This document shows positions 1 to 64,000 of a DNA stretch of 64,000 nucleotides, in pieces (position 1 is the first letter of the stretch; each line of letters opens with the position of its first letter). A model generated the notes under the pieces. The model was not told the origin of the DNA. It made no database searches and saw only the letters and a list, made by a program, of their open reading frames with translations. The DNA lies in the NCBI GenBank assembly GCA_944384405.1, contig CALWTH010000015.1:90-64089 (forward strand), in the 5' to 3' direction. The stretch comes from an uncultured Clostridia bacterium. Lineage in GTDB: Bacteria > Bacillota > Clostridia > Christensenellales > UBA1242. The position numbers and the translations under genes were made by a program.

Positions 1-67
1 TATTAATTTTTTGTCCAACTTTTGGGGTGCACCCCATACAAGGTTGATTTTATTTACAATTTATTCA

Positions 68-1264
68 TTATTCTTGTTCATTATCTTGCTGCAATTTTTT
101 TTGTCTGTGTTTTTCTTCGCGCTGTTTTCTTTCAATAATTGCCTCACGTTCATTTTTAATTTGCTTTGCCACCACAAGTCCGAATATAATATTTCCAATC
201 AAAGAAATGATAATAATCTTTTTTGCTTCTTTGTTGCCCTCATTAAACATACTTTCATCGTCTAATTCTGCTTGTTTTTGCATCTCATATGCAGTCCAAA
301 CACAAAATATTGTCATTATTAAAGGAATAAGACAAAATAGTCCCCAAAGTGTTCCGAGAGGATTTCTTGTTACAGTGCCAAGTATTATTAAAATCAAAAG
401 TCCTTGCATACAGCAAAGTGATTTTGTCGCAAAAGAGTACAAGTCAAAAAATTCATTTCTGTGTCTGTATTCAAGCGTTACTGGATCATGTGTAACTTTT
501 TTATAAATGAAAGTAACAATATAGTAGCAAATAAAGCAAATAATTAAAAATGAAGGAATTGTTATAAGTAAAAACCATGGAAAATTGATTCTTGCGCCAA
601 GCAAGGCAAGGGAAGATGAGTAAGTCATTTCAGCGATGTTGCCACTTCTTGTGACTATTGAAAGTGTCATACATAAACTTGCCATCATGGTGTAACCAGA
701 AATTGCTAGCCAAAATTTTGAAAGGCTTGGTTTAAGTTCGCCAATTTTAATAAAATAAATTGGCACATAAAAGGTGAGAACTGTAAAAATGATTGAAATA
801 ATATTTAAAATGTGATAAGCACTGTCAACTGCGTTTATAATAAGATCAGCCCTAAATAATTGGATAACGACAAAAGGAAGTCCAATTCCAAGAAGCGTGT
901 GCTTACAAAAATCTAAAAAGGCATTGTCTTTTTTTGAAAAAGCACTGACATAAAGGCAAACCATTGCGATTATCATCAAAAGTGTTGTGATTGCATAATT
1001 TGAGTTTAAGCCTAGTGAAAGTAAAAATGAAGAAAATGAATATGTGTTATTAAGATTTAAAAGTCTTACTGTCCAAAATACAAATCTAAACAATAATAGA
1101 AAGGCAATGACGCTTGCAAGCACAATTTTTGTAATCTTTTTTGATTTGTCTGATTTGCCATAGATAGCAAAGAAAAGTCCCACTGTGACGGCGACAATTG
1201 CTATTGGTAATAAAATTCTTAGTAGTGTTGAAATTGGTGTGTTTGAATATTCTAAATTAAACAT
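68..1264 (-). CDS. polytopic integral membrane protein, function unknown (Lys/Glu-rich C-terminal tail)
   Basis: ORF 68..1306 with about 10 hydrophobic segments. Start trimmed to Met15 (MFNLEYS, ATG at 1264) because AAGGA lies about 10 nt upstream, whereas the first ATG sits inside a TATAAT-like box. No family recognised. Confidence 0.5.
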   Translation of the reverse strand: MFNLEYSNTPISTLLRILLPIAIVAVTVGLFFAIYGKSDKSKKITKIVLASVIAFLLLFRFVFWTVRLLNLNNTYSFSSFLLSLGLNSNYAITTLLMIIAMVCLYVSAFSKKDNAFLDFCKHTLLGIGLPFVVIQLFRADLIINAVDSAYHILNIISIIFTVLTFYVPIYFIKIGELKPSLSKFWLAISGYTMMASLCMTLSIVTRSGNIAEMTYSSSLALLGARINFPWFLLITIPSFLIICFICYYIVTFIYKKVTHDPVTLEYRHRNEFFDLYSFATKSLCCMQGLLILIILGTVTRNPLGTLWGLFCLIPLIMTIFCVWTAYEMQKQAELDDESMFNEGNKEAKKIIIISLIGNIIFGLVVAKQIKNEREAIIERKQREEKHRQKKLQQDNEQE

Positions 1265-1330
1265 AAAAAAAATCCTTAAAACTGGTATCTTAATTAGATT
1301 ATACACAATTTTAAAGATTTATCAAACATT

Positions 1331-3415
1331 TTAATAAGTTTTAGAATTATCAAGTTTATTTTCGCGTTCAAAATCGCAAGTCGCCGTTATTTCTCGTTTT
1401 GTTCTGTCTGCTTTTTTGATAACTATTGGAATATTATCTGTTATTTTAAGTTTTGTTCCATCGTATCTTACAAGCTCTTGCTTTTTAACATCACATTTAT
1501 ATCCCATTCTATTAAATTCATGCATTGGTATATTGAACATAATCAAGTCGCATTTAACAACAACTTTTGTTGGTTCTATATCAAATATTTTTGCTTCAAA
1601 CTTTTCTCCTATGTGATTTTCAGCCCAAATAGCATTCATTAGGTTGTTGCTTTCGATTTCAGCATCTTTTGCATCAAGTTCTTTTTTGCTTAGGTGAAGT
1701 CCCATAACTTCAAGTTGTTCAATTGAAGGTATATAATTTTTATTGGTTAAATAACTGTAAAGTATTCTGTGTGCGACAAGGTCAGGATATCTTCTGATTG
1801 GTGAAGTGAATTGAATATAGTCTTTGCTTGCAAGTCCAAAATGTCCGACCATTTCTGGTGAATAAAACGCCTTTTGTAAACTTTTTAATAATTTGTATGT
1901 TACATATTCTTCATAATTTTTGTTTTTTATTACATCAATTAAATGATGATAACTATTTACATCTTTTGTAACAAGAGGCAAGTCAAATTGCTTTAATACT
2001 TGATTTAGTTCGTCAATTTGAAAATCGTTTGGGGCATAGTGAACTCTTCGTAAAGTTAGTAAATCATTATTTTTGAAATAATCGCCAATTGCTTCATTCA
2101 TTGCGAGCATAAACGCTTCGATTATTTTTGTTGAAATAAGAGAAGAATGATTTTCAATATTTTCAACATTTGTCTTTGTTTCATCTAAATCATAGTCAGG
2201 TTCTTGTGTGTTGACCATTATTGCTCCACGTTTGTTTCGTTCCATAGTCAACAGGTCAGCAAGTTCAAACATTAAGTTAATTTCTTTATTGATGTCAGCA
2301 AATTTATTATGCATATCATTTTGCTTTAAATATATTTGATCAACAACATTATAACTTAATTTGTGTTTGCTATTTATCACTGCTGGCTTAATCGAATATC
2401 TAAGTCTGTTACCATTATTATCAAAATCAATTGCAACAGTAATGGCGAGCCTATCAACTTTTTCATTCAAAGAGCAAATACCATTTGAAAGTTTTTCTGG
2501 GAGCATAGGATAAACTCCATCTCCAAGATAGCAACTTGTTCCACGTTTGTATGCCTCTTTGTCAAGCTCGCTTCCAATTTTGACATAGTGTCCCACATCT
2601 GCGATTGCTCCAACAAGGCGATAGCCATTGTCTGTTTTTTCAACATAAACAGCATCGTCCATATCTTTGCAAGTTATTGGATCAATTGTTACGATATTTA
2701 GTTTTCTTAAGTCGACTCTGCCAACAATATCATTTTCCTCAACATTTTCAGGTATTTGTTCAAGTTCTTTTTCAATTTTGCTGTTAAAATGTTTTTTAAA
2801 GCCATGTTTTTCTGCAATTACAACATTTTCAACAATAGGATCATCTGCGTTTCCATAAACTTTAACAATAGACGCAAGGGGTATTTGACCTTTTCTTTCT
2901 TGTTCAATTTTAACGCTTACTTTTTTGCCAACTAGATTTGTTGTTGCCTCATCATTTGGAAGTAAAAATTTGTTGTTGTCATCATCAATAAGAACAATTG
3001 CATTTGATTTAAGTTTGACAACTCTACCAAATATGACTTCGTCTTGCTTTTGTAAAATTTTATTAACAATAGCAATTCTGTTTGAACCATCGTTGACTAT
3101 ATATGCACTTACTTCGTCTCCATCTTGTGCTCCATTAACATTGGAAATTTTAATAAACTCTTGTGGGTTGGAAATTTCTATATAAAATTTATTTTTGTTG
3201 CCATGTATTTTTCCTGCAACCGGCTGTAAAGCGCATATGTATTTTTTGTTTTTCAGTTTTATGATTTTTTCTTGATAAAGTTTTGATAAACAAAGTGATA
3301 GCATTTTGTCACTTATTTTAATTTCTTTTGTTATTCTGTTAAAAGCAGTATTATAATTTTTGCCAAAAAGATTATTCACAACGAGTTGTTCGAATACTTT
3401 ATTTTTTAATTCCAT
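1331..3415 (-). CDS. rnr: ribonuclease R (RNB-family 3'-5' exoribonuclease)
   Basis: 694 aa with RNB signature HFGLASKDYIQFTSPIRRYPDLVAHR. AGGAAGG RBS before the ATG at 3415. Confidence 0.9.
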   Translation of the reverse strand: MELKNKVFEQLVVNNLFGKNYNTAFNRITKEIKISDKMLSLCLSKLYQEKIIKLKNKKYICALQPVAGKIHGNKNKFYIEISNPQEFIKISNVNGAQDGDEVSAYIVNDGSNRIAIVNKILQKQDEVIFGRVVKLKSNAIVLIDDDNNKFLLPNDEATTNLVGKKVSVKIEQERKGQIPLASIVKVYGNADDPIVENVVIAEKHGFKKHFNSKIEKELEQIPENVEENDIVGRVDLRKLNIVTIDPITCKDMDDAVYVEKTDNGYRLVGAIADVGHYVKIGSELDKEAYKRGTSCYLGDGVYPMLPEKLSNGICSLNEKVDRLAITVAIDFDNNGNRLRYSIKPAVINSKHKLSYNVVDQIYLKQNDMHNKFADINKEINLMFELADLLTMERNKRGAIMVNTQEPDYDLDETKTNVENIENHSSLISTKIIEAFMLAMNEAIGDYFKNNDLLTLRRVHYAPNDFQIDELNQVLKQFDLPLVTKDVNSYHHLIDVIKNKNYEEYVTYKLLKSLQKAFYSPEMVGHFGLASKDYIQFTSPIRRYPDLVAHRILYSYLTNKNYIPSIEQLEVMGLHLSKKELDAKDAEIESNNLMNAIWAENHIGEKFEAKIFDIEPTKVVVKCDLIMFNIPMHEFNRMGYKCDVKKQELVRYDGTKLKITDNIPIVIKKADRTKREITATCDFERENKLDNSKTY

Positions 3416-3473
3416 GGCAACCTTCCTTACCTAAGAATATCATATTATGAGCATATTTGCAAGTGTCGATTTG

Positions 3474-4031
3474 TTAATCTCTTTTTTCAAGCATACTAAA
3501 ATTCTCATGACTTAAATATGCAATAAAACGTTGTTGTGTGTTGTCAATGTTGCCTTTGTAAAAAAATTTCGCTTTTTGTTTGCCTTTGTTTTCTTCCAGA
3601 TTTTCAAATGTTATGTCATAGAAATTATATCCCAAGATATTCAAAAAAGGATTTATATAGAAAAGATCATTTTTTACATAAACAATACCAATTAAAATTA
3701 TAACGAGCACAAAAACAACAAACATACTTACTTTTTCAAGTTCAAAACTTAAAGCAAAAAGAACAAACAATGAAAAATAGCCTAGAAAGTATTTTTCAGT
3801 GATATTTGTTGCGTTTACTATTTTTATTAAAGATTTTGGTGTGCTTTCATGTTTTATTGACATTTTTGCCCCGTATACTCCAAGAATTATTAAAAATGAA
3901 AACGATATTATTGTAAATGTATTTAAAAAATTGAATGTAAGGTTGAAAAAAATAATGTCAATTAAAATTTTGATAATGACGAGTACATAAAGTGGCACAA
4001 ACGCACTAAGATATAATAATATTTTTTTCAT
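3474..4031 (-). CDS. small multi-pass membrane protein, unknown function
   Basis: 185 aa with four to five hydrophobic helices. No recognisable motif and a weak RBS. Confidence 0.4.
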   Translation of the reverse strand: MKKILLYLSAFVPLYVLVIIKILIDIIFFNLTFNFLNTFTIISFSFLIILGVYGAKMSIKHESTPKSLIKIVNATNITEKYFLGYFSLFVLFALSFELEKVSMFVVFVLVIILIGIVYVKNDLFYINPFLNILGYNFYDITFENLEENKGKQKAKFFYKGNIDNTQQRFIAYLSHENFSMLEKRD

Positions 4032-4068
4032 ATATGTTTATAATGTGTAAATTATAAAATTATAACCA

Positions 4069-4096
4069 TTGACAATTTTTAACGATATGTTAAACT
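4069..4096 (+). promoter_or_regulatory. putative sigma-70-type promoter of the antitoxin-fic operon
   Basis: TTGACA (4069..4074), 16-nt spacer, TAAACT (4091..4096), about 20 nt upstream of the small ORF. Confidence 0.3.
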
Positions 4097-4114
4097 TATA
4101 AAAAAGGGGTAGGA

Positions 4115-4291
4115 ATGAATAACGATTTGTCTTATAGTCAAAAGAAAAATATCAAAAAAGTGATTGATATATGGAAAGTTCAAGGTCATGATTTGTCTAA
4201 AGAAGATGAGAATATGTTAAAAAATGTTGTTTTATCTAAAAGCGCAGATTCACAAATTAAAAACATTTTAAAAAATGAGGAAAGAAAATGA
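4115..4291 (+). CDS. VbhA-type Fic antitoxin (58 aa, not in the supplied ORF track)
   Basis: My translation: MNNDLSYSQKKNIKKVIDIWKVQGHDLSKEDENMLKNVVLSKSADSQIKNILKNEERK. SKEDEN matches the Fic-inhibitory motif [S/T]xxxE[G/N]. GGGGTAGG RBS upstream. Its stop overlaps the fic start (ATGA at 4288..4291). Confidence 0.7.
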   Translation: MNNDLSYSQKKNIKKVIDIWKVQGHDLSKEDENMLKNVVLSKSADSQIKNILKNEERK

Positions 4292-5205
4292 TTTTAAAAT
4301 ATGATTTAGTACGCGATGAAGAAAAAGGCAAATTGCCTTATCTTGACAACATGCTTAATATAATTGATGAAAAAGAGTGTGAGAAAGTTGAAAGAAAATT
4401 ATCCGCATGTCGTGCAGTTGAACTTTTGGAAAGTAAAAAACTTCAAAAATTGCCTCTTGATGAAAAAACACTCAAATATATTCATAAAACTCTTTTTCAG
4501 GATATTTACCCATGGGCAGGCACATTTAGATCTTGTAACATAACAAAGGGCAGTAGCACGTTTTTTAATGTTGATTTTTTAGATTATGGCTTAAAAGAAT
4601 TTTTTTGCAATTTGCAAAAAGATGATTTTCTGCAAGGATTAACAAGAACAGAGTTTGTAGACTTGTTTAGTTATTATTCTAACGAATTAAATTTCTTGCA
4701 TCCATTTAGAGAGGGTAATGGTAGGACAAAAAAAATATTTATGTCAGAACTTGCCAAAAGGGCGGGATTTGAAGTTGATTACAGTAAAATAACACATAGC
4801 CAACTTCGAAGTGCGGAAATTGCCGCTTTTGGCGTCTATAACGATGACGGGACAATTATGCGTTCAATGTATCAACTCAAAAAAATTTATAATGATAATA
4901 TCGTAAGTATAAAAGATATTTCAGCACCGCAAACAAAAACAATTGAAGAATTAATCAATCGTCTATTGTGGATATATGATAGAGAAAGTCAAGTAAATTG
5001 GATGTCGAACCACGCTAGCAAACTTGATGGGGAAAAAGATGTTAAGAGTTTATTGCAAACAAAAGATGGAAGGGAAAAACTTAAAACATATCTAGGTTGT
5101 GCTAAAAGTGGTGTGAAACCTCAAAAGGTTGTAAATTTAATTGATGAAATTATTTTAAAATTAAATTGTATAGAAAAGCCAAAAAGCCAAGATTTAGAAT
5201 ATTAA
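4288..5205 (+). CDS. fic: Fic-domain protein (putative AMP-transferase toxin, class I)
   Basis: 305 aa with active-site loop HPFREGNGRTKK (canonical HxFx[D/E]GNGRxxR, final Arg replaced by Lys). Translationally coupled to the upstream antitoxin ORF. Confidence 0.85.
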   Translation: MILKYDLVRDEEKGKLPYLDNMLNIIDEKECEKVERKLSACRAVELLESKKLQKLPLDEKTLKYIHKTLFQDIYPWAGTFRSCNITKGSSTFFNVDFLDYGLKEFFCNLQKDDFLQGLTRTEFVDLFSYYSNELNFLHPFREGNGRTKKIFMSELAKRAGFEVDYSKITHSQLRSAEIAAFGVYNDDGTIMRSMYQLKKIYNDNIVSIKDISAPQTKTIEELINRLLWIYDRESQVNWMSNHASKLDGEKDVKSLLQTKDGREKLKTYLGCAKSGVKPQKVVNLIDEIILKLNCIEKPKSQDLEY

Positions 5206-5213
5206 ATAAAAAA

Positions 5214-5258
5214 ATAAGGTAAATTTGTGATTTTTTCAAATTTTACCTTATTTTTTTG
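5214..5258. terminator. bidirectional rho-independent terminator between fic and the DUF378 gene
   Basis: ATAAGGTAAATTTG / CAAATTTTACCTTAT stem (one bulge), flanked by an A-run and a T-run. Confidence 0.6.
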
Positions 5259-5264
5259 TGTTTT

Positions 5265-5483
5265 TTACAAACTTCTGAACAAAATGTAGCCACCACTGTA
5301 TATGATTGAAAATATAAGCCAAAGCATTGAAATAAACACCAAAATATAAATTATGCTGCTTCCAATATTTCTTTCGGAACCAAAAATAGCACTGACCAGG
5401 TTAAAATCAAATAGTCCAATAAGCCCCCAGTTTAGTCCTCCAATTGCCAAAAGAATAAAGGCTATGTAATTTACTACTATCAT
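5265..5483 (-). CDS. DUF378-family small membrane protein
   Basis: Characteristic GGLNWGLIGLFDFNLV motif. Start trimmed to MIVVNY (ATG at 5483), which is preceded by GGAGAG; the 33-codon N-terminal extension of the ORF track has no RBS. Confidence 0.7.
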   Translation of the reverse strand: MIVVNYIAFILLAIGGLNWGLIGLFDFNLVSAIFGSERNIGSSIIYILVFISMLWLIFSIIYSGGYILFRSL

Positions 5484-5541
5484 ATTTTTCTCTCCTTTCT
5501 TTTTTATTGTGTGAGAAATTTTTTCTAATATACATTTTTTA

Positions 5542-5570
5542 TTGACAATTATTATTTGTAGATTTATAAT
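5542..5570 (+). promoter_or_regulatory. consensus sigma-70 promoter of the arsR-family gene
   Basis: TTGACA (5542..5547), 17 nt, TATAAT (5565..5570). Confidence 0.6.
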
Positions 5571-5573
5571 ATG

Positions 5574-5591
5574 ATTGAACATTTATTCAAT
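5574..5591 (+). promoter_or_regulatory. candidate ArsR/SmtB operator (inverted repeat)
   Basis: ATTGAACATTTATTCAAT, a TGAA..TTCA-type palindrome immediately after the -10 box, as in known ArsR/SmtB (CzrA-type) operators. Confidence 0.4.
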
Positions 5592-5603
5592 TAAGGAGAA
5601 TAT

Positions 5604-5966
5604 ATGGGTAAAGTAGAAAAAACTTGTGATTGTCGAATATTGCATGCTGATGTCGTCAAGATGTTTAAAAAGGGATTAAGTCAAAATCCACTTTTATTAA
5701 AACTTGCAGACTTTTTTCATATACTTAGTGATAACACAAGAATTGGCATTTTAAGTGTTTTAGACCAAAATGAAATTTGCGTTAGTGACCTGTCGTCAAT
5801 TTTGAACATGACAAAAAGTGCGGTATCACACCAGCTTAAAGTTTTAAAAGATGCCGGATTTATTAAATGTGAAAAAAGGGGAAAAGAAATATTTTATTCA
5901 TATGCTAGTGATGACATAAGGGAAATTTTTGAAATTGCCTTAAATCACATAAGTCAACATTTGTAA
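5604..5966 (+). CDS. ArsR/SmtB-family metal-responsive transcriptional repressor
   Basis: 120 aa with winged-HTH signature LSDNTRIGILSVL...ICVSDLSSILNMTKSAVSHQLKVLKDAGFI and an N-terminal CDC pair. AAGGAG RBS. Confidence 0.8.
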   Translation: MGKVEKTCDCRILHADVVKMFKKGLSQNPLLLKLADFFHILSDNTRIGILSVLDQNEICVSDLSSILNMTKSAVSHQLKVLKDAGFIKCEKRGKEIFYSYASDDIREIFEIALNHISQHL

Positions 5967-6014
5967 TATTGACTTAGATGTTGATTTGTGATAATATAAC
6001 CACAAGGGGAATTT

Positions 6015-6239
6015 ATGGAAAAATTTTTTAATGATATTGTTACTGGTATTGCGCAAATGAATAGTGCTTTAAAAATTTCCATTGTTGCTTTGCTTGCAAT
6101 AATTGATATTTTACTTTTAATTGCGTTTGTAAAAAATATTTCAAATAAAAGTAATAAACCTAAAATAAAAGTAGTAAATGTTTTGCTTTTTATAATAATT
6201 TCAGGTATTATATTACTGTTTAGCATATATGGATTTTAA
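6015..6239 (+). CDS. small two-TM membrane protein, unknown function
   Basis: 74 aa with two hydrophobic helices separated by a Lys-rich loop. AGGGG RBS. Confidence 0.4.
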   Translation: MEKFFNDIVTGIAQMNSALKISIVALLAIIDILLLIAFVKNISNKSNKPKIKVVNVLLFIIISGIILLFSIYGF

Positions 6240-6251
6240 AAAGGAGAAAAA

Positions 6252-6569
6252 ATGAAATACTTATCACAAATTTTAGCATCGCTAGCACCGGACTGGGTTA
6301 TCTCATCTTTTCCGATTATAAGAATTGTGTTAATTTGTATAGCAGTTCTTTGTTCAATCATGATGATAATCACAACGCTTTTGCAGTCAAATTCAAATGA
6401 AGATGGAAGTAACGCCCTTAGTGGCAGTGTTGGTCAAGAAAGTTATTATGCACAAAACAAAGGTGAGTCAAGAAATGTTCGTCTTTCTCGTGCAACAATT
6501 GCGCTTATGTCAATCATAGCAATTTGCGTTGTTTTGTATTTTGTAAGTCTGATAATATATCAAGGCTAA
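6252..6569 (+). CDS. secG: SecG-like preprotein translocase subunit
   Basis: Two TM helices with the SecG-like central pattern TLLQS...LSGS.G...K......L.R.T. AAGGAG RBS. It is longer at the N-terminus than B. subtilis SecG, as I recall that sequence. Confidence 0.55.
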   Translation: MKYLSQILASLAPDWVISSFPIIRIVLICIAVLCSIMMIITTLLQSNSNEDGSNALSGSVGQESYYAQNKGESRNVRLSRATIALMSIIAICVVLYFVSLIIYQG

Positions 6570-6650
6570 TTGAAAGTGAATATGTAAGTATATATTCAGT
6601 TTTTAAACAAATATAACAAGTTGTTCAAAAACAAATTTACTATTGCAAGT

Positions 6651-6697
6651 GCCCAAAAGTAGAAGTTTAGTTATCTAAATGACTTTTGGGCGTTTTA
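6651..6697 (+). terminator. rho-independent terminator after the secG-like gene
   Basis: GCCCAAAAGT (6651..6660) pairs with ACTTTTGGGC (6682..6691), with an inner TTTAG/CTAAA helix, followed by GTTTTAT. Confidence 0.55.
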
Positions 6698-6751
6698 TAG
6701 TTATAATAATAATTGTTGAAACAAAATTGTCTTAGATTATTGGAGGCTATT

Positions 6752-8392
6752 ATGAAAAATGTTTTTATTGGCGGTGCTTGGCCCTATGCAAATAATTCAA
6801 TGCACATAGGACACTTGGCGGCACTTTTGCCGGGTGACGTTTTGGCACGATTTTTTAGGATGTGTGGCAAAAATGTTATCTATGTATCTGGTTCTGATTG
6901 TCATGGAACACCAATAACACAAAGAGCACAAACTTTGGGTATTTCTCCAAGTGAAATAGCAACACACTATCATGAAGAGTTTGCAAAAAATTTCACTGAT
7001 CTTGGATTTACCTATGATGTTTACTCAAATACCATGACTGACCAACATAAACAAAATGTACAAAATATTTTGAAAATAATTAATCAAAAAGGTTATTTGT
7101 TTGAAAAAACTGAACTTAATGATTATTGTCCAACATGTAAAAAATTTGTTGTGGATAGGGAAATTAAAGGAATATGTCCAGTTTGTGGCAGTGTTGCAAA
7201 TGGTGACCAGTGTGACAAGTGCTTGACTGCTCTTTCTCCACAAATGCTTAAAGAAAAAACTTGCAAAATTTGTGGAACAAAAACAATTTTGAAAGAAGAC
7301 ACTAACCTTTATTTCAAGTTATCTGCTTTTGAAGATGTTATTTCAAAATATCTTGATGCAAATAAAAAGTCTTGGCGACCAACAGCAATAAACGAAACAC
7401 AAAAATATCTTAATCAAGGGCTTGTTGATAGAGCAATAACTCGTGCACTAAATTGGGGTATTGAACTTCCTTTTGAAGGTTACTCAGATAAGCGTGTCTA
7501 TGTTTGGATTGATGCTGTGCTTGGTTATTTGACGACATGTGAAATGGCGTGCAAACAAAAAGGCTTAAATTACCCTGACTTTTTAATGTCAAAAGATACA
7601 GTGTCTTATTATGTTCATGGCAAAGATAACATTGTTTTTCATACCATTATTTTGCCAGCACTACTTGACTCAATTGACAAAAAGTTAAACAAACCACAAA
7701 TGATTGTCTCTTGTGAATATGTCAACTTAAATAATGATAAAATGAGCAAAAGCAAAGGCAATTTAATCACAGTGAACACACTGATTGAAAATTTTGACTC
7801 TGATAGTATAAGATATTTCTTTATATTAAATAACCCAGAAAGAAAAGATTGCTCTTTTAGTTTGGAAGACTTTGTTCTTATTCACAATAAGCACATAGTA
7901 GGGGGCTTTGGAAATTTTGCAAATCGTAATCTTGCCTTTTTAGAGAAAAAATTTGAAGGAAAACTTCCAAAAGTTGATGTTGACGATGAAATAAAGAAAT
8001 ATGTTCAAAGCACATATGATGAAATTGGCAAACTTTTTGAAGCAGGTGAACTCAAGACTGCTTGCACAAAACTTTATGATTATATACAGTTTGCAAATAA
8101 ATATTATGACACAAATACACCTTGGACTTTTGCAAAAACTGATTTGGATAAATTCAACAAAATCACATCAAACTGTCTTTATCTAATGGCAAATATGGCG
8201 AATTTGTATAGTCCAATCATTCCAAAAGGTTGCAAAAAATTAAAAGATTTGCTTGGTGTAGTAGATGACAAGTGGAAACCTGTTTGCTATGATGAAAAAA
8301 TTGTTCTTCATGATGTTGGGGTCCTTTATCAAAGACTTAAACTGGAAGATGTTGATATGACGAAAGGCACTAATGACACTTTAAAAGTTTAA
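6752..8392 (+). CDS. metG: methionyl-tRNA synthetase
   Basis: HIGH motif (MHIGH), KMSKS motif and zinc knuckles CPTC...CPVC...CDKC. Start set to MKNVFIGGAWPY (ATG 6752) after TGGAGG. Confidence 0.9.
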   Translation: MKNVFIGGAWPYANNSMHIGHLAALLPGDVLARFFRMCGKNVIYVSGSDCHGTPITQRAQTLGISPSEIATHYHEEFAKNFTDLGFTYDVYSNTMTDQHKQNVQNILKIINQKGYLFEKTELNDYCPTCKKFVVDREIKGICPVCGSVANGDQCDKCLTALSPQMLKEKTCKICGTKTILKEDTNLYFKLSAFEDVISKYLDANKKSWRPTAINETQKYLNQGLVDRAITRALNWGIELPFEGYSDKRVYVWIDAVLGYLTTCEMACKQKGLNYPDFLMSKDTVSYYVHGKDNIVFHTIILPALLDSIDKKLNKPQMIVSCEYVNLNNDKMSKSKGNLITVNTLIENFDSDSIRYFFILNNPERKDCSFSLEDFVLIHNKHIVGGFGNFANRNLAFLEKKFEGKLPKVDVDDEIKKYVQSTYDEIGKLFEAGELKTACTKLYDYIQFANKYYDTNTPWTFAKTDLDKFNKITSNCLYLMANMANLYSPIIPKGCKKLKDLLGVVDDKWKPVCYDEKIVLHDVGVLYQRLKLEDVDMTKGTNDTLKV

Positions 8393-8400
8393 TTGAATAC

Positions 8401-8441
8401 AAAATACACCATTAATGGGAAACCTAAAAGGTGTATTTTTT
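8401..8441 (+). terminator. rho-independent terminator after metG
   Basis: AAAATACACC / GGTGTATTTT stem followed by a T-run. Confidence 0.55.
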
Positions 8442-8490
8442 ATACGTAAATTCATTGTAAGTTAATGTTGGTTGTGGTATTATTACATGT

Positions 8491-9729
8491 ATGATTACAA
8501 ATATATTAAGATATGGAAATAATGGTGAAGGCATCGCTTTAAATAACGGCAAGGTGATATTTGTCAAAGACGCACTTATGGGCGAAAAAGTTGATATAAA
8601 AATAACAAAACAGTCAAATAACCTTGATTATGCCGAAGTGACAAATATCATAACTTCAAGTCCAAATAGGATTATTCCAGCATGTCCATATTATGATGTT
8701 TGTGGTGGTTGCCAGTTGCAGCACGCAAATTATGAAGAACAACTAAAAATAAAACGAATAAAAATTAACGGAAATTTAAAAAAATATGCTAATTTTGATG
8801 CAAATGTTGAAATAGTGGCAAGCAAACATGAGTTTAATTATAGAAATCATATGCGCTTTGCTGTCACAAATGGTACTCTTGGCTTGCATAAAAACAAAAG
8901 TTCAAATTGCGTTGATGTTGATTATTGCTTAATAGCAAGTGATGAGATAAATTTTTGTGTAGAGGCAATAAATAACTTTTTAAAAGTATCAAAAATAAAT
9001 ATAAGTGAAGTTGATATCAAAGCCATAAAAAATCAAGTGCTCATAACATTTATTGCTGAAAAAAATGCAAATATTGATGTCAATATACTTAAACAATTTT
9101 TATCACCATATTCAAGTTATGGATTTTATTTTTACAATAAAAACAATAAACAATTAAAACACATATATGGAATAAAAAAAATTGAATATTATGACGACAT
9201 CAAATGTTATGTTAGACCACTAAGTTTTTTGCAAGTAAATGACCAAGTTGCCCATGAAATGTATGATTATGTTTGCGGACTTGTCAAAGATGAAGTGGTT
9301 GTTGATGCATATTGTGGAAGAGGGATTTTAACTAGCAAACTTGCAAAAAATGCTAAAAAAGTATATGGAATTGAAATTGAAAAGTCCTCTATTGATGATG
9401 CCGTTGACATTAAGACAATAAACAATATACAAAATGTAACATTCATATTGGGCGATACTAAAAAAGAGTTGCCAAAAATTACCCAAAAAGTTGATACTAT
9501 TGTTCTTGATCCGCCTAGAGCAGGTGCAAAACAAATCATGCAAACAGTTGCTGACATTGGTGCAAATAAATTGATTTACATTTCTTGCGCTTCAAACACA
9601 TTAGCAAGAGATTTGAAAATGATTTTGAATAAATATTCAATTAAGATTGTCAAAGCGTTTGATATGTTCCCTCAAACAGACGAAGTTGAAACAGTTGTTT
9701 TATTGGAGAAAATAAATGAAAAACACTAA
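8491..9729 (+). CDS. rlmD: RumA/TrmA-family RNA (uracil-C5)-methyltransferase
   Basis: TRAM-like N-terminus, Fe-S cysteines CPYYDVCGGCQLQH and SAM-MTase motif LDPPRAGA. Confidence 0.8.
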   Translation: MITNILRYGNNGEGIALNNGKVIFVKDALMGEKVDIKITKQSNNLDYAEVTNIITSSPNRIIPACPYYDVCGGCQLQHANYEEQLKIKRIKINGNLKKYANFDANVEIVASKHEFNYRNHMRFAVTNGTLGLHKNKSSNCVDVDYCLIASDEINFCVEAINNFLKVSKINISEVDIKAIKNQVLITFIAEKNANIDVNILKQFLSPYSSYGFYFYNKNNKQLKHIYGIKKIEYYDDIKCYVRPLSFLQVNDQVAHEMYDYVCGLVKDEVVVDAYCGRGILTSKLAKNAKKVYGIEIEKSSIDDAVDIKTINNIQNVTFILGDTKKELPKITQKVDTIVLDPPRAGAKQIMQTVADIGANKLIYISCASNTLARDLKMILNKYSIKIVKAFDMFPQTDEVETVVLLEKINEKH

Positions 9730-9877
9730 AAATAACAAAAAAATAAATCAAAAATTCAAACAATCATATTTTAATTACTATGATGATATTAAGGACACGA
9801 CGAAGTATAGTCGAGAAGATTGGTAAATAATTATAAATAATTATGCATAAATATTCATTTTGTGAATGGAGTTAAGT

Positions 9878-10564
9878 ATGGACAAGTTTGAAAAGGTAAT
9901 TAACTTAATAGGTAAAGAAAAGTTTGATATGTTGCAAAAATGTAATGTCATAATTTTTGGTGTTGGTGGAGTTGGTGGCTATGTTATTGAAGCACTTACT
10001 AGATGTGGAATAAATAACTTGACAATAGTTGATTTTGACAAAGTTGAACAATCAAATATTAATAGGCAAATCATAGCCCTTGATAGTACAGTTGGTGAGT
10101 ACAAAGTTGATGTTATGCAAAAAAGAATAGTTGACATAAATCAAAATTGCAAGGTAAAAAAAATTTGCAAAAAAATTGACATTAACAACATAGGAGAAAT
10201 AAATTTTAGTGATTATGATTTTGTGATTGACGCAGTTGACATGGTGTCTACAAAAGTTGCTATAATCAAAAAGGCAAAAGAATGTGGGGTAAAAATTATT
10301 TCATGTATGGGTACTGGAAACAAAATTGATGCAACAAAGATAAAAATTGATGATATATCAAAAACTGCAATGTGTCCACTTGCACGTGTTATGCGAAAGT
10401 TATTAAAAGAAGAGAACATAAAAGACGTACCTGTGCTTTTTTCAACTGAACAGCCAAGTGCAAAACTTATAGAACACAAGCCACAAAGTGTGATATTTGT
10501 TCCGGCATCTTCTGGTATACTTATAGCAAACTATGTATTTAATAAACTTTTGGAGGAAAAATGA
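9878..10564 (+). CDS. tcdA: tRNA threonylcarbamoyladenosine dehydratase (ThiF/MoeB-like E1 fold)
   Basis: GVGGVGGYVIEALTRCGINNLTIVDFDKVEQSNINRQ. Start moved to the ATG at 9878 because the ATG at 9866 lies inside the TGGAG RBS. Confidence 0.75.
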   Translation: MDKFEKVINLIGKEKFDMLQKCNVIIFGVGGVGGYVIEALTRCGINNLTIVDFDKVEQSNINRQIIALDSTVGEYKVDVMQKRIVDINQNCKVKKICKKIDINNIGEINFSDYDFVIDAVDMVSTKVAIIKKAKECGVKIISCMGTGNKIDATKIKIDDISKTAMCPLARVMRKLLKEENIKDVPVLFSTEQPSAKLIEHKPQSVIFVPASSGILIANYVFNKLLEEK

Positions 10565-11373
10565 ACGCTGATGATGTTATGCATAGCATAACTAAAAAAT
10601 TCAAAAAAACAATATACAAAAGATTTGTCCATGCTGTTGACCAGTACAAATTAATCCAAGATGGTGATGTGATAGCGGTGTGTATTTCTGGCGGAAAAGA
10701 TAGTTTTTTGCTTGCCAAATGTATGCAGGTATTAAAAGCACATTGGAACAAAAATTTTGAAATAAAATATGTATGCATGGATCCAGGTTATTTACCAAAA
10801 AATAGAAAACTCATTGAAGACAATGCCAAAAATCTTGGTATTGATTTACACATTTTTTCTAGTCCAATTTTTGATGTTGTTAGTGATGTAACAAAATCTC
10901 CATGCTATCTTTGTGCAAGGATGCGCAGAGGGTATTTATATGAATATGCAAAATCTTTGGGTTGCAACAAAATTGCACTTGGACATCATTTTGATGACGC
11001 TATTGAAACAACGCTACTTAGTATGTTTTATGGTGGGCAGTTTAAGACAATGATGCCAAAGTTAAAGAGCACAAACCATAAGGGAATGGAGTTAATTAGG
11101 CCACTTTATATGGTTCGTGAGCAAGATATTATTCATTGGGCAAAATATAATAATCTAACTTTTTTGAATTGTGCATGCAAACTTACAGAAGGTGTGAGTA
11201 CGGGTAAGTTAAGTTCAAAGCGAAAAGAAATTAAAGACTTGATTGCGACACTAAAGCAAACAATACCGGCAGTTGACAATAATATTTTTAAAAGTTTGGA
11301 TAGTGTTTGTCTTGATACTATACTTGGCTATGTCAAAAATCAAAAGCACATAAGTTTTTTAGACGAGTATTAA
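10561..11373 (+). CDS. ttcA: TtcA-family PP-loop tRNA thiolase
   Basis: PP-loop SGGKDS and SPCYLCARMRRG motif. ATGA overlap with tcdA. Confidence 0.8.
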   Translation: MNADDVMHSITKKFKKTIYKRFVHAVDQYKLIQDGDVIAVCISGGKDSFLLAKCMQVLKAHWNKNFEIKYVCMDPGYLPKNRKLIEDNAKNLGIDLHIFSSPIFDVVSDVTKSPCYLCARMRRGYLYEYAKSLGCNKIALGHHFDDAIETTLLSMFYGGQFKTMMPKLKSTNHKGMELIRPLYMVREQDIIHWAKYNNLTFLNCACKLTEGVSTGKLSSKRKEIKDLIATLKQTIPAVDNNIFKSLDSVCLDTILGYVKNQKHISFLDEY

Positions 11374-11894
11374 AATTCAACACCAAATTTTTTATATAAG
11401 TAGTCGTTTAAAATACCATTGAGCATCTCTAATTTTTCACTTTCACTACCTTTATTTTCAAATAGAATGTGAGATGCTCCATATATGAAAAATGAGATAT
11501 AAAGTTGTTTTTCAGTTGTGTTAATAGTGTTTTTATAGTCTTCAAAAAGTTTTTTCTCACATTTTTTTATGAGAACATCATATCTATTTTTGAAAAGGAT
11601 ATGGATTTGTTCGCAGTTGAATGAGTTGTATATTTCATACACAAGTTTTTTAATGTTCAAAAGAGCACCACTATGCTTTGGCAGTATTTTAAATTTTTCT
11701 TCAATAACTTTGTTTTCAATATAGTCAGAAAAAGCATACACATCACAAAAATAATTGTAAAATGTAGTTTTATTTACCATGGCATTTTCACAAAGCGTTT
11801 TTATTTTAATTTGTTCAAGGGAATTAACTTTTCTTAATTCATAAAACGCTTTTTCAAGTCCCGAAAGTGTCTTTTTTACTCTTAAATCTTGCAA
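11370..11894 (-). CDS. TetR-family transcriptional regulator
   Basis: HTH segment IKTLCENAMVNKTTFYNYF. Start set to the TTG at 11894 because AAAGGAGAA lies 7 nt upstream; the ORF-track start at 11912 would place that RBS inside the coding region. Confidence 0.7.
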   Translation of the reverse strand: MQDLRVKKTLSGLEKAFYELRKVNSLEQIKIKTLCENAMVNKTTFYNYFCDVYAFSDYIENKVIEEKFKILPKHSGALLNIKKLVYEIYNSFNCEQIHILFKNRYDVLIKKCEKKLFEDYKNTINTTEKQLYISFFIYGASHILFENKGSESEKLEMLNGILNDYLYKKFGVEF

Positions 11895-11967
11895 TGTACT
11901 TCTCCTTTTCAACTTTTTTTAAAAAAAGTTTAATAAGCAACTTATATATTAAACTGTAGTTGTTTAA

Positions 11968-11996
11968 TTGACACAAGTTTGATATAAATATATTAT
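11968..11996 (+). promoter_or_regulatory. promoter of the MacB-like ABC operon
   Basis: TTGACA (11968..11973), 17 nt, TATTAT (11991..11996). Confidence 0.5.
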
Positions 11997-12006
11997 CATA
12001 AAGATG

Positions 12007-12028
12007 TAAACTTATCAAGTAAAGTTTA
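12007..12028 (+). promoter_or_regulatory. candidate TetR operator
   Basis: TAAACTT (12007..12013) and AAGTTTA (12022..12028) form an inverted repeat just downstream of the -10 box, next to the divergent TetR gene. Confidence 0.35.
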
Positions 12029-12047
12029 TAAAGAAAAGGAGTTCAAA

Positions 12048-12749
12048 ATGGCATACTTAAAACTTGAACATGTGAAAAAGGTATACACTTCACAGGCTGG
12101 AAGTTATGTAGCACTTGATGATATAAATTTTGAATTGGACAAAGGAAAATTTGTTGTGATTTTGGGTCCTAGTGGTGCTGGGAAGACCACACTACTTAAC
12201 CTTCTTGGTGGCATGGATAGTGCAACAGAAGGAGAAATTATTGTTGACGATAGTGATATAGCGCGTTATGACAAAAAGAAACTCACATTATATAGACGAA
12301 AAGATGTGGGATTTGTATTTCAATTTTATAATCTTATGCCTAATTTGACGGCACTTGAAAATGTTGAACTTGCAACTGAAATATGCAAAGATGCACTTGA
12401 TCCCAAAAAAGTTCTTGAAGATGTTGGGCTTGGTGACAGACTAAAATATTTTCCAGCACAATTAAGTGGTGGGGAGCAACAACGCGTATCAATTGCAAGG
12501 GCGATTGCAAAAAACGCACAAATTCTGCTTTGTGATGAGCCAACAGGAGCGCTTGATTACAATACAGGCAAAAATGTATTGAAAATTTTATATGAAGTTT
12601 CAAAACAGCAAAATAAACTTGTCATTGTTGTCACGCACAACCAGGCTTTAAAAGATATGGCAGATGAAGTAATCAGCATAAAAAATGGTAAAATTGAAAG
12701 TATTGTTCTAAACAAAAATCCAAAGCCTATCATGGAGATTGAATGGTAA
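12048..12749 (+). CDS. ABC transporter ATP-binding protein (MacB/LolD-like)
   Basis: Walker A GPSGAGKTT, signature LSGGEQQR, Walker B LLCDEPTGALD. Confidence 0.9.
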   Translation: MAYLKLEHVKKVYTSQAGSYVALDDINFELDKGKFVVILGPSGAGKTTLLNLLGGMDSATEGEIIVDDSDIARYDKKKLTLYRRKDVGFVFQFYNLMPNLTALENVELATEICKDALDPKKVLEDVGLGDRLKYFPAQLSGGEQQRVSIARAIAKNAQILLCDEPTGALDYNTGKNVLKILYEVSKQQNKLVIVVTHNQALKDMADEVISIKNGKIESIVLNKNPKPIMEIEW

Positions 12750-14524
12750 TGAAAAAGTATGACAAAACAACTTTCAGACTTTTCAAAAGTCAAATAACAA
12801 GATTTTTGACGCTTATTGCTATGATTTTCATAAGCGTGAGTTTTATGTCGGGGATTGGGGAAAGTCAAAGCAAAATTCAAAGTTCACTTACACAGTATTA
12901 TCAAGAACAAAACATTCCTGACTTCATCTTGAAAAGTAATAGTGGTAATTTCACTGATGAAGATATTGAAAATTACAAACAGCAGTTTGGAGAAGATAAT
13001 GTTTTGCCTCTTTTTAATTTGGACTTTGAAATAGGCGGTAAAATTTATAGAATATATAAGTATGACATTGAAAACTCACAAATAAATAAACTTGAACTTT
13101 TGGACGGAGAGTATCCAAAAAGTGCAAATGAAATTGTTGTTGAACAAAAAAAAGACAACTTATATAGTTATGAAATAGGGGAAAATGTTGAAGTTGACTT
13201 GTTTGGTTTCAAACAAAATTTCACAGTAAGTGGTATTGTCCAAAATCCACTTCTTATAAACAAATACAAAGAGCCAAGCACAAATTATCCAGATCGCTCA
13301 ATTGATTATGTTTTATACCTATCAGATAAAACTATGTTGCCATTGCCAAGCACTGACATTTATATTAAAATTGATGATAGAACGCTTTTTGAAAACTATT
13401 CAGGAGCGTATAAAGATTTTATAGATAACCAAGTTATTACACTTGAAAGCAACAATGTAACAGTTCTCACTTTATACCAAAACTACGGACTATATTCACT
13501 AAATGAGTATGCAAAAAAAGTTGGCATGATTGGTGTGATATTTTCAGTGTTTTTTATGCTGGTAACAATTTTGGTTGTGTATTCAAGTATGACAAGGCTT
13601 TTTGACGAAGAACGTTCACAAATTGCGTGTTTAAAAACGCTAGGGTATTCAAGTTTAAGAATACTTAGTAAATATCTATTGTTCATCACTTTGGTAACAA
13701 TCATAGGCTCATTACTTGCATTTGGAGTCGCAACAGGTCTTACAAATATCCTTTACAGTACATTTGAAATACAATTTGTTATGCCACCAAGCATTGAAAC
13801 GGCGACCTTTTTAAATTTTGTGATGATTGCGTGTGCGTACATTTTGGTTGATTTCTTTGTCACACTATTTACAGGGCTTAATATAACAAAAAATAAGCCG
13901 GCGACATTATTATTACCAAAAGCGCCACCATCAGGAAGAAGAACTTTACTTGAAAAAATACCTTTTATATGGAATAGACTAAGTTTTAAATACAAATCCA
14001 GTTTCAGAAATGTATTCTTGTTTCGTAGCAGGTTTTTTATGACACTTATATCAATTATTGGTTCAACAATACTTGTTTTTGCAGGGCTTGGGCTTTTAGA
14101 TTGTGCCATAGCACAAAGCGAACTTGGCTCAATAGAATATATATCTGTATTTTTGATAGTGTTTGCAGCACTTTTGTGTGCACTTGTGATATACAATCTT
14201 TCAAACATCAACATAAGCGAGAGAAGGCGAGAGATTGCAACACTTATGGTGCTTGGCTACACGAATAGAGAAGTGACGGGGTATATTTTCCGTGAAATAT
14301 ATATTATCAGCATAATCGCAGCAATTTTAGGTGTGCCGCTTGGTGTGGGATTTTTGTACTTTTTGTTTAACTACATTTCATTTGGAGCGCTTTCAAGTGT
14401 GAATTGGTGGTCATATGTTTTGGCACCAATTGCAACAATATTCTTTACATTTTTATCTACGCTTATGCTTAGACGCAAAATTACAAAAACAGATATGAAC
14501 GCATCACTTAAATCTGTTGAATAA
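12743..14524 (+). CDS. FtsX-family ABC transporter permease
   Basis: 593 aa with an N-terminal TM, an extracytoplasmic domain and two FtsX-like helix bundles. Overlaps the ATPase stop; the start could be the ATG at 12743 or 12749. Confidence 0.75.
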   Translation: MVMKKYDKTTFRLFKSQITRFLTLIAMIFISVSFMSGIGESQSKIQSSLTQYYQEQNIPDFILKSNSGNFTDEDIENYKQQFGEDNVLPLFNLDFEIGGKIYRIYKYDIENSQINKLELLDGEYPKSANEIVVEQKKDNLYSYEIGENVEVDLFGFKQNFTVSGIVQNPLLINKYKEPSTNYPDRSIDYVLYLSDKTMLPLPSTDIYIKIDDRTLFENYSGAYKDFIDNQVITLESNNVTVLTLYQNYGLYSLNEYAKKVGMIGVIFSVFFMLVTILVVYSSMTRLFDEERSQIACLKTLGYSSLRILSKYLLFITLVTIIGSLLAFGVATGLTNILYSTFEIQFVMPPSIETATFLNFVMIACAYILVDFFVTLFTGLNITKNKPATLLLPKAPPSGRRTLLEKIPFIWNRLSFKYKSSFRNVFLFRSRFFMTLISIIGSTILVFAGLGLLDCAIAQSELGSIEYISVFLIVFAALLCALVIYNLSNINISERRREIATLMVLGYTNREVTGYIFREIYIISIIAAILGVPLGVGFLYFLFNYISFGALSSVNWWSYVLAPIATIFFTFLSTLMLRRKITKTDMNASLKSVE

Positions 14525-14579
14525 CTTGACTTTTTTTAAAAAAATATGTATACAAAGATGTATAAACTTTCAAGGAGTT

Positions 14580-15581
14580 ATGATGAAAAAAGTACTTACC
14601 GGAATTAAGCCAACAGGCATTGCACACCTTGGAAATTATTTTGGTGCGATTAAACCTGCCATTGAACTTAGCAAAAATAGCGAATATGAGTGTTATTATT
14701 TCATTGCGGATTATCATGCGCTAACCACTGTGCAAAACAAAGAAGAATTATATGAATACACATACCATATCGCATGCACATGGCTTGCATGCGGACTTGA
14801 TCCTGAAAAAGTTGTTTTATATAAGCAGTCAGATGTTCCACAAACTTTTGAACTTTCAACAATACTCTCAAACTTAACACCAAAAGGGCTTATGAATAGG
14901 GCACATGCCTATAAAGCAAAAGTTGAAGCAAATGAAGAGTTGGGTGAAGACAAAGATAACGGCGTAAACATGGGACTATATTGCTATCCAATTCTTATGA
15001 CGGCGGATATTTTGCTTCTTGATTCTGACTTTGTCCCAGTTGGTGTTGACCAAAAACAACATATTGAGATTGCTCGTGATGTTGCTGGCTATTTTAACAA
15101 AAAGTTTGGCAACACATTTTCATTACCACAAGAACTAATTTCTGAAAGCGTTGGAGTACTTACTGGAATTGATGGCAGAAAAATGAGTAAAAGTTATGGC
15201 AATACTATTCCAATTTTTGCTGATGAAGGAAAACTTAAAAAACTTGTAAACAGAATTGTCACAGATAGCACGGCACCAGATGAACCAAAGTCGTTAGATA
15301 ACACAATTTTCAAACTTTACAAACTTTTTGCAACAAAACAACAAACCGAAGAGTTCGCCGAAAAACTTCAAAAAGGTATTTCATGGGGCGAGGCAAAATC
15401 AGAACTTTTTACACTTATGAATAGTTATCTTTCACCAATGCGTGAAAAATACAACTATCTGCAATCACATCGTGAAGTTGTTGACGAAATATTGAAAAAG
15501 GGTGCAGAAAAAGCACGCCAAATTGCACAGAACACAATAGCCAAAGTTCGTAACGCTATTGGGGTAGTGGAAATAAAATAA
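14580..15581 (+). CDS. trpS: tryptophanyl-tRNA synthetase
   Basis: HLGN (HIGH-class) and KMSKS motifs. Start at MMKKVLTGIKPTG after AAGGAG. Confidence 0.9.
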   Translation: MMKKVLTGIKPTGIAHLGNYFGAIKPAIELSKNSEYECYYFIADYHALTTVQNKEELYEYTYHIACTWLACGLDPEKVVLYKQSDVPQTFELSTILSNLTPKGLMNRAHAYKAKVEANEELGEDKDNGVNMGLYCYPILMTADILLLDSDFVPVGVDQKQHIEIARDVAGYFNKKFGNTFSLPQELISESVGVLTGIDGRKMSKSYGNTIPIFADEGKLKKLVNRIVTDSTAPDEPKSLDNTIFKLYKLFATKQQTEEFAEKLQKGISWGEAKSELFTLMNSYLSPMREKYNYLQSHREVVDEILKKGAEKARQIAQNTIAKVRNAIGVVEIK

Positions 15582-15591
15582 AAGAAATAAA

Positions 15592-15626
15592 AAATCTAAA
15601 ACGTTATATGTTTTAGATTTTTTTTA
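15592..15626 (+). terminator. rho-independent terminator after trpS
   Basis: AAATCTAAAAC / GTTTTAGATTT stem followed by a T-run. Confidence 0.7.
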
Positions 15627-15705
15627 CATTTACAAAATATTTGTAGATGTGAAATTTAAGTTGAATTAGGTATATTTTAACACATAAGATGATTTTATGT
15701 TTTTA

Positions 15706-15772
15706 TGTTATAATTTATAATATGAAATATCATTATTTGAAAATTCCTATTATTAAATGAATATTCCTATTA
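15706..15772 (+). promoter_or_regulatory. putative promoter/operator region of the XRE gene
   Basis: Extended -10 TGTTATAAT (15706..15714). Direct repeats ATTCCTATTA at 15743..15752 and 15763..15772, 20 bp apart. Confidence 0.25.
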
Positions 15773-15846
15773 AAAATATGTTTTCTTTTTACTACTAATC
15801 TATATAATTTATAGTGTTTAATCAAATTTTAAAAGGAGAACAATTT

Positions 15847-16935
15847 ATGTTTAAGTTTAACAAAGTTAGGCAAAAAATTGGTAAAAATCTATGTAATTTA
15901 AGAAAGTCAAAGGGGCAAAGGCAAGGAGATTTTGCAGTTATGTTAAATAGAGTCTTAAAAGACAAATATTTAATAGATTATAATTATGACTGCAAAACTA
16001 TCAGCAATTGGGAACAGGGCAAGTCGATGCCAAAACTTGATGTGCTTATTGCAATTTGTAAGGAGTATAACTTAAGTTTGGATGAGTTGCTAAAAGACAA
16101 AATTGATGATGTTGTATCACATTCCAGTTTCTCAGCATCTGATGAAGAAATTCTAAATAATTTTTTAGATAATAAATATGTTTGTGTAAAGTCAAACAAT
16201 AATTTCGTCAGCAGTTTCAACCCAGAAATGTATAAATATGGACAACTGTCATATTTGGCAGACAACATTGTAGAATATAGAAGTTCATTAAGTAAAAATT
16301 TTAGTTTTACAAACGCAACAAAAGAAGTTCAAATTGTTGTTGGGATATTGGATGTAAACGAGGGAAAAAGAGAATTGCATTATTTGGGCAATGGAGAAAA
16401 TGACATTGTGAGTGTAGAAAATATTCCGAGTAATTATTCCATTTTTGAAATTGAAAACAATTATATAATTAATTCAATACTTTATTCACAAATAAAAAAT
16501 GAAAATATGGATAAAGTTATTAAATTGGGGAATGGCAAAACTTACATTTTAAGTGGAAACGATATAAGTTTTGACTATGATGTACAACAATTCAAATTCA
16601 AAAAAGAAGAAATACCAGAAGACTTAGAATTTTATGGATTGACAAAAGATGATGATTGGACAAACTATGCCATATTAAAAGGACATTACATATTAGATGA
16701 TGTTAATTTGTTTGATTTTGTTAGTTCTGGAATTTGTTATCACGAAAAGTCAAAAGTTTTTGAAGTTGTTTTAACTGGAAAAATAAAGGTTACCGATGCT
16801 CAACTTGTAAAGATATTATCAGATGATTATAAACATAGATTAATTCAATGTTTATCTATAATATCAGATGATTCAATTTGCGGACAATTAAAAAATGAAA
16901 TAATAAATTATGAAATAAAGAAGAGAAATGATTAG
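15847..16935 (+). CDS. XRE-family HTH protein with a ~290-aa uncharacterised C-terminal domain
   Basis: HTH segment LRKSKGQRQGDFAVML...TISNWEQGKSMPKLDVLIAICKEYNLSLDELL. Start at MFKFNK after AAAGGAG. No recognisable motif in the C-terminal domain. Confidence 0.65.
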   Translation: MFKFNKVRQKIGKNLCNLRKSKGQRQGDFAVMLNRVLKDKYLIDYNYDCKTISNWEQGKSMPKLDVLIAICKEYNLSLDELLKDKIDDVVSHSSFSASDEEILNNFLDNKYVCVKSNNNFVSSFNPEMYKYGQLSYLADNIVEYRSSLSKNFSFTNATKEVQIVVGILDVNEGKRELHYLGNGENDIVSVENIPSNYSIFEIENNYIINSILYSQIKNENMDKVIKLGNGKTYILSGNDISFDYDVQQFKFKKEEIPEDLEFYGLTKDDDWTNYAILKGHYILDDVNLFDFVSSGICYHEKSKVFEVVLTGKIKVTDAQLVKILSDDYKHRLIQCLSIISDDSICGQLKNEIINYEIKKRND

Positions 16936-17018
16936 TATTTTTTGATTTATTATTAAAAATATAAAAAAATAAGAACGAAAAAATTTTAAAAAATAATAAA
17001 CAAATTTAGGAGATAAAT

Positions 17019-18329
17019 ATGAAAAAATACATAATTGAAACATTATTAAAATTAAATCAAAATGATAAAAATCAAATTTTAAAAATAAATAGTGAGAATC
17101 TATATAAAAATGGTGGAATGCTTGAAAATGAAGGTATATTACCATATGATTATATTGTAGTTGCAAGATTAAACGAAGATATAATTGCTTATTGTTATTT
17201 GAGAAAAAACTTTGATAAAGAAAAGGATATGTATGTGCCACAAATCGCCATAGGTAAAGATTATCAAGGCTATGGAATTGGTAAAAAAATATATGAATAT
17301 GTTTTTAAACATTTAAAAGGTTTTGATTCAATAAGTTGTCATATAAGAATTTATAATCCAGAGTCAAAATCTTTTCACGAAAGTTGTGGTTTTTCTGTTA
17401 AACTTGATATGCGATTTATAAATAATTATATTGCAACAAAAAAAGTTACTGAAAATGATTTGCTTAGTTTTGACGAGGCGCAACCAGAAGAACAATTCAT
17501 TGACGATAGTAGTTTAAAACTTATGGGTGCCATAATCGGAGATATAGTGGGCTCACCATATGAATTTATGAGTTTGAAATTAAAAAATTTTCCATTATTC
17601 AATAACTATTGCCGCTTTACTGATGATACCATTATGACCTGTGCAATTGCTCAAAGTTTAATTGACTGCAATGGAAATTATAGCAATCTTGGTAAAATAA
17701 CAATAGTCAATATGCATGAAATAGGTAAACATTATTACAAAACAGCGGGATATGGTGGAATGTTCTATGAGTGGCTTATTTCAGGTAGTGTAAAGCCTTA
17801 TAATTCTTTTGGTAATGGAAGTGCAATGCGCATAAGTGCTATTCCTTATGTTGCAAAAAGTTTGGAAGAAGTAAAAGAATTGTCAAGAAAAGTAACCGAG
17901 ATAACACATAATCACCCAGAAGGAATAAAAGGAGCAGAAGCAACAGCCGTCGCTGAATGGATGGCCTTAAATGGAAGTAGCAAAGAAGAAATTAGAAAGT
18001 ATATTGATGAAAATTATTATCCAATGAATTATGACGAAAATGATTTGTTAGAGAATTATAAATTTGAAGGTTCATGTCAGGAAAGTGTTCCACAAAGTAT
18101 TTTTGCCTTTTTGATTTCAACATCATACGAGGACGCCATAAGAAAAGTTATTTCATGGGGTGGGGACACCGATACCATGGGTGCAATAACCGGTGGGATT
18201 GCAGGAGCATATTATGGCATTCCAAAAGACATTGAAAGAAAAGGACTGGAATATTTAGATGAAAGAATGCTAAAAATCGTTAAAGATTTCAATAAGATGA
18301 TAAATAAAAAGTACAATGAAAAAACATGA
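17019..18329 (+). CDS. GNAT acetyltransferase fused to an ADP-ribosylglycohydrolase (ARH/DraG-family) domain
   Basis: N-terminal GNAT motif A (QIAIGKDYQGYGIGKKIYEYV). C-terminal ARH motifs GAIIGDIVGSPYEF, FTDDTIMT, GNGSAMRI and GGDTDTMGAITGGIAGAYYG. AGGAG RBS. Confidence 0.75.
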   Translation: MKKYIIETLLKLNQNDKNQILKINSENLYKNGGMLENEGILPYDYIVVARLNEDIIAYCYLRKNFDKEKDMYVPQIAIGKDYQGYGIGKKIYEYVFKHLKGFDSISCHIRIYNPESKSFHESCGFSVKLDMRFINNYIATKKVTENDLLSFDEAQPEEQFIDDSSLKLMGAIIGDIVGSPYEFMSLKLKNFPLFNNYCRFTDDTIMTCAIAQSLIDCNGNYSNLGKITIVNMHEIGKHYYKTAGYGGMFYEWLISGSVKPYNSFGNGSAMRISAIPYVAKSLEEVKELSRKVTEITHNHPEGIKGAEATAVAEWMALNGSSKEEIRKYIDENYYPMNYDENDLLENYKFEGSCQESVPQSIFAFLISTSYEDAIRKVISWGGDTDTMGAITGGIAGAYYGIPKDIERKGLEYLDERMLKIVKDFNKMINKKYNEKT

Positions 18330-18395
18330 AGCAAAGTGAATTATTGAAAATTTGATGTGATACCAAAAATTTAGATTTAATGTGGTGAGGTTAAT

Positions 18396-19526
18396 ATGTT
18401 TTTTGCTTGGAAATTATTCGATGAAGAAATAGATAAATTATTAGAAAGAAAGTCAAAGTATAGTGGTGATGACTTTTATAATAAATATTTTCTTAATGAT
18501 TTGCAAAAAAAGATTGAAAAACACTTTTTTTTAGAACAACGAGTAAATGAGGTGTTTAATTTATTACAAAGTCAATTCAAACTTAGTGAAGAAACATTAA
18601 AAAGTATTTTTCTTCCAAATTCAAGTTTGTTTAAATTGTCAAACAAAGAAATAATGTTAAGATTTAGATATTACATTGATTTTTTTGGAAACATAGACCT
18701 TTTATGTAAAGTTATAAAAAATTCAAGCGTGATATATCGTAAAAATATATTATTTAGTTGGAAGGATATGCATCAAGCCCAAAAACAATTTGATTGGTTA
18801 AAAGATTTTTTTAATTTAAACGAAAATGAAACAAGGCTTTTTATAATTTATAATACATATTTTTTTGTAACAGAACCTAAAAAACTAGAAGAAAAAGTAA
18901 ATGATTATGCAAGAGTTCTTGGAGTAGGTATTGATGTTATAAAACATATTTGTTTATTTTCTCCAATAAGATTTTATAGCATAGTCGAGAGCTTAGAAGA
19001 AAATATAAATGGTTTTTCAAAAATTTTTGATATAGATATAAGTAAAACAAAAGAAATATTTGTAAAATATCCATTTATAATAGATAGGCAAATTACAACA
19101 TTTAGGTATTGTTTTAACATATTAAAAAAATATTCAAAAAATATTTCTTTATTGATGACAGAAAATCCCTTTATTATCAATTTACTTGATTATGAAGGGA
19201 AAAAATACAATGGCGATTTTGACACTTTTGAAGAATTTATTGAGAGTATTGAGTTTATAGAACAAAATATTGGGACAATTATTAGGACATATACTTATGT
19301 ATGCTATAGCAAATTGTATTCATTTTGTATTGTGAAAAAAAATAACGATGTTATAGAATGTATAATTTTTGGGCTGAAGAGTGATAAATTTAACACTAAA
19401 GTTTCAAATTCGTATGCTTATAGAAAATGGATTTTTCCATACTATACTCTTAAAAGTTGCCGAGAAATCTATGTTGAAGAGAGAATTAAAGAAATATTAT
19501 TAGATATTTCTGCGCAAGTAGAATAA
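18396..19526 (+). CDS. hypothetical protein with mTERF-like ~32-aa helical repeats
   Basis: Repeating pattern such as LGVGIDVIKHICLFSPIRFYSIVESLEENINGF / FDIDISKTKEIFVKYPFIIDRQITTFRYCFNIL / SKNISLLMTENPFIINLL. The assignment is by eye only. Confidence 0.35.
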   Translation: MFFAWKLFDEEIDKLLERKSKYSGDDFYNKYFLNDLQKKIEKHFFLEQRVNEVFNLLQSQFKLSEETLKSIFLPNSSLFKLSNKEIMLRFRYYIDFFGNIDLLCKVIKNSSVIYRKNILFSWKDMHQAQKQFDWLKDFFNLNENETRLFIIYNTYFFVTEPKKLEEKVNDYARVLGVGIDVIKHICLFSPIRFYSIVESLEENINGFSKIFDIDISKTKEIFVKYPFIIDRQITTFRYCFNILKKYSKNISLLMTENPFIINLLDYEGKKYNGDFDTFEEFIESIEFIEQNIGTIIRTYTYVCYSKLYSFCIVKKNNDVIECIIFGLKSDKFNTKVSNSYAYRKWIFPYYTLKSCREIYVEERIKEILLDISAQVE

Positions 19527-19544
19527 AAATTTTTATAAAAAGTT

Positions 19545-19587
19545 GCTTGTGGTGGGATTTGAACCCACATGAAGTTGCCCTCGCGGG
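19545..19587 (-). pseudogene. orphan 3' half of a tRNA-Leu gene (variable arm, T-arm, acceptor 3' strand)
   Basis: 19561..19587 is identical over 27 nt to 19751..19777 of the intact tRNA-Leu. The T-loop (TTCAAAT) and acceptor strand (CACAAGC) differ, there is no CCA, and no 5' half is present. Confidence 0.7.
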
Positions 19588-19601
19588 GGCGACGCGTAAA
19601 G

Positions 19602-19626
19602 AAAACAACCCTGTGAGGTTGTTTTT
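19602..19626. terminator. bidirectional terminator hairpin
   Basis: AAAACAACC / GGTTGTTTT 9-bp stem with loop CTGTGA. T-runs follow on both strands. Confidence 0.5.
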
Positions 19627-19730
19627 AGCCAAAGCCGGAAGCTATTGCGAAGGCAATAGCGGTCTGGCTCCGACAGGAGTTGATGTCCCGTAGGGACTCA
19701 AAATCCCGCAAAAATATCTAAATAAAAAAA

Positions 19731-19816
19731 TGGTGCTGGTGGTGGGAGTCGAACCCACATGAAGTTGCCCTCGCGGGATTTTGAGTCCCGTGCGTCTGCC
19801 ATTTCGCCACACCAGC
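19731..19816 (-). tRNA. tRNA-Leu (anticodon CAA), class II with long variable arm, CCA encoded
   Basis: Folded by hand: acceptor GCTGGTG/CACCAGC, anticodon stem CGGGA/TCCCG with loop CTCAAAA, 15-nt variable arm, T-arm GTGGG-TTCGACT-CCCAC, discriminator A, CCA. Confidence 0.9.
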
Positions 19817-19835
19817 AAATATTTAAGTCCTGATT

Positions 19836-19864
19836 ATCTTACCACATCAAAAGAATATTTGCAA
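19836..19864 (-). promoter_or_regulatory. putative promoter of tRNA-Leu
   Basis: On the minus strand: TTGCAA, 17 nt, TAAGAT, ending 19 nt before the tRNA 5' end. Confidence 0.4.
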
Positions 19865-19881
19865 CAAGTTTTTACAAATTA

Positions 19882-19910
19882 TTGACATCACAGTTTGTAT
19901 ATTCTAAAAT
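19882..19910 (+). promoter_or_regulatory. promoter of mcsA-mcsB-clpC
   Basis: TTGACA (19882..19887), 17 nt, TAAAAT (19905..19910). The mcsA ATG is only 7 nt downstream. Confidence 0.5.
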
Positions 19911-19917
19911 TGTATAT

Positions 19918-20358
19918 ATGTTATGTGAAAATTGTCAGGAAAGGAATGCGACATCGTACTGTCAAATCAATGTTGGTGGGAAAGTAGTCCAAAAATATTT
20001 ATGTCAACAGTGTAGGGCTGCACTTGTGCCAAGTGATGAACTTTCTGTTAATCCTGAATTTCAAATTAAAAATCAATATTGTCACAATTGTGGTACCACA
20101 CTCAAAGATTTTGTTGCCTCTGGCTATGTTGGGTGTGAATATTGTTATATCGAATTTTATCCAATAATTAAGCAAGCACTGCATGGCGTGCAAAAAGAAA
20201 TAAAAAATATGGGCAAAGTGCCAAAGCGTTTTGAACTTAAAACACAAATTGAAGACACTGAAAAACTTTTGGAGCAGGCAATTTCAAATTCCGACCTTAT
20301 GCAAGTGAATAGGCTTTCTGCAAAGCTTAGGCAGTTAAAAGGAGAGTATCATGATTGA
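19918..20358 (+). CDS. mcsA: McsA-like protein arginine kinase activator (zinc-finger/UVR)
   Basis: Starts MLCENCQERNA. Four CxxC pairs (CENC, CQQC, CHNC, CEYC). Overlaps mcsB by 8 nt. Confidence 0.75.
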   Translation: MLCENCQERNATSYCQINVGGKVVQKYLCQQCRAALVPSDELSVNPEFQIKNQYCHNCGTTLKDFVASGYVGCEYCYIEFYPIIKQALHGVQKEIKNMGKVPKRFELKTQIEDTEKLLEQAISNSDLMQVNRLSAKLRQLKGEYHD

Positions 20359-21352
20359 ACCAGTGGTGATATCTTCTCGAATAAGGCTTGCAAGAAATTT
20401 TCATGACCTTCCTTTTCCAAACAAACTTAGTGACCTTGAATCTGCCACCAGTGTTTCAAAGGCGATTTTCGCTATTCTTGGTGATGACTTTGAATTTAGA
20501 AGGCTAAAACACATGAATTCAAACTCATGCCTTAAACTTCTTGAAAATCATACAATAAGCAAAGAGCTTATTGACAATAAAGACATCTCAGGCTATGCAA
20601 TGTCACCAGATGGACAGGTGACTGTTATGATTAACGAAGAAGACCATCTAAGACTTCAATGTATAATAAACGAGTTTGATTTAAAAAAGTGTTACTTAAA
20701 ACTTAGTGAGATTGATGACAAAATTTTAGACAAAATAGACATGGCATATTCAAAAGAACTAGGCTTTTTAACGGCATGTCCCACAAATGTGGGAACAGCT
20801 ATGCGTGCATCGGTTATGCTCTTTTTGCCAGCACTTTCTTTTAATGGAGTCATGAAACAACTTGTTGAAACTCTTTCTCAAAACGGGCTTGTTGTTAGGG
20901 GACTTTTTGGTGAAGATAGTGCATGCGAAGGGTATTTTTATCAAATTTCAAATAGATATACGCTTGGGCTAACCGAAGAAGAAATAATTGATTTAGTTAC
21001 TAAAAATGTGTCAAAAATAATTGAAATGGAACTTTCTTCAAGAAAAACTTTAAAACAAGTCAACAAAAATGTTATAATAGATATGTGTTATAGAGCATAT
21101 GGGCTGCTCACAAATTCATATATGATGCCACTTGATGAGGCTATTATGCAACTTTCAAAGCTTAGATTTGGCGTGGTTTTGGGACTTGTGAAATTGAAAA
21201 ACCCCAAAATTATAGATGATCTTTACACCCTCATTCAACCGGCACACCTTGAAGATTATTATTCGCTTGACTTAAATCCATTGGAACAGCGCATATTTAG
21301 AGCGAAGTTCTTATCTGAAAATTTGGAAAATAAACTAATCAAAGGAGTTTAA
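20351..21352 (+). CDS. mcsB: protein arginine kinase
   Basis: Phosphagen-kinase motifs NEEDHLRLQ and CPTNVGTAMRASV. Confidence 0.85.
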   Translation: MIEPVVISSRIRLARNFHDLPFPNKLSDLESATSVSKAIFAILGDDFEFRRLKHMNSNSCLKLLENHTISKELIDNKDISGYAMSPDGQVTVMINEEDHLRLQCIINEFDLKKCYLKLSEIDDKILDKIDMAYSKELGFLTACPTNVGTAMRASVMLFLPALSFNGVMKQLVETLSQNGLVVRGLFGEDSACEGYFYQISNRYTLGLTEEEIIDLVTKNVSKIIEMELSSRKTLKQVNKNVIIDMCYRAYGLLTNSYMMPLDEAIMQLSKLRFGVVLGLVKLKNPKIIDDLYTLIQPAHLEDYYSLDLNPLEQRIFRAKFLSENLENKLIKGV

Positions 21353-21353
21353 A

Positions 21354-23771
21354 ATGCAAAATCCAGCATCGGATAGTTTGGAAAAAGTTATAAAAAACGC
21401 TGGCAAAGTGGCGTTAAAATATGGAAGTAACCAAGTTGGTACTGAGCATATTTTGTATGGGCTTTGCAGCGTAAAAGATTGCATGGCGTCTAAAATACTT
21501 AAAGAGTATGGAATAACAAGCGAAGGCTTGACTGAAATTTTTAACGACAATTCGCAGGGAGTTTTTGTAGGCGTTGATGTTGAACTCACACCACGAAGCA
21601 AAGAGATAATCAGCATGGCAAAACAAGTTGCAATGCAACTAGGACATAACTTTGTCGGACCTGAGCATCTTCTTTTTGCACTTTTGTCCAGTCCAAATTG
21701 TTTTGCAGTTAGACTAATAACTTCATATTTTCGTGCAAATTTGACGGAAATTAAGTCAAAACTTGTTGTGTTTTTGCAAGGTAGCAATGACCTTTCTTCT
21801 GACTTGCCACAAGATGCGCAAAGAAGTTCACTTCCTGAAAAATTGCTTGATATGGGCTATGATGTCACACTTAAAGCAAGACAGGGTAAAATTGACCCCA
21901 TAATTGGTAGGGAAACGGAAATTGAACGCATAATTGAAATACTATGCAGAAAGACCAAAAACAATCCTATTTTGATTGGTGAAGCAGGGGTTGGGAAAAC
22001 GGCTATTGTTGAAGGACTTGCACAGGCGATTGTCAGCGGTAATGTACCTGAGATATTAAAAGATAAGATAATATATTCTCTCGAAATTGGTGGACTTATG
22101 GCAGGCACTAAATATCGTGGCAGTATGGAAGAAAAGCTTAAAGACACCATTGAAACAATAATTGCAAGTAAAAACATCATTGTGTTTATTGACGAAATTC
22201 ACACACTTGCACAAGCAGGTAGTGAAAAAGGCGAAACAAGCCCAAAAGATATGCTAAAGCCATATCTTGCTCGTGGAGAACTTCAAACGATTGGAGCGAC
22301 AACAACAGATGAATATGCAAAATTTATTGAAAGTGACAAGGCACTAGAAAGAAGATTTCAACCAATCATGGTCAATCCACCAACTGTTGAACAGACCATT
22401 GAAATATTAAAGGGACTAAAAGATAGTTATGAGGCATTTCATAACGTCACAATAACCGATGAGGCGATTGAAGCGGCTGCCACACTCTCAGATAGATACA
22501 TTATGGACAGGAGTTTGCCAGATAAGGCAATTGACTTAATTGATGAGGCTAGCAGTAAAGCAAAAGTCAGTTTCAACTTAAAGCCAAGTGCAATAAGGGA
22601 AAAAGAAGAAAAAATCAAGCAACTATCTGCCAATAGAGATGAGGCAAGTATTCAACGCAACTACGAAAAGGCAGCAAAAATACAGACGCAAATTTTGGAA
22701 CTTGAAGACGAACTGAAAAAACTAAATGAGAATTTCAGCAGAACATCAAACTCAAATTCAAACTCAATAGGAGCAAATGAAATTGCAGAAGTTGTTTCAA
22801 AGTGGACAGGAATACCAGTTACCAAAATAACAGAAACAGAGCGTGAAAAACTTATAAATCTTGAAAACATTCTTCATAAACGCGTAGTTGGTCAAGATGA
22901 GGCAGTTAGCGCTGTTGCAAAAGCAATTCGTAGGTCAAGAGTTGGACTTCATGACAATAAACGACCAATAGGTTCATTCTTGTTCTTAGGTCCAACGGGA
23001 GTTGGAAAGACAGAACTGTGCAAAGCAATAGCAGAAGCTATGTTTGATGACGAAAATAACATAATAAGAATAGATATGAGTGAATACATGGAGCCACATA
23101 GTGTTTCAAAGCTCATAGGTGCTCCACCGGGATATGTTGGCTTCGATGAAGGCGGACAACTGACCGAACAGGTAAGACGAAGACCATATAGCGTTGTGCT
23201 TTTTGATGAAATTGAAAAGGCACATCCAGATATATTCAACTCACTTTTGCAAGTGCTTGACGATGGAAGATTGACCGATAGTCAAGGCAGAACAGTAAAT
23301 TTCAAAAATACAATCATAATAATGACAAGTAACATTGGCAGTGAAGAAATGAATGAAAGGCATCTTGGCTTCAATTCACAGAGCATCGAAGAAGAAGATG
23401 AAATTAAAGATATATACTATCAAGCACTAAGAAGAAAACTTAAACCAGAATTTTTGAATAGGATAGATGTCATATGTGTGTTTAAACCATTAAATGAAAA
23501 TGACCTAGTGAAAATTGCAACAATTATGATATCTAATATAAATAAGCGTTTAACAAGAAGTGGACTAGAACTAAAACTCACCAATAGGGCACTTGACTAC
23601 ATCGTCAGAAGTGGAACAAATCTTCAATATGGCGCAAGACCACTTAAAAGGTATATCCAGCAAGAAGTTGAAGACAGAATTGCAGAAAAGATACTTCTTG
23701 GACAAATTAGTTCCACAGGTAGCGTAATTATTGACTGCGTTGACGGCGAATTGACATTTAAAAGTCAGTGA
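21354..23771 (+). CDS. clpC: ATP-dependent Clp protease ATP-binding subunit ClpC
   Basis: 805 aa with Clp_N repeats, two Walker A loops (GEAGVGKTA, GPTGVGKTE) and a UVR-like middle segment. Confidence 0.9.
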   Translation: MQNPASDSLEKVIKNAGKVALKYGSNQVGTEHILYGLCSVKDCMASKILKEYGITSEGLTEIFNDNSQGVFVGVDVELTPRSKEIISMAKQVAMQLGHNFVGPEHLLFALLSSPNCFAVRLITSYFRANLTEIKSKLVVFLQGSNDLSSDLPQDAQRSSLPEKLLDMGYDVTLKARQGKIDPIIGRETEIERIIEILCRKTKNNPILIGEAGVGKTAIVEGLAQAIVSGNVPEILKDKIIYSLEIGGLMAGTKYRGSMEEKLKDTIETIIASKNIIVFIDEIHTLAQAGSEKGETSPKDMLKPYLARGELQTIGATTTDEYAKFIESDKALERRFQPIMVNPPTVEQTIEILKGLKDSYEAFHNVTITDEAIEAAATLSDRYIMDRSLPDKAIDLIDEASSKAKVSFNLKPSAIREKEEKIKQLSANRDEASIQRNYEKAAKIQTQILELEDELKKLNENFSRTSNSNSNSIGANEIAEVVSKWTGIPVTKITETEREKLINLENILHKRVVGQDEAVSAVAKAIRRSRVGLHDNKRPIGSFLFLGPTGVGKTELCKAIAEAMFDDENNIIRIDMSEYMEPHSVSKLIGAPPGYVGFDEGGQLTEQVRRRPYSVVLFDEIEKAHPDIFNSLLQVLDDGRLTDSQGRTVNFKNTIIIMTSNIGSEEMNERHLGFNSQSIEEEDEIKDIYYQALRRKLKPEFLNRIDVICVFKPLNENDLVKIATIMISNINKRLTRSGLELKLTNRALDYIVRSGTNLQYGARPLKRYIQQEVEDRIAEKILLGQISSTGSVIIDCVDGELTFKSQ

Positions 23772-23813
23772 CTCATAAATCTTAAATACAATCTTTTTTG
23801 ATTATTTTTATAA

Positions 23814-23851
23814 AAAAATACTCGTAAAATTTGATTTTACGAGTATTTTTC
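23814..23851 (+). terminator. rho-independent terminator after clpC
   Basis: 17-bp stem AAAAATACTCGTAAAAT / ATTTTACGAGTATTTTT. Confidence 0.7.
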
Positions 23852-23932
23852 GTATATAATAATTACAACTAACTCTCAAAATTGTTTTTTAAAACTGAAA
23901 TTATAAAAAATAAAAAAACTTTGTGTAAAAAC

Positions 23933-23967
23933 TTGACAACTGGGGGGGGGGGGGGGGCTACTATAAA
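23933..23967 (+). promoter_or_regulatory. promoter of the giant LRR gene with a homopolymer in its spacer
   Basis: TTGACA (23933..23938). -10 candidates TACTAT (23959..23964) and TATAAA (23962..23967). The spacer is occupied by G16. Confidence 0.5.
23942..23957 (+). repeat. poly-G homopolymer, 16 nt
   Basis: Counted directly: t + 9 g, then 7 g + cta. Confidence 0.95.
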
Positions 23968-24030
23968 AATAGCCTAGGGAATGTGCAAAAACTTACCTAG
24001 GTTCTCCCATAAAAAACAAGGAGTGTAAAA

Positions 24031-27000
24031 ATGAAAAATTCCTTAAAATTAATTATCACGATTGCTATGTGTTGCATCTCAACTGCTTTGCTCGTCTTTG
24101 GTGTGTATAGTGCAAATCAAATTGATTATTCACTAACGGGCAATATTTTTTATGAGGTCAACTCTCTTTACACAGATGTGTCAACATCACTTTATGCGTT
24201 GACACAAACACAAGAACAAAGTGAGATTGATTCATATTTAAAAATGGTGGAACTGAAAGATAGTTTGGACAATAATCAATCCCTTCCTGATGATATTGTC
24301 AAATTGGACTATTCTAGTTTTTATTCAACAATGAACAATAACATAAGTGAAGAGGATACTCTGCTAGCTAGCGAAACATTTGGGGTCAGTTATGATGACT
24401 ATGATCCAGTTTTGGTGACGCCAACGGCATACACTTTTTATTTGGTGTTTGAAGTAAAAAACTATTCAAGCGAAACAATAAGTGCACTACTCGATTTTTC
24501 AAATATAACCAATAATACGACCAACACCACAGTAAATTCATTATTCACTAAGGCAAACATATACGGCAAAACAGGGGAAGAGGAATATGGAACATTTTAT
24601 TTTGTGTCGTCACTATCTTTTGATAAGCACTCTATATTAAAATCGTATAATTTTGATAACATAACATTTACAGTAAATACTGGGGAATTGGTGTCAACAC
24701 CATTGTCACAATTTACCTTCACCACAAGCAATGGTCAAGCAACATTGACGTCATATGTAGGCGATAGTACCGATGTGGTTATCCCATCTCACCTTGATGA
24801 CGGAACACCCGTCACAGAATTAGGTGGAAATGCGTTTAGAAACAAAACTATCCAAAATGTTTACATACCAGATACTATTAGTGTAATCAATGATGCTGCT
24901 TTTAGTGGTTGCACAAATTTATCTAATGTTGACATTCAAAGTAATTGTTTGACAAGCATAGGGTATTCAGTTTTTTCTGGTTGCAGTAGTTTACAAAGTA
25001 TAACAATACCAAACTCAGTGATAAGTATAGGAAGATATGCATTTAATAATTGCAGTAGTTTGCAAGGAGTGACATTGCCAAATAACGATAATTTTACAAC
25101 GATAGAAGGTGATATGTTTTATAATTGCAAGAATTTACAAAGTATCACAGTGCCAGGCTCGGTAACAAGTATAGGCAGTTATGCGTTTCGTGGTTGCAGT
25201 AGTCTGCAAGAGGTGACATTGCCAAATAACGATAACTTCACAACGATAGAAAGAGATACATTTAATGGTTGCAGTAGTTTACAAACCATCACAATACCAA
25301 AATCGGTAACAAGTATAGGATATTCTGCGTTTTCTGAATGTAGCAGCATAAAAAGAGTGCACTATTTGGGAACGGTCAACGATTGGCTTAATATAAGTTT
25401 TCATGATGGGACTTCAAACCCCATATGGTATGGTGCAAATTTGTATATAAATGGTACCTTATTTGAAGAGATCAAGGCAGAGGATTTCACTGATGGCAAA
25501 GAGGTCACAAAGATAAATGATTATGCATTTTCTGGTTGTGTCAGTTTAAAAAGTGTCACAATACCAAGTGGTGTGACAAGTATAGGAAGTTCTGCATTTT
25601 ATAGATGTAGTAGCATAAAAGATGTGTACTATTTGGGAACAGTCAATGACTGGCTTAACATAAGTTTTGGTGCTTCATCTTCAAATCCATTGAATAATGG
25701 AGCAAATTTGTATATAAATGGCACCTTATTACTTGAAGAAATAAAGGCAGAGGACTTTACTATTGGCAAAGAGGTAACAGCAATAAGCGATTATGCTTTT
25801 TATAATTGCAAAACTTTAAAAAGTGTCACAATACCAAGTGGTGTAACAAGTATAGGCAGTTATGCGTTTCGTGGTTGCAGAAGTTTACAAAGTATCACAG
25901 TGCCAGGCTCAGTAACAAGTATAGGAAGTTATGCGTTTTATGGTTGCAGTAGTTTACAAGAAGTGACGCTGCCAGATAACAATAACTTATCAACTATAGA
26001 AAATTATACATTTTATGGTTGTAATGGTTTAACAAGTATAACAATACCAGACTCAGTAACAAGTATAGGAAGTTATGCATTTGATGCTTGCAGTAATATA
26101 AAAGAAGTGTACTATTTGGGAACAGTCAATGACTGGTTTAACATAAGTTTTAGTGGTTCATCTTCAAATCCATTGAATAATGGAGCAAATTTGTATATAA
26201 ATGACACCTTACTTGAAGAGATTAGGGCAGAGGATTTTACTATTGGCAAAGAGGTAACAGCAATAAGCGAATATGCTTTTTATAATTGCAAAACTTTAAA
26301 AAGTGTTACAATACCAAGTGGTGTAACAAGTATAGGAAGTTATGCATTTAATGATTGCAGTAGTTTGCAAAGTATTATAGTGCCCGATACGGTAACAAGC
26401 ATAAGATATCAAGCGTTTACGGGTTGCAGTAATATAAAAGAAGTGTACTATTTGGGAACAGTCAATGACTGGCTTAACATAAGTTTTGGTGATTTATATT
26501 CAAATCCATTGAATAATGGAGCAAATTTGCATATAAATGATACCTTACTTGAAGAAATAAAGGCAGAGGACTTTACTGATGGTAATGAGGTCACAAAGAT
26601 AGGTTATGCATTTTATGGTTGTAATAGTTTAAAAACCATTACAATACCAGAAACGGTAACAAGTATAGGAAGTTCTGCATTTTATGGTTGCAGTAATTTA
26701 CAAGAAGTGACACTGCCAGATAACGATAAATTTACAACGATAGAAAGAAATACATTTGATGGTTGCAGTAGTTTACAAACCATCACAATCCCAGCAAATG
26801 TAACAAGTATAGGAAGTCAAGCATTTTATAATTGCAGTAGTTTACAAGAAGTGACACTGCCAGATAACGATAAATTTACAACGATAGAAAGTAATACATT
26901 TTATAATTGCTGTAGTTTATCTAGCATCACAATCCCAGCAAATGTAACAACTATAGGAAGTCAAGCATTTTGGGGTTGCAGTAATTTGTTTCTTGTTATT

Positions 27001-29007
27001 AATTTATCTACTAGTATAACAATTAGTTTGAAAAGCAGTTCAAACGGATATGTTGGATATTATGCCAAGAAAATAACAAATACTTTAAGTCAGGATAATT
27101 TTTATACTCAAGATGGAATACATTATTATGAAGATAATGAAATAAAGATTATATTAGGAATTGACATTGAGGGCTACACAATGACAATACCAGAGGGAAC
27201 AGTTGCAATAACTTCGGGACTTGTCCTTGGTTTACTTCCTGAGAGTGCTGGGAAAAACGTGATAGCAAAAGTTGTTATACCAAGTTCAGTAACAAGCATA
27301 GGGAGTTCGGCATTCAGTGGTTTTGGAAATTTAAAAGAAGTTTATTATTTGGGAACAGTCAACGACTGGCTCAATATAAGGTTTTCTAATGATACTTCGA
27401 ACCCAATGAGTTATGGTGCAAATTTGTATATAAATGATACCTTACTTGAAGAAATAAAGGCGAATGACTTTACTGATGGCAAAAATATAACTAGAATAAG
27501 CGACTATGCTTTTTATAATTGTAAAAGTTTACAAAGTATCACAATAGCGGATACTGTTGAGACCATAGGAAGTCGAGCATTTTCTGGTTGCAGTAGTTTA
27601 CAAAGTATCACAGTGCCGGGCTCGGTAACAAGTATAGGAAGTCTAGTGTTTTATGGTTGCAGTAGTATAACAGAAGTGCACTATCTTGGAACAGTCAACG
27701 ACTGGCTCAATATAAGTTTTTTTGATTCCTATGCAAATCCATTATATTTTGGTAATGCTATTTGGTATATGAACGATACATTACTTGAAGAAATAACTGT
27801 AGAGGATTTTACTAATGGTAAAGAGATAAATACGATAAGCGAATATGCATTTTATGGATGTGCCAGTTTAAAAAGCATCACAATCCCAGCAAATGTAACA
27901 AGTATAGGCAGTTCTGCGTTTGATGGTTGCAGTAATTTACAAGAAGTGACATTGCCAAATAACACTGATTTTACAACGATAGGAAGTAATACATTTTCTA
28001 ATTGCAGTAGTTTACAAACCATTACAATACCAGAAACGGTAACAAGTATAGGACGTTCTGCATTTTATAATTGCAGTAGTTTACAAAGTATTATAGTGCC
28101 AAAATCGGTAACAAGTATAGGACGTTCTGCATTTTATAATTGCAGTAGTTTACAAAGTATTATAGTGCCAAAATCGGTAACAAGTATAGGCAGTTCTGCG
28201 TTTAATGGTTGCAGTAGTTTACAAGAAGTGACATTGCCAGATAACGATAAATTTACAACTATAGAAAATCATACATTTTCTGAGTGCAGTGATTTGCAAA
28301 TCATAACAATACCAGGCTCGGTAACAAGTATAGGAGATTCAGCATTTTATAGTTGCTATGATTTGCAAACCATAACAATACCAGGCTCGGTAACAAGTAT
28401 AGGAAGTTATGCATTTTATAGTTGCAGTAGTATAAAAGAAGTGCGTTATTTGGGAACAGTCAACGACTGGCTCAATATAAGTTTTTCTATGAAAGAGTCA
28501 AATCCGATGCGCTTTACTGATAATGTGTACATAAATGATAGCCTGCTTGAAGAGATAACGGCAGAGGATTTTACGGATGGAACAAATAAAATAACAAAAA
28601 TAAACAATTATGCTTTTTATGGCTATTATAGTTTAAAAAAGGTCACAATACCGGACTTTGTGGAAAGTATCGGAAATCAAGCATTTTATAATTGCTATAA
28701 TTTACAAACCATCACAATACCAAACACTGTTGAAAACATAGGAAATTATGCATTTGATACTGATTATAGAGCTTCTTCAATTTACAGAATAATTGTTGAA
28801 AGCGAAACAGTTTTAAAAGGTTTGACGGGAACTGGAACAAGCACAATGGGTGCTTTACTTTCAACAGTGGAAGATAACTTGGATAGAATATACATTCCAG
28901 AATCTATTGAGGATTCTGTGCCTGATTATATTAAAAACAACTGGACAAAGTTTGACAAAACTGAAACAGTTAATGGAACGATATATGTTATTTATGGAAA
29001 AATATAG
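24031..29007 (+). CDS. giant BspA-type leucine-rich-repeat surface protein (1658 aa)
   Basis: N-terminal signal-anchor, then dozens of ~23-aa units of the form ITIPxSVTSIGxxAFxxCSSLQ (BspA/LRR_5 type), plus seven 58-aa YLGTVNDWLNISF modules. No LPXTG or other C-terminal anchor seen. AAGGAG RBS. Confidence 0.85.
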   Translation: MKNSLKLIITIAMCCISTALLVFGVYSANQIDYSLTGNIFYEVNSLYTDVSTSLYALTQTQEQSEIDSYLKMVELKDSLDNNQSLPDDIVKLDYSSFYSTMNNNISEEDTLLASETFGVSYDDYDPVLVTPTAYTFYLVFEVKNYSSETISALLDFSNITNNTTNTTVNSLFTKANIYGKTGEEEYGTFYFVSSLSFDKHSILKSYNFDNITFTVNTGELVSTPLSQFTFTTSNGQATLTSYVGDSTDVVIPSHLDDGTPVTELGGNAFRNKTIQNVYIPDTISVINDAAFSGCTNLSNVDIQSNCLTSIGYSVFSGCSSLQSITIPNSVISIGRYAFNNCSSLQGVTLPNNDNFTTIEGDMFYNCKNLQSITVPGSVTSIGSYAFRGCSSLQEVTLPNNDNFTTIERDTFNGCSSLQTITIPKSVTSIGYSAFSECSSIKRVHYLGTVNDWLNISFHDGTSNPIWYGANLYINGTLFEEIKAEDFTDGKEVTKINDYAFSGCVSLKSVTIPSGVTSIGSSAFYRCSSIKDVYYLGTVNDWLNISFGASSSNPLNNGANLYINGTLLLEEIKAEDFTIGKEVTAISDYAFYNCKTLKSVTIPSGVTSIGSYAFRGCRSLQSITVPGSVTSIGSYAFYGCSSLQEVTLPDNNNLSTIENYTFYGCNGLTSITIPDSVTSIGSYAFDACSNIKEVYYLGTVNDWFNISFSGSSSNPLNNGANLYINDTLLEEIRAEDFTIGKEVTAISEYAFYNCKTLKSVTIPSGVTSIGSYAFNDCSSLQSIIVPDTVTSIRYQAFTGCSNIKEVYYLGTVNDWLNISFGDLYSNPLNNGANLHINDTLLEEIKAEDFTDGNEVTKIGYAFYGCNSLKTITIPETVTSIGSSAFYGCSNLQEVTLPDNDKFTTIERNTFDGCSSLQTITIPANVTSIGSQAFYNCSSLQEVTLPDNDKFTTIESNTFYNCCSLSSITIPANVTTIGSQAFWGCSNLFLVINLSTSITISLKSSSNGYVGYYAKKITNTLSQDNFYTQDGIHYYEDNEIKIILGIDIEGYTMTIPEGTVAITSGLVLGLLPESAGKNVIAKVVIPSSVTSIGSSAFSGFGNLKEVYYLGTVNDWLNIRFSNDTSNPMSYGANLYINDTLLEEIKANDFTDGKNITRISDYAFYNCKSLQSITIADTVETIGSRAFSGCSSLQSITVPGSVTSIGSLVFYGCSSITEVHYLGTVNDWLNISFFDSYANPLYFGNAIWYMNDTLLEEITVEDFTNGKEINTISEYAFYGCASLKSITIPANVTSIGSSAFDGCSNLQEVTLPNNTDFTTIGSNTFSNCSSLQTITIPETVTSIGRSAFYNCSSLQSIIVPKSVTSIGRSAFYNCSSLQSIIVPKSVTSIGSSAFNGCSSLQEVTLPDNDKFTTIENHTFSECSDLQIITIPGSVTSIGDSAFYSCYDLQTITIPGSVTSIGSYAFYSCSSIKEVRYLGTVNDWLNISFSMKESNPMRFTDNVYINDSLLEEITAEDFTDGTNKITKINNYAFYGYYSLKKVTIPDFVESIGNQAFYNCYNLQTITIPNTVENIGNYAFDTDYRASSIYRIIVESETVLKGLTGTGTSTMGALLSTVEDNLDRIYIPESIEDSVPDYIKNNWTKFDKTETVNGTIYVIYGKI
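28037..28174 (+). repeat. perfect 69-bp tandem duplication inside the LRR gene
   Basis: 28037..28105 is identical to 28106..28174 (encoding SVTSIGRSAFYNCSSLQSIIVPK twice). The next 16 nt repeat again before diverging. Confidence 0.9.
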
Positions 29008-29012
29008 TAATT

Positions 29013-29038
29013 AAAAAACGCACATTGGTGCGTTTTTT
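29013..29038. terminator. bidirectional terminator between the convergent LRR and kinase genes
   Basis: AAAAAACGCAC-ATTG-GTGCGTTTTTT. Confidence 0.7.
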
Positions 29039-29043
29039 AATTA

Positions 29044-29952
29044 CTAAACATTTAAAAATTCGCGAAGAAGTGAATTTTTTGGGACAAGACTATTTGTCAT
29101 TGGCTCAAATTTTTTCAATTTTTGAACTAAATCTATGCAAGTAGATAAACTCTCTTTTTGAAGAAGTGGGGAAAGATAGTATGCGTATAATAATGGCTCA
29201 TACATATGAACACTATCAACAGAAAAATCTGCATCGTCTTTATATGGGTCAATATATTTTTTTTCGCCTTCAAGCACTTCATGCCAAGTACTTAGCGTTG
29301 TTTTAACATTCCTGCCACGCGTTAGACTGTCACGAAGAAGGCGTCTAAGTAGCCTTATTTCAGTACTAGACAAGACACATTTGTCATTTTCATAGAAATC
29401 TGACTGAGTGCAAATATAAATTTTATACACATATTCTGTATATCCGTTGATAAGAAGTGGATTAAGTGCATGCAAACCTTCAATAATCACTATTGTGTCG
29501 TCATCTATATCAATGTGGGTATAATTTTCTTCTCGCATACCAGTCAAAAAATTATACTTTGGCATATCAGCTTCAGTGGTGGATAGAAGAGCATGCAAAA
29601 AACTATGAAAATATTCAATATCAAGTGCAGTGACATTTTCATAATCATAATTGCCGTTTGGAAGAAGTGGTGTGTTTTCTCTATTTAAAAAGAAGTCATC
29701 AAGTGAAACATATATACTTGTTTTGTGTTTCTCGGTGAGTCTATCTGCCAAAATTTTGCTAGTGGTTGTTTTTCCAGAAGATGATGGACCCGCTAAAAGC
29801 ACAATTTTGACTTTTTTTTCTAATATTTCATCAACAATATCGTCAATTTGATTGTGAAACATATTTTCTGACATATCAACTAAAAGTTGTTCATCAGTGT
29901 TTTTTAAATTGTTCAATTCATCGACATAGTAAATATTTTTATTCGCCTGCAT
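29044..29952 (-). CDS. uridine kinase-family P-loop nucleoside kinase
   Basis: Walker A GPSSSGKTTT, then DDFF, PKYNF, IIEGLHALNP and RLLRDSLTRGR, matching the Udk/PRK fold pattern. AAGGAG RBS. Confidence 0.65.
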   Translation of the reverse strand: MQANKNIYYVDELNNLKNTDEQLLVDMSENMFHNQIDDIVDEILEKKVKIVLLAGPSSSGKTTTSKILADRLTEKHKTSIYVSLDDFFLNRENTPLLPNGNYDYENVTALDIEYFHSFLHALLSTTEADMPKYNFLTGMREENYTHIDIDDDTIVIIEGLHALNPLLINGYTEYVYKIYICTQSDFYENDKCVLSSTEIRLLRRLLRDSLTRGRNVKTTLSTWHEVLEGEKKYIDPYKDDADFSVDSVHMYEPLLYAYYLSPLLQKESLSTCIDLVQKLKKFEPMTNSLVPKNSLLREFLNV

Positions 29953-30120
29953 TATATCTCCTTAAGGTTGCCATAAAAGAATAACATATTTTTGCTTATT
30001 TTTGAAATATTTTAACTAAAAATTTTAAATTTATCATAATTTAATTGTTTTTGACTTTTTTTGCTTATTGGGGACATTTGGATTTTATTTGAACTATATT
30101 ATATACGAAAAGAGGTATTT

Positions 30121-31539
30121 ATGAAGCTAAAAGATTTATTAAAAGACATAAAAGTAAAAAACGATATTTCAAAAATACAAGACATGGAAATTACAAATCT
30201 TAGCACACACGCACAAGATGATTTAACTGGTTGTTTATTCTTTTGTTACAGTGGTTCACATGATGCTTTTAGCGTGGCACAAAAAGCGCAAGAAAATGGA
30301 GCACTTGCAATTGTTTGTGACAGACTTTATGATGTGAATGTTGCAAAAATTTTAGTCGATGATGTCCGTCAGGTTATGGCGACGATGGCACAAACTTTTT
30401 ATGATACAAAAGATGTAAAGGTGATAGGCATAACAGGTACAAACGGCAAGACAACAACTAGTTTCATAATCAAAAACATCTTATCAAGTGCTGGCAAAAA
30501 AGTGGGGCTTATTGGTACAAATGGCATATATTACAAAGATAATTTTTTGCCCGCAAAACTCACTACGCCTGATGTTTTAGACTTGCATCAAATTTTTTCA
30601 ATAATGAAAAAAGGCGGTGTTGATTATATTGTTATGGAAGTGTCGGCGCACGCAATAGCATTGAAAAAAGTTTCGGGTGTGGATTTTGTTTGCAAAATTT
30701 TAACAAATGTATCACAAGACCATCTTGACTATTTCAAAACGCTTGAAGAATACAAAAAAGTCAAACAAAGTTTTTTTGACAATCCACAGGACCTTATGGT
30801 AATAAACGCCGACGATGAAGTTGGTCAAATCATACTCGCAAAATACGATAGTGCAATTTCATATGGCATAAATTGTCCAAGTGATAGTTTTTGTATTGAT
30901 ATAAATGGTGATGCAACGCAGTATGTGATGAACATATGTGACAATGTAATAAAAATAAAGTCGCATCTATATGGGCTTTTTAATGTTTATAACTGTCTTG
31001 CTGCGGCAACATGTTGCTATTTTCTTGGAATAAGCATTGACCAGATTCAAAGTGCGTTATGTAATGTTTGTGAAGTGGAGGGGAGATTTAACGTAATTAA
31101 ACACAATGACAAGACAATAATAATAGATTTTGCGCACACACCAGACGGACTTGAAAACGTGCTTAAAACGGCAAAAAGAATGTGCAAAAATAAACTCATT
31201 TGCGTGTTTGGGTGTGGAGGAGACAGAGATAAATCGAAGCGTAGACTTATGGGCGCAGTTGCTGAAAAGTACTGTGATTATTGTTTCATCACAAGCGATA
31301 ACCCACGCTTTGAAAAGCCAGAAAGCATCATTGAAGACATACAAAAGGGCTTTAATGGAAAAAATTATTATGTGGCAGTTGATAGAAAAATTGCTATTTC
31401 ACTTGCAATAAAATATTTAAAAGATGGCGATGTTCTTATAATTTGTGGAAAAGGTGGGGAAAATTATATTGACATAAAAGGTGAGAAATTGCCATATAGT
31501 GATTTTGAAACTGTTAAAGAGATATTGAAAGGTCAATGA
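30121..31539 (+). CDS. murE: UDP-MurNAc-L-Ala-D-Glu:meso-diaminopimelate ligase
   Basis: GITGTNGKTTT. The DNPR motif (SDNPRFE) is typical of DAP-adding MurE. Start at MKLKDLL after AGAGG. Confidence 0.85.
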   Translation: MKLKDLLKDIKVKNDISKIQDMEITNLSTHAQDDLTGCLFFCYSGSHDAFSVAQKAQENGALAIVCDRLYDVNVAKILVDDVRQVMATMAQTFYDTKDVKVIGITGTNGKTTTSFIIKNILSSAGKKVGLIGTNGIYYKDNFLPAKLTTPDVLDLHQIFSIMKKGGVDYIVMEVSAHAIALKKVSGVDFVCKILTNVSQDHLDYFKTLEEYKKVKQSFFDNPQDLMVINADDEVGQIILAKYDSAISYGINCPSDSFCIDINGDATQYVMNICDNVIKIKSHLYGLFNVYNCLAAATCCYFLGISIDQIQSALCNVCEVEGRFNVIKHNDKTIIIDFAHTPDGLENVLKTAKRMCKNKLICVFGCGGDRDKSKRRLMGAVAEKYCDYCFITSDNPRFEKPESIIEDIQKGFNGKNYYVAVDRKIAISLAIKYLKDGDVLIICGKGGENYIDIKGEKLPYSDFETVKEILKGQ

Positions 31540-32537
31540 TAGAAAGAAATTTATTTATTTTTTTAATGGGGTTTTTGGTTGCGGGACTTTTGTCTCCACT
31601 TGTTTTGTCGCTCAGCAAAAAGTTAAAAGCAAGGCAAACAATACTTCAATATGTTAAAGAGCATGAGGCAAAAAATGGCACGCCAACAATGGGTGGTATA
31701 ATTTTTATTGTTGCGTGTGCACTAGTTTGTCTATTCTTTTTGTGGCAAGATTTCACGCTTGGTATAATCACCATTGCCGTTATGGTTGCGTATGGAGTTT
31801 TGGGCTTTTTAGATGATTTTTTAAAAGTGCACTATAAACATAATCTAGGCCTTAGAGCATATCAAAAAATAATTGGACAAGTAGGCATTGCCGTCATAAT
31901 TGCAGTTTTTGTATACAATTCAAACTTGGTAGGGACAAGCATATTTATACCCTTCACTTCAATAAGTTTAGACATAGGCTTTTGGATTATTCCGCTAATA
32001 ATTTTTGTATATTTGGCTGTGGTGAACAGTGTCAATTTGCTTGACGGACTTGACGGACTTTGCAGTGGTGTCACTTTTGTCTATCTTTTGAGTTTTGTAT
32101 GTGTTATGCTGATATATTCAAATCTTCCACAGGTGGACTTTGGGCAGTGGCAAAATCTTATTCAAATAACATTTGCGATGGCAGGGTGCTTGCTTGCTTA
32201 TTTCGTGCTAAACTGTTATCCTGCAAAAATTTTTATGGGAGATACCGGCTCGCTTGCACTTGGCGGACTTGTCACCACTCTAGCAGTTTTTACTGGGCTT
32301 GAACTATATATTCCAATACTAGGCATACCATATGTTGTTACTGCACTAAGTGATATAATCCAAGTGTTGTATTATAAAAAGACGCATAAGAGAGTGTTTT
32401 TAATGGCTCCGCTTCATCATCACTTTCAAAAAAAAGGTGTGAATGAAAGTAAGATTGTCACCATATATATAATATCGACAATGGTTGTTTGTTTAATTAC
32501 AATCACGTTGATCTTATATTTTGGTGGGATAGTGTGA
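31536..32537 (+). CDS. mraY: phospho-N-acetylmuramoyl-pentapeptide transferase
   Basis: Polytopic, with NSVNLLDGLDGL and MGDTGSLALGG motifs. Confidence 0.9.
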   Translation: MIERNLFIFLMGFLVAGLLSPLVLSLSKKLKARQTILQYVKEHEAKNGTPTMGGIIFIVACALVCLFFLWQDFTLGIITIAVMVAYGVLGFLDDFLKVHYKHNLGLRAYQKIIGQVGIAVIIAVFVYNSNLVGTSIFIPFTSISLDIGFWIIPLIIFVYLAVVNSVNLLDGLDGLCSGVTFVYLLSFVCVMLIYSNLPQVDFGQWQNLIQITFAMAGCLLAYFVLNCYPAKIFMGDTGSLALGGLVTTLAVFTGLELYIPILGIPYVVTALSDIIQVLYYKKTHKRVFLMAPLHHHFQKKGVNESKIVTIYIISTMVVCLITITLILYFGGIV

Positions 32538-33835
32538 ACATATTAACAAAAAATTTTTTAGTTTATGGAACAGGGAAAAGTGGTAAAAGTGCAGTTTTAT
32601 TTTTGTTATCTCGTGGAGCAAAAAATGTTTACACTTTTGACGACGATAATAACAGTGAAAGCGTAAAAAATACAACAAAACTAAATAGTTTAGATGATAT
32701 AGAAAATTATGATATTGAGTGTGCAATATTGAGTCCCGGTGTTAATGTTCTTGGCAACCCAAACATTGATTTACTTTCAAAAAAGGGCATTAAATTTATT
32801 AGCGAGTTTTATCTTGGCTTTATGTTTTCATACGGCAAAAAGATATGTATAACAGGAACAAATGGAAAGACAACAACAGTGAACTTAATATATGAGATGC
32901 TCAGACAAAAATATAAAGATGTTTTTCTTTGTGGCAACACCGATACACCAATAACAAAAATAGCAAATCTCACTTCTTTAAATAGCATTTTGGTTTGCGA
33001 AGTTAGTAGTTTTGCACTTGAAACATGTGAAGAAATTAAGCCTGATGTTAGTGCAATATTAAACATAGGCGTGGACCACATTGCTAGGCATGGTACATTT
33101 GAAAATTATAGTCAAATAAAGAAGAAGATAACGGCATATCAAGACGCAAAAGACTATTTTGTTTGCAGTGAAAATTTTGACATTGTGACAAACGCCAATG
33201 TTGTTTTGTATTCTTTAAATCAGCATTCTTGTGGTGCATATGCTTCAAAAGGATATGTCTGCTTTAATGGCCATAAGATAATAAAAAGAAAAGACATAAA
33301 ACTTTTAGGTGATAAAAACTTAGAAAATGTGCTTTGTGCAGTTTCAATAGCAAAACTTTTTAAGGTTAGAAATGGAAAGATAAAAAAGGTTTTAAAAAAC
33401 TTTAAGGGGTTAAAGCACAGAATTCAAGTTGTTTTGAAAAAAAATAATATTACATACATAGATGATAGCAAGGCGACCAATCCTGACAGCACAATTTGTG
33501 CACTGGATAGCATACATGATGAAACAATTCTTCTTTTGGGTGGAAGTGATAAGGGCTATGATTATGACGAAATTTTTGAACATACACAACACACAAAAAC
33601 TATTTTGACTTTTGGACAGATGGGCGAAAAAATAAAGCAAACTGCACAAAAAAGTGGTTTCAATGATGTTTTGTCTTTCAAAAAGATGAGTGATGCCACA
33701 CTTTACGCAATAAGTATTGCACGCTCTGGCGATGTTGTTCTTTTGTCGCCTGCGTGTGCTAGTTATGATGAATTTAGTTCATATGCAGAAAGAGGTGATA
33801 GCTTTGCGAAAATTGTTGCAGAAAATGAAGATTAA
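32534..33835 (+). CDS. murD: UDP-MurNAc-L-alanine:D-glutamate ligase
   Basis: ITGTNGKTTT with a Rossmann-like N-terminus (VYGTGKSGKS). GTG start overlaps the mraY stop (GTGTGA). Confidence 0.85.
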   Translation: MNILTKNFLVYGTGKSGKSAVLFLLSRGAKNVYTFDDDNNSESVKNTTKLNSLDDIENYDIECAILSPGVNVLGNPNIDLLSKKGIKFISEFYLGFMFSYGKKICITGTNGKTTTVNLIYEMLRQKYKDVFLCGNTDTPITKIANLTSLNSILVCEVSSFALETCEEIKPDVSAILNIGVDHIARHGTFENYSQIKKKITAYQDAKDYFVCSENFDIVTNANVVLYSLNQHSCGAYASKGYVCFNGHKIIKRKDIKLLGDKNLENVLCAVSIAKLFKVRNGKIKKVLKNFKGLKHRIQVVLKKNNITYIDDSKATNPDSTICALDSIHDETILLLGGSDKGYDYDEIFEHTQHTKTILTFGQMGEKIKQTAQKSGFNDVLSFKKMSDATLYAISIARSGDVVLLSPACASYDEFSSYAERGDSFAKIVAENED

Positions 33836-34925
33836 GTTTGACAAAACAACTGTCCTTGTGGTTTTGTGCACACTTGCGCTTTGCACGTTTGGGTGCATAA
33901 TGGTTTATAGTGCAAGTTTTTATTCAGCGCAAAAAAATTATGATAACTCGACTTTTTTTCTTGTGAAGCAAATTATAGGTGTTTTGCTTGGCTTTTGTGG
34001 CATGATATTTTTCACATTTTTTGATTACAAAAAGCTTCAAAAATTTAAATGGATTGCTGTTATAGTCGCAACTGTTTTTCTTATTCTTGTATTTATTCCA
34101 GGAATTGGAATATCAAATTATGGTGCAAAAAGATGGATAGGATTTGCAGGATTTTCTTTTCAGCCTAGTGAAATAGCAAAGTTTGCACTTGTGCTTTTTT
34201 GTGCTTGCCATTTTTCAAAACACAAAGATGATGCAAAAAAATTCAAAACAATTATTCCGCCTTTGGCAGTTGGTGGACTATTTTGTCTACTTGTTATATT
34301 AGAGCCAAATATGAGTATAACTATGTGTCTTGGAATAGTGATGCTTGCAATGTTGTTCTTTGGTGGAACGAAATTCAAGTATTTTATTTACATAGGAATA
34401 CCAGCACTTTGTCTTGTACCTGTACTTATCATAATTGAGCCCTATAGACTTTTAAGACTAATGGCTTTTTTGGACCCTTGGGCTTCGCCACAAGGTGAGG
34501 GATTTCAGCTTATTCAGTCACTTTATTCACTTGGCAATGGTGGACTGTTTGGCGTAGGGCTATTTTCTTCAAGACAAAAATATCTTTATTTGCCTTTTGC
34601 AGAAAGTGATTTCATTTTCTCAATCATATGCGAAGAATGTGGATTTTTTGGAGCAACAATGCTCATTTTAGCATTCGCACTTTTGTGCTATTTGCTTGTA
34701 AAAATTGCACTAAACGCAAAAGATAGGTTTGCAAGTTTACTTGTCGTGGGTATTGCGTGCGTGATATGTACTCAAGTTGTTTTGAATATTGCAGTTGTCA
34801 CAGGCTCAATCCCGCCAACAGGACTTCCACTTCCATTTATAAGTGCAGGAAGTACTTCTCTTATGGTGTTTATGTCTGCAATAGGGGTTTGTTTAAATGT
34901 TGCAAGGCAGAGTAAAAAACAATAA
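33825..34925 (+). CDS. ftsW: SEDS-family peptidoglycan polymerase FtsW
   Basis: Polytopic, with SEDS motifs (GAKRWI, QPSE, LPLPFISAGSTS). Start at MKIKFDK overlaps the murD end by 11 nt. Confidence 0.85.
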   Translation: MKIKFDKTTVLVVLCTLALCTFGCIMVYSASFYSAQKNYDNSTFFLVKQIIGVLLGFCGMIFFTFFDYKKLQKFKWIAVIVATVFLILVFIPGIGISNYGAKRWIGFAGFSFQPSEIAKFALVLFCACHFSKHKDDAKKFKTIIPPLAVGGLFCLLVILEPNMSITMCLGIVMLAMLFFGGTKFKYFIYIGIPALCLVPVLIIIEPYRLLRLMAFLDPWASPQGEGFQLIQSLYSLGNGGLFGVGLFSSRQKYLYLPFAESDFIFSIICEECGFFGATMLILAFALLCYLLVKIALNAKDRFASLLVVGIACVICTQVVLNIAVVTGSIPPTGLPLPFISAGSTSLMVFMSAIGVCLNVARQSKKQ

Positions 34926-35015
34926 CAAAAAAAAGATAAATTTTAAAAAATATAATAAAACAACACAAAAATTAAATATCAACTTTAATATCAAAATAGG
35001 TCTTAAATTTTAACA

Positions 35016-35044
35016 TTGACGTTTATTATAATTTGAGTTAAAAT
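35016..35044 (+). promoter_or_regulatory. promoter of the inserted LRR cassette
   Basis: TTGACG (35016..35021), 17 nt, TAAAAT (35039..35044). Confidence 0.5.
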
Positions 35045-35061
35045 ATAGCAGAGGCAAAAGT

Positions 35062-37290
35062 ATGATAGTTGAAAATGGAATATTGCTTAAAGTTGATGAA
35101 AAGGATATTGAACTCCTAAACAAAAATCCCAAAAAATTTTGGGAAGGTATATATCACATTGGTGACGGAGCTTTTCAAGATTGTACAAGTTTAAAAAACA
35201 TAGAGATACCAAATAGTGTAACAAGTATAGGTAAAGAAGCTTTTCAAGATTGTTCAAATTTAGAGAATATAGTTATACCAAACAGTGTAACAGCTATTGG
35301 AGATTTTGCGTTTTCTTATTGTACAAATTTAAAAAAAATAGAGATACCAAATAGTGTAAAAAGTATTGGAAATTCTGCTTTTGCGAGTTGTACAAGTTTA
35401 AATGATATAGAGATACCCAATAGTGTAACAGCTATTGGAGATTCTGCGTTTTTTAATTGTACAAGTTTAAAAGAAATAGATATACCAAATAGTGTGACAG
35501 CTATTGGAAATTCTGCGTTTGTTAATTGTACAAGTTTAAAAGAAATAAATATACCAAATAGTGTGACAGCTATTGGAGATTCTGTGTTTGAAAATTGTAG
35601 CAATTTAAAAGAAATAGATATACCAAATAGTGTGACGGCTATTGGAAATTCTGCGTTTGTTAATTGTACAAGTTTAAAAGAAATAAATATACCAAATAGT
35701 GTGACAGCTATTGGGGATTCTGCGTTTGAAAATTGTATAAACACAAGAAATATAGAGATACCAAATAGTGTAACAAGTATTGGTGACAGAGCTTTTCAAT
35801 ATTGTACAAGTTTAGGAAATATAGAGATACCAAATAGTGTAACAAGTATTGGAAAATCTGCCTTTTATGGAGTAAGGAATGTACAAATTCAAGATAAACA
35901 TATAATAGGAGATATATTAAGCACCGGAATATTTGAACTTATTAAAAATAATCCAAACATTAATTTAAAACAACTAACAAAAATATATTCAATCGCCAAA
36001 AATAAGGGCATCAATGTTGATAATACAAATGACTTTTTAGCATTATGCTATAATATTGGCATGCTTGAAAATAGGTCTTCAACGCTTACTATCAATAAAA
36101 ATGGCAAGACAAACAATGTCCCTATATGTGATTTGGCATATACTTTTATTCAAGGTTTAATTAATCATAATGAATTGGCTCTTAATGACTTGCATATGAA
36201 TTTGCAAGATTTAAAATTCAATAAATTTAATATAAATTTTGCAAGGTTTGTTGTGAACAAAAATAATTGGTCAGATATAAAAGAAAATTTACATTTATTA
36301 TCACGTATTTATGCATGGTTTGATTCAAGGGCAAATTTGGATTTAGAAAATAATGAATATTCGCTTTTGCCAACAACTGAAGAAAATAGATATAAAATTT
36401 TGGTATACGAAACTGCAGAAAATGGGATAGATAGAATGCATTGGAGAAATCCCACTGTTGAGCTTTTATTAAAAGAATTTGCCAATAATAAATTTGTTGG
36501 AATAAATACCCCAAGAGAAAAAGAAATAGCAGAGTATTTAACACAGTATAACATTTACACGCAGAAACATTTTGAAAAAGCAAAAGAAATCGATGAAGAA
36601 AGAAGGAATAGTGGAGTTCAAGATATTTTACGTAAACCTATTTCACAAGATAGAATTTCAAGTCTAGACGAATATAGAGAAAAAACTAAACAAATGAGAG
36701 AAAAAATTTTAAGTGATGCTTCGGAAGTTCTTTCAAAACAAATTGAAGATACATCTTCAATTTTCACTTATGAAGTTTTGTCTAAAGATTCTGTTGAAAA
36801 CTTTGCTATGGGATGTATGACGAGTTGTTGTGCAACATTATATGGTGCAGGAGCGGGAGCAATGAGAGCAATGATAAATCACCCTGATATTCAACCATTT
36901 GTCATAAGAGATTTTGATAACAAGATAATATCTTTTGGTATCATATATGTAAATAGGGAACAGGGATATGCAGTTGTGAATGATTTTGAAGTAAATAAAA
37001 AGTATATGGATAGAGATGAACAGAGAAAGGCAATTTATGATAAAGCAATGGAAGGTATACGCGCTTTTGTAAAAGAGTATAATTTAGAAAATCCGGAAAA
37101 GCCCATAAGAAAAGTGACAAGTGGCATCTCTCCAAACTGGACTGCAATTAATGATTATATACGTCAAAATCCAAAAAGTGAAATCTTAAAAGCACCAAAT
37201 TTTAATGATTTTAAATATGCAGGTAGTGGGTTATGGCCAGGAGATTGGCATAGAGAACAATACAAGATATTTGACATGGGGGGAAAATGA
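35062..37290 (+). CDS. signal-less BspA-type LRR protein with a ~470-aa uncharacterised C-terminal domain
   Basis: About 11 units of IEIPNSVTAIGxSAFxNCTSLKEI follow an N-terminus with no hydrophobic leader. The C-terminal domain contains GCMTSCCATLYGAGAGAMRAM; no family recognised. Confidence 0.7.
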   Translation: MIVENGILLKVDEKDIELLNKNPKKFWEGIYHIGDGAFQDCTSLKNIEIPNSVTSIGKEAFQDCSNLENIVIPNSVTAIGDFAFSYCTNLKKIEIPNSVKSIGNSAFASCTSLNDIEIPNSVTAIGDSAFFNCTSLKEIDIPNSVTAIGNSAFVNCTSLKEINIPNSVTAIGDSVFENCSNLKEIDIPNSVTAIGNSAFVNCTSLKEINIPNSVTAIGDSAFENCINTRNIEIPNSVTSIGDRAFQYCTSLGNIEIPNSVTSIGKSAFYGVRNVQIQDKHIIGDILSTGIFELIKNNPNINLKQLTKIYSIAKNKGINVDNTNDFLALCYNIGMLENRSSTLTINKNGKTNNVPICDLAYTFIQGLINHNELALNDLHMNLQDLKFNKFNINFARFVVNKNNWSDIKENLHLLSRIYAWFDSRANLDLENNEYSLLPTTEENRYKILVYETAENGIDRMHWRNPTVELLLKEFANNKFVGINTPREKEIAEYLTQYNIYTQKHFEKAKEIDEERRNSGVQDILRKPISQDRISSLDEYREKTKQMREKILSDASEVLSKQIEDTSSIFTYEVLSKDSVENFAMGCMTSCCATLYGAGAGAMRAMINHPDIQPFVIRDFDNKIISFGIIYVNREQGYAVVNDFEVNKKYMDRDEQRKAIYDKAMEGIRAFVKEYNLENPEKPIRKVTSGISPNWTAINDYIRQNPKSEILKAPNFNDFKYAGSGLWPGDWHREQYKIFDMGGK
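35466..35741 (+). repeat. near-perfect 138-bp tandem duplication (two LRR units each)
   Basis: 35466..35603 versus 35604..35741; I counted about 3 mismatches. Confidence 0.85.
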
Positions 37291-37532
37291 GTATGAAAAA
37301 TAAAATTGATATTTGGATAAAAGTAGATGCGTTGTTACAAAAGCGATTAAAGGAACTTGAAGCATTGGATTCTCAAAGGGAAGAGATAATACAAAAAGCA
37401 GAAAAAATGGGTACTCTTACTGAAGAGCTAAAGCAAGAAATGGAAGAGAATTTAGCAAAGTATAATAATTTGGCAAAAAATGTAGAAGACTTGAAAAATA
37501 GAGTACAAAAGATGAAGAACAATAAAGGTTAA
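37287..37532 (+). CDS. small coiled-coil protein, translationally coupled to the LRR gene
   Basis: 81 aa, Glu/Lys/Leu-rich heptad-like sequence. ATGA overlap with the upstream stop; GGGGGGA RBS. Confidence 0.45.
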   Translation: MSMKNKIDIWIKVDALLQKRLKELEALDSQREEIIQKAEKMGTLTEELKQEMEENLAKYNNLAKNVEDLKNRVQKMKNNKG

Positions 37533-37536
37533 TAAG

Positions 37537-37669
37537 TTTGTCTTTGCATTGGCCTTTTTGATGATGCCACTACTTTACAACCACCATTCATCGGTCAGAA
37601 AGCACATCGCTTATGGTTTTTATGTTTGCAATAGGGGTTTCATTAATGTTCTCAGAAAAAGTAAAATAG
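37537..37669 (+). pseudogene. degenerate duplicate of the ftsW 3' end
   Basis: 37610..37640 matches 34860..34890 at 29 of 31 nt. It translates (with a frameshift) to LQPPFIG...STSLMVFMFAIGVSLMFSEKVK, compared with the FtsW C-terminus LPLPFISAGSTSLMVFMSAIGVCLNVARQSKKQ. Confidence 0.7.
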
Positions 37670-37707
37670 TTTACATACAATGAAGTAAATTTAAGGGATA
37701 GTTTGAT

Positions 37708-38388
37708 ATGATAAAAGAAAGCAAATATGCAATTTTTGAATATGAAGAACAAGATGAAAATATTATAAATGATTTAATAGATTGGTTAGATAAGAATGCT
37801 ATTATGATTTTTAATTTTTTTGATATAACATTAAACAATAATAAAGTAAAAATTCAAATCTTAAAAAACAAACATGAATTTGACAAGGATTATATAATAA
37901 GTAATAAATTACAAAAAGATTATACTGTTCCTGATTGGTGTATTGGATTTTCAAACAATAATCAAATAAAAATTGTCTCTTTTAATGACTATGTCAATAT
38001 TCCAAGCCATAAAAATGATACTTTTGAGTTATACAAAAAAACAATCTTACATGAGTATGTGCACTATGTAAATTTCTTATTTAATCAATCAAAAAATTGT
38101 GATGACACAGAAAAATATTTAGTCGAGGGTATCGCTTGCTTTTTAAGTAAACAATACGATGGACAAAAGTTAGAATTAAATAGTTCTATAGAAAATATAT
38201 TGAATGAAAATTTCGCATCTTATAGTAGTTATTACCTTCTTACGAAATATTTAGTTGAAAATTATGACAAAAATTTCGTTTTGAAACTTTTTAAAAATAA
38301 AAAACAAGCAAGAGAATTTTTAGTAACTGAATTATACAACAAGGTTAAAGAACAATATGCAATTAATCAGTTTTATAAAATTATATAA
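37708..38388 (+). CDS. putative gluzincin metallopeptidase (peptidase-MA-like)
   Basis: HEYVH (HExxH), followed 24 residues after its second His by EGIACF (the EGxAxY-type third ligand). No signal peptide. Confidence 0.4.
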   Translation: MIKESKYAIFEYEEQDENIINDLIDWLDKNAIMIFNFFDITLNNNKVKIQILKNKHEFDKDYIISNKLQKDYTVPDWCIGFSNNNQIKIVSFNDYVNIPSHKNDTFELYKKTILHEYVHYVNFLFNQSKNCDDTEKYLVEGIACFLSKQYDGQKLELNSSIENILNENFASYSSYYLLTKYLVENYDKNFVLKLFKNKKQAREFLVTELYNKVKEQYAINQFYKII

Positions 38389-38453
38389 CTCACTTTGATA
38401 TTTTACACAAAAATTAAAAAACGTCGACGTCGTCACTTTTTTAAAATCAAAAG

Positions 38454-38482
38454 TTGACAAATAATATTAAATTACATATACT
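38454..38482 (+). promoter_or_regulatory. orphan consensus promoter
   Basis: TTGACA (38454..38459), 17 nt, TATACT (38477..38482). No ORF follows. Confidence 0.5.
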
Positions 38483-38486
38483 AATT

Positions 38487-38551
38487 AAAATTCAACCAAG
38501 CCCAAAAGGCGAGTACTTGTGGTAACACAGCACGGGGGTTGAATTTTTTTT
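38487..38551 (+). ncRNA. candidate small structured RNA or murA leader
   Basis: AAAATTCAACC (38487..38497) pairs with GGTTGAATTTT (38537..38547), enclosing two short hairpins (GCC-CAAAA-GGC; TTGTG-GTAA-CACAG), followed by a T-run. No known family recognised. Confidence 0.3.
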
Positions 38552-38716
38552 ATTTAACCATATTGTATTTAATTAAAAAATAAATGTATAAGTTACAGAT
38601 TTAGAAATAATTCATATGACTATAGTTATGATGAAGTTTTAAAAGGTAATTTCACAAAAAATATACTGATGACACAGGAAAAAGAGTTTTGGCATAAGTT
38701 AATGTGGAGAATTATA

Positions 38717-39976
38717 ATGGAAAGTTTTTTTATTTGTGGAGGCAATAAACTTGAAGGAGAACTTAGTATTAATACATCAAAAAATGCCGTTTTGCCAATT
38801 TTAGCAGGCTGTATTTTATGCGATAAAGATATAATATTACATAAATTTCCTAAATATGAAGACACACTTACAATGTTAAATATTTTGGAAGACCTTGGCG
38901 CAAAGACATTTATTTACGACGATTGCGTAAAAATTCAATGTGAGAGTATTTCAAAAAGTGAAATTCCTGTTAGTTTGGCGTCAAAAATAAGGTCATCAAT
39001 ATTTAGTCTTGGAGCAATACTTTCTCGTTTCAAAAAGGCAAAAGTACCATACCCAGGTGGTTGTGCTATTGGTGCAAGACCAATAGATTTACATATTAAA
39101 GGATTAAAGCAACTAGGTGCAAAAATAGTTGATAAACACGGATATCTTTATTGTGACGGAACTAATATGAAAAGTGGGGTTGTGAGCATTGACTTCCCGT
39201 CAGTTGGAGCGACAGAAAACATAATGCTTGCATCTGTGTTTTTAAAAGGGACAACAAAGATAATAAACTGCGCAAGAGAACCGGAAATTGTTGACCTCGC
39301 GAACTTTTTAAATAGTCTTGGTGCAAAAATAAGTGGTGCAGGAAATAGCATAATAGAAATAGAAGGTGTGACAAAACTTGAAGGCGGAGAATACACTCCA
39401 ATAACTGACAGAATAACGACAGGTACATATGTTTTAGCAACGATAATGTGCGGAGGAGATGTTACATTTAGTGGTGTGAACTGCGAACATATTTCGTCAC
39501 TCATACATAATCTTAAAAATAATTGTTGCAAGTTAGACATAAAAGGTGATAAACTAAGGGTGATTGCAAACAAAAGACCAAAAGCTATTTCAAAAATTGA
39601 AACTCAGCCATATCCGGGCTTTCCAACAGACCTTCAACCACAAATAATGGCAATGCTAAGTGTGGCACGTGGTACTTCTGTTGTTGTTGAAAATTTGTTT
39701 GAATCTAGATTTAAACACGTTAGTGAACTTAAAAAACTTGGTGCTGACATTTTAGTAAATGACAAAACTGCAATAATAAAGGGCAAAAGTATGCTTTATG
39801 GTGCAAATGTCGTATGCCAAGATTTGCGTGGTGGTGCTGGCTTGGTGCTTGCGGGACTTGTTGCAAAAGGTTACACAACTGTCGATGATGTTTTTCATAT
39901 TGATAGGGGATACTATCATATGGAAAAAGATTTACAAAAGTTAGGAGCAAACATTGAAAGGATTACTAAAGCATAA
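38717..39976 (+). CDS. murA: UDP-N-acetylglucosamine 1-carboxyvinyltransferase
   Basis: Starts MESFFICGGNKLEGEL. Active-site Cys present (YPGGCAIGARPIDLH). GTGGAGA RBS. Confidence 0.9.
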   Translation: MESFFICGGNKLEGELSINTSKNAVLPILAGCILCDKDIILHKFPKYEDTLTMLNILEDLGAKTFIYDDCVKIQCESISKSEIPVSLASKIRSSIFSLGAILSRFKKAKVPYPGGCAIGARPIDLHIKGLKQLGAKIVDKHGYLYCDGTNMKSGVVSIDFPSVGATENIMLASVFLKGTTKIINCAREPEIVDLANFLNSLGAKISGAGNSIIEIEGVTKLEGGEYTPITDRITTGTYVLATIMCGGDVTFSGVNCEHISSLIHNLKNNCCKLDIKGDKLRVIANKRPKAISKIETQPYPGFPTDLQPQIMAMLSVARGTSVVVENLFESRFKHVSELKKLGADILVNDKTAIIKGKSMLYGANVVCQDLRGGAGLVLAGLVAKGYTTVDDVFHIDRGYYHMEKDLQKLGANIERITKA

Positions 39977-40886
39977 AAAATGGCTTATATTTGGTGGCGT
40001 AATACTTGGACTTGTTCTGGTATTGGTCATTTTAAATTTTACATTATTTTCATTAAAAGATGTTGAAATTGATTTCAAAAATCAATCAACTATTTTCTCC
40101 GATGAGGCAAAAGAGAATATAGCACAAAATAGTGTAGTTAAGCGTGGTACATCAATTTTTGCTTTAAATAAAAAATATATACAAGATCAACTTGAAAGAG
40201 ATAATCCTTATTTAAAAGTAATAAACATTGAAACTGTATTTCCAAACAAAATAGTAATCCACTGTGCAGAAAGAGAAGAAACATATGCAATAAGAGCCGG
40301 TGTAAACGCAGGTGGGAATGAAGAATATTTTATTTGTGATGCGGAGTTTAAAGTTTTGTACACAAGCACGACACAACTTCCATATCAAAGCAAGCAAACC
40401 GATCCGATATTATTTTTAGGGTTAGAAGATTATATTGAAGATAGTGACCATTTGGTTCAACCTGGTGAGTTTTTGACGTTTAGCTTTGCTCAAGACATTT
40501 TGAATGAACTTGGAAAGGCGTTGCTTTTGAACAACAAAACCGTAGCAGAGCAAAGGGGACTTATAAGTCAAATAACGCTCACATCTGATATATATCCGTT
40601 CACTGCAACTAGATTACCATATTTTATAATTGAAGATTTCAACGGCTTTGTCACAAATATCTACAAGCCTGACACACTTCTTGCAGAGAAGTTGCAGTAT
40701 ATGTTCGCAACACTTTCACAAGTCGTCTATAACCCAAGTGTGTTCTACAAAAAAGATTTGACTGATGGCAATATAACTATGGAACAAATTGACGAAAACT
40801 ATTACCTTGACTATACGTTGCAGATTTTAGAGAATAATAACTCTAAGCTTGTGATAAGACTTGAAAAGTTAAACGCGACAGTTTAA
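39954..40886 (+). CDS. ftsQ: FtsQ/DivIB-like cell division protein
   Basis: Single N-terminal TM followed by a POTRA-like region (LKDVEIDF...). Position is upstream of ftsA. TTG start after AGGAG, overlapping the murA end. Confidence 0.6.
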   Translation: MKGLLKHKKWLIFGGVILGLVLVLVILNFTLFSLKDVEIDFKNQSTIFSDEAKENIAQNSVVKRGTSIFALNKKYIQDQLERDNPYLKVINIETVFPNKIVIHCAEREETYAIRAGVNAGGNEEYFICDAEFKVLYTSTTQLPYQSKQTDPILFLGLEDYIEDSDHLVQPGEFLTFSFAQDILNELGKALLLNNKTVAEQRGLISQITLTSDIYPFTATRLPYFIIEDFNGFVTNIYKPDTLLAEKLQYMFATLSQVVYNPSVFYKKDLTDGNITMEQIDENYYLDYTLQILENNNSKLVIRLEKLNATV

Positions 40887-40920
40887 CTTTTTTAATTTTC
40901 TTTTATTATATGTTTTTATG

Positions 40921-40949
40921 TTGACAACATAAAATTTTGCGTTTATAAT
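40921..40949 (+). promoter_or_regulatory. consensus promoter of ftsA-ftsZ
   Basis: TTGACA (40921..40926), 17 nt, TATAAT (40944..40949). Confidence 0.6.
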
Positions 40950-40998
40950 TATAAAAAAATGTTATAAATATACATTTTGTCAAAAAAAGGAGAAAAAA

Positions 40999-42159
40999 GT
41001 GCCAAAAGCAAAAGTAACAGTCATAGATATTGGTTCAAAGAGCATCAGAGTGCTTATTGCAAGTCATGGCACAGTCAATGCACTTTCAGTTTGTGGATAT
41101 GCAGAATGTGAGTATGGCGGATATTATGAAGGCGAATTTTTGGAAGAGGACAAGCTTCAAGATGTATTTTCAAAAGCGCTGATGAACGCCCAAAGTGTTG
41201 CAAATTTTTATGTTGACAAAGTTTATGTTGGAGTCCCAGCAAACTTCACATTTTGCAAGACAAAGACATTGACTCAAAACTTTGGTCAAAAAGTTAGAAT
41301 CCTTGAGGAAGACATCGCTCAAATTTATACAATGGCTGATGACTTGAAAAATCCTGATTATGTACTTATAAGTGCAACGCCGATTGCGTTTGAACTTGAT
41401 GATGGAACAACAACGGTGACTCCTATTGGGAAAAAGAGCAATAAGTTGACTGCAACTGTCAGCCTTATTTATGCGGAAAGAGGCTTTATTGAAAAGATAA
41501 ACTCAATATTGAAAAACATAGGCGTTGGAAGTGTTGAATACATTTCAAGTACACTTTGTGAAGACTTATATTTGCTTTCAAAAGAGCGTAGGGCAGAGCC
41601 AAATGTCGTTATTGATTGTGGATACATTGAAACATCTGTTAGCATAGTCCAAGGTGAAGGACTTTGGGACTTAAAATCGTTTGCCGTTGGTGGCGGACAC
41701 ATTTCGGCAGACCTTATGGAGTGTTTAAACATAACTTTTGAAGAAGCGGAACAACTCCGTAAAAAACTTGTGCTTTCAGTCAACGCAAGTGATGATGATG
41801 ACTATGAAATTTCACGTGGTGGAAACATTGTTCCAATCAGCATGAAAAAAGCAAATGACATCACATATGCACGACTTGAAATGATGGCGCAACTCATCCA
41901 AAAGTGCATAAAGACTGACGATGACACATTGCCATATTATTTAACTGGTGGTGGAATTAGTTACATAAAAGGTGCAAAAGAGATATTGTCTTCATGCTTA
42001 GACAAAAATATCAATATTTTGTATCCAAAAGATTTACATCTAAACAAACCACATTATTCAGCACTTCTTGGTATGGCAGAATATGTGCTCAGTACAAGAC
42101 AAGACGAAAAAGAAAAAAGTTTTATTTCAAGGCTTTTAGAAAAAATTATAAAAAGGTGA
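40999..42159 (+). CDS. ftsA: cell division protein FtsA
   Basis: Actin-fold start [17 protein letters not shown] start after AAGGAG. Sits immediately upstream of ftsZ. Confidence 0.8.
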
Positions 42160-42169
42160 GGAGAAAAAA

Positions 42170-43396
42170 ATGTATAGTAATATGAATGTTGGCCCAGTAG
42201 CAAATATTAAGGTCATAGGAGTAGGTGGCGGTGGGAATAATGCTGTCAACCGTATGATCGATGCAAACATAACGAGTGCACAATTTATTGCAATAAACAC
42301 AGATAAACAAGCACTTTTGCTTTCAAAAGCTGATCACAGACTTCAAATAGGTGAAAAATTGACTCGTGGACTTGGTGCAGGAGCAGATCCAGATGTTGGT
42401 CAAAAAGCAGCAGAAGAGAGCAAGAGCAGTATTAGCGAAATGCTTAAAGACTGTGACCTTGTTTTCATTACCGCAGGTATGGGTGGTGGAACAGGGACAG
42501 GTGCTGCTCCTGTTGTTGCACAAATAGCAAAAGAAATGGGAATTCTCACAATAGCAGTTGTTACAAAGCCATTTGGTTTTGAAGGTAGAAAACGTCAAGA
42601 AAACGCAGAAAAAGGTCTTGAAAATTTAAGGAAATATGTGGACACGTTGGTTATAATTCCAAACAACAAACTTTTGGAAATCGTTCCACAAAAGACACCA
42701 ATTATTGAAGCCTTTTTGTACGCTGACGATGTTTTAAGACAAGGTATTCAAGGAATAAGTGACTTGATTGTTACACCAAGTTTAATCAACCTTGATTTTG
42801 CTGATGTTAGGTCAATAATGAAAAATACCGGGCTTGCACACATGGGCATAGGTCATGCAAAAGGTGAAAACAAGACAATAGAAGCAGTTAGACAAGCAGT
42901 TTCTTCTCCTCTTCTTGAAACAACAATTGAAGGAGCAACTGGAGTTATACTTAATGTCAAAGGTGGTCTTGATTTGCCTCTTGATGAAGTCTATGAAGCT
43001 GCTAACCTCGTTCGTGAAGTTGTTGATCCAGCATGTAACATCATCTTCGGTGCAGGAATTGATGAGGGCATGAACGACGAAGTTGAAATAACAATTATCG
43101 CAACTGGCTTCCAAAATAAACTAACAGGACAAGAAAAAGATTTATCAAAAGTAAAGAAAGATGTTGAAGCTGCAAATAATTTCTCTGATCATAGATATGA
43201 TGGCTTCCCAACAACAAAAAGATTGTTCCCTCGTGAAGAAGAACAACCAAAGCCACAGCCTCAACCACAACCACAACATGTTGAACCACCAAAAGCAGAA
43301 TTTAGAAAAAATTCTGATGGAACAGAATCTTCAAGACTTCATGTTGACGACGCATATGTCCCTCCATTCTTAAGAAAGTATAGAGATAATAAATAA
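42170..43396 (+). CDS. ftsZ: cell division GTPase FtsZ
   Basis: [13 protein letters not shown] and [10 protein letters not shown] motifs, a PQ-repeat linker and a C-terminal PPFLRKY peptide. Confidence 0.95.
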
Positions 43397-43397
43397 C

Positions 43398-43430
43398 AAA
43401 AAGTCCTTGGCAAAAGTCCAAGGATTTTTT
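43398..43430 (+). terminator. rho-independent terminator after ftsZ
   Basis: AAAAGTCCTTGG / CCAAGGATTTTT stem followed by a T-run. Confidence 0.65.
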
Positions 43431-43487
43431 GTATCTTTCTCACACATAGAGTATTTTTTGAATACTATATTCTAGTGAGGAGGATAA

Positions 43488-44504
43488 ATGAAAAAACTAG
43501 CACTAATTGTTATGGCGTTTATGTTAGTCATCTCTGCTACTTTGTATGGTTGTGGGGAAAGTGCAGGTGACGAGTATGTCAAAATAAGAGTAAATGAAGT
43601 GACACATAGTATATTTTATGCACCACTTTATGTTGCAATCAACAACGGCTACTTTGAACAAGAGGGCATAGAGATTGAACTTGCCAACGGAGGTGGGGCA
43701 GATAAATCTATGACAGCAATTCTTTCTGGAGATGCAGATATTGGCTTGATGGGACCAGAAGCAGCAATTTATGTCACCGAAGGTGGAGCAAAGGATAGAC
43801 CAGTCGTGTTTGGACAGTTGACAAAACGAGATGGTTCATTCATAGTGTCAAAGACAGCGATAGAAGATTTCACTGTTGCCGATCTTGTTGGAAAAGAAAT
43901 AATTGGTGGTCGAAAAGGTGGAGTTCCTGCTATGACACTTGAATATGTAATAAAAGAAGCAGGATATTCAATTGGAACAGCTGCAGACCAAGTAAATTTA
44001 AGGACAGATGTTGCCTTTGACTTAACTGCAAGTGTTTTTGACTCGACTAATGCTGATTTTTGTACACTTTTTGAACCAACTGCGAGTGAACTTTGCGCCG
44101 AAAGAGGATATCACATAGTTGCATCGGTAGGCGAAGTTAGTGGAGAAGTTCCATACACCGCCTTTATGGCAAGAAAGGGATATATTGAAGAAAATAGTTT
44201 GACAGTTGAAAGATTTTTGCGTGCAGTGTATCGTGGTTACAGATTTTTGCTTACAGCAGATGTTGATGCAATTGCACAAAGTTTAAAGCCATCTTTTGCA
44301 GGTGTTTCTGATGAAAGTATTGTAACTTCAATTCAAAGTTATGTTGCTTGTGACGCTTGGGTTGATAGTCCAGCCATGACAGAAACTGCATTCAATAGAT
44401 TGCAAGATATAATGATATCAGCAGGAGAACTTGACCAAAAAGTAGAATTTTCAAGTGTTGTTGATAACACAATTGCAAATAGAGTTTATCAGTATTTTGC
44501 ATAA
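43488..44504 (+). CDS. ABC substrate-binding lipoprotein (NMT1/THI5-, SsuA-like)
   Basis: Lipobox LYGC, followed by an NMT1-like fold pattern (VTHSIFYAPLYVA...). Confidence 0.65.
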   Translation: MKKLALIVMAFMLVISATLYGCGESAGDEYVKIRVNEVTHSIFYAPLYVAINNGYFEQEGIEIELANGGGADKSMTAILSGDADIGLMGPEAAIYVTEGGAKDRPVVFGQLTKRDGSFIVSKTAIEDFTVADLVGKEIIGGRKGGVPAMTLEYVIKEAGYSIGTAADQVNLRTDVAFDLTASVFDSTNADFCTLFEPTASELCAERGYHIVASVGEVSGEVPYTAFMARKGYIEENSLTVERFLRAVYRGYRFLLTADVDAIAQSLKPSFAGVSDESIVTSIQSYVACDAWVDSPAMTETAFNRLQDIMISAGELDQKVEFSSVVDNTIANRVYQYFA

Positions 44505-44549
44505 AATAGACAAAAAACGATAGAAAAAATAAATACAAAAATTTATAAG

Positions 44550-44576
44550 CACTCAATAATTATTGGGTGTTTTTTT
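44550..44576 (+). terminator. intra-operon attenuating terminator after the binding-protein gene
   Basis: CACTCAAT-AATT-ATTGGGTG followed by T7. Confidence 0.45.
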
Positions 44577-44626
44577 CACACTTTTTTTGTTGTTTAAGTA
44601 CAATGATTTGAGGAGGTGAAAAATAA

Positions 44627-45394
44627 TTGGACAATTATTTGCAATTAAAAGACATTTCACTTTCATACCACACAAAAGAAGGTGAGGTACTTGCGCTTAA
44701 AAATATTGATTTTAATGTTAAAAAAAATGAGTTTGTAAGCATTGTTGGCCCAAGTGGTTGTGGTAAGACGACAATATTATCTTTAATTTCAGGACTATTA
44801 AAGCCATCTTCGGGCGAAGTGCTTTTAGATGGTGAAAAGATAACAAAAGATACCAGCATTGGATATATGTTTCAAAGGGACAATTTATTCCCTTGGCGAA
44901 CAATATACAAAAATGTGACGATTGGACTTGAAATTAAACATCAGAAAAAAGACAAAGAGAGTTTAAGACATGTTGACGAATTGTTAAACAAGTATGGACT
45001 TCATGACTTCAAAAACAGTTATCCAAGTCAACTTTCAGGGGGTATGCGTCAGCGTGCGGCACTAATTCGTACTCTTTGTTTAAAGCCAAAAATTTTGCTT
45101 CTTGATGAGCCATTTTCGGCACTTGATTATCAAACAAAACTTAGTGTTTGTGACGATGTTCATTCAATAATAACAAAAGAAAATCAAACTGCAATTTTGG
45201 TTACGCATGACATTTCAGAAGCTATTTCAGTTTCTGATAGGATAATTGTGTTATCAAAAAGACCAGCCACGGTCAAATGTATACAAAAGATTGAAATTGA
45301 CAGAGCATTGACGCCATTAAAGCGTCGAGAAAGTCCTGAATTTTCAAAATATTTTGATTTAATTTACAGGGAGCTAACAAGTGAAAAACAATAA
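44627..45394 (+). CDS. ABC transporter ATP-binding protein (nitrate/sulfonate/taurine family)
   Basis: Walker A GPSGCGKTT, signature LSGGMRQR, Walker B LLLDEPFSALD. TTG start after GAGGAGG. Confidence 0.85.
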   Translation: MDNYLQLKDISLSYHTKEGEVLALKNIDFNVKKNEFVSIVGPSGCGKTTILSLISGLLKPSSGEVLLDGEKITKDTSIGYMFQRDNLFPWRTIYKNVTIGLEIKHQKKDKESLRHVDELLNKYGLHDFKNSYPSQLSGGMRQRAALIRTLCLKPKILLLDEPFSALDYQTKLSVCDDVHSIITKENQTAILVTHDISEAISVSDRIIVLSKRPATVKCIQKIEIDRALTPLKRRESPEFSKYFDLIYRELTSEKQ

Positions 45395-46193
45395 AATAAA
45401 TTATTCAAAAGAACACAAAAAATACCTAAAAAAAATAAAGGTAGATAAGTTTACAACACTGATTGCTCAAATACTGCTTCTTGGAGTGTTTGTTGGACTA
45501 TGGGAATTGTTGACCTATGTTGGCGTATTAGATGCCTTCTTCATAAGTTCACCATCAAGAATGATAAACGAACTTGCAGAACTATTTAAAGATGGCATGC
45601 TATTTTATCACATAGGAGTCACGCTATATGAAACTTTGATTGGCTTTTTAATTGCTACAGTTCTTGGAACTCTTATTGCGATAATTTTGTGGTGGAGCAG
45701 AAAACTAAGAAAAATTTTGGAGCCATACATTGTCATATTAAACGCATTGCCTAAAATTGCTCTAGGGCCTGTAATCATCATTTGGGTTGGAGCGGGTACT
45801 GGTGCGATTATAACAATGTGTATACTCATTTGTATTGTCATAACAACTCTATCAATGCTTTCAGCATTTTTGGAGTGCGATGAAGATAAGATTTCTCTCA
45901 TGCGTTCAATGGGTGCAAATAAATTTCAAATACTTGTTAAACTAGTCATTCCAAACGCACTTACGGAGTTTGTTTCAGTACTTAAAATAAATGTTGGAAT
46001 GAGTTGGGTAGGAACAATTATGGGAGAGTATCTTGTGAGTAAAGCAGGACTTGGATATTTGATTGTATACGGCGGTCAAGTGTTTCAACTCGACCTTGTC
46101 ATGGCAAGTACATTAATACTTTGTATCCTTGCCTGTGTAATGTACCTCTTTGTTGGACTTTTGGAGAAAAAAGTTAGGAAACATAAGGAATAG
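45381..46193 (+). CDS. ABC transporter permease (SsuC/TauC-like)
   Basis: Six TM helices with an EAA-like loop. GTG start overlaps the ATPase end. Confidence 0.75.
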   Translation: MKNNKINYSKEHKKYLKKIKVDKFTTLIAQILLLGVFVGLWELLTYVGVLDAFFISSPSRMINELAELFKDGMLFYHIGVTLYETLIGFLIATVLGTLIAIILWWSRKLRKILEPYIVILNALPKIALGPVIIIWVGAGTGAIITMCILICIVITTLSMLSAFLECDEDKISLMRSMGANKFQILVKLVIPNALTEFVSVLKINVGMSWVGTIMGEYLVSKAGLGYLIVYGGQVFQLDLVMASTLILCILACVMYLFVGLLEKKVRKHKE

Positions 46194-47144
46194 CACAAGA
46201 TAACCGCCCAATATTCCTATTATTGGATAGAAGTATTTGATTAAATAATCAAATTGAACGAAAGAGCAAATCACGCACACCACAACTGCACATATGCAAT
46301 TTAATATTTTTGACTTAAAATTAAAAAATGATTTTACTGTTATTGTTGTGCTTATTAGTGTGGTGATAATTGCAAACTCAATCAAAATAGAATAAATCAT
46401 ATAAAGCGCATCATGACTTTGGGCGAGCGACAGCATTGGTATGCTGTCGCTTATTGTTTGTTGGTTGCACAGTCCAGCAAGTATCATAACAGCCATTAAA
46501 AGACACAAGATAAATGATGTCCAAAAACTTATTTTTTTGCATTGATTTTTTGTTAAGTTATATGCCGATGAAGATATCACAAAATAGCACAAAAAAACAT
46601 TGCGGGTGACATATGTTATTGCATTATACGGCAAAAGTACAATGTGCGAAACTATTGCGTTATTTATTCCATCAAAACTTGAAAAACAAATGATTAAAAT
46701 AATCACAATTGTTATTGGAATTGTAATCATACAAATTAAATTCAAATATTTTAAATTTTTATTTATTAAAAAACAAAGTAAAATTGAAATAATAATAGTA
46801 AAAAAAATTTCAAATAACATTGAAGAAATTTCAAGTGATTGTTTAAGTCCGCTAATCATAGTTGATGATATTATTGAAAAAGAAATAAATGTAAATATTT
46901 TAATTAATTTATTATTTTTTTTAAATATTATTAAATTTAATTGTTCGGTATTTTCTATTTTATTTTTTGTACCTATATCTAAAAGTTTAAATATACAAAA
47001 ATAAAATCCAAAAAACACAATGGGAAGGCATAAAAATGAATAATAGCCAAATATAGTAAAAAAAGTGGTTATTTCTTTACCGCTCGCAAAACCAGCGCCG
47101 ATTATTGTCCCCAAAATCAGTAAAGTTATTTTTATACTTCTCAT
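46113..47144 (-). CDS. YkvI-family membrane protein
   Basis: N-terminal GTIIGAGFASGKEITTFF, typical of YkvI-like transporters. About 11 TM helices. Confidence 0.55.
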   Translation of the reverse strand: MRSIKITLLILGTIIGAGFASGKEITTFFTIFGYYSFLCLPIVFFGFYFCIFKLLDIGTKNKIENTEQLNLIIFKKNNKLIKIFTFISFSIISSTMISGLKQSLEISSMLFEIFFTIIISILLCFLINKNLKYLNLICMITIPITIVIILIICFSSFDGINNAIVSHIVLLPYNAITYVTRNVFLCYFVISSSAYNLTKNQCKKISFWTSFILCLLMAVMILAGLCNQQTISDSIPMLSLAQSHDALYMIYSILIEFAIITTLISTTITVKSFFNFKSKILNCICAVVVCVICSFVQFDYLIKYFYPIIGILGGYLVLFLMFPNFFLQKSNKEVHYTGKDTKY

Positions 47145-47210
47145 AACATATATTTATTTTTTATATACAAAAAATATAATAAAAAATTATTATTTATATA
47201 AAATAACAAT

Positions 47211-47816
47211 ATGAATTCAAAAGTTGTTAGTATATTTTTGCTTATTCTATTATTTGCATTTTGCGTATCAAGCGTGATACCATATCCTAATTTTGTCAGC
47301 GACAACTATTTACTTGCAAAAGATCAACAAAATATAAATGATAAATATGAAGATGAAAATAAAAATGTAATTGATACGGCGAGTGAAGTTGATGTTTTGT
47401 CATACGATTGGTTCGAATTTATGGACGAGCATTTTACAAAATATGTGACAGTTAGGGTGATAGACATATGGAGTGAAACTGAATATTTTGTTCAACGCTT
47501 TGGCGGTTACAATCACGCTGATGTTCAAACCATTGACCAAGAAAATACCAACATATTCAAAAATGTATATGGTGGTGAGTGGTCATGGACTAGAAGACCA
47601 GTTTGGGTAGAGATTGACGGACAGTTTTATGCAGGTTCAACAAATGGTATGCCTCATGGATTTTCAATTTTGGATAATGGTGAGGGCGGACACACTTGCA
47701 TTCATTTTTTAAATAGTAAAACTCATGGGACAAAAAGAGTAGATGAACAGCACCAAGAATGTGTTGCCTTTGCAAAAAAAAGCAAGGACCTTTTAAATCA
47801 GTACCTTGCTAAATAA
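47211..47816 (+). CDS. secreted hypothetical protein
   Basis: Signal-peptide-like N-terminus. No motif recognised and a weak RBS. Confidence 0.4.
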   Translation: MNSKVVSIFLLILLFAFCVSSVIPYPNFVSDNYLLAKDQQNINDKYEDENKNVIDTASEVDVLSYDWFEFMDEHFTKYVTVRVIDIWSETEYFVQRFGGYNHADVQTIDQENTNIFKNVYGGEWSWTRRPVWVEIDGQFYAGSTNGMPHGFSILDNGEGGHTCIHFLNSKTHGTKRVDEQHQECVAFAKKSKDLLNQYLAK

Positions 47817-49535
47817 TTATGTGATATCTCTTTGTTTAAATATTAAATGTGAAAGTGAATTAAACACAACAATCATGAGGCCAATAACTAGTGCACTTGT
47901 CAAAAAGTCGCTGTCAGGTAGTATATTCATACTAAATATTCCAAGTTTTGAATTGCCAAAGTATTTAAACAAGTCAAAGTGGCCAAATGGTGTGTACTTA
48001 AGCCATGCACTGCCAACAAGTCCGCTTAGCACAACTTGTGTTGCATATAAAATTGTTGTCAAAAATACAGAAAGTGTGTTGGACTTAAATAGTAGGCAAA
48101 TGAGCATAGCAAGCGAAATATAAAATAACAAGTTGATAACAATAGAAATAAGGTAAATAAACATAAGTAGTATAGGGTGAATTGATATCACTGAAGAAGA
48201 GTTAAACACCACCAGGCATTGTGACATAGGAACGCCATACATTATTGCACCAACAACAAATGATGCGACTGTTGAAATAATTATAAGCATAACTCCAAAC
48301 ATTAAACAAGAAAGATATTTTCCAGTGAACAACTTGTTTCTTGTGTAAGGTCTTATTGCAATCATTTTCATTGTTCCGCTTGATTGATCGCCGGCAATAC
48401 TGCTACATGCGTAAAATATTGTGAATATTATGATAAGCACACTAAGTATTTGCATTGAATACACAGTGTAGTCATAGGCGTTGCTTGTTGCACCAGAGGC
48501 TACATCATAGTTGAAAGATGTGAGATAGTTATATTGAAAATCATTATTTTCAAGGAGATAATCATAAATTGTGTCTTGTTCATTTAGAGCATATTTTGAA
48601 ACTTCTGTGTAGCCAATTAAATTGTCAAGTTCGGTGTCAGATTTATTGCCAATTCTAAGTAGCATAAACTTGTTATTTAACACTGTCATATTCATATCGG
48701 CATATGAATAATACTGTGCAATATATTCGTTTATTTGTGCAATGTCATCTTCGTTTGTACTCTCATAATGTTCATTCCAGAAAGTTTCAATTTGAGTTTC
48801 ATAAACATTAGCAAGAGTTTGCTTTGCATCTGTGTAGTATTTTTGAACAAGTTCATCATATGTATCGATGTCTATTGTTAGGCGTTCAAGATTGCTAACT
48901 ATTTGTCGGGAAGATTGCAAAGTGTAATTTTGTCTTATAGTGTTTGCTAATCCAATGTAATCATCGATTGTCTTATAAGCATCAAAATTTAGAGGTATTG
49001 AGTCATACAAATCTTCAATTTCGGCATAGACAGTGTTATAATTATTTACAGTAAAATAAAAGTTTAGTGTTTGGCCACGAAGTGCGGCAAGATAACTTAA
49101 CAAGTTTGAACACTTTTCTTTTAATTCTTTAAAAGCATTTTCAAAAGACGCCGTTCCACCAGTTGAAGCGGAAATTTGGTCTTCTTTTAGGTCATTTGTA
49201 ATATATGAATAAATAGCGAAAACTCTATCTCTAAGTTCGGTTAATTTGTCGTCCATTGTTATGCTATCGAACTGTTCATCAATATCGTCATGATTTTTTT
49301 TAAATTGGTTCTTTATCACTATTATATTGATTGAGTTTGAAGTATTATTAAATTCTTGGTAAACAGCGTTTACCGAGTTGCCAGAATAAGAAAGTTTGGT
49401 TGTGTTTTGAGTTGGAGAGTAGAGCATATTGGTTAGTATCAGTGTTATGATTAAAAGGGCAGTCAAAATAAATATTGACGGTCTATAAAATATCTTATTA
49501 AATTCTGCACTTGCAAGTCTAAAAACTTTTCTCAT
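47817..49535 (-). CDS. ABC-2-type permease with a large extracytoplasmic domain
   Basis: N-terminal TM, ~330-aa soluble domain, then five C-terminal TM helices. AGGAGA RBS. Follows the ATPase gene. Confidence 0.6.
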   Translation of the reverse strand: MRKVFRLASAEFNKIFYRPSIFILTALLIITLILTNMLYSPTQNTTKLSYSGNSVNAVYQEFNNTSNSINIIVIKNQFKKNHDDIDEQFDSITMDDKLTELRDRVFAIYSYITNDLKEDQISASTGGTASFENAFKELKEKCSNLLSYLAALRGQTLNFYFTVNNYNTVYAEIEDLYDSIPLNFDAYKTIDDYIGLANTIRQNYTLQSSRQIVSNLERLTIDIDTYDELVQKYYTDAKQTLANVYETQIETFWNEHYESTNEDDIAQINEYIAQYYSYADMNMTVLNNKFMLLRIGNKSDTELDNLIGYTEVSKYALNEQDTIYDYLLENNDFQYNYLTSFNYDVASGATSNAYDYTVYSMQILSVLIIIFTIFYACSSIAGDQSSGTMKMIAIRPYTRNKLFTGKYLSCLMFGVMLIIISTVASFVVGAIMYGVPMSQCLVVFNSSSVISIHPILLMFIYLISIVINLLFYISLAMLICLLFKSNTLSVFLTTILYATQVVLSGLVGSAWLKYTPFGHFDLFKYFGNSKLGIFSMNILPDSDFLTSALVIGLMIVVFNSLSHLIFKQRDIT

Positions 49536-49543
49536 AATTTCTC

Positions 49544-50509
49544 CTAACTTATTGAAGTGTTGTGACTTTGATTGATTATACTTAAAAAGACATCTTCAAG
49601 TGAATAGTCAACGTCGCCAGCACCATAAACAAGAACTTTTTTTTGCGTCAACATAACAATCATCTGAGGTAAAAGATTTTTGTCTTTTGCAGTGATGTAT
49701 ACATTGTTGCCTTGAATTTTACATTGTGCACCGAAGAATTGAGTGATTAGTTTTCCAGAGTAGTTAGGTGCGTTGCACTTGATGTATTGTGAACCCGCCT
49801 TAAGGCAACTATGCTTGATTTCTTCCATTGTTTTTACTTGAATGATTTTTCCTTTATCAATTATTGCAACGACATCGCAAAGATTTTCCATTTCTCCAAG
49901 AATGTGGCTTGAAATCAATATTGATATTCCTTCTTTATAGGCAAGTTGTTTTAGCATCATTCTAAATTCTCTTATTCCATTTGCGTCAAGTCCATTTGTT
50001 GGCTCGTCCAAAATTAGAAGCTTTGGTTTGCTAAGTAGTGCCTGTGCAACGCCAAGACGCTGTTTCATGCCAAGTGAATATTTACCAACTTTGTCTTTTA
50101 TTCTGTTTGAAAGTCCAACAAGTGTTGCAACTTCATTTATTCTTTGAGTTGATACATTGCCTGAAAGTTTAGCAAAAAACTTCAAGTTGTTGTATCCCGA
50201 AAGGTATGGATAAAAAACAGGTGTTTCAATCATTGCTCCAACATTTTTAATTGCTTGTTCAAAAGATGTTTTTACTGATTTGCCACAAATATAGGCATTA
50301 CCAGAAGTTATGTGAGCAAGTCCGGTTAGCATTTTTATTGTTGTGCTTTTGCCGGCGCCATTTGCACCCAAAAATCCCATTATCTGCCCAGGAAAAACGC
50401 TTAGTGATATGTTGTCAACAGCAACTCTATCACCATACTTTTTGGTGAGATTGACAATGTTTAGTATTGGTTTTACACTTTGTTGTTTTGTTTCCACTAT
50501 TTTCTCCAT
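49544..50509 (-). CDS. ABC transporter ATP-binding protein (ABC-2 type)
   Basis: Walker A GANGAGKST, signature SLGMKQR, Walker B LILDEPTNGLD. Confidence 0.85.
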   Translation of the reverse strand: MEKIVETKQQSVKPILNIVNLTKKYGDRVAVDNISLSVFPGQIMGFLGANGAGKSTTIKMLTGLAHITSGNAYICGKSVKTSFEQAIKNVGAMIETPVFYPYLSGYNNLKFFAKLSGNVSTQRINEVATLVGLSNRIKDKVGKYSLGMKQRLGVAQALLSKPKLLILDEPTNGLDANGIREFRMMLKQLAYKEGISILISSHILGEMENLCDVVAIIDKGKIIQVKTMEEIKHSCLKAGSQYIKCNAPNYSGKLITQFFGAQCKIQGNNVYITAKDKNLLPQMIVMLTQKKVLVYGAGDVDYSLEDVFLSIINQSHNTSIS

Positions 50510-51060
50510 TATTCTTCTTCAATATCAATTAGAGTTTCATAAACATTTTCATATATCAAGTGTGCTTTATCTCGCCAAATGTTTGTTGCACCAATTGCAC
50601 TTTGTCTTGATGGTGCTTTTATTTTGATTTCAAACATAGGTTCGTCAATGAGTGCAGAGCGAATTTTAAGACAAACTGTGTAGCTTCCGTCAGAATTTCT
50701 GTCAATTGTACTGACATATTCTTGTGAGCGTTTAAAAGCCATTCTGTTTTCTTTGACATATTCAGTTATTTGATCGCGAAGATCTTTGTCAATTCTTTCA
50801 TAAAAATGCGAAAGGCAATTTCTTCCTGTGTAGGTGATAGTGTAACGATCTTCTTCGCTGTTGCCATTTGTTTTATATATAAATCCCGCTTCGACCAAAC
50901 TAAATATAATTTCTTTGCACTCCATATAGTTGTCTATCCAGTTGTTTTTTCCGTAGCATATATCTATTATGGATTGTTCAGTCAAAGGTATTTCAATCTT
51001 TTCCAACACAAACAAAACTATAAGTTTATGTAATGTTGTCTCTTGTTCTCGGTTGTCCAT
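50509..51060 (-). CDS. DUF4364-like putative winged-helix regulator
   Basis: Pattern KLIVLFVLEKIEIPLTE...YTITYTGRNCL resembles DUF4364 proteins as I recall them. Start at MDNREQ after GGAGAA. TAATG coupling to the ABC ATPase gene. Confidence 0.4.
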   Translation of the reverse strand: MDNREQETTLHKLIVLFVLEKIEIPLTEQSIIDICYGKNNWIDNYMECKEIIFSLVEAGFIYKTNGNSEEDRYTITYTGRNCLSHFYERIDKDLRDQITEYVKENRMAFKRSQEYVSTIDRNSDGSYTVCLKIRSALIDEPMFEIKIKAPSRQSAIGATNIWRDKAHLIYENVYETLIDIEEE

Positions 51061-51183
51061 TTTTTCTCCGTTTTTTATATGATAACACATGGCAATATTT
51101 TCGTCAAATATATTAATTTATAATATTAAGTTGAATATTTTATATGGTTATGATAAAATACAAAAAAATACTAAGGAGAAAAA

Positions 51184-51978
51184 ATGTTAAGTGACAGTGC
51201 ATTAAAAAATGTTCACGCTTGCATCGCAAGTTGTGATGAATTAATAAATGGTAGATTTATTTTCGCAGAAAATTTAATTGCAAAAATTTTGCAAAATATA
51301 AGTGATTCAAAAGAAATTTATGAACTTATTGCAGAGTGTATGCAAAACTTCAATTTTGATAGGGAATTCAATAGAGCAAAAGTTAAATTGCCAACCAAAG
51401 ACGGATATTTTGTTATGCCAGAAAGTAAGGCGATTGTTCTTCCACTTGTTTTTTGTATTTTTGTGGACATAAGAGATAAAAAACTCAACTTTCACGAGTT
51501 TTTGAAAAATTATTTTACAAGCGAAGATATGAACGAATTTGAAAATTTTGCACAAACAGTGGTTGTTCCGTTTAAAGAAGCGATTAAATATTGTTTTGAC
51601 CTAGACAATCAAAATCACACATTAGTTGCACAAAAGCCTAATGAACAAAATAACAATGTTGAGCAAACTGAGGCTGATGAGCAAAAACCAAAACCAAAGC
51701 AATATACTGACACCCCACTTTCAAAGTTTATGGCAGATGCCGAAATTATTTTGAAGCAAATGAATGACGAACTGAATTCTTATAAAAAAGTCAAACAAGA
51801 CTTAAAAAACGATTTGCAATATTTGATACTATGTATGCAAGATTGCGTAAACAAGCTCGATATAAAAAATCTTAGTGCGTATGTTGTTGCTCTTTCTTAT
51901 ATGTCAGTCAAAGCTCACCCAATAAGATTTTTGGTTGCAGATTTAAAGCAAAAACTAGGTGAATATTATTCAAATTAG
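51184..51978 (+). CDS. hypothetical cytoplasmic protein
   Basis: 264 aa. AAGGAG RBS and an extended -10 promoter (TTGAAT 51131..51136, TGATAAAAT 51151..51159). No motif recognised. Confidence 0.45.
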   Translation: MLSDSALKNVHACIASCDELINGRFIFAENLIAKILQNISDSKEIYELIAECMQNFNFDREFNRAKVKLPTKDGYFVMPESKAIVLPLVFCIFVDIRDKKLNFHEFLKNYFTSEDMNEFENFAQTVVVPFKEAIKYCFDLDNQNHTLVAQKPNEQNNNVEQTEADEQKPKPKQYTDTPLSKFMADAEIILKQMNDELNSYKKVKQDLKNDLQYLILCMQDCVNKLDIKNLSAYVVALSYMSVKAHPIRFLVADLKQKLGEYYSN

Positions 51979-52920
51979 TGCAATGGCAAGTATGGCACAT
52001 ATGATGCAAGAAAATATCATATGTGTCATTTTTTGTTTAATGAAATATCCATACCCAGTTATGTCTTTTAAAAAAGCCATAGATTGCATCGCTGTTGAAA
52101 TTCCGCCAAAAGATATGATAGCACTGCACAAAACAGTCTTTGTATATAAAGACAGTGAAAGAGAAGATATGTCAATACACCCTTTTGTTATTTCTAGCAT
52201 ACCACTAAGCACTGCTGATGAAATACTTTTGTCAACACCAACATAGTTAAGTAGTGTTACGATAGGATAGAATACGTTCAAACTATTCAATATTTCAATG
52301 AGAATAAAAGCCACTGCGACAATTCCGCCAATAAGTAGCACAGAAAAAATACTATCCATAACGCAACTTGATAGCGTTGCATCACTTTTCATATCTTTTA
52401 TCTCATATGGCAAGTTTATATTTTGACTTTTTTTGCCCCTGTATAAAAGTCCGTTTAAAAGTGCCCCAAGTATGTGAGATGCATACAAAATGTACCCAGC
52501 CTGAGCCGATAAAAGCATACCCACACCAACGCTTCCAAGTATGAACATGGGACCTGAATTGGAAGTGAAAGCAATACACTTTTTTGCATCGTCTTTTGAA
52601 AGCATTTTGTTTTTGTATAGGTCAGATATGAGTTTGCTTCCAACTGGATATCCAGTTAAGATGCTCATGATAAAGGCATATGAAGAAATTGGTGGGGCGT
52701 TATATGTCTTGTACATTAGTTTGCCGAAATAATTTGAAATATTCTTTACGTATCCAAGCGATGTTAAAAGTTTTGTAAAAATAAAAAATGGCAATAATGA
52801 GGGGAGAAGCACAGTTGCCCAAACAGTAATTGCATCAAAGCAAACACCAATGTATTTTGTTGGTGATAAAATTATTGCTATCAATATGATAATTATGGCG
52901 ATAGATAAAAATTTTTTCAT
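51970..52920 (-). CDS. YlbJ-like nucleoside-recognition (Gate) domain membrane protein
   Basis: WATVLLPSLLPFFIFTKLL and LTGYPVGSKL...FTSNSGPMFILG match the YlbJ pattern as I recall it. Confidence 0.5.
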   Translation of the reverse strand: MKKFLSIAIIIILIAIILSPTKYIGVCFDAITVWATVLLPSLLPFFIFTKLLTSLGYVKNISNYFGKLMYKTYNAPPISSYAFIMSILTGYPVGSKLISDLYKNKMLSKDDAKKCIAFTSNSGPMFILGSVGVGMLLSAQAGYILYASHILGALLNGLLYRGKKSQNINLPYEIKDMKSDATLSSCVMDSIFSVLLIGGIVAVAFILIEILNSLNVFYPIVTLLNYVGVDKSISSAVLSGMLEITKGCIDISSLSLSLYTKTVLCSAIISFGGISTAMQSMAFLKDITGYGYFIKQKMTHMIFSCIICAILAIALI

Positions 52921-52991
52921 AAAAACTTTTTGACAAAGTAGTTGTCGTTATTGTACTATATGTGTAAAGTGTTTTACTTAGAAGAGGGCAT

Positions 52992-53969
52992 ATGAATTTT
53001 TTTAAATATCTAAGAAACAAAGCAAAGCAGTGTAAAAAAACACTAATATTTCCAGAAGCGGCTTTTTCTGATAGAATAAAACAAGCTGTTTTGTATCTTA
53101 AAAAACATAATATTTGTGATGTGATTTTGATTGGTGATGAAAGCTCACTAATTATGCAAAATAAAAAGTTTAAATCGTTCAAGATATTAAACCCAAAAAC
53201 ATTTGAAAAGACAGATGAATTATCACAAGCCTTGTATGAGGCAAGAAAAGATAAGGGTATGACGGCGGATGAGGCCAAAAAACTTATTTTGGATTCTTTT
53301 TACTTTGCAACAATGTTATTAAAGTTTGATTATGCTGATGGTATGGTTGCAGGTGCAGAAGTTCCGACGGCGACTACATTTAGACCTGCTTTACAACTTT
53401 TACGTGGTGATGACTTTGTCAGTTCATATATGCTTATGGTTGGCAAAAATAGTTTAACAGATAATCCATTTGCTTTAGCGGACTGTGGGCTCACCATTGA
53501 GCCAACAAGTGACCAGCTTTGTAAAATTGCACTTAGGACTGCCGAAGAGTTTAATAAACTTACAAATATTGTTCCAAAAGTTGCCTTTTTGTCTTATTCC
53601 ACTAATTCAAGTGCAAAAGGTGATAGCGTTGACAAAGTAAAAAGTGCATATCAGCAGTTTACAAAGCAAAGTGATATTTTGGCACAGGGTGAAGTGCAAC
53701 TTGATTGTGCACTTCTTGAAAATGTCGCAAAAACAAAACTTGGCGAAAACGCCAAGTACTATGGAAAAAATAATGTTTTGATATTTCCCGATTTGAATTC
53801 GGCAAATATATGCTATAAGGCAATTTCATATTTTGGAAACCTTAGCGCAATTGGTCCAATAGCGGTTGGCTTTTCAAAGCCAGTCAATGACTTGTCGAGG
53901 GGAGCAACTGTTATGGATATAGTTAATTTATCAGCAATCACAGTATTGCAATGTAAGGAGAAAAAATGA
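52992..53969 (+). CDS. pta: phosphate acetyltransferase
   Basis: 325 aa with ADGMVAGA and GFSKPVNDLSRG motifs. Followed by ackA. Confidence 0.85.
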   Translation: MNFFKYLRNKAKQCKKTLIFPEAAFSDRIKQAVLYLKKHNICDVILIGDESSLIMQNKKFKSFKILNPKTFEKTDELSQALYEARKDKGMTADEAKKLILDSFYFATMLLKFDYADGMVAGAEVPTATTFRPALQLLRGDDFVSSYMLMVGKNSLTDNPFALADCGLTIEPTSDQLCKIALRTAEEFNKLTNIVPKVAFLSYSTNSSAKGDSVDKVKSAYQQFTKQSDILAQGEVQLDCALLENVAKTKLGENAKYYGKNNVLIFPDLNSANICYKAISYFGNLSAIGPIAVGFSKPVNDLSRGATVMDIVNLSAITVLQCKEKK

Positions 53970-55162
53970 AGGTATTAGTTATCAATGCAGGAAGTAGTTC
54001 ACTCAAATATCAGCTTTTTGATATGGACGGAGAAAAAGTAATTGCAAAAGGCAATTGCGAAAAAATTGGATTAGCTGACTCATTTGTTGTGTATAAGGCA
54101 AATGGACAAGAAAGGGAATTTAAAGTCTATATGCCAACACACACCGAAGCAATTGGTGAGGTGTTTAAAGTTCTCACAAATAAAGAATATGGAGTTTTGA
54201 AGTCACTTGATGAAGTAAATGTATTTGGACATCGCGTTCTTCATGGTGGAGAAATTTATAAAGACAGTGCCGTCGTTGATAATGAAGTTTTGAAAAATCT
54301 TGAAGAACTTAAACCACTTGGTCCACTTCATATGCCAGCAAACATTGCTGGTATAAGGGCATGTATGAAACTTTGTCCAGATAAGCCAAATGTCGCAGTT
54401 TTTGACACTGCTTTTCATCAAACAATGCCAGATTATGCCTATCTTTATGGCCTACCATATGAAGCATATAAAGAGTGGAAGATAAGAAAATACGGTTTTC
54501 ATGGTACTTCACACAAGTATGTTTCTGGTGAACTTGCTAAGTGTATAGGCAAGCCTATTGAAGAACTTAAACTCATAACAATTCACCTTGGAAACGGTTC
54601 AAGCGTTTGCGCAGTCAAGAACGGCAAAAGTATTGATACTTCAATGGGATTTACGCCACTTGAAGGGCTCATAATGGGTACAAGATGCGGAGATTTGGAC
54701 GCATCAGTTCTTGAATACATCGCAAATAAGACTGGTTGGACACTTAAAGAGATAACAAACTATTTAAACAAAAAAAGTGGTGTTCTTGGTATAAATGGTG
54801 TTTCATCAGATATGCGTGACAACAATGCACAAATTGAAGAAGGCAACGAAAAGGCGAAATTAGTCATTGAGATGCTTTCATATAGAATAAAAAAATACAT
54901 TGGTTCGTATGCCGCTGCAATGGGTGGACTTGACGGAATTGCGTTTACTGGTGGTGTTGGAGAAAATCAAGAAGATGTTCGTGATTACAGCACATCTGAT
55001 CTTGAATTTTTGGGAATAAAACTTGACAAACACAAAAACTATAATTTGCCACGTGGTACTGTTGAAGAGTTATCTACTCCAGACAGCAAAGTGAAAATTT
55101 ATAGAATACCAACAAACGAAGAACTAGTTATTGCACGTGATTGCGTTAGACTTTGCAAATAA
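53966..55162 (+). CDS. ackA: acetate kinase
   Basis: Starts MKVLVINAGSSSLKYQLF; also FHGTSH motif. Confidence 0.95.
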   Translation: MKVLVINAGSSSLKYQLFDMDGEKVIAKGNCEKIGLADSFVVYKANGQEREFKVYMPTHTEAIGEVFKVLTNKEYGVLKSLDEVNVFGHRVLHGGEIYKDSAVVDNEVLKNLEELKPLGPLHMPANIAGIRACMKLCPDKPNVAVFDTAFHQTMPDYAYLYGLPYEAYKEWKIRKYGFHGTSHKYVSGELAKCIGKPIEELKLITIHLGNGSSVCAVKNGKSIDTSMGFTPLEGLIMGTRCGDLDASVLEYIANKTGWTLKEITNYLNKKSGVLGINGVSSDMRDNNAQIEEGNEKAKLVIEMLSYRIKKYIGSYAAAMGGLDGIAFTGGVGENQEDVRDYSTSDLEFLGIKLDKHKNYNLPRGTVEELSTPDSKVKIYRIPTNEELVIARDCVRLCK

Positions 55163-55173
55163 TAAAATTTTTG

Positions 55174-55202
55174 TTGACATGTTGCAAAATTGATATTATA
55201 AT
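55174..55202 (+). promoter_or_regulatory. consensus promoter of rpmF
   Basis: TTGACA (55174..55179), 17 nt, TATAAT (55197..55202). Confidence 0.6.
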
Positions 55203-55256
55203 AAAAAAGTTAAAAATAAACTGCCTTTATTGGCAAGTTGAATATAGGAGGAAAAA

Positions 55257-55454
55257 ATGGCAGTTCCAAAACGTAAAGTGTCAAAAGCAAGAAGAAACAC
55301 AAGAAATTCTGCAAACTTCAAGGCAAGTGTTCCAACACTTGTTGAGTGCCCAGAGTGTCACGCACAAAAACAGCCACACAAGGTTTGTCCACATTGCGGA
55401 TATTACAATGGTAAAAAAGTAGTTGAAACTGAGAAACAAGCCAAGGCAGAATAA
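55257..55454 (+). CDS. rpmF: 50S ribosomal protein L32
   Basis: Starts MAVPKRKVSKARRNTR. Zinc-ribbon cysteines CPEC...CPHC. Confidence 0.95.
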   Translation: MAVPKRKVSKARRNTRNSANFKASVPTLVECPECHAQKQPHKVCPHCGYYNGKKVVETEKQAKAE

Positions 55455-55475
55455 CTTAATTTTGAATTAAAAACA

Positions 55476-55512
55476 GAAAAGCAAGTTGTATCTTAAATAC
55501 TTGCTTTTTTTT
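55476..55512 (+). terminator. rho-independent terminator after rpmF
   Basis: GAAAAGCAAGT / ACTTGCTTTTT stem followed by a T-run. Confidence 0.6.
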
Positions 55513-55563
55513 ATTGATTATATTATGATATAATATGGTAAAATTTGCTTAGGGAGTTGCCTT

Positions 55564-56598
55564 ATGAAAATAGTTATTGATGCCTTTGGCGGTGACCATG
55601 CACCAAACTGCGTGATTGACGGCACAATTATGGCACTTAAAAAATTTGATGATATAGAAATCGTTTTAACAGGTGATGAAAATATTTTAAAAAACTTGTT
55701 AAAAACAAAAAAATATGACAGTTCACGACTCACAATTATTCATGCACCTGATGTGATTACAAACGACGATATTCCAACAGACGCAATAAAGCACAAGACC
55801 GAATCTTCACTTGTTGTCGCTTTTGATTATTTAAAAAACAATGATGACTGTGTTGCTTTAATCAGTGCAGGTTCAACAGGGGCAGTGCTTACAGGTGGCT
55901 TTTTGAAAATTGGCAGAATAAAAGGAGTTTCACGTCCAGCGCTTGCACCATTTTTCCCAACTGCAAAGGGCGGAATGGTATGTCTTATTGACTGTGGCGC
56001 AAATGTCGAGTGTAAACCACTAAATTTATGTCACTTTGCTTTGATGGGCTCACTTTATTATAAAATTATGTTTGGAGTGGAAAATCCAAAAGTTGCACTT
56101 TTGTCAAATGGTAGTGAAGAGAAAAAGGGTAACGAACTTTGCAAACAAACATATCCACTACTTAAACAACTTCCAATAAACTTTATTGGAAATGTCGAGG
56201 CGAGATATTTCATGACGGGTGATGTTGATGTCATGGTAACTGACGGATTTTCAGGGAATATACTTTTAAAGTCAGTTGAAGGTGCAGTCAAATTCACAAC
56301 CAAAGTTATGAAACAAGCTATGCTCAGCACTTTGATTAGTAAAATTGGAGCACTTTTTTGCAAACGAGCTCTTGGCAAGGTGAAAGATAAACTTGATTAT
56401 AACAAATACGGCGGTTCAATATTTATTGGTTGCAAAAAGACTATAATAAAATCTCATGGTTCAAGCAAAGATGTCACAATTTGTGCTGCCATTGAACAGG
56501 CAAGAAAATTGGAGATAAACAAAGTCAACGAACACATAAAAAACATGATTGAAAATATGCCAGAAATTAATTTAGAAATTGGAGAACATAATGATTAA
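55564..56598 (+). CDS. plsX: phosphate acyltransferase PlsX
   Basis: Starts MKIVIDAFGGDHAP. Typical PlsX length and pattern. Confidence 0.9.
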   Translation: MKIVIDAFGGDHAPNCVIDGTIMALKKFDDIEIVLTGDENILKNLLKTKKYDSSRLTIIHAPDVITNDDIPTDAIKHKTESSLVVAFDYLKNNDDCVALISAGSTGAVLTGGFLKIGRIKGVSRPALAPFFPTAKGGMVCLIDCGANVECKPLNLCHFALMGSLYYKIMFGVENPKVALLSNGSEEKKGNELCKQTYPLLKQLPINFIGNVEARYFMTGDVDVMVTDGFSGNILLKSVEGAVKFTTKVMKQAMLSTLISKIGALFCKRALGKVKDKLDYNKYGGSIFIGCKKTIIKSHGSSKDVTICAAIEQARKLEINKVNEHIKNMIENMPEINLEIGEHND

Positions 56599-57217
56599 AT
56601 TAAAAAACTATGTTTTTCATGATGAAAATCTTTTTCATAAGGCATTGACTCATTCATCTTATGGCTTAGATAATTATGAGCGACTTGAATTTTTAGGAGA
56701 TAGCATACTAGACTTTTTGATTGCAAAATATTATTTTCAAGATAAGTCATACGACGAGGGCGAACTGTCGAGAATGAGAGCACACACTGTATCAATGGAA
56801 AACTTGTGTCAAGTGTTTGACGGACTTGAAGTTGGTGAGTATGTTAAACTTGGAAAAAGTTGTAAAAGTTTAACTGATTCAATCAAATGTGATATGTTTG
56901 AAGCACTTGTTGCGGCGATATATCTTGATTCAAACTTAGATGAGTGCGAAAAGTTTGTTTTAAGTAACATTTTTTTGGACAATGAAGAAAATCTTGAACT
57001 TTTGGACAGTAAATCTAAATTACAAGAATACGCACAAAAATATAATTTAACTGTAAATTATGAATTAATAGATCAAACAGGTCAATCACATAACCCAACT
57101 TTCACAATTCGTGCAGTTATGGGTGAATATAGTGCCACTGCAAAAAGCAGTAGCAAGCAAATTGCCGAAAAACAATGTGCACAAATGATACTGGATAAAA
57201 TCGAGGAGAAACAATGA
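56591..57217 (+). CDS. rnc: ribonuclease III
   Basis: ERLEFLGDSILDF signature and a C-terminal dsRBD. The ATG at 56591 overlaps the plsX stop. Confidence 0.9.
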   Translation: MIKLKNYVFHDENLFHKALTHSSYGLDNYERLEFLGDSILDFLIAKYYFQDKSYDEGELSRMRAHTVSMENLCQVFDGLEVGEYVKLGKSCKSLTDSIKCDMFEALVAAIYLDSNLDECEKFVLSNIFLDNEENLELLDSKSKLQEYAQKYNLTVNYELIDQTGQSHNPTFTIRAVMGEYSATAKSSSKQIAEKQCAQMILDKIEEKQ

Positions 57218-60200
57218 ATTTTAAACAAATTGAACTAGCAGGATTCAAGTCGTTTGCAGATAAAACTGTCATTAAGTTTGATTCAGGAATAACGGCTATT
57301 GTTGGACCAAACGGCTGTGGAAAAAGCAATGTCAGTGATGCAATAAGGTGGGTTCTTGGTGAACAAAGCAGTAAACTTCTTCGTGGTTCATCTATGCAAG
57401 ATGTTATTTTTAACGGAACAGAAAAGCGTAAAAGTTTGTCTTATTGCGAAGTTACACTCATATTTAACAACACAGATAGATATTTTAACTATGACAATGA
57501 CGAAGTTGCAATAACTCGTAAACTATACCGCAGTGGCGAAAGTGCATACCTTATCAACAGAACGCCAGTTAGATTAAAAGATATAACAAATCTTTTGTAT
57601 GACTCTGGTATTGGTAAAGACGGCTATTCTATAATTGGTCAGGGTAAAGTTGATGAAATAATCTCCTCAAAGCCAGAAGATAGGCGTGCTATTTTTGAAG
57701 ATGCGGCAGGTATTTCGAAGTTTAAGTCAAGAAAAGTAGACGCAGAGCGAAAACTTGCACGTACTCGTGACAATCTTTCACGTGCAGGTGATATTCTTGC
57801 TGAACTTGAAAGACAGATGGGACCACTTAAAAAACAGGCAGAAAATGCTAAAATTTGGCTTGGACTTAAAGATAGATTAAAAGACCTTGAAGTCAATACA
57901 TATGTTTATAGTTACAATAACGCCAACACAACAAAACAACAGATAAACACAAAACTTAGTGCCATTGAAGAAGAACTTATTCAAAGGCAAGAAGAACTTT
58001 CTGATTGCACAAAGCAATACGATAGGCACACAGAAGAAGTAAATAACATTGACCAAGAGATAAACGCAAGCCATGAATCTATATTACATTTGACAGTTGA
58101 ACTTGAAAAGCAGTCAGGTGAGGCAAATGTCATTCGTGAGCGTATTTCAAACCTTAACGAAACAAAGGCAAAAATTGGAATTGACCTATTGAATAGCACA
58201 AACACAATTCAAAAAGATAGTGCAGAACTCAAATTCAAAAAAGATAAGTATGATGAAGTTGTGGAAAGTTTGCAAAAACTTAACGCATCATATGATGAAT
58301 TATCAAATGACTACTTAAAAATTGTTGATGAACTTAGTTTGCATGAGGACCAAACGCAAGATTCACAACAAAAAATGATTGATGCTTTGGATAGATTAAC
58401 AGATATTAAAGCAAATTTCAGCAAGTACAAAGCTGAAAGAGATATGCTAAAACAAAACCTTGAAGAATTGACTTCAAAACTTGAAGAAATTGAAAAAAGT
58501 GTTACCGAAAAGACAAAGGCTAAAAAAGAAGTTGAAGATGAAGTTGAAAAGTTAAAGCAAAAGCAAGATGAGGCAGTTTTAAACTTAAATAATGCAAGAA
58601 AAAAACAAGAACAATTAAGACAAGATATTCAAACATTGCAAGAAGAGCGTTATCGTGAAAGTTCAAAGTTGCAAGTTTATGAAAACCGCAAAACTCTTTT
58701 GGAAGAAATGCAAAAAGAATATGACGGATATTCATATGCAGTTAAAAAATTGTTGAAAGAGAGCGAAAAAAATTCGCAGGTTAGAGCAAAGATGGTTGGC
58801 GTTTTAGCATCACTTATCAAAGTGCCAGAAAAGTATGAAACTGCTATTGAAATTGCACTTGGAAGCGCTGTTCAAAATATTGTTACATTTGATGAGCAAA
58901 ACGCAAAAGACCTTATCAATTTCTTAAAGTATAATGAGTTTGGTCGTGCAACATTTTTACCTATTACAAAACTTAGACCAAGAGCAATAGCGCAGGAAGA
59001 TGCAAAAGCACTAACATATGCAGGTTGTTTTGGACTTGCTAGCGACCTAATTCAATACGATGACAATATTAAAAATGTTATTTCAAACCTTCTTGGAACA
59101 ACAATTATTGTGGACAATCTTGACACTGCAATTTCTATTTCTAATAAGACAAAACTTTCATATAAAATTGTGACGTTAGACGGAGATGTCATCAATCCAC
59201 AAGGTTCAATGACTGGTGGTTCAAAAAAGCACGAAGTTGCAAACCTTATTAGTCGTGACCGTGAAATAAAGACGCTAACTCAAGAACTTGACAAACTTAA
59301 AAAAGATTTGGAACTCAAAACACAAAACATAACATCTTCTCAAAAACAATACGAACAATTAAAATTTGAAATAAATAAACTTTTTGAAGTTAAAAATTCA
59401 ACAGAGATTGGTTATGCTAAAGAAAATGAAAAACTTGCATCATTCACGTCAATATTAAATGACGAGATTGAAGAGCAAACAAGTTTAAAAAATCAGCACA
59501 ACGCAACAGCAATTAGGATTGAAACACTAACCAAAGAACTTGAAAGTATTGATGAACTTGAAAGCACTGCAATGCAAAATAGGTCATCGGCAAACAAGTT
59601 CATTGAAGAAAGACAGGCAAAATATCAAGAGTTAAGCAAAAAAAGAGACGAAATTAACGAAAATATGACAAAAGTCAAAGTCGAAATTGCATCAAGAGAA
59701 GCACAAAAGACATCATATGAACAGGATTTTGACCGTTTAAATGAAGAAATTAGAGTCAATAATGCACTTAAAGTCAACTATCAAAATGACATTGACAAAC
59801 TGGACAAGACAATATATGAAGCTGAAAATATCATAAAAGCCCAAATTGAAACAGAGGCGAATCAAGAGGCAAAGAACAAACTTGCTACTCTTCGTGCCGA
59901 AATGCAGAATTTTGAATCAAAAAAGCAACAATTACAGACTGAAATACAAAAATTAAACGACAAAAAGATGAAAGTTATGGACGATATCACAAAACTTAGT
60001 GATAGGCGTACAAATGCACAACATCAACTTGAAAAAGTTGATACTGAAATCGAGCAAATGCAAGAGCGTATTTATGAAGAATATTCTCTCACATATGCGT
60101 CATGTCAACAATTTGTTCGTCAAGATTTTGATATTGATAAAGCAATGCCTGAAATTGCCGAGGTTAAGCGTGATATTTCAAAACTAGGATATGTAAACGT

Positions 60201-60807
60201 TCATGCTATTGAAGATATTAAACTCATATCAGAGCGTTATGACGGATTAAAAGAACAAGCTGATGACCTTGAAAAAGCAGAACAAAATCTTTTGCAGGTG
60301 ATTGAAGAGTTGTCGGCAGAGATGACTCAGAGATTCAAAACTGAATTTGACAAAATTAATGAGCACTTCAAAACAACATTCCGTGAATTGTTTGGTGGTG
60401 GAAATGCAAGGCTGGAACTTACTGATCCAGGCAATCTTTTGGAGTCTGGTGTCGATATTGTTGCAGAGCCACCAGGCAAAAAACTACAAAATATAACACT
60501 TTTGTCAGGTGGAGAAAAGGCACTCACTGCAATTGCAATATTGTTTGCAATTCTTAAACTTAGACCAATGCCATTTTGTCTTCTTGACGAAATTGAAGCA
60601 GCACTTGATGATTCAAATGTTGGAAGATTTGCTGAATATCTTAGAAGATTTAGTAAAATCACACAGTTTATTGTCATTACACACAGAAAGCCAACGATGG
60701 AACTTGCTGACTGTTTGTATGGTGTCACAATGGAAGAAAAAGGTGTTTCAAAGATGGTTAGCGTTCAACTTGCTGATGCACTTAAAAATGTTGAGGAGAA
60801 TAAATAA
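57214..60807 (+). CDS. smc: chromosome partition protein Smc
   Basis: 1197 aa with Walker A GPNGCGKSN, long coiled coils, a hinge, LSGGEKALTAIA and LLDEIEAALD. Confidence 0.95.
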   Translation: MNFKQIELAGFKSFADKTVIKFDSGITAIVGPNGCGKSNVSDAIRWVLGEQSSKLLRGSSMQDVIFNGTEKRKSLSYCEVTLIFNNTDRYFNYDNDEVAITRKLYRSGESAYLINRTPVRLKDITNLLYDSGIGKDGYSIIGQGKVDEIISSKPEDRRAIFEDAAGISKFKSRKVDAERKLARTRDNLSRAGDILAELERQMGPLKKQAENAKIWLGLKDRLKDLEVNTYVYSYNNANTTKQQINTKLSAIEEELIQRQEELSDCTKQYDRHTEEVNNIDQEINASHESILHLTVELEKQSGEANVIRERISNLNETKAKIGIDLLNSTNTIQKDSAELKFKKDKYDEVVESLQKLNASYDELSNDYLKIVDELSLHEDQTQDSQQKMIDALDRLTDIKANFSKYKAERDMLKQNLEELTSKLEEIEKSVTEKTKAKKEVEDEVEKLKQKQDEAVLNLNNARKKQEQLRQDIQTLQEERYRESSKLQVYENRKTLLEEMQKEYDGYSYAVKKLLKESEKNSQVRAKMVGVLASLIKVPEKYETAIEIALGSAVQNIVTFDEQNAKDLINFLKYNEFGRATFLPITKLRPRAIAQEDAKALTYAGCFGLASDLIQYDDNIKNVISNLLGTTIIVDNLDTAISISNKTKLSYKIVTLDGDVINPQGSMTGGSKKHEVANLISRDREIKTLTQELDKLKKDLELKTQNITSSQKQYEQLKFEINKLFEVKNSTEIGYAKENEKLASFTSILNDEIEEQTSLKNQHNATAIRIETLTKELESIDELESTAMQNRSSANKFIEERQAKYQELSKKRDEINENMTKVKVEIASREAQKTSYEQDFDRLNEEIRVNNALKVNYQNDIDKLDKTIYEAENIIKAQIETEANQEAKNKLATLRAEMQNFESKKQQLQTEIQKLNDKKMKVMDDITKLSDRRTNAQHQLEKVDTEIEQMQERIYEEYSLTYASCQQFVRQDFDIDKAMPEIAEVKRDISKLGYVNVHAIEDIKLISERYDGLKEQADDLEKAEQNLLQVIEELSAEMTQRFKTEFDKINEHFKTTFRELFGGGNARLELTDPGNLLESGVDIVAEPPGKKLQNITLLSGGEKALTAIAILFAILKLRPMPFCLLDEIEAALDDSNVGRFAEYLRRFSKITQFIVITHRKPTMELADCLYGVTMEEKGVSKMVSVQLADALKNVEENK

Positions 60808-61703
60808 TGGGACTTTTTAAAAAAATATCAGAGGCTTTAAAAAAGACAAAGGAAGCGTTCGCTCGCAAACTTGACGCTTTGCTTTCCGGCGGTGAACTAA
60901 ATGATGAGTTTTATGAAGAACTAACTGACATATTAATTTCATCTGATGTTGGCTTTGAATGTAGTGAAAAAATTGTTGATAGACTTCGCTTATATGCAAG
61001 AAAAAACAAGATAAGAACATCTGCAGAAGTCAAAAACGCCTTAAAGACAATACTTGTTGAAATTATGCAACAATTACCAACAGTTGAAATAAAATATCCT
61101 GCAATAATAACAATTGTTGGTGTCAATGGGGTTGGAAAGACCACAACAATAGGCAAATTAGCAAAATTTTTCAAAAGTCAAAAAAAAGAAGTCACTTTGG
61201 TTGCAGGCGACACGTTTCGTGCCGCTGCGAGCGACCAACTCACCGAATGGGCGAATAGAAATAAAGTGCGAATAGTCAAACACGCAGAGGGAACAGATGC
61301 TGCAGCAGTTGTTTTTGATGGTGTTTCAAGTGCAAAAGCCAAAAATACTGATGTTCTCATCATTGACACTGCGGGCAGACTTCAAACAAAAACCAATTTA
61401 ATGGAAGAACTTAAAAAAATTGATAAGGTTATTGATAAAGAGTATAGTGAGGCAAATAAATACACATTCATTGTCCTTGACGCAACAACAGGGCAAAACG
61501 CACTTAGCCAAATTAAACACTTTGATGAATATGTTAAAATTGATGGAATAATTTTAACAAAACTTGACGGAACGGCAAAAGGTGGAGTTGTGTTTGCTAT
61601 TGCAGACGAACTTGAACTTCCTGTTGTTTTTGTCGGAACAGGTGAAACTATTGACGACATTGATGTATTCGATGCAAAAGAGTTTGTTGAAAACATTATT
61701 TAA
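60807..61703 (+). CDS. ftsY: signal recognition particle receptor FtsY (short form, NG domain only)
   Basis: GVNGVGKTTTIGKLA, DTAGR and TKLDGTAKGG motifs. Confidence 0.95.
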   Translation: MGLFKKISEALKKTKEAFARKLDALLSGGELNDEFYEELTDILISSDVGFECSEKIVDRLRLYARKNKIRTSAEVKNALKTILVEIMQQLPTVEIKYPAIITIVGVNGVGKTTTIGKLAKFFKSQKKEVTLVAGDTFRAAASDQLTEWANRNKVRIVKHAEGTDAAAVVFDGVSSAKAKNTDVLIIDTAGRLQTKTNLMEELKKIDKVIDKEYSEANKYTFIVLDATTGQNALSQIKHFDEYVKIDGIILTKLDGTAKGGVVFAIADELELPVVFVGTGETIDDIDVFDAKEFVENII

Positions 61704-61714
61704 TATCAAATTTT

Positions 61715-61745
61715 ACACACTGATTTGTTCAGTGTGTATTTTTTA
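61715..61745 (+). terminator. rho-independent terminator after ftsY
   Basis: ACACACTGA-TTTGT-TCAGTGTGT followed by ATTTTTT. Confidence 0.7.
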
Positions 61746-61750
61746 TGATT

Positions 61751-61790
61751 TTCGACATCATTCGACACATTTCGACACCGTTCGACACGG
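61751..61790 (+). repeat. four tandem 10-bp repeats TTCGACAYNN
   Basis: TTCGACATCA TTCGACACAT TTCGACACCG TTCGACACGG, read directly. A fifth TTCGACA lies at 61993..61999. Confidence 0.9.
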
Positions 61791-61801
61791 TAAGGAAAGG
61801 T

Positions 61802-62004
61802 GGTGTCATTCTGAGATACCAGTGCAGTTTTTGCCCAATGTCATTCTGAGCCGAAGGCGAAGAATCTCCAAGAGCAAGAGATGCTTCCTCTCCGTCAGGT
61901 AGGCAAAGGTCAGCATGACAAAAGGGTGTCATTCTGACCATATTTATTGTCATTTCGAGCGTAGCGAGAAATCTTATAGATGTCTCACTTCATTCGACAT
62001 GACA
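61802..62004 (+). repeat. cluster of TGTCATTCTGAG-type repeats forming imperfect hairpins
   Basis: Motif copies at 61804, 61839, 61927 and 61948. Hairpins at 61859..61887, 61908..61939, 61966..61986 and 61948..62004. Confidence 0.7.
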
Positions 62005-62030
62005 TGAGAGAGTGCTATAAAAAAATGGTA

Positions 62031-62054
62031 CATCTAATTTATTATTAGGTGTAC
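62031..62054 (+). repeat. left arm of a perfect 24-bp inverted repeat
   Basis: CATCTAATTTATTATTAGGTGTAC, exact reverse complement of 62155..62178. It is also part of a local A5-hairpin-T5 terminator-like palindrome (62021..62060). Confidence 0.9.
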
Positions 62055-62110
62055 CATTTTTGTAAATATTATGTATATATTTTGTCTAATCACTAAAAGA
62101 ATATCACCTT

Positions 62111-62140
62111 TTGACCTGTTTTCAAAATAAATTTAATAAT
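62111..62140 (+). promoter_or_regulatory. putative promoter inside the IR-flanked segment, facing the LRR gene
   Basis: TTGACC (62111..62116), 18 nt, AATAAT (62135..62140); alternatively a 17-nt spacer to TAATAA. Confidence 0.35.
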
Positions 62141-62154
62141 TTTTTTTTAAAGAA

Positions 62155-62178
62155 GTACACCTAATAATAAATTAGATG
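62155..62178 (+). repeat. right arm of the perfect 24-bp inverted repeat
   Basis: GTACACCTAATAATAAATTAGATG, 31 nt upstream of the LRR gene ATG. Confidence 0.9.
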
Positions 62179-62208
62179 GTCCGGGGAAATGGGAAAAGGA
62201 GAAAAAGT

Positions 62209-64000
62209 ATGAACAGAAAGTCTAAGTTATTCTTTAGTTTAGTATCGTTATGTTTTAGTATAGCAGTACTATGTTTTGGAGTATACAGTGCACTAAGTGT
62301 AAGTTACTCCATAAGTGGTAGTGTAAGTTATGAAATAAACGATGTGTTTGTTGAACTAGATTTAAGTGTGTATAGAGCATTATCTACAACACCAGTTAAT
62401 AGTACAACACATAATCAAAACGTAAGCACAATAAAGGATGCAGGAGATAATATCTCCGAAACAGACTTTGGCAAACTATCATACACCGATCATGAATCCA
62501 CATACGAGGATGAAGTAGTAACAAAGCCAGGACAAAAGTGGAGTGCTTCATCACCAGACTTAGACCTAACATACGGCTCACCAACAAACGACAATCAAGG
62601 TTATGCATTTTATATAGTAATAGATATACATAACCTAGGCAGTGAGATAATAAACGCACAAATAACAGCACCAACATCACTAGAAAACACCATTTTGCGT
62701 GACTCAGGCAATATCGAAATAGCAGCAGACGGCACAGAGCGAATAGTCCTAGGTTTAGCCCTAGACGATGTAACAACAGGTATAAAAAGTGCCGGCTTTA
62801 CCTACACAATAACAATCTCTCGTGGTGAATTGCCAATAGAAGAAATAACAGATATGGTTTTTTCTGTTGATGAAGGGACCGCTACGCTAAGATCTTACGG
62901 TGGATCAGGCGGAGATGTTGTTATACCAGAGACAATAGGATATGATATAGTTTCTTCAAGGACTTTGATATTTGGAACAATGGAAGATACAGAATCTGAA
63001 ATGAATGCGATTTATTTTTATCAAGATTTAAATATAAAACTTCCAAATCAGAAAACACAACTTATTGAAAATCCACTATTATGGCGCAATGAAAATGCGG
63101 AGGCCATGGAAGCAACACCACAAAATTATTTTCCAATGACTATACAAACTGTAGATAGTTATACAATTGATCAAGAAGATTATACTTCATATGCTACATT
63201 AGATCAAGATGCGGCTATGATGGCTACTATTATGCCAATACAAATGATAATTGGAGGTTTATTATATAATTCAGTAGATGTACAATATGGTCCAGAAAAA
63301 CAATCTTTTACTTTTAATATGGAAAACTATAATGCTGCCATAACAGGTGTCGAAAGTCCAACAAGTACAGCAATACTAGACTTTATACCAAAAGCATACT
63401 CTGTTCCCGAGTCGTTATTGCCAGTAACCTATAGCAATTTTGGATATAATGTAGCTGTAAAAGGGAATGAATATTCTGTGACAAGTATAGGAGATGGAGC
63501 CTTCCGTGATTGCGATGCATTAACCAGTATAGAGATCCCAAGCGGTGTGAAAAGTATAGGAGAATATGCCTTCTTTTCTTGCTCCAACTTAACCAGTATA
63601 GAGATCCCAAGCGGTGTGACAAGTATAGGAGAAGAGGCCTTCGGTAATTGCTCTGCACTAGAAACAGTAACCTTTGGAGCAAACTCACAACTAGAAAGTA
63701 TAGGATATATGACCTTCTATTATTGCTCCAACTTAACCAGTATAACCATCCCAAGCAGTGTGACAAGTATAGGAGAAGAGGCCTTCTGGAATTGTTACGC
63801 ATTAGCGGAAATATACAACTATTCAACACATATACCAGAAGTTACAATAGGAAATTCAAGTTCAAGTACAAATGGTTATTTGGGGCAATATGCCAAAGAA
63901 GTATATAACCCAAGTGATTTAACAGGAGGTAAACCAGTAACAAGGATACAACCAATAGGTAATGTTCAATACTATATAGATGGAGAAGATTTTATAGCAT
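62209..64000 (+). CDS. BspA-type LRR surface protein, paralog of 24031..29007 (5' part; runs off the window)
   Basis: Not in the ORF track because it has no stop in the window. My translation is open for 597 codons: MNRKSKLFFSLVSLCFSIAVLCFGVYSALSVSYSISGSVSYEIN..., with LRR units IEIPSGVTSIGEEAF from about 63480. AAAGGAG RBS. Confidence 0.8.
   Translation, partial: MNRKSKLFFSLVSLCFSIAVLCFGVYSALSVSYSISGSVSYEINDVFVELDLSVYRALSTTPVNSTTHNQNVSTIKDAGDNISETDFGKLSYTDHESTYEDEVVTKPGQKWSASSPDLDLTYGSPTNDNQGYAFYIVIDIHNLGSEIINAQITAPTSLENTILRDSGNIEIAADGTERIVLGLALDDVTTGIKSAGFTYTITISRGELPIEEITDMVFSVDEGTATLRSYGGSGGDVVIPETIGYDIVSSRTLIFGTMEDTESEMNAIYFYQDLNIKLPNQKTQLIENPLLWRNENAEAMEATPQNYFPMTIQTVDSYTIDQEDYTSYATLDQDAAMMATIMPIQMIIGGLLYNSVDVQYGPEKQSFTFNMENYNAAITGVESPTSTAILDFIPKAYSVPESLLPVTYSNFGYNVAVKGNEYSVTSIGDGAFRDCDALTSIEIPSGVKSIGEYAFFSCSNLTSIEIPSGVTSIGEEAFGNCSALETVTFGANSQLESIGYMTFYYCSNLTSITIPSSVTSIGEEAFWNCYALAEIYNYSTHIPEVTIGNSSSSTNGYLGQYAKEVYNPSDLTGGKPVTRIQPIGNVQYYIDGEDFIA

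Follow-up and report, generated by a model that had tools for sequence, protein, structure and literature searches.

A putative miniature inversion switch upstream of BspA-type LRR surface protein genes in uncultured Clostridia

A 148-bp element (62031–62178) near the right end of a 64,000-nucleotide stretch of DNA from an uncultured gut Clostridia bacterium (hereafter, the window) is, in all likelihood, a member of a family of miniature site-specific inversion switches whose recombinase is encoded elsewhere. Judged from comparison with its counterparts at other loci, the 148-bp segment is very probably a flip-flop switch set in front of a surface protein gene. In the proposed mechanism, a recombinase, probably of the tyrosine type, whose gene would lie in another part of the genome, would pair the two sites that bound the element, and strand exchange within their spacers would reverse the 100-bp core between them. 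The core would hold promoter activity, so that each flip would start or silence transcription of the gene that follows, and an outer run of A residues would make the left site a terminator for any promoter that is directed away from the gene.

The element and its gene at the window locus

The sequence-only reading of this DNA had reported exact 24-bp inverted repeats, and the letters of the window bear this out: positions 62031–62054 (CATCTAATTTATTATTAGGTGTAC) are the exact reverse complement of positions 62155–62178, and the two arms enclose 100 bp (62055–62154). Even with up to three mismatches allowed, the 64-kb window contains the 24-mer at these two places only, and its chance expectation is 0 according to 100 dinucleotide-preserving shuffles. 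The relation between the arms is inverted and not direct, as had also been claimed; counted by eye, 26 of 31 positions match in the inverted register versus 19 of 31 in the direct register, a difference that is due to the asymmetry of the 7-nt centre and of a single position in the stem.

Each arm is itself part of a 31-bp near-palindrome, which the earlier reading did not mention. The left recombination-type site (62026–62056), with the perfect arm 62031–62054 inside it, is composed of an outer half-site (TGGTACATCTAA), the spacer TTTATTA (62038–62044), and an inner half-site (TTAGGTGTACCA). The right recombination-type site (62153–62183), which contains the perfect arm 62155–62178, is composed of an inner half-site (AAGTACACCTAA), the spacer TAATAAA (62165–62171), and an outer half-site (TTAGATGGTCCG), and its spacer is the reverse complement of the left one. 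The site reads GGTACATCTAA-TTTATTA-TTAGGTGTACC, with two inverted half-sites of 11–12 bp flanking an asymmetric 7-bp spacer, and the arm motif with the spacer left free is GTACATCTAA-N7-TTAGGTGTAC. The four half-sites, in two pairs, follow the consensus GGTACAYCTAA, in which the outer half-sites consistently read CATCTAA and the inner ones CACCTAA, and the centres of the two sites lie 126–128 bp apart. The half-sites of the left site do not vary among 11 distinct homologous elements. A 62-nt “extended” inverted repeat of 71% was rejected as a product of AT-richness that carries no signal, and a known riboswitch or sRNA was likewise rejected, as an Rfam scan of 61650–62350 (E ≤ 1) returned only sub-threshold chance matches to eukaryotic snoRNAs and miRNAs.

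The genes for SMC and FtsY lie upstream of the element, and FtsY has its own terminator at 61714–61738. On the downstream side, the ATG of the presumed target gene is located at 62209, 31 nt beyond the right arm, and both this distance and the length of the enclosed segment agree with what had been read from the sequence. A ribosome-binding site, AAGGAG (62196–62201, forward strand), can be read directly from the sequence 7 nt 5′ of this ATG; public gene calls begin the LRR gene at an in-frame ATG at 62176, inside the right arm. The gene (62209–64000, forward strand) continues past the end of the window, and its product has a conserved leader (MNRKSKLFFSLVSLCFS...) and carries a BspA-type LRR_5 domain (Pfam E-value 3.5e-35), which corroborates the identification of an LRR surface protein gene downstream of the element. 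Many bacteria of the gut and mouth have BspA-type LRR proteins that serve as adhesins and in interaction with the host. A protein database search in which the first 420 residues of the window's LRR protein served as query yielded a family of 67 proteins with a common conserved leader, followed by LRR_5, DUF6273, or other C-terminal domains.

The statement that the window holds no recombinase gene was upheld, as a Pfam scan of 39 window ORFs found no protein with a PF00589 or PF00239 domain. No recombinase gene was found in about 100 kb of flanking DNA from 15 homologous loci either, and a permissive Pfam scan (E ≤ 0.1) found no cryptic recombinase in unannotated ORFs near the elements. RecV is a known recombinase that acts in trans on several short switches of 154–230 bp (PMC5903667).

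Related elements and the orientation of the core

Element DNA was fetched around the members of the 67-protein family in related uncultured, low-GC Clostridia, and the arm–core–arm arrangement was found directly 5′ of paralogous genes in at least eight genomic contexts. These include positions after FtsY (the window, L001, and L002), before the S10 ribosomal operon (L010 and L011), after enolase (L012), near the thymidylate kinase gene Tmk (L019), near GlmS/PFK/DnaE (L006), beside an RsgI-like gene (L007), and beside an SF1 helicase gene (L008), with further elements at L020, L022, and L013, the last of which is partial. The notion that L006, L007, and L008 represent the FtsY locus in sister species was rejected, since tblastn and Pfam place them in different contexts. 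The elements lie 30–45 nt upstream of their genes and are contiguous with a conserved 5′ UTR and leader. Their arms measure 24–29 bp, except for 41 bp in L020, and divergence of the right site of L007 in its inner half has reduced the perfect repeat there to 18 bp.

Across 10 elements, mean pairwise identity is 95.7% for the half-sites and 89.8% for the core, as compared with 87.1% for the initial 150 nt of coding sequence, 82.4% for the 600 nt that follow, and 57% for the 100 nt upstream of the element. As the half-sites and core are better conserved than the coding sequence, the non-coding element is under stronger constraint than the protein that it precedes.

The possibility that the 24-mer is a dispersed REP- or MITE-like hairpin had been raised as a check on the inversion reading. 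In a scan of 185,579 species, with one genome each, the 23-mer arm was found, as a pair or singly, upstream of the homologous gene in three uncultured Clostridia metagenome-assembled genomes (MAGs). The only other matches, in Emticicia (L004) and a Cytophagales MAG (L005), were set aside as coincidental, because they fall within coding sequence (...GIGTTTPNNKLDVLG...) for a tail-fibre-like motif. A metagenome scan with the same 23-mer gave one lone hairpin without a partner arm on an unrelated 1.5-kb contig (L009), and the degenerate arm pattern had no match in IMG/VR. The confinement of the arm to such loci in the species scan argues that it is not a generally dispersed hairpin of this type.

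Among the 12 complete copies that were scored, nine are in the orientation seen in the window and three (L012, L020, and L022) carry the AT-rich core (62055–62154 in the window) reversed. These three have the same outer flanks as the others, while their inner flanks are exactly swapped and reverse-complemented: TACTTCTT stands after the left arm, where unflipped copies have TACCATTT, and AAATGGTA stands before the right arm, where unflipped copies have AAGAAGTA. This exchange of flanks is the pattern that would be expected from a reciprocal exchange inside the arms. Turning the spacer-to-spacer segment of the three copies back in silico makes the alignment of all 11 distinct elements collinear. 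By sequence, the flipped copies do not group together in a single clade; L012 resembles the unflipped copies, and L020 and L022 share a CC variant. As the flipped copies thus have no core sequence private to them, more than one inversion event is required.

The distribution of the reversed copies calls for some care. All three come from a single assembly series (ERZ16268xxx, “scaffold_N”), with three of five copies flipped in that series versus none of eight elsewhere, and this contrast could reflect biology or an effect of the assembler, since a program that places segments between inverted repeats the wrong way round could produce the same picture. No N gaps are present near the flipped copies, and as current assemblers work with reads and final k-mers longer than the arms, an artefact seems unlikely. 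The left gene at L020 encodes the family leader fused to a TonB-receptor Plug domain of higher GC content (0.44–0.47), and the L020 scaffold may be chimeric at the element. The FtsY locus (the window, L001, and L002), which is the sole locus found with its flanks in more than one assembly, shows a single orientation, and no individual locus was found in both. The claim of an inverton present in both orientations therefore stands for paralogous loci (nine copies versus three, with breakpoints within the arms), but not for the exact window locus or within one sample; ongoing inversion at the window locus is inferred.

Site class, promoters, and terminator

The spacers provide a second line of evidence, which is supportive of inversion but not conclusive. 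Three spacer variants (TTTATTA, TTTAATA, and TTAAATA) occur among the complete elements, and in 12 of 12 the partner arms carry the same one; a fourth variant, TTTTATA, is found in L013, the partial element. When the arms are compared with each other over the central 19 bp, only two columns vary, and without exception a change in one arm is accompanied by the corresponding change in the other. A shuffle control for spacer matching was not significant, because only two or three independent substitution events are available, too few for the control. The spacer positions form the loops of the local hairpins, and local folding is therefore not the constraint that keeps them matched. The matching can be explained by a need for identical crossover regions or by homogenisation during recombination. 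All four observed central 5-mers are non-palindromic, as directionality demands.

The core sites of tyrosine recombinases, such as lox, FRT, and dif, consist of 11–13-bp inverted binding elements around an asymmetric spacer of 6–8 bp. At sites of the lox/FRT type, partner sites must share the spacer, which may vary as long as both match; the orientation of the spacer decides between inversion and excision, and very short loops of about 80–100 bp are tolerated in vitro. The likeness of the window element to loxP and FRT lies in site architecture only, with no similarity in sequence. The sites of serine invertases (Hin, Gin, and Mpi), on the other hand, are symmetric about a central 2-bp crossover dinucleotide. 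In the elements described here, a single base forms the centre of the palindrome (12+5+12), and arm-matched variation extends over three central positions, which would fit a 6–8-bp overlap better than the 2-bp crossover of a serine invertase, although the enzyme might still be of the serine class. A tyrosine enzyme is accordingly the favoured candidate, at moderate confidence, owing to the 11–12/7/11–12 layout, the odd-length centre, and the matched variation at three central positions.

The core contains two conserved, opposed candidate promoters of sigma-70-like type, each scoring 9–10 of 12 against consensus. In the window's orientation, P(+), TTGACC-18-AATAAT (62111–62140, forward strand), points toward the LRR gene; it lacks a TG motif, the length of its spacer varies (18 nt in eight elements, 19 nt in three), and its start would fall in a T-run. 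P(−), TTGAAA-16-TGA-TATTCT (62098–62125, reverse strand), points away from the gene in the same orientation; it has an extended −10 TG, a −10 hexamer that varies between TATTCT and TATTAT, and a spacer that is constant at 16 nt in 11 of 11 elements. An A9/AT-rich UP-like tract (62126–62150) lies upstream of P(−), and purines are present at the expected start. All four promoter hexamers fall in blocks of the core that do not vary, and given this conservation of the hexamers of both candidates, both promoters may be real. The candidates are consensus matches only, in a region where the number of promoter-like matches (five, versus 3.8 expected from shuffles) is not above chance. At little better than an even chance, P(−) may be the functional promoter rather than P(+), in which case the window copy would be OFF, with its leftward transcript ending at the left-arm terminator (U7). 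The earlier description of a promoter-bearing segment aimed at the LRR gene is hence accurate in that TTGACC-18-AATAAT is present, but the opposed P(−) is at least as good and the copy in the window may be OFF.

Together with its A7 outer flank and T5 inner flank, the left site is predicted to fold, in the window's orientation, into a bidirectional hairpin resembling an intrinsic terminator (62021–62061). The hairpin of the left site comprises 18 bp; the rightward RNA has a predicted folding energy of −22 kcal/mol (z −8.1) and is followed by UUUUUG, and the leftward RNA, at −17 kcal/mol (z −6.3), is followed by U7. After an in silico flip, the folds at the left junction weaken to −13.4 kcal/mol (rightward, followed by UUCUUU) and −9.3 kcal/mol. 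The A-run in the left flank, which provides the leftward terminator, is present at the single-gene loci, but L020, with a gene that diverges leftward, has in its place a flank bearing a ribosome-binding site. It makes sense that the conserved outer A-run would insulate the neighbourhood from the promoter, P(+) or P(−), that is directed leftward. It had also been considered that the left palindrome might be nothing but a terminator. The left arm is indeed terminator-like, but the right site has no stable RNA hairpin (−5.4 kcal/mol, z +0.6), the spacers are matched, and flips are seen, and a terminator role alone is therefore no explanation of the element.

Alternative explanations and biological significance

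The main competing explanation, which is nonetheless unlikely, is that of a fixed regulatory cassette, made up of a bidirectional terminator, a promoter, and a 5′ UTR palindrome, that was duplicated together with the 5′ end of the gene, with the apparent flips arising as assembly artefacts at an inverted repeat that is short and also exists in multiple copies. The strength of the left arm as a terminator on both strands is in keeping with such a cassette, and so are the origin of every flip in the one assembly series (with none of eight elsewhere), the possibly chimeric nature of L020 exactly at the element, and the breaks of contigs L013 and L021 within the element, which indicate that assemblers struggle there. 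A fixed cassette, however, leaves unexplained why a right arm that does not fold (z +0.6) should keep perfect complementarity over 24–29 bp, and why spacer substitutions should be mirrored in 12 of 12 elements. Arms of 24–29 bp are, moreover, shorter than modern k-mers and reads, so that junction-spanning data should fix the orientation, N gaps are absent, and the flipped copies differ from one another in core sequence and in context. Somewhat less probable still is a switch of the cwpV type, in which the segment does invert and control is exerted by an orientation-dependent terminator at the left junction that acts on upstream transcripts. Such control is known for cwpV in another clostridial organism (PMC2784873), and the change at the left junction from −22 kcal/mol with U5 to −13.4 kcal/mol with UUCUUU on flipping would suit it. 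No convincing promoter is present upstream of the left arm, however, the best matches being ATGACA-16-AAAAAT and TCGACA-16-TGcTATAAA (without the −10 T), and FtsY has the terminator of its own described above. The flipped junction would still be terminator-like, with a tail that is still U-rich, and the conserved leftward terminator and four conserved core hexamers favour an internal promoter.

Two further explanations fare worse. The near-palindromic sites might, with no recombination, serve a transcription factor as operators, bound as a dimer or tetramer so that the promoter is looped, and the palindromic half-sites do flank a promoter, with centres 127 bp apart, or about 12 helical turns, in phase. 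Looping operators would not, however, require asymmetric spacers that are mirror-identical and co-vary, and they leave reversed cores with exchanged inner flanks unexplained, which makes such an arrangement very improbable. A MITE- or REP-like mobile hairpin that was inserted upstream of the gene by chance is scarcely credible. Terminal inverted repeats, small size, and several copies per genome are features of such hairpins, but every copy of the element lies at the same distance from the start codon in one gene family, contiguous with a conserved 5′ UTR and leader; a target-site duplication was not found at the window element, and the exact arm is otherwise absent from the 185,579 species genomes and IMG/VR. 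The inversion switch is thus the preferred reading of the 148-bp element, which would then, in functional terms, very probably be an inverton, a known means by which bacteria vary their surface.

Several known systems resemble the proposed switch in part. The fimS switch of E. coli is a 314-bp segment with 9-bp inverted repeats at a single locus, served by the adjacent dedicated recombinases FimB and FimE, and it shares with the window element the placement of a promoter-bearing invertible segment directly 5′ of a gene for a surface structure. The closest analogue at the system level, with a per-gene invertible promoter in a surface-protein family, is mpl of Mycoplasma penetrans, whose elements are reportedly about 135 bp long with 12-bp inverted repeats, in an account attributed to Horino in 2003. 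The mpl (P35) genes constitute a scattered family of surface lipoprotein genes, each switched independently by its own short invertible promoter (PMC2268961), and their recombinases are not necessarily adjacent (PMC2268961; PMC10502178). M. penetrans belongs to a different phylum-level lineage, and its lipoproteins are unrelated to the leader and BspA-LRR proteins described here; the arms of the clostridial elements are longer (24–29 bp) and palindromic, with locus-specific spacers, and some of the paralogues carry poly-G tracts instead.

C. difficile is the closest related organism with similar switches, and one of their targets is a cell-wall or surface protein. Its tyrosine recombinase RecV acts in trans on short intergenic segments with inverted repeats of about 21 bp to switch flgB (Cdi4), cmrRST (Cdi6), and cwpV (Cdi1) (PMC5903667; PMC2784873). 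The C. difficile segments measure 154–230 bp, and for the most part the repeats of one show no relation to those of another, whereas the elements described here have a core of 100 bp and the same site sequence at every locus. The sequence-only reading had listed cwpV among invertible promoters, which is incorrect, as cwpV is actually controlled by a terminator-based switch (PMC2784873). The invertons of Bacteroides differ from the present elements in phylum, repeat consensus, and cargo (capsule, SusC/D, and fimbriae). In that group, the master enzyme Mpi is a serine recombinase and the Tsr enzymes are tyrosine recombinases. The promoter invertons of Bacteroides are an example of global multi-locus control of the surface from a shared repeat motif (PMC5903667; PMC2268961). 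Catalogues of invertons are large, and more than 75% of the entries are shorter than 300 bp (PMC11602134). What distinguishes the clostridial elements is a core of very small size, palindromic arms of lox-like layout whose spacers are locus-specific but arm-matched, and the presence of poly-G promoter tracts on other paralogues of the family.

Distant paralogues (L014–L018 and L023/L024) have neither arms nor core, and carry poly-G/C tracts or plain promoters instead. The poly-G tract in the window is a G16 run at 23942–23957, and at one locus the length of the promoter poly-G tract differs between samples (G18 in L014 versus G17 in L015). The proposal of a multi-locus, phase-variable repertoire is upheld by these paralogues with promoter poly-G tracts, one of which is variable in length. 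More tentatively, a single trans-acting recombinase might serve the whole set as miniature lox-like invertons (about 127 bp from centre to centre), which would rank among the shortest natural promoter switches. The locus-specific spacers (TTTATTA, TTTAATA, TTAAATA, and TTTTATA) would then act as natural “heterospecific” sites that allow the loci to flip independently while suppressing inter-locus recombination and the chromosome scrambling that it entails. In this possible scheme, the arms would double as insulating terminators, L020 would toggle two divergent surface-protein genes, and the invertons together with the poly-G tracts would give combinatorial variation by two mechanisms.

No paper linking invertons with BspA or LRR genes was found in the searched literature, and as far as that literature shows, phase-variable control of a whole BspA-type LRR repertoire is undescribed. 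If the switch is not real, the elements would serve as a caution that short segments bounded by inverted repeats can look flipped in some public assemblies. If it is real, the 100-bp core would be a useful minimal part for synthetic switches, and the arm-matched, locus-specific spacers would constitute a natural experiment on how cross-talk between loci is avoided. These uncultured gut Clostridia would then possess a compact, sequence-defined family of switches that can be scored in metagenomic reads, through which variation of the bacterial surface in vivo could be tracked without culturing.

The conserved 5′ module and its upstream repeats

All members of the family of the BspA-type LRR gene share a 5′ module composed of the 5′ UTR and about 50 codons (MNRKSKLFFSLVSLCFSIAVLCFGVYSALSVSYS.SGSVSYE; window 62209–62360), beyond which their domains differ (LRR_5, DUF6273/PF19789, or another type). 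The switch, two inverted-repeat arms enclosing an invertible-type core at 62031–62178, appears to travel together with this conserved module. Upstream of the window switch, short repeats crowd the intergenic region 61740–62010, which contains four copies of CATTCGACA and three of GGTGTCATTCTGA, as well as GTCATTTCGAGCGTAGCGAGAAATCT, and these same motifs are also found upstream of the paralogues before the S10 ribosomal operon (L010 and L011), after enolase (L012), near thymidylate kinase (L019), and in the reversed-core copy L022. Gene callers place a spurious minus-strand ORF of 70 aa in this repeat region (L001 10923–11135, at the FtsY locus).

Elsewhere in the window, a Fic/DOC family protein (4288–5205; Pfam E 6e-15) is surrounded by housekeeping genes, and several ORFs of 180–410 aa (68–1306, 3474–4031, 11370–11912, 18396–19526, 46113–47144, and 47211–47816) have no Pfam match.

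Variant, solitary, and interrupted copies of the element

In the near-identical strain represented by L002 (99.5%), AAAGAAG at the right arm's inner edge has become ATATAAT (L002 1400–1410, corresponding to window 62149–62155), a change that creates a TATAAT and cuts the perfect repeat to 23 bp. A single arm copy (TACATCTAATTTATTATTAGGTGTA followed by TTTT) lies between two genes of an unrelated 1.5-kb metagenome contig (L009 1108–1140), on which the partner arm is absent; this lone arm may serve only as a terminator, or may be a relic.

Two contigs start inside the element (L013 1–63 and L021 1–18), at core position 62 in one case and within the spacer of the right arm in the other, showing that assemblers break here, as expected of a repeat that is multi-copy and/or heterogeneous. 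At L020, a copy with a reversed core, a minus-strand gene (1–831) diverges from the left arm, beginning with the family 5′ UTR, RBS, and first ~48 codons (92% nucleotide identity to L011) and then running on as the Plug domain of a TonB-dependent receptor (Pfam E 3e-17; GC 0.44–0.47). Either a single switch alternates between two divergent genes at this locus, or the element marks a chimeric join in the scaffold.

Poly-G promoter tracts in the same gene family

A G16 homopolymer (23942–23957) is located between a TTGACA −35 and a TACTAT/TATAAA −10 element at window 23933–23970, ~75 nt from a downstream BspA/LRR_5 gene (24031–29007, 1658 aa), and constitutes a classic case of slipped-strand promoter phase variation. 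Because the spacer with G16 is too long, at 20–23 nt, the window copy is probably OFF. The tract upstream of the paralogue P0012 is G18 in one sample (L014 9788–9805) and G17 in another (L015 47–63), and the contigs carrying the paralogue P0010 are broken at a G/C homopolymer (L023 1–19; L024 1–21) just upstream of a TTGACG promoter. A single gene family thus uses two distinct phase-variation devices.
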